A DNA stretch of 12,888 bases from Methanobacteriaceae archaeon (GTDB lineage: Archaea; Methanobacteriota; Methanobacteria; Methanobacteriales; Methanobacteriaceae). Shown piece by piece: positions 1 to 12,888 of the stretch. The position numbers and the translations under genes are program-made. The notes beneath the pieces were generated by a model. That model worked only from the letters and a program-made list of their open reading frames with translations, was not told where the DNA came from and did not search any database. The DNA is taken from assembly GCA_003558085.1 (NCBI GenBank), contig PWMT01000051.1, positions 1-12,888 of the forward strand, written 5' to 3'. Position 1 is the first letter of the stretch; every line of letters begins with the position of its first letter.

Positions 1-1
1 A

Positions 2-760
2 ATATATTTAGACGAAGATGAACCAGAGCAGGCATTAGAAAACCTGAAAGAAGCCAAAAAAATATACCAAAAAATAGAATACCCTAAAGGAGAAGCATAC
101 GCTCAGGACCTAATAGGGGACTGTTACCGGGCTATCAGTAATATTTCTCAAGCTATAAAACATTATCAAAAAGCTTTTCAAATTTATTCTAATGGGGATT
201 ATCTTCAAAAAAATGAAATTGAAGACAAAATTTTGAAACTTAAAAAAATAGATTCTATTTTAAAAATGAATGAGAAAGCAAAGATTTATTCCTCTCCTGA
301 TGAAGGAAAGCAGAAGGAAAGCATTAATCTCCCACCCCATGATAACAGTTTTCAAAAGAATTGGAAGGATGAACTAAAATTAGAGTCAGAAAAAGAATTA
401 GATAAGGAAAGTGATGAACTTACTGATAGATTAGATGAATTGGTAATGCTTTTAGATCAGTCTGGTCTTTATTCTATTTATTCTAAAGATCCAAATAGTA
501 TAGAAATATTTAAAGAAGCCTTAAAAACTGCAGAGGTAATTGAAGATTGGAACACACAGGGCATATTACATCTAATGTTAGGCGATAGCAAGTTAAAGAA
601 TAAAAATACCGCTGATGCTTTAAAACATTTTAACCAAGCCTTAGAAATATTTAAAAAGAATTCAAATGAAAAAGGCGAAGCAATTGCATTACTTCTAATT
701 GGAGCAGTGTTTTTCTTCATGGATAAAGACGAAGAAATGTATAAAATATTAAGAAATTAG
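2..760 (+). CDS. Tetratricopeptide repeat (TPR) protein, 5'-truncated by the window edge; probably extends to 838 past an in-frame TAG
   Basis: The frame is open from position 2 (IYLDEDEPEQALENLKEAKKIYQKIEYPKGEAYAQDLIGDCYRAISNISQAIKHYQKAFQIY...) and runs into the 233..760 ORF. It has ~40-aa TPR units (GEAYAQDLIG..., ALKHFNQALEIFKK...KGEAIALLLIG). The TTG start at 233 in the ORF track is internal. Confidence 0.85.
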   Translation: MYLDEDEPEQALENLKEAKKIYQKIEYPKGEAYAQDLIGDCYRAISNISQAIKHYQKAFQIYSNGDYLQKNEIEDKILKLKKIDSILKMNEKAKIYSSPDEGKQKESINLPPHDNSFQKNWKDELKLESEKELDKESDELTDRLDELVMLLDQSGLYSIYSKDPNSIEIFKEALKTAEVIEDWNTQGILHLMLGDSKLKNKNTADALKHFNQALEIFKKNSNEKGEAIALLLIGAVFFFMDKDEEMYKILRN

Positions 761-916
761 CTGCAAATCCTAAAAGAATATAATCATAAAAAAGAAGAAA
801 AGTTAGCCTTGGAATTGATTAAATTGTTATCCAGCTAAAATATCTGTTTAAGTATAGAGCTAAAACATAAAATCTAATATTAAAAAGATACATATTATGT
901 TGTGAGGTGGAAAAAT

Positions 917-1474
917 ATGAAAATGGATGAAAATGTGGCCCGATTAATAGAATCACTTAAAGAAGATGATGAACACGTTAGAGTTCAAGTCATTGAACTT
1001 TTAACGGAAATAGGGCATCCAGCAGTAGAACAATTAATTGATGCTCTCCCCAGTAAAGATAAAAATGTAAGAATGGGTGCTGCTAAAGCTTTAGGACAGA
1101 TAGGGGATCCCAGGGCTATTGATGAATTGATTAAAACTTTAAAAGATGATAATAAATGGGTTAGAAGAGAAGCATCCGGTGCTCTTTCTAAAATGGGTAA
1201 AGATGCAGTAGAACCTTTAATAAAAATTCTTGATGATGAAGATTGGAAAGTTAGAGGCGCAGCTGCCTGGGCATTAGGAAACATCGGTGATGAAAGAGCA
1301 GTAGAACCATTAATTAATGCTTTAGATGATGAAAGTGGTTTTGTTAGAGGAGGGGCCGTCTGGGCATTAGGCACCATAGGTGATGAAAGAGCAGTAGAAC
1401 CATTACAAAAAGCCTTAGAAGATGAAAGTGGTTATGTAAAAAAGGTTGCCTCAGAGATGTTAAAGAAATATTAA
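917..1474 (+). CDS. HEAT / PBS-lyase-like repeat protein
   Basis: 31-aa repeats of the form L.D.D..VR..AA.ALG.IGD.RAVEPLI.AL. GAGGTG SD at 904-909 favours ATG 917 over GTG 902. Confidence 0.92.
1268..1438 (+). repeat. Intragenic 93-bp-period tandem duplication encoding the last HEAT repeats
   Basis: TGGGCATTAGG...GGTGATGAAAGAGCAGTAGAACCATTA begins at 1268 and at 1361. Both copies continue into TTAGA(T/A)GATGAAAGTGGTT(T/A)TGT. Confidence 0.85.
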
Positions 1475-1489
1475 TTTTTATTTTATTTT
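1475..1489 (+). terminator. Putative archaeal oligo-T terminator after the HEAT gene
   Basis: TTTTTATTTTATTTT directly follows the TAA stop. Weak, because the background is AT-rich. Confidence 0.4.
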
Positions 1490-1619
1490 AAGTGAATGGT
1501 TAATAACTATAGCTTAAACTAAATAATTATTTATAACTGTAGTGATAAAATTAGTTTTTCCTAGAACATTCTATATTTTAACGACTTGCATGACCTAAAT
1601 AAAATTTAATGGTGTTAAT

Positions 1620-2597
1620 TTGAAAGTTAGTATTATAGGTTCAACCGGAAGAGTAGGTAGGGCTGCAGCGTTTTGCTTAGCTGAAGAACAAGCTGTGAAT
1701 GAACTTAATCTAAATGCTCGAGAAAAAAGTTTAGAAAGAAATAAAGGAGAAATTTTAGATATACTGGATGCTCTAGCAGCCAAAGGGGTTCATGTAAAGA
1801 TTAATACCTCTTCTGATTTGAAAGATCTTAAGGATTCACATGTTATAGTTATTACTGCTGGTATTCCTAGAAGTCCTGAGATGGATAGGATGGAATTAGG
1901 AAAGGAGAACGCTAAAATTATAGCTTATTACTCCTTAAAAATTGCAAAATATGCTCCTGATTCAATTATTTTGGTTGTTACTAATCCGGTGGATGTAATG
2001 ACTTATGTGGCATTAAAATATTCTGGATTTGATAAAAATAAAGTTATAGGATTGGGAAACCATTTAGACTCCCTCCGCTTTAAAAATTATATGGCCCGTC
2101 ATTTCGATGTTCATGTTAGTGAAATTCACACTAGAGTTATCGGTGAACATGGCCTTTATATGGTTCCCTTACTAAGTTCCACCTCCATTGGAGGAATTCC
2201 TATTGAATACTATTCTGCCCATGATTATTTTACGGATTACAAATCATTTGATATTAAAACCACTATTGAGCATGTAATTAACGCCGGAAGTTACATTATC
2301 AGTAAAAAAGGTGCCACTGAATATGGGCCGGCCTTTGCTATTTCTAACATAGTAAATACCATTTTAAATGATGAAAATCAGATACTGACTGTTTCTACAC
2401 TAATAAATGACTTAGTAGATAATGTTGATGAGGTTTGTCTTGGCGTGCCAGTCAAGTTAGGCCAGGAAGGTATTAAAGGGGTAGTTCCTGTCCAAATGAA
2501 CCAAAATGAAAGAGAAGCTTTTTTAGAAGCTGCTAAATATATTTATAATTCCACCCAAGATATAATGAATTATCTAGATAAAGAATATAAGTTTTAA
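1620..2597 (+). CDS. mdh: Malate dehydrogenase, LDH-like archaeal type, likely able to use NADP(H)
   Basis: Rossmann motif KVSIIGSTGRVG; TAGIPR...DRMEL with Arg at the MDH specificity position; VVTNPVD, LDSLR and catalytic GEHG. TTG start follows GGTG at 1611-1614. Confidence 0.92.
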   Translation: MKVSIIGSTGRVGRAAAFCLAEEQAVNELNLNAREKSLERNKGEILDILDALAAKGVHVKINTSSDLKDLKDSHVIVITAGIPRSPEMDRMELGKENAKIIAYYSLKIAKYAPDSIILVVTNPVDVMTYVALKYSGFDKNKVIGLGNHLDSLRFKNYMARHFDVHVSEIHTRVIGEHGLYMVPLLSSTSIGGIPIEYYSAHDYFTDYKSFDIKTTIEHVINAGSYIISKKGATEYGPAFAISNIVNTILNDENQILTVSTLINDLVDNVDEVCLGVPVKLGQEGIKGVVPVQMNQNEREAFLEAAKYIYNSTQDIMNYLDKEYKF

Positions 2598-2783
2598 GCA
2601 GCTTAATAATCAATTATCTAGAAAAAAATAGAGTATACCCTTTTTAAGGTAAATACTGAATTTAATTTTTCACTGCAATATTTTTAAAAATTTATTTGTA
2701 TTTTTTTTATGTAGATTTTAAAATTTTATATTATGTGGTACCTTGATTTTTTATAATAATTTTTTAAAAATTTTTATTACTAA

Positions 2784-2800
2784 ACCAAAAGTTTATATAA
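2784..2800 (+). promoter_or_regulatory. Candidate BRE + TATA box (distal promoter of the pdxT-glt operon)
   Basis: ACCAAAAG followed by TTTATATA (2792-2799) matches the euryarchaeal BRE/TATA layout. Confidence 0.55.
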
Positions 2801-2895
2801 CTGTTCATTCATATAGCCACATACACAGTAAATTTTGAACATTGTATATTAGCATATATTAAAAGAAGTGATTATTGAAAAAAAATTTACTTTTT

Positions 2896-2911
2896 CGGAA
2901 AGGATCTTCCG
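2896..2911. promoter_or_regulatory. NrpR nitrogen-repressor operator
   Basis: CGGAA-AGGATC-TTCCG exactly matches the GGAA-N6-TTCC operator consensus of methanogen NrpR. It is GC-rich within an extremely AT-rich spacer and lies upstream of glutamate synthase genes. Confidence 0.85.
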
Positions 2912-2916
2912 GTAGA

Positions 2917-2926
2917 TTTATATATA
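2917..2926 (+). promoter_or_regulatory. Candidate TATA box (proximal promoter), adjacent to the operator
   Basis: TTTATATATA begins 6 nt after the end of the operator and about 70 nt before the pdxT ATG. Confidence 0.5.
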
Positions 2927-2995
2927 AATTTATTTAAAAAGAATCATTACTGGTTAAATTAAAAATTGAATAACTACAAAATTCAAGGATAACAT

Positions 2996-3574
2996 ATGCT
3001 AACTATAGGTATTTTAGATTTGCAAGGAGATGTAAGTGAACATTTTGCACTAACCTCCCGAGCTTTAAATAAAATTGATAATAACTCAACTGTTATCACC
3101 GTTAAAAATGAGCATGAAGCTTCTTTTTGTGACGGGATAATCATATCTGGAGGAGAAAGTACTGTTATAGGCAAGTTATTAGAGAAAACAGGAATCAAAA
3201 AGGTAATAATATCTGAAAATATACCTGTTTTTGGTACTTGTGCAGGTATGGTTCTTTTAGCTTCAGAAACTGATCATGATCAACCTTTACTAAATTTAAT
3301 AGACATGAAAGTTAAAAGAAATGCTTTTGGAAGGCAAAAAGAGTCATTTGAAGAAGAAATTGAAGTTTTAGAAGAAAAATTTACAGGAATATTTATAAGA
3401 GCACCTGTAGTTGTACAGGTCGGTGAAGAAGTAGCTGTATTATCCATTTTAAATGATAAAATAATTGCTGTAAAACAAGGAATGCACATGGCAACTTCTT
3501 TTCATCCAGAACTTACTGAAAATACCAGATTACATGAATACTTTATTAAGGAGGTATTGAAGTGTGTGGAATAG
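2996..3574 (+). CDS. pdxT: Pyridoxal 5'-phosphate synthase glutaminase subunit
   Basis: SNO/PdxT motifs IGILDLQG, GGEST, FGTCAG (catalytic Cys), RNAFGRQKESFE, FIRAP and FHPEL (His-Glu). Confidence 0.95.
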   Translation: MLTIGILDLQGDVSEHFALTSRALNKIDNNSTVITVKNEHEASFCDGIIISGGESTVIGKLLEKTGIKKVIISENIPVFGTCAGMVLLASETDHDQPLLNLIDMKVKRNAFGRQKESFEEEIEVLEEKFTGIFIRAPVVVQVGEEVAVLSILNDKIIAVKQGMHMATSFHPELTENTRLHEYFIKEVLKCVE

Positions 3575-4479
3575 CGGGAGTCGTATATAAAGATAAAAAA
3601 CTCCACCCTGTAGGAAGCGACATGACTAAGATGCTTGATGCTTTACAACATCGGGGGCCAGATTCCGCTGGCTTTTCTATATATGGTGGGCTGGGCTTAG
3701 AAGAGAATGAATATCTTTTGAATATAGAAATTAAAGAAAGGCCAGGTATATTAGAAACTGTTAAAGAAATAATAAGAGTTGTTAGTCCTATTAAAGAAGA
3801 TGAAATCATTCCCTCTGTGGAAGACTACATAATATATCGTTGTACAATTTCTTTAAAATCATTTTCACAATTAAAGCCACTAATTCTGGACATTGATAAG
3901 ATTGAAGATGTAATAGTTTTAAATGGAAGTCATTCTTTTGAAATGATTAAAGATATAGGTTACGTCATGGATATAGCAGAAAGATATGATACCTGGTCAA
4001 AAAAAGGAACCCATGCTATAGGACATACTCGATTTTCAACTGAAAGTATTGTTGATCGTTATCACGCACATCCTTTCCAAAGTTATATCGTCCCCGACAT
4101 CACTGTAGTGCATAATGGACAGATAACCAACTATTGGAATATAAGAGACCCTTTAGAGAGAAAAGGCCATATATTTGAAACCAACAATGATACCGAATGT
4201 ATTGTTCACTACATAGCAGATAAATTGTCCCATGATTATTCCTTAGAAGAAGCATTAGAACAATCTGTAAAAGATATGGATGGACCCTATGCATACGTGG
4301 TGGGAACTCCTAATGGTGTGGGAATAGCTAAAGATCAGCTAGGATTAAGAGCAGGAGTTATGGTAGAAAATGATGATGTTTTTGCTATTGCCTCTGAAGA
4401 AGTTGCACTACGAGAAGTCATAGATACCACTTATGTAGAACAAATAGCACCAGGCGATGTCAGGGTCTATGAGATATAA
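3562..4479 (+). CDS. Class II (Ntn) glutamine amidotransferase, stand-alone glutamate synthase GltB1 subunit
   Basis: N-terminal MCGIAG nucleophile; QHRGPDSAG, GHTRFST, HAHPF, VHNGQITN and NDTE motifs. GTG start with GGAGGT SD at 3550-3555; overlaps the pdxT end by 13 nt. Confidence 0.92.
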   Translation: MCGIAGVVYKDKKLHPVGSDMTKMLDALQHRGPDSAGFSIYGGLGLEENEYLLNIEIKERPGILETVKEIIRVVSPIKEDEIIPSVEDYIIYRCTISLKSFSQLKPLILDIDKIEDVIVLNGSHSFEMIKDIGYVMDIAERYDTWSKKGTHAIGHTRFSTESIVDRYHAHPFQSYIVPDITVVHNGQITNYWNIRDPLERKGHIFETNNDTECIVHYIADKLSHDYSLEEALEQSVKDMDGPYAYVVGTPNGVGIAKDQLGLRAGVMVENDDVFAIASEEVALREVIDTTYVEQIAPGDVRVYEI

Positions 4480-4512
4480 TATTATATTAAAAAACTAATT
4501 ATGGTGATTAGC

Positions 4513-5202
4513 ATGAGGCAAGTGGAAATTGATGCTGAAGCCAAAAATCCTAGGGAAATAAACCGTGAATTAAAGACTCTGGCTAAGGAATATGATCGAA
4601 TTATCTTAAAAAATCCTAATGCCAAGCATTACTTGGCAGCAGGTCTTACCAGTCCAGTTGAACTGGTGATTGAAGGTTCAGCCGGTTATTTCGTTGGAAC
4701 CATGATCGACCAACCATTTATTAAAGTTAAGGGTAATGTAGGCTGGTTTGCAGGGGATAATATGACTCAAGGAAAATTAATAATTGAAGGTTCAGCAGGA
4801 GACGGAGCAGGACAAGGGATATATGGCGGTACAGTGGTGGTTAAAAATGATGCTGGATCTAGAACCGGAGAAATAATGAAACATGGTACAGTTATAGTCG
4901 GTGGAAATTCTGGTTTTATGAGCGGTATTTTTATGATGGGGGGACCAATAATAGTCCTAGGAGATATAGGAGAAGATGCAGGGGAATCCATTATCAGAGG
5001 GACTATTTATGTTCTGGGAGATATTAAAAGCCTGGGTAAAAATGCCCAGACTTTAGAAATTAATGAAGCAGATATAACAGATTTGAAAGAAATCCTCTCC
5101 ACCTATGGATTCCATTTAGAAGATGATCAATATAATCAATTTAAAAAAATAGTTCCAAGAAGTAAAAGACCATTCTATGGTCCTGAATCGGAGGAAGGAT
5201 GA
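4513..5202 (+). CDS. Glutamate synthase GltB3 subunit (GXGXG beta-helix, FwdC/FmdC-like)
   Basis: Repeated G.AG..G..M..G.I.I.G units. GGTGA SD at 4503-4507 favours ATG 4513. Operon context supports a GOGAT role rather than FwdC. Confidence 0.9.
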   Translation: MRQVEIDAEAKNPREINRELKTLAKEYDRIILKNPNAKHYLAAGLTSPVELVIEGSAGYFVGTMIDQPFIKVKGNVGWFAGDNMTQGKLIIEGSAGDGAGQGIYGGTVVVKNDAGSRTGEIMKHGTVIVGGNSGFMSGIFMMGGPIIVLGDIGEDAGESIIRGTIYVLGDIKSLGKNAQTLEINEADITDLKEILSTYGFHLEDDQYNQFKKIVPRSKRPFYGPESEEG

Positions 5203-6299
5203 TGAATAATAATTCTATTCAGAAAAAGGATACAGAAAAAATAGCCATGGTGGGTACACCCTGCCAAATAACTGCCTCCACTCTCATGACCGATTATGCA
5301 GATTATACTGGTAATAATCCGATGGAACTAAAAATAGGTCTTTTCTGTATGGAAAATTTTTCCTATAATTACCTGAAAGAACTCTTAAAAGAATATGAAA
5401 TTAATTTGAAAGATGTGGTGGAATGCCGCATTGAAAAAGGATATATGTGGTTTCATTTAACTGAAAATAAGACATTTAAAATTCCATTAGAGGATGTTAA
5501 AAGTTGTATTCGCAAAAGCTGTAAAATATGTATGGATTTTACTTCCGAACATTCAGATATTTCGGTAGGATCAGTAGGATCACCAGAAGGCTGGTCTACA
5601 GTTATAATCCGCACAGGAAAAGGTCTTAATTTAGTGGAAAATGCCAAAAAAAATAAATACATTAAAACTATGCCCATTACAGATCAAGGTTTAAAATTAA
5701 TGCATAACTTGGCTCTTGAAAAGAAATCTGAAAATATAAAAGAAATTAAAAAAAGAGAAAATATAGCTAGACCTGTACTCTATTGGAGAGTTATGCCTCC
5801 AGAAGAATATTTAGAAGAAGTTAAAACTAGTCAATTTAAAGATTTAAAAGGTGATGTAATAGATATAGGTGGATGTGTTCTTTGTGGTGCGTGTTTACTA
5901 TCCTGTCCAGAAAATATTATCCAAATAAAAGATAGGAAACCTGAAATTAGTGGAGAATGTCCCCCAGAATGCAATGCCTGTTATGTGGCCTGTCCCCGCA
6001 GTTACGTACCTGAAAATATATCCAGCCGAGATATGGAAAAATCACCTTTTGGCGATTATATTAAAATAATCTCGGCTAAAGCATCTATGTTCCATGGACA
6101 AGATGGGGGAGTGGTCACTGCTCTATTAAGTTATGCTTTAGCAGATAATCTGGTGGACAAAGTATTAGTGGTAGATAAAAGCACGGTTAATCCCTGGAAA
6201 CCAGAGCCTAAACTTACCAGAAATTTAGAAGATGTAATAAAAGCATCAGGGACCAAATATGCTGCATGTCCTATATTTAAACCTATGAAAAATGAATAG
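5199..6299 (+). CDS. Coenzyme F420 hydrogenase/dehydrogenase beta-subunit (FrhB/FpoF/Fsr-N-like) protein with a 2x[4Fe-4S] domain, circularly permuted
   Basis: FrhB C-domain motifs VGTPCQ, IGLFCMENF, CKICMDF and SDISVGSVGSPEGWSTVIIRT; ferredoxin motifs CVLCGACLLSCP and CPPECNACYVACP; FrhB N-domain motifs QDGGVVTALL and ASGTKY. ATGA overlap with the previous stop (start 5199 or 5202). Confidence 0.9.
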   Translation: MMNNNSIQKKDTEKIAMVGTPCQITASTLMTDYADYTGNNPMELKIGLFCMENFSYNYLKELLKEYEINLKDVVECRIEKGYMWFHLTENKTFKIPLEDVKSCIRKSCKICMDFTSEHSDISVGSVGSPEGWSTVIIRTGKGLNLVENAKKNKYIKTMPITDQGLKLMHNLALEKKSENIKEIKKRENIARPVLYWRVMPPEEYLEEVKTSQFKDLKGDVIDIGGCVLCGACLLSCPENIIQIKDRKPEISGECPPECNACYVACPRSYVPENISSRDMEKSPFGDYIKIISAKASMFHGQDGGVVTALLSYALADNLVDKVLVVDKSTVNPWKPEPKLTRNLEDVIKASGTKYAACPIFKPMKNE

Positions 6300-6309
6300 G
6301 AGGGTGTAT

Positions 6310-7812
6310 ATGCCTTTCAAAGTAGAGAGAAGCTCAGAAATTTGTAAGAGGAACTTTGATCGTCCTGGTTGTTGCTGGTACTTATGTGATAACCGAGATG
6401 AAAGTCAATGTAAATACTGTTTCTCTTGTTATAATAATTGTCCTCATGATGTTTACGAAATTGTGGGAGGGGAACCATATCCACTAAAACATGAAAATTG
6501 TGTCGGATGTCGCATATGTGAAGAAATGTGTCCTAACGATGCAATAGAAGTAAATGCAGTACCAGAAGACCGGAGGAACGTATGGTCCTTTTCTGATCTA
6601 CTGGAAATTCAGAGAAAATCAAATGAAGGTTCCTATAAGGTAAGAGGTTGTGGGGCCATAAGAGTAATACCCACTTTTGATGATCTAGTTATTATGCCGG
6701 CCCAAGTATCCCGACCACCAATAGATAAATATAGGGAACCCTGTAATACTCAGGTAGTACTGGGTGATCGTTTCGCTGAAAATCCATTAATATTGGATAC
6801 TCCAATTATGATAGCGGCAATGTCATTTGGTGCTTTAAGTAAAGAAGCCAAAATAGCACTGGCAATGGGATCCACTTTAGCTGGAATAGCTACTAATACC
6901 GGAGAAGGTGGAATGTTACCTGATGAACGTAAATATGCTTCTAAATTAATAGCACAATATGCATCTGGCCGGTTTGGAGTCTCTGCTGATTATTTAAATA
7001 ATTCAGATGCCATTGAAATAAAAATTGGTCAAGGAGCCAAGTCAGGTATGGGAGGGCATCTGCTGGGTGAAAAGGTTACAGCAGAAGTAGCTAAAATTAG
7101 AATGATACCTGAAGGAACTGATGCCTTAAGCCCTGCTCGCCATATGGATATTGTAGGCCCGGAAGATCTAAGTATGAAAATTTCTCAATTAAGAGAAATA
7201 ACCGACTGGAAAGTACCCATTATGGTTAAGTTTACTTCTGGTAGAGTTAGAGATGATGTTAAAATTGCAGCTAAAGCTGGTGCAGACATCATCGTAGTAG
7301 ATGGTATGCAGGGAGGAACAGGAGCCGGACCTGACATAGTCACAGAACATTCTGGTGTCCCCACCATCGCTGCCATTGTAGAAGCTGATGAAGCATTAAA
7401 AGAGATTGATTTAAGAAAAGAAGTTAGTCTAATTGGTGGTGGGGGAATAAGAAATGGTGCTGATATAGCTAAAGCTATGGCACTAGGTGCTGATGCAGCC
7501 TATATTGCTACTTCTGCCCTGGTTTCCATTGGATGTAGGGTATGTCAAAAATGTTATGCGGGAACCTGTAGAAAAGGTATTGCCACTCAAGATCCCCAGC
7601 TTCGTAGAAGATTGGATTACTTGGAGGCTGGTAAAAAGGTGGCCCGCTATATTGAAGCTATGACCGAAGAAGTATGTATGCTGACCCAACAGGCTGGAAA
7701 TACTGATGTGAGAAACCTTGAAAAAGAAGATCTCAGATCCTTAACCATTGAAGCTTCTGCTTTAACTGGAGTTAAAATGGCTGGGATGGAAAGTCCAGTT
7801 CTCTATAAATAA
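6310..7812 (+). CDS. gltB: Glutamate synthase GltB2 FMN-binding subunit with N-terminal ferredoxin domain
   Basis: MSFGALS, NTGEGG, QYASGRFGV, EIKIGQGAKSGMGGHL, DGMQGGTGA, GGGIRNGAD and the C-terminal Fe-S motif CRVCQKCYAGTC. Two N-terminal CxxCxxCxxxCP motifs. The AGGAGGGTG SD favours ATG 6310 over 6292. Confidence 0.95.
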   Translation: MPFKVERSSEICKRNFDRPGCCWYLCDNRDESQCKYCFSCYNNCPHDVYEIVGGEPYPLKHENCVGCRICEEMCPNDAIEVNAVPEDRRNVWSFSDLLEIQRKSNEGSYKVRGCGAIRVIPTFDDLVIMPAQVSRPPIDKYREPCNTQVVLGDRFAENPLILDTPIMIAAMSFGALSKEAKIALAMGSTLAGIATNTGEGGMLPDERKYASKLIAQYASGRFGVSADYLNNSDAIEIKIGQGAKSGMGGHLLGEKVTAEVAKIRMIPEGTDALSPARHMDIVGPEDLSMKISQLREITDWKVPIMVKFTSGRVRDDVKIAAKAGADIIVVDGMQGGTGAGPDIVTEHSGVPTIAAIVEADEALKEIDLRKEVSLIGGGGIRNGADIAKAMALGADAAYIATSALVSIGCRVCQKCYAGTCRKGIATQDPQLRRRLDYLEAGKKVARYIEAMTEEVCMLTQQAGNTDVRNLEKEDLRSLTIEASALTGVKMAGMESPVLYK

Positions 7813-7857
7813 ATTATTTTTTCTTTTTTTTCTTTTTATCTTTAACTTTTTTTTCTT
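7813..7857 (+). terminator. Oligo-T terminator region of the glt operon
   Basis: Runs of T6, T8, T5 and T8 immediately follow the gltB TAA. Confidence 0.6.
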
Positions 7858-8086
7858 CCACTGACTTATTATCATCTAATTCTATTTCATTATCTTCATT
7901 TAGAAAAGTAAATCCAGATGAAACAACAATTTCATTAAAAGGATCTAATTCATCAAAAACATGGCCCATAAAATCTTGGATATAGACTAGTTTACCCCCA
8001 CATTCACATATATTGAGTTTATCATCTCCCTTGGAAGAAGAATCTTGTTGGAGGTAAATTTTTCCACATTTTAGACATTTTTGCAT
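7814..8086 (-). CDS. Small zinc-ribbon protein with acidic middle and poly-Lys tail
   Basis: CLKCGKIY-x15-CECGGKL gives four Cys in two knuckles. ATG at 8086 (alternative start TTG 8095). Confidence 0.65.
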   Translation of the reverse strand: MQKCLKCGKIYLQQDSSSKGDDKLNICECGGKLVYIQDFMGHVFDELDPFNEIVVSSGFTFLNEDNEIELDDNKSVEEKKVKDKKKKKKK

Positions 8087-8194
8087 AACAATCAACGGTT
8101 TATATTATTGGTTTTTTTATAACCCAAAATATCCTAGATGTAAATAACTAATATATTTCAGGAAATAATGGTTTCCTGGAGAATATATATTATG

Positions 8195-8246
8195 TACTAG
8201 GAGATATAATCGTTATCTATTTTATTTGCAACCTTATCTCCTAGTA
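8195..8246. repeat. Perfect 12-bp inverted repeat upstream of the MFS gene
   Basis: TACTAGGAGATA (8195-8206) and TATCTCCTAGTA (8235-8246) with a 28-nt spacer. Confidence 0.85.
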
Positions 8247-8285
8247 ATAAATAATAGTTATTTATTTTTGGCTTAGGGGTCTAAA

Positions 8286-9653
8286 ATGAAAAAATTACCA
8301 GTAAAGATTTATGTTCTCATTATAGCAACTTTAGCATCATTTTTAAGTCCATTTATTACTTCGGCAGTAAACGTTGCACTACCAGTCATAGTCAGTGACT
8401 TTCAAATTGATACCGTAATACAAAACTGGATAGCCGCCTCCTATTTATTATCTGCAGCCATATTCGCGGTACCTTTTGGTCGAATTTCTGAAATATATGG
8501 TATGAAGAAAGTTTTTACCTGGGGGATTCTTATTTATACTATATCTGCGTTTTTAGCTGCTATAGCTCCCTCGGCCCTGTTATTAATAATATTTCGAATC
8601 ATCCAGGGTACAGGATCGGCCATGATATTTGTAACTTCTCTGGCACTGATTGGTGCTGTTTTTCCACTAATGGAGCGTGGGAAGGCCATAGGGATAACTG
8701 TGGGAATGGTTTACACTGGTTTAACTTTGGGTCCTATTTTAGGAGGTATGTTAACTCGAAATTTAGGTTGGCCTTACATATTCTTAATAACCATTCCCTT
8801 GGGAATTTTAATCCTGATTCTAATCAGATTAACAATTAAGGAAGAATGGGCTGAGGAGAAAGGTGAGAAATTTGATCTTACTGGTTCGTTTCTATATGCA
8901 ATTGCACTTTTTATGTTAATGTATGGTTTCTCTACCTTACCTAATTTAACCAGTTTATTGATATTTATAGGAGGAATACTATTTATGGGAATCTTTATAA
9001 AATGGGAATTAAAACATAGTAGTCCTATTCTCAATATGAAATTATTTAGGAATGTAACATATGCTAGTTCAAGTTTAGCTGCTTTTATAAATTATTCTGC
9101 AACATTTGCAGTGGCTTTACTTTTAAGTTTCTTCTTACAATACATTAAAGGATTAGATTCTCAGATAACTGGATTAATACTGGTAGTTCAACCCATGATT
9201 ATGGCTATGGTTGCCCCTTTAGCTGGAAAACTCTCTGATAAAGAAGATCCACAAATCTTGGCTGCCGTAGGATTAGCTATAAGCACAGTAAGTCTTTTTA
9301 TATTATCTTTTATTAATGAAGATTCCAGTATATCTTTTATCATTATTTCCCTGTTGATCTTAGGGTTAGGATTTGGAATGTTTTCTTCCCCCAATACTAA
9401 AGCCATAATGGGGTCTGTTGAGCGTAAATATTATGGTATTGCTTCCGCCACAGTTAGTTCCGTGCGTTTAATTGGCCAGAGTTTCTCTATAGGTATTGTA
9501 ACTGTAATATTTTCCTTATTAATTGGAAGAATACCGATAACCGTGGATCTATTTCCAGTTTTAATTAAAAGTACTCAGATTGCATTTTTAATATTCACAG
9601 TACTATGCTTTAGCGGTATCATGATATTATTGAAAACAAAAATTAAAAATTAG
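8286..9653 (+). CDS. MFS transporter, DHA2 (EmrB/QacA-like) drug:H+ antiporter family
   Basis: Highly hydrophobic 455 aa with SAVNVALP, motif A FGRISEIYGMKK, FRIIQGTG, ERGKAIG, GPILGG..T..LGW and AGKLSDK. Confidence 0.92.
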   Translation: MKKLPVKIYVLIIATLASFLSPFITSAVNVALPVIVSDFQIDTVIQNWIAASYLLSAAIFAVPFGRISEIYGMKKVFTWGILIYTISAFLAAIAPSALLLIIFRIIQGTGSAMIFVTSLALIGAVFPLMERGKAIGITVGMVYTGLTLGPILGGMLTRNLGWPYIFLITIPLGILILILIRLTIKEEWAEEKGEKFDLTGSFLYAIALFMLMYGFSTLPNLTSLLIFIGGILFMGIFIKWELKHSSPILNMKLFRNVTYASSSLAAFINYSATFAVALLLSFFLQYIKGLDSQITGLILVVQPMIMAMVAPLAGKLSDKEDPQILAAVGLAISTVSLFILSFINEDSSISFIIISLLILGLGFGMFSSPNTKAIMGSVERKYYGIASATVSSVRLIGQSFSIGIVTVIFSLLIGRIPITVDLFPVLIKSTQIAFLIFTVLCFSGIMILLKTKIKN

Positions 9654-9663
9654 ATTTGTAAAT

Positions 9664-10485
9664 CTACAATTTTTTCTTTATATCCTGGATTTCTTTTTTT
9701 ATTTCATCTATCTGAGCTGCTAAATCATGTATTTTATCTTTTTCATCCATCTGATCTGATATTTTATTTAATTTAGTATCCAGAATATCGATTTTTTCCA
9801 TACTCTTTGATCTTAGTTCCTGGCGTTCTTGGCGTAAGGATTCCACTAAGGTAGAAGTGGTGGCTGCAGTTATTAAACTAGTAATTCCTATAGCTGATAT
9901 CATAGATATAACTCCAGTTAAGCGTCCTATAGAAGTGAGAGGAACTATATCACCATAACCAATTGTGGTGATAGTGCCTAAAACATACCATATAGAATCC
10001 TCAAAGCTAGTTACACCAGGATTAACTACTATTTCTACATAATAAAAAATAGTTGAGCAAAGAAAAAGTATAACCAGAAACAATATAAAGCCATAAAAAA
10101 GTTTGCTTTTCTCCTGAAATTCTACAAATTTACCTGCAATTATATTTAATGTCTTAATCAAGGCCAAAATTTTAATTAAATTTAAAAATCGGATTAATAA
10201 AAAATAAAAAATTCCTTCCAATCCCGGAATACTTAAAAAAATGAAATAAAAGGGTATTAAAACTATTATCATGTACCACTTTAATCCTTTTTTAAGCAGA
10301 TGAAATTGAGATAGGAAACAAATAAAAATAAAAAAAGAAACCATAAGATCTAGGGATGCGATAATCCACTGTGTAGGTAAAATAAGTACTATAAAAATTG
10401 AAGCAAAAAGTAAAAATATGTTCAAAGAAACTATAGAAACTAAAAAAATTTGCCATAAATTCCCAATTTTAGATTTAATACTCAT
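9664..10485 (-). CDS. 6TM potassium channel (Kv-like fold) with C-terminal coiled coil
   Basis: Pore helix FEDSIWY, selectivity filter TTIGYGD and P.T..GR; four upstream hydrophobic segments; heptad-rich charged C-terminus. Confidence 0.92.
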   Translation of the reverse strand: MSIKSKIGNLWQIFLVSIVSLNIFLLFASIFIVLILPTQWIIASLDLMVSFFIFICFLSQFHLLKKGLKWYMIIVLIPFYFIFLSIPGLEGIFYFLLIRFLNLIKILALIKTLNIIAGKFVEFQEKSKLFYGFILFLVILFLCSTIFYYVEIVVNPGVTSFEDSIWYVLGTITTIGYGDIVPLTSIGRLTGVISMISAIGITSLITAATTSTLVESLRQERQELRSKSMEKIDILDTKLNKISDQMDEKDKIHDLAAQIDEIKKEIQDIKKKL

Positions 10486-10652
10486 GTTGATCTATACCTA
10501 TTTGTTAATTATATATTTATCATATGCTTAAAAAAAACTATTAAAACTTAAGACTTAGGGAAATATCCAATAAAAATAATTATCTGGTAATCCCTAAATA
10601 ATCATAAAGCGTTCATATCAATAGTAATGAATAAAAAAATCAGGTGAATTAT

Positions 10653-11372
10653 ATGGCAGCTGATAAAGAAAAAATGAAAATAAAGATCCTGGAAAATGGT
10701 CCTTATCTGGTGCAGGGTAACATCCCCCTCTATGAACAAAGATTGATTACTGATGATGCAGGCCACACCATTAAATTAAAAGATATGGGTGAATACCCAT
10801 CCCAGGAGACTTACATCCTCTGTCGTTGTGGTTCATCTGAAAATAAACCTTACTGTGATGGCACTCATAATAAAATCGATTTTGATGGAACAGAAACTGC
10901 CAGTAAAAAATCATATATGGAAAAAGCAGATAGATTTGAAGCAAATGATTTGCTATTGACTGATGCTTATGAGTTTTGTGATCATTCACGATTTTGTTTA
11001 AGAGCTGGAGGGATAAGAAAGCTAATGGAAAATTCAGAGAATCCAGAGAACAGGGAAATAGCCATCGAGGAAGCTACTCTCTGTCCTTCTGGAAGACTAG
11101 TATTGTGGGATAAAAAAACAGGCCTACCCTTTGAAAAAAAATTTGAACCATCCATTGTAATGATTCATGACCCCCAAAAAAAATGTGAAGGACCTATATG
11201 GGTAAGGGGAGGTATTCCCATTGAATCTGCAGATAGTACTATGTATGAAACCCGCAATCGTGTAACCTTATGTCAATGTGGAAAATCTGAAAATAAGCCC
11301 TATTGTGATGGCAGCCATTGGATGAATGCTGAAGAAAAATTAAAATTCAGGAAAAAATGGGATCTTGATTAA
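10653..11372 (+). CDS. CDGSH iron-sulfur protein: two CDGSH [2Fe-2S] motifs flanking a divergent mono-cluster ferredoxin-like (DUF1271/Fer4_19-like) domain
   Basis: CRCGSSENKPYCDGTH and CQCGKSENKPYCDGSH, each preceded by a GPY/GPI strand; central CDHSRFC...CPSGRL. AGGTGA SD at 10642-10647 favours ATG 10653. Confidence 0.92.
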   Translation: MAADKEKMKIKILENGPYLVQGNIPLYEQRLITDDAGHTIKLKDMGEYPSQETYILCRCGSSENKPYCDGTHNKIDFDGTETASKKSYMEKADRFEANDLLLTDAYEFCDHSRFCLRAGGIRKLMENSENPENREIAIEEATLCPSGRLVLWDKKTGLPFEKKFEPSIVMIHDPQKKCEGPIWVRGGIPIESADSTMYETRNRVTLCQCGKSENKPYCDGSHWMNAEEKLKFRKKWDLD

Positions 11373-11388
11373 TAAATATCAGAAAAAT

Positions 11389-11811
11389 TTAATTATTGAT
11401 TAATCTAAGCCAGTTTATTACTTCCTCGGCAATGCTCTCTGAAATATCTTCAATCCAGTCTTGATCACTCCAAGTTCAAATACCAGATAAATCACTATCC
11501 CCTATTACATCTACATCTTCCATACCATCAGATATCTCTACTGATGAGTCGCAGAAGCTATACTCCTTATCATGATTTGCATATAAAGTTTCCCAAGTCA
11601 CTGAATTTCTTAATTCCCAGTACCAGTAATAGGTATTAATACTTTCTTCGGTGGTTTCCATTTCACTAAAACTTTCTTCTTGTTGGTAGCCTACTATTAA
11701 TACTTTATCTTTTTCTAGGAAGATGTGTTTTTCCCATATATCATTTTTCGATGATATTTTCTCAATATCTGTATTTTCTATCTTTTCCACCAATTTTTCT
11801 TTTTCCATCAT
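11389..11811 (-). pseudogene. Acidic, Trp-rich hypothetical gene interrupted by an in-frame TGA at 11476-11478 (nonsense allele, sequencing error or readthrough)
   Basis: ATG 11811 follows a GAGG SD. After the TGA the frame continues TWSDQDWIEDISESIAEEVINWLRLINN to a TAA at 11389-11391, with the same composition as the upstream part. Confidence 0.6.
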
Positions 11812-12476
11812 TTTAAGCCTCAAAAAAACTTATTAAAATTTTCTAGTTTGAATTAGTCTAAATTAAACTAATTTTATGACAATTTATTTTTATTTACAAA
11901 TTTACATCATATAAAAAAATTTTACCAGTTATTTTTTTTTGAGAAGCTAAACACCCCCAAAAAAATTTAAAAATACTTACATTGAATCATGATGCCCTTA
12001 AATCGAATTATAAAGCAGATAAGATAAATATTTAATGCGGGAGATTTATTAATATTATATAAGAATTATCTGCTCTCGGTACTTATATTGACCTATAACA
12101 ACTAAAGTTTTCCGATTTAATCTAATACACCTAAATCAATTAGGTAAAGATACTATAATAAAATAAAAAAATATTAACCAATAAATATAAAAACTAGTAA
12201 AACCTCGCTAAAGTATATCATAAAAAAAAAATCACTAGAAATTTGCTACAAAAAACAGGAAAAAAGATCAAAAAAAATAACAAACAATAGACCAAAAATA
12301 TAAAATAATCAACTTCTAAACCACAAATAAAAAATTATGGCCTTAAAAAACAGTAAAAACACTAAAAAGTCAAGCACTATGACTAAAACTTAATATATAA
12401 TGAAATTATATATAAATTAAAAGGAATTCTAAAATATCTACTTACATTTTATGATTAAAATAAAAGAGTTGATCAA

Positions 12477-12888
12477 ATGAAAGAAAAATCTATATTATTG
12501 ACTATAATAATTTTTATAGCTTTAATAGGTAGTATCGTTTTTGCATTTGATTTTTTATCTAACGAGGATGATAATCCACTTATATTAAATAACACTACTT
12601 CAAATAACAGTACTTCAACTAATAATTCTAATAATAATTCTAATAACATTCGTTCAAACAATGAATCCCCTGTTTCAAACTTGCAAGAAACTAGCAGTAC
12701 TAACTCCGGTAGTTCATCAAGACCCCAAGTTAATAATAAATGTCCAAACTGTAGCTCTGGAAAGATATATTGCCAATCCTGTAATGGCAGAGGAAGGATT
12801 TGGGATGAAAATGGTCAATTGTTAAGGTGTTCTAATTGCGGAGGTACTGGTGGATCCCATTGTAATAGATGCAATGGAAAAGGATACC
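12477..12888 (+). CDS. Membrane-anchored or secreted protein with an N/S/T-rich linker and a DnaJ-type CxxCxGxG zinc finger; 3'-truncated by the window edge
   Basis: Not in the ORF track. Manual translation: MKEKSILLTIIIFIALIGSIVFAFDFLSNEDDNPLILNNTTSNNSTSTNNSNNNSNN...KCPNCSSGKIYCQSCNGRGRIWDENGQLLRCSNCGGTGGSHCNRCNGKGY. SD-like GAGTTGAT lies upstream. Confidence 0.88.
   Translation, partial: MKEKSILLTIIIFIALIGSIVFAFDFLSNEDDNPLILNNTTSNNSTSTNNSNNNSNNIRSNNESPVSNLQETSSTNSGSSSRPQVNNKCPNCSSGKIYCQSCNGRGRIWDENGQLLRCSNCGGTGGSHCNRCNGKGY
12588..12644 (+). repeat. Short in-frame tandem repeats in the linker
   Basis: AATAACA(C/G)TACTTCA x2 (12588-12617) and AATAATTCTAAT x2 (12621-12644). Confidence 0.8.

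What the first reader, a model, noticed from the sequence alone, without database searches (positions are those of the whole stretch)
2896..7812. NrpR-controlled, four-subunit glutamate synthase apparently wired to coenzyme F420 instead of NADPH
Seen: GltB1, GltB3 and GltB2 are separate genes. An FrhB-like gene sits between GltB3 and GltB2, overlapping the first (ATGA) and 10 nt from the second, and there is no gltD in the window. Known: bacterial GOGAT receives electrons from NADPH via GltD, while FrhB-family FAD/[4Fe-4S] domains oxidise F420H2 in Frh, Fpo and Fsr. F420-dependent glutamate synthase has been proposed for methanogens from gene context, but I am not aware of biochemical proof. 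Inference: electrons flow F420H2 -> FAD -> Fe-S relay (FrhB cluster, its 2x[4Fe-4S], the GltB2 ferredoxin) -> FMN. From memory the order resembles M. thermautotrophicus MTH187-MTH194, so it may be conserved across the family rather than unique; this needs verification.
Basis: partly seen in the sequence, partly recalled or inferred. Interest (0 to 1): 0.7.

Follow-up and report, generated by a model that had tools for sequence, protein, structure and literature searches.

The report
Putative F420-linked archaeal glutamate synthase operon
This is the split glutamate synthase gene cluster typical of Methanobacteriaceae methanogens, in which a protein of the coenzyme-F420-reading family replaces the bacterial NADPH-reading subunit; the idea has been in print since 2011 and has still not been tested by an enzyme assay.

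Summary
On the + strand lie gltB1 (3562-4479), gltB3 (4501-5202), an FrhB-like gene (5199-6299, ATGA overlap) and gltB2 (ATG 6310, 10 nt after the stop). There is no GltD in the window or in the 95.9%-complete genome. A GGAA-N6-TTCC palindrome sits at 2897-2910.

- The operator precedes pdxT (2996-3574), which overlaps gltB1 by 13 nt, so the operon has five genes.
- The FrhB-like protein is circularly permuted: FrhB residues 83-281, then an FrhG-type 2x[4Fe-4S] insert, then FrhB residues 3-80.
- Almost all of this is already published. Kaster 2011 calls MTH193 [quoted passage not shown]. Susanti & Mukhopadhyay 2012 name it FGltS(II). Mills 2013 notes the permutation. Kelly 2014 reports GGAAN6TTCC upstream of pdxT.

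The cluster is conserved: 71 of 80 related loci hold all four genes, and 7 of the other 9 are cut or broken. The operator lies at a fixed distance from the TATA box. FrhB-like and GltB1 are present or missing together across 301 genomes. Papers from 2024 and July 2026 still call the enzyme "putative".

Verdict: an ordinary ortholog of a known, unproven system. The scan met the Methanococcus version before (e1-2599869). F420H2 as donor is about 60-65% likely.

The parts
2896..2911 (.). NrpR-type operator, CGGAA-N6-TTCCG (GGAA 2897-2900, TTCC 2907-2910)
   Evidence: Read and the only match in the window. It matches the consensus GGAAN6TTCC quoted in PMC2723118 and PMC4335013. Of 67 related promoters, 42 match exactly and 15 have one mismatch. 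Among 55 distinct sequences there are 36 different spacers. Binding by NrpR is inferred.
2917..2924 (+). TATA box TTTATATA, 6 nt downstream of the operator; the predicted transcription start is about 2947-2952 (inferred)
   Evidence: The consensus TCGGAA-N6-TTCCGGTAAnTTTATAT has fixed spacing in 56 sequences, the window plus 55 loci. The role as TATA box and the start position rest on general knowledge of archaeal promoters, not on a test.
2996..3574 (+). pdxT, glutaminase subunit of PLP synthase; first gene of the operon
   Evidence: Pfam SNO 182.8 bits; TIGR03800 202 bits against a cut-off of 105.55. It is the only strong SNO gene in the genome. pdxS lies elsewhere, on contig C66. It overlaps the gltB1 start by 13 nt. 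pdxT is found at this place in 69 of 80 related loci.
3562..4479 (+). gltB1, class II (Ntn) glutamine amidotransferase subunit
   Evidence: GTG start followed by Cys (MCGIAG), with AAGGAGGT 6 nt upstream. GATase_7 and GATase_6 score about 58 bits; GATase_2 is just under its cut-off. Relatives are 65-90% identical and syntenic.
4501..5202 (+). gltB3, GXGXG beta-helix subunit
   Evidence: PF01493 100.1 bits. There is a 21-nt gap after gltB1, and the stop overlaps the next start as ATGA.
5199..6299 (+). Circularly permuted FrhB-like flavo-iron-sulfur subunit (FGltS(II)-alpha, MTH193-type). Residues 1-195 (5199-5783) match FrhB 83-281. Residues 215-279 (5841-6035) are an FrhG-type 2x[4Fe-4S] insert. 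Residues 284-358 (6048-6272) match FrhB 3-80.
   Evidence: Pfam domain order is C, then Fer4, then N. BLASTP against the genome's own FrhB and FrhG gives E 6e-35, 5e-14 and 7e-12. The model has pLDDT 79.2; the best PDB matches are FrhB 9r52_B, 8riu_B and Fsr 7npa. Invariant cysteines are C22, C50, C108, C111 plus eight in the insert.
6310..7812 (+). gltB2, FMN/synthase subunit with an N-terminal Cys-rich ferredoxin domain (an in-frame ATG at 6292 is the less likely start)
   Evidence: PF01645 452.3 bits; Fer4 dicluster at residues 36-86 of the longer frame. A GGAGGGTG ribosome-binding site precedes ATG 6310. C409, C415 and C420 align with the three [3Fe-4S] cysteines of bacterial GltB, and an extra C412 is invariant.
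7813..7859 (+). T-rich tract after gltB2, the likely end of the transcript (inferred)
   Evidence: Read: runs of 6 to 8 T directly after the TAA stop. Not tested.

Best explanation
The window carries the Methanobacteriaceae form of archaeal glutamate synthase as a five-gene operon: pdxT, gltB1, gltB3, frhB-like, gltB2.

**Proposed mechanism**
- GltB1 splits glutamine with its N-terminal cysteine.
- The ammonia passes to GltB2, where FMN reduces the 2-iminoglutarate made from 2-oxoglutarate. GltB3 is the structural beta-helix.
- Bacteria use the NADPH-reading GltD here. This enzyme has instead a circularly permuted FrhB-family protein, which takes a hydride from F420H2 onto FAD.
- Electrons then pass one at a time through its own [4Fe-4S] cluster, its inserted FrhG-type 2x[4Fe-4S] domain, the 2x[4Fe-4S] domain at the N-terminus of GltB2, and the cluster next to FMN. 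That last cluster has four cysteines here and so is probably a [4Fe-4S].

**Proposed regulation**
A GGAA-N6-TTCC operator touches the upstream edge of the TATA box. This puts the operon under the nitrogen repressor NrpR, together with glnA and amtB.

**Shown here:** the gene content, the permutation, the cofactor-site landmarks, the conservation, the co-occurrence, and the operator with its position.

**Inferred:** F420H2 as the donor (about 0.6-0.65), the four-protein complex, NrpR binding, and a [4Fe-4S] in place of the [3Fe-4S].

That this is the ortholog of the published 'putative F420-dependent glutamate synthase' (MTH193-type, FGltS(II)) I hold at about 0.9.
For: **Domains.** All GOGAT core parts are present as separate genes.

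**No GltD.** The best genome-wide score is 24.7 bits against a cut-off of 447.7.

**Only complete set.** This is the only one of three Glu_synthase paralogs in the genome that sits with an amidotransferase.

**Permutation.**
- Residues 1-195 match FrhB 83-281 (34% identity, E 6e-35).
- Residues 284-358 match FrhB 3-80 (38%, E 5e-14).
- Residues 215-279 match FrhG 204-268 (34%, E 7e-12).

**FrhB landmarks.** Those named in passages of Mills 2013 are kept in the alignment:
- Cys104/134/192/195 correspond to C22/C50/C108/C111.
- Lys75-Tyr76 corresponds to K353-Y354.
- Ser209-Val210 corresponds to S125-V126.
- IGKGK is only partly kept, as IEKGY.
- Most of these are invariant in 19 and in 23 relatives.

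**Fold.** The best solved matches are all F420-reacting subunits: FrhB 9r52_B (E 1.4e-13, rmsd 2.2 over 182 columns), 8riu_B, 8rja_E, and Fsr 7npa.

**Synteny.**
- 71 of 80 best loci (of 547 relatives) hold gltB1-gltB3-frhB-like-gltB2.
- Six others are cut by contig ends and one has a fragmented gltB2.
- The same order is seen in the other three families sampled (L115, L116, L117).

**Tight coupling.** There is an ATGA overlap in the window. By my start-codon picks, the gap between the frhB-like stop and the gltB2 start is at most 16 nt in 21 of 22 relatives.

**Phyletic profile.**
- FrhB-like is found in 265 of 301 genomes and GltB1 in 268 of 301.
- 19 of the 20 listed genomes without FrhB-like also lack GltB1.
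- 0 of 7 near-complete FrhB-less genomes have GltB1.

**Fusion.** One of the 120 listed longer homologs (P0226, 800 aa) joins FrhB domains to a Glu_synthase domain.

**Complex prediction, FrhB-like with GltB2.**
- Verdict: 'weak support'. Score 0.51 (runs 0.51, 0.44, 0.51); best of 3 controls 0.00.
- The mark was reached by 58 of 80 solved complexes and 2 of 110 mismatched pairs.
- At 0.60 or under it was reached by only 7 of those 80 solved complexes, and by both mismatches that passed.
- The runs agree in at least 50% of contacts, and the partner's pLDDT is at least 80.
- My own alignments were used, so the counts hold only roughly.

**Regulation.**
- nrpR (562 aa, two NRD domains) lies beside glnA.
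- Like operators lie 76 nt upstream of amtB and about 60 nt upstream of glnA.
- The operator is conserved next to the TATA box.

**Literature.** Searches give the same reading.
Against: - No assay exists. Kaster 2011 writes 'remains to be proven', and the 2024 and 2026 papers still write 'putative'.
- I could not read the two older biochemical papers (Raemakers-Franken 1991, cited by Kaster; Kenealy 1982). They are not held.
- FrhB-family membership does not guarantee F420 use. The ferredoxin-dependent chlorophyll reductase HCAR (5dqr) is among the fold and sequence matches.
- GltB2 has its own ferredoxin domain and could take electrons from a ferredoxin directly.
- In the genome of L099 (handle G001) and on L101, the cluster pdxT-gltB1-gltB3-gltB2 has no FrhB-like gene between gltB3 and gltB2. 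The only FrhB-like gene there is an orphan elsewhere.
- That orphan groups with the FrhB-like gene of a glutaminase-less paralogous cluster (SH-aLRT 99, but with a long-branch warning).
- One lysine of the IGKGK loop that Mills 2013 proposed for the F420 phosphate is not kept.
- The complex prediction is only weak.
- The operator in the window alone is within chance (44 of 200 shuffles). 10 of 67 related promoters lack it even allowing one mismatch.
- In Methanothermococcus, GOGAT transcripts did not change during diazotrophy (PMC9765008, passage). Nitrogen control of GOGAT is therefore not general in methanogens.
Confidence: 0.62

Rival explanations
1. The enzyme is a ferredoxin-dependent glutamate synthase. 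Reduced ferredoxin (plentiful in hydrogenotrophic methanogens through Eha/Ehb or Mvh-Hdr) feeds the iron-sulfur relay. The FrhB-like protein would be a flavin/iron-sulfur adaptor that does not use F420, as in the ferredoxin-dependent HCAR, or a side branch that balances F420 against ferredoxin.
For: - GltB2 has an N-terminal 2x[4Fe-4S] domain plus four more invariant cysteines: C12, C21, C22, C26.
- Some relatives have the GOGAT cluster with no FrhB-like gene inside it.
- The genome's own paralog on contig C35 is fused to a polyferredoxin instead of being paired with an FrhB-like gene.
- HCAR (5dqr) is among the structural and sequence relatives.
Against: - The F420-side loop (S125-V126), the FAD loop (K353-Y354) and all four cluster cysteines are kept and invariant.
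- The nine best solved sequence relatives are FrhB-family chains of enzymes named for F420.
- FrhB-like and GltB1 are gained and lost together.
- The genomes with the FrhB-less cluster still keep an FrhB-like gene elsewhere.
Confidence: 0.22
2. The FrhB-like, GltB3 and GltB2 proteins form a redox module whose real substrate is not glutamine/2-oxoglutarate, or which runs in the oxidative direction (glutamate to 2-oxoglutarate, reducing F420). Its position next to gltB1 would then be historical.
For: - Glutaminase-less gltB3'-frhB'-gltB2' clusters exist in a genome of the same genus (L111).
- A GXGXG plus GltB2-like pair without an amidotransferase exists in this genome (C35).
- Earlier notes of this scan describe similar glutaminase-less modules in other phyla.
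Against: - Here the amidotransferase with its Cys1 is in the same tightly packed operon, and it is the only such set in the genome.
- No canonical glutamate dehydrogenase was found. The single PF00208 hit is an 88-aa contig-end fragment that begins at its own ATG. GS-GOGAT is therefore the likely assimilation route.
- The operon shares its operator type with glnA and amtB.
Confidence: 0.06
3. The palindrome upstream of pdxT is not an NrpR site, or is one that controls only pdxT. Glutamate synthase would then be made constitutively.
For: - One match in the window is within chance.
- The genome holds 41 GGAA-N6-TTCC sites, about twice my rough estimate of 20 from base composition. Most lie at places I did not examine.
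- 10 of 67 relatives lack the site.
- GOGAT was not induced during diazotrophy in a Methanococcales species.
Against: - The half-sites are kept while the spacer varies: 36 spacers in 55 distinct sequences, at a fixed 6 nt from the TATA box.
- Apart from one high-G+C contig that looks foreign (C31), the extended form CGGAA-N6-TTCCG occurs in this genome only here and upstream of amtB.
- pdxT overlaps gltB1 by 13 nt, and the gaps further down are 21 nt, an overlap, and 10 nt. That leaves no room for a separate promoter.
Confidence: 0.12

Closest known systems
Putative F420-dependent glutamate synthase of Methanothermobacter (MTH193 / MTBMA_c06440, 'subunit 4'; FGltS(II) of Susanti & Mukhopadhyay 2012)
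   Same: - A split gltB1/gltB3/gltB2 set with an FrhB homolog as the fourth subunit, and no GltD.
- The same circular permutation. The Fig. [quoted passage not shown]
- The same gene order in Methanothermobacter-labelled locus L052 (FrhB-like 62% identical, GltB2 87%), and likewise in L116 of family code f3.
   Different: Nothing of substance; this is an ortholog in another, uncultured member of the family. The closest record is L021, with 78% identity for the FrhB-like protein and 91% for GltB2. Susanti 2012 describes the subunit as an 'FdhB homolog'. Here it reads better as FrhB plus an FrhG-type ferredoxin domain, permuted. The supplementary figures of that paper, which list the ORFs, could not be opened.
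FGltS(I), the Methanococcales-type putative F420-dependent glutamate synthase (Fsr-N-like subunit)
   Same: The same proposed chemistry, and the same idea of an FrhB-family F420H2 dehydrogenase feeding a split GltB (passages of PMC3448663; earlier scan note e1-2599869).
   Different: According to the paper, the F420 subunit there has the unpermuted order ferredoxin-FrhB and belongs to another clade (with FpoF/FqoF). I did not fetch one here.
Fsr, F420-dependent sulfite reductase (PDB 7NP8, 7NPA)
   Same: It works alike: an FrhB-type F420H2-oxidising FAD/[4Fe-4S] module, a 2x[4Fe-4S] ferredoxin relay, then a catalytic module with its own clusters. Fsr is among the best sequence and fold matches of the FrhB-like protein (E 6.5e-42; E 6.1e-11).
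   Different: Fsr is a single chain with the ferredoxin domain first and a siroheme sulfite reductase as acceptor. Here the module is permuted, is a separate subunit, and faces an FMN enzyme.
Bacterial NADPH-glutamate synthase GltBD (PDB 1EA0, 2VDC, 6S6S, 7MFM) and ferredoxin-GltS (1LLW)
   Same: The FMN/synthase domain is homologous (E 2.7e-50 to 7mfm_G). The three [3Fe-4S] cysteines align with C409, C415 and C420. The Ntn amidotransferase and the GXGXG domain are also present.
   Different: The domains are separate proteins. No central domain passes its cut-off (PF04898 21.2 bits against 22.8). There is no GltD. An extra N-terminal ferredoxin domain and a fourth cysteine (C412) at the cluster site are present.
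NrpR regulon of methanogens (nif, glnA, amtB-glnK; operator GGAAN6TTCC)
   Same: The same operator consensus. nrpR lies next to glnA, as Kaster 2011 describes for Methanothermobacter. An operator upstream of pdxT was listed for Methanobacterium formicicum BRM9 (PMC4335013).
   Different: - None of the passages I read says that pdxT heads the glutamate synthase operon, so GOGAT is not listed as an NrpR target there.
- Here the operator lies directly upstream of the TATA box. At this genome's glnA and amtB promoters it lies downstream of the TATA box.

Membership tests
Glutamate synthase (GOGAT) catalytic core | Ntn (class II) glutamine amidotransferase with the catalytic Cys directly after the initiator Met | tested here: met
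   The protein starts MCGIAG from GTG 3562. GATase_7 scores 57.8 bits and GATase_6 57.6 bits. The GltS-specific model GATase_2 scores only 19.7 against a cut-off of 19.9.
Glutamate synthase (GOGAT) catalytic core | FMN-binding synthase domain (PF01645) | tested here: met
   452.3 bits against a cut-off of 20.4. E 2.7e-50 to the GltB large chain 7mfm_G.
Glutamate synthase (GOGAT) catalytic core | Three cysteines of the [3Fe-4S] cluster next to FMN | tested here: met
   C409, C415 and C420 align with the Cys-x5-Cys-x4-Cys of 2vdc_A and 7mfm_G. They are invariant in 23 sequences, as is a fourth Cys, C412. That these three are the cluster ligands in the bacterial enzyme is recalled.
Glutamate synthase (GOGAT) catalytic core | C-terminal GXGXG beta-helix domain | tested here: met
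   PF01493 100.1 bits against a cut-off of 32.5, as a separate protein of 233 aa.
Bacterial-type NADPH-GOGAT (GltBD) | GltD small subunit (NADPH, FAD, two [4Fe-4S]) | tested here: not met
   The best TIGR01317 score in the whole genome is 24.7 bits against a cut-off of 447.7. The genome is 95.87% complete.
Bacterial-type NADPH-GOGAT (GltBD) | Central domain of the large subunit (PF04898) | tested here: not met
   Only 21.2 bits against a cut-off of 22.8, and on the FMN domain.
FrhB family of F420-reactive flavo-iron-sulfur proteins | FrhB_FdhB_N and FrhB_FdhB_C domains | tested here: met
   Both are over their cut-offs (76.6 and 161.6 bits), but in the order C ... N. This is confirmed against the genome's own FrhB.
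FrhB family of F420-reactive flavo-iron-sulfur proteins | Four cysteines of the [4Fe-4S] cluster (FrhB Cys104, 134, 192, 195) | tested here: met
   They align with C22, C50, C108 and C111 (residue list). They are invariant in alignments A1 and A3.
FrhB family of F420-reactive flavo-iron-sulfur proteins | FAD loop (Lys75-Tyr76) and F420-side loop (Ser209-Val210); IGKGK turn | tested here: met
   K353-Y354 and S125-V126 are kept. K353, Y354 and S125 are invariant in 23 sequences; V126 is at least 90% conserved among 19. The IGKGK turn reads IEKGY, so one of its two lysines is lost.
FrhB family of F420-reactive flavo-iron-sulfur proteins | Oxidation or reduction of coenzyme F420 | not testable with these tools
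   This needs an enzyme assay. The family also has members that do not use F420 (HCAR, 5dqr).
FGltS(II) / MTH193-type putative F420-dependent glutamate synthase | FrhB homolog encoded inside a split gltB cluster, permuted, in Methanobacteriales | tested here: met
   Gene order in the window. The same order is found in 71 of 80 loci, among them Methanothermobacter-labelled L052, and also in L116 from the wider sample. The permutation matches the description in the Fig. 9 legend of Mills 2013. The MTH193 sequence itself was not fetched.
NrpR regulon | GGAA-N6-TTCC inverted repeat in the promoter, and nrpR in the genome | tested here: met
   Operator at 2897-2910. It is conserved next to the TATA box. 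nrpR has two NRD domains.
NrpR regulon | Binding by NrpR that 2-oxoglutarate relieves; induction under nitrogen limitation | not testable with these tools
   No RNA run holding the stretch was listed. This needs a gel-shift or transcript data.

The most novel reading that the evidence does not exclude
In Methanobacteriaceae, NrpR would control glutamate synthase itself, unlike what is reported for Methanococcales. It would do so through one five-gene transcript that also carries the PLP-synthase glutaminase pdxT, and from an unusual position: the operator ends 6 nt before the TATA box, where TFB should bind. At glnA and amtB in the same genome the operator lies downstream of the TATA box. The enzyme it controls would be a true F420H2:glutamine-2-oxoglutarate amidotransferase, with a circularly permuted F420 module and a [4Fe-4S] where bacteria have a [3Fe-4S].
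Probability: 0.4. Interest if true: 0.45.

Novelty: already known. Interest (0 to 1): 0.3.

Why it matters
How methanogens without GltD reduce their glutamate synthase is a real open question. Glutamate synthase is the entry point of nearly all cell nitrogen, and F420 as donor would tie nitrogen assimilation directly to the methanogenic hydride pool.

This window does not make the question newly testable. The same cluster sits in cultured, mass-growable Methanothermobacter and Methanobacterium strains, and the hypothesis has been in print since 2011-2013.

- a family-wide count of the synteny;
- the joint presence and absence of the FrhB-like gene and gltB1;
- natural variants with the FrhB-like gene outside the cluster;
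- the fixed operator-TATA geometry, which links the published 'operator upstream of pdxT' to the glutamate synthase genes;
- a fourth invariant cysteine at the cluster next to FMN.

Tried and rejected
- **RNA evidence.** No RNA holder was listed for window 2700-8000. The one run shown holds next to none of its words.
- **Rfam.** No family reached its gathering score anywhere in the window.
- **Earlier notes of this scan on this genome.** None.
- **Older biochemistry.** Kenealy 1982 was not held under either its DOI or its PMC id. Raemakers-Franken 1991 is known to me only as reference 126 of Kaster 2011.
- **Glutamate dehydrogenase as a second route.** The single PF00208 hit (35.4 bits, end of contig C21) is an 88-aa fragment that starts at its own ATG with a Rossmann motif. 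It looks to me like a homoserine dehydrogenase start (recalled), not a GDH.
- **The orphan FrhB-like genes of L099/L100 as translocated copies of the cluster gene.** I considered this. The tree puts them instead with the FrhB-like gene of a glutaminase-less paralogous cluster (L111). The branches are long and the tool warns of attraction, so this is left open.
- **The C35 GltB2 paralog as the ortholog of the L111 gltB2'.** They are only 57% identical, so not shown.
- **A solved structure of this enzyme.** None was found by sequence in the PDB copy.
- (a search term with brackets; an untranslatable stretch) were corrected.

Full report
**What is in the sequence**

The window is a whole contig (C11) of a 1.86-Mb assembly in 175 contigs, 95.87% complete and 35% G+C. 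By similarity it belongs to the Methanobacteriaceae. The nearest public record is an uncultured Methanobacteriaceae genome (L021), with protein identities of 74-91% across the cluster.

On the + strand, after a malate/lactate dehydrogenase-like gene (1620-2597) and a 398-nt spacer, lie five tightly packed genes:
- pdxT, 2996-3574: SNO family; TIGR03800, 202 bits.
- gltB1, 3562-4479: GTG start followed by Cys; class II amidotransferase.
- gltB3, 4501-5202: GXGXG.
- An FrhB-like gene, 5199-6299.
- gltB2, 6310-7812: Glu_synthase, 452 bits, with an N-terminal 4Fe-4S dicluster domain.

The junctions, read, are:
- a 13-nt overlap between pdxT and gltB1;
- a 21-nt gap between gltB1 and gltB3;
- an ATGA overlap between gltB3 and the FrhB-like gene;
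- 10 nt (GAGGGTGTAT) between the FrhB-like stop and ATG 6310;
- a T-rich tract after the gltB2 stop.

An in-frame ATG at 6292 gives the longer frame that the ORF listing prints. The ribosome-binding site and the relatives favour 6310.

First, the palindrome at 2896-2911 precedes pdxT, not gltB1, so the transcription unit has five genes. This pdxT is the genome's only strong SNO-family gene. Its partner pdxS lies on another contig.

Second, the FrhB-like protein is circularly permuted. I compared it with the FrhB and FrhG of the same genome:
- residues 1-195 match FrhB 83-281 (34%, E 6e-35);
- residues 284-358 match FrhB 3-80 (38%, E 5e-14);
- residues 215-279 match the C-terminal 2x[4Fe-4S] domain of FrhG (34%, E 7e-12).

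Pfam shows the same order: C domain, Fer4, N domain.

**Is it a complete glutamate synthase, and what is missing?**

The amidotransferase, the FMN/synthase domain and the GXGXG domain are all present.
- The three cysteines that align with the [3Fe-4S] motif of bacterial GltB are C409, C415 and C420. A fourth, C412, is invariant in 23 sequences. I infer a [4Fe-4S] there.
- No GltD exists in the genome (best 24.7 bits against a cut-off of 447.7).
- No central domain passes its cut-off.
- The genome has two more Glu_synthase paralogs, neither with an amidotransferase beside it. One, on C35, is a GXGXG protein followed by a 620-aa polyferredoxin-GltB2. The other, on C78, is a DUF2769-GltB2 next to a rubredoxin-TPP enzyme.
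- No canonical glutamate dehydrogenase was found.

The window's cluster is therefore the only complete GOGAT, and probably the main route to glutamate.

**Does the FrhB-like protein look able to use F420?**

Passages of Mills et al. 2013 (PMC3591093) name the FrhB residues around the Fe-S cluster (Cys104, 134, 192, 195), the FAD (loop Lys75-Tyr76) and F420 (Ser209-Val210, and the turn 163-IGKGK).

In the alignment these correspond to C22/C50/C108/C111, K353-Y354 and S125-V126. The turn reads I78-E-K-G-Y82. All but one lysine are kept, and most are invariant in relatives.

A model built on 23 sequences (pLDDT 79.2, pTM 0.82) finds as best solved matches:
- FrhB (9r52_B, E 1.4e-13; 4ci0_C);
- the F420-reducing CO dehydrogenase and formylmethanofuran dehydrogenase components of an ethanotroph (8riu_B, 8rja_E);
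- Fsr (7npa, 7np8).

The ferredoxin-dependent HCAR (5dqr) is a more distant match. Family membership alone therefore does not prove F420 use. No structure of an archaeal split GOGAT was found by sequence.

**Conservation**

A scan of one genome per species found 547 relatives of the FrhB-like protein. The best 80 loci were kept.
- All four genes, in the order gltB1-gltB3-frhB-like-gltB2, are present in 71 of the 80.
- Six more are cut by contig ends (L029, L060, L068, L076, L082, L090). One has gltB2 in pieces (L098).
- Two Methanobrevibacter-labelled loci (L099, L100) have the FrhB-like gene alone.
- pdxT stands in front of gltB1 in 69 of the 80. The same small overlap is seen in 67 of those 69.
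- Of the other eleven, four lack pdxT at that place, four are cut, one has pdxT fragmented, and two are the FrhB-only loci.
- The same order holds in loci from the other three family codes of a 301-genome sample (L115, L116, L117).

In that sample the FrhB-like protein matches collinearly at E <= 1e-50 in 265 of 301 genomes, and GltB1 in 268 of 301. The per-genus tallies are nearly the same.
- Of the 20 listed genomes without the FrhB-like gene, 19 are also listed without GltB1.
- Seven of them, in three genus codes and 98-99% complete, gave 0 of 7 for GltB1.
- The mismatches I could see were G107 (FrhB-like only), and G201, G246, G266 and G282 (GltB1 only, all at most 87% complete).

Related genomes are not independent. 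Still, joint loss in several genera speaks for a shared function.

**Evidence that cuts the other way**
- In the genome of L099 (handle G001) and on L101, the cluster reads pdxT-gltB1-gltB3-gltB2, with about 140 nt where the FrhB-like gene would be.
- The FrhB-like genes of such genomes are orphans. In a quick tree of 93 rows they group with the FrhB-like gene of a second, glutaminase-less cluster (gltB3'-frhB'-gltB2', L111) found in a genome of the window's own genus. Support is SH-aLRT 99, but the branches are long and the tool warns of attraction.
- So either that paralog serves GOGAT in trans, or GltB2 can be fed another way, for example by ferredoxin through its own N-terminal domain.

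**Do the FrhB-like protein and GltB2 bind?**
- In relatives the two genes are nearly always within 16 nt of each other (21 of 22 by my start picks).
- One of the 120 listed longer homologs is a single 800-aa chain with FrhB and Glu_synthase domains (P0226).
- The complex prediction gave 'weak support'. The score was 0.51 and the best of three controls 0.00. The mark was reached by 58 of 80 solved complexes and 2 of 110 mismatched pairs. At 0.60 or under it was reached by only 7 of those 80 solved complexes, and by both mismatches that passed. The runs agreed in at least 50% of contacts and the partner's pLDDT was at least 80. My own alignments were used, so the counts hold only roughly.

**Regulation**

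GGAA-N6-TTCC is the NrpR operator consensus quoted in PMC2723118 and PMC4335013.
- In the window the single match is within chance (44 of 200 shuffles).
- The genome has 41 such sites, against about 20 that I estimate from base composition.
- The genome encodes NrpR (562 aa, two NRD domains) directly after glnA.
- Contigs C167 and C175 overlap by 121 nt. Joined, they show a divergent amtB-glnK / glnA-nrpR region with one operator 76 nt upstream of amtB and one about 60 nt upstream of glnA. Both lie downstream of a TTTATATA box.

Upstream of pdxT in relatives, 42 of 67 promoters have an exact operator, 15 have one mismatch (mostly GGCA) and 10 are worse. The window plus 55 loci give 55 distinct sequences with 36 different spacers. 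Their consensus is TCGGAA-N6-TTCCGGTAAnTTTATAT.

The half-sites and their distance to the TATA box are thus under selection while the spacer is free. That is the pattern expected of a protein-binding site. Here the site touches the upstream side of the TATA box, where TFB binds (established knowledge). I therefore infer repression by blocking assembly of the initiation complex. This geometry differs from that at glnA and amtB in the same genome.

**Comparison with the literature**
- Kaster et al. [quoted passage not shown]
- Susanti & Mukhopadhyay 2012 (PMC3448663, passages) name two putative forms, FGltS(I) and FGltS(II). The second is the Methanothermobacter type.
- Mills et al. 2013 (Fig. 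9 legend) already note the permutation.
- Chadwick et al. 2022 (PMC9012536, passages) add a possible third group in ANME archaea.
- Kelly et al. 2014 (PMC4335013, passage) report the operator upstream of pdxT in M. formicicum BRM9, without saying that pdxT heads the GOGAT genes.
- A 2024 preprint and a July 2026 paper still write 'putative'.
- A Methanococcus transposon study found the three gltB-domain genes essential and no small-subunit homolog.

[quoted passage not shown] They found no assay. The library lacks most subscription journals, and supplements were closed.

**Verdict**

The cluster is an ordinary ortholog of a known system.

New here are counts and details:
- the family-wide synteny;
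- the joint presence and absence of the FrhB-like gene and gltB1;
- variants lacking the FrhB-like gene in the cluster;
- the operator-TATA geometry that ties the NrpR site to glutamate synthase;
- the fourth cysteine at the FMN-proximal cluster.

Noticed in passing
L016:2749-5290 (own genome, contig C35): A second glutamate-synthase-like pair with no amidotransferase: a 222-aa GXGXG protein followed by a 620-aa protein. In the latter, about 240 residues of polyferredoxin precede a Glu_synthase domain that is 57% identical to GltB2. An ArsR/TrmB-type regulator lies divergently upstream.
   Followed up: partly
L111:6263-9530 (genome G008, same genus as the window): A glutaminase-less cluster gltB3'-frhB'-gltB2' with its own permuted FrhB-like gene, 50% identical to the window's. 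It was not found in the window's own assembly, where only two FrhB_C matches exist.
   Followed up: partly
L017:62-3370 (own genome, contig C78): A third Glu_synthase paralog (499 aa, with an N-terminal DUF2769 domain), directly downstream of a rubredoxin-fused thiamine-pyrophosphate enzyme (585 aa).
   Followed up: no
L109:4932-8972 and L101:2-2249: Methanobrevibacter-type GOGAT clusters pdxT-gltB1-gltB3-gltB2 with no FrhB-like gene between gltB3 and gltB2. The FrhB-like gene of these genomes stands alone elsewhere (L099, L100).
   Followed up: partly
L078:7001-9247: The FrhB-like and gltB2 frames run on without a stop, which looks like a fusion. The same record has broken pdxT, mdh and gltB2 frames, so an assembly error in a homopolymer run is the likelier cause.
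   Followed up: partly
own genome, contigs C167:3200-3834 and C175: The two contigs overlap by 121 nt. Joined, they give a divergent glnK-amtB / glnA-nrpR region with two GGAA-N6-TTCC operators, each downstream of a TTTATATA box.
   Followed up: yes
own genome, contig C31 (2905 bases): A short contig of high G+C, unlike the rest of the assembly, which looks foreign (contamination). It carries one of the three CGGAA-N6-TTCCG sites in the assembly.
   Followed up: no
L025: The record title says Methanomicrobiales. Its whole mdh-pdxT-GOGAT locus, however, is syntenic with the Methanobacteriaceae loci and nests among them in the tree, so the label may be wrong.
   Followed up: no
window 7814-8095 (- strand): A 93-aa ORF between gltB2 and the MFS transporter gene has no Pfam match. 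Read from the DNA, it contains Cys pairs that look like a small zinc ribbon.
   Followed up: no
window 10644-11372: A 242-aa protein with two CDGSH iron-sulfur domains and a divergent 4Fe-4S mono-cluster domain (Fer4_19).
   Followed up: no
window 12477-12887: An ORF that runs off the contig end. It has a signal-anchor-like start, a long Asn/Ser-rich low-complexity stretch, and then repeated CxxC motifs.
   Followed up: no
window 6310-6400 (GltB2 residues 12-26): Four more invariant cysteines (C12, C21, C22, C26) lie ahead of the two ferredoxin motifs of GltB2. They could hold a further cluster or a metal site.
   Followed up: partly
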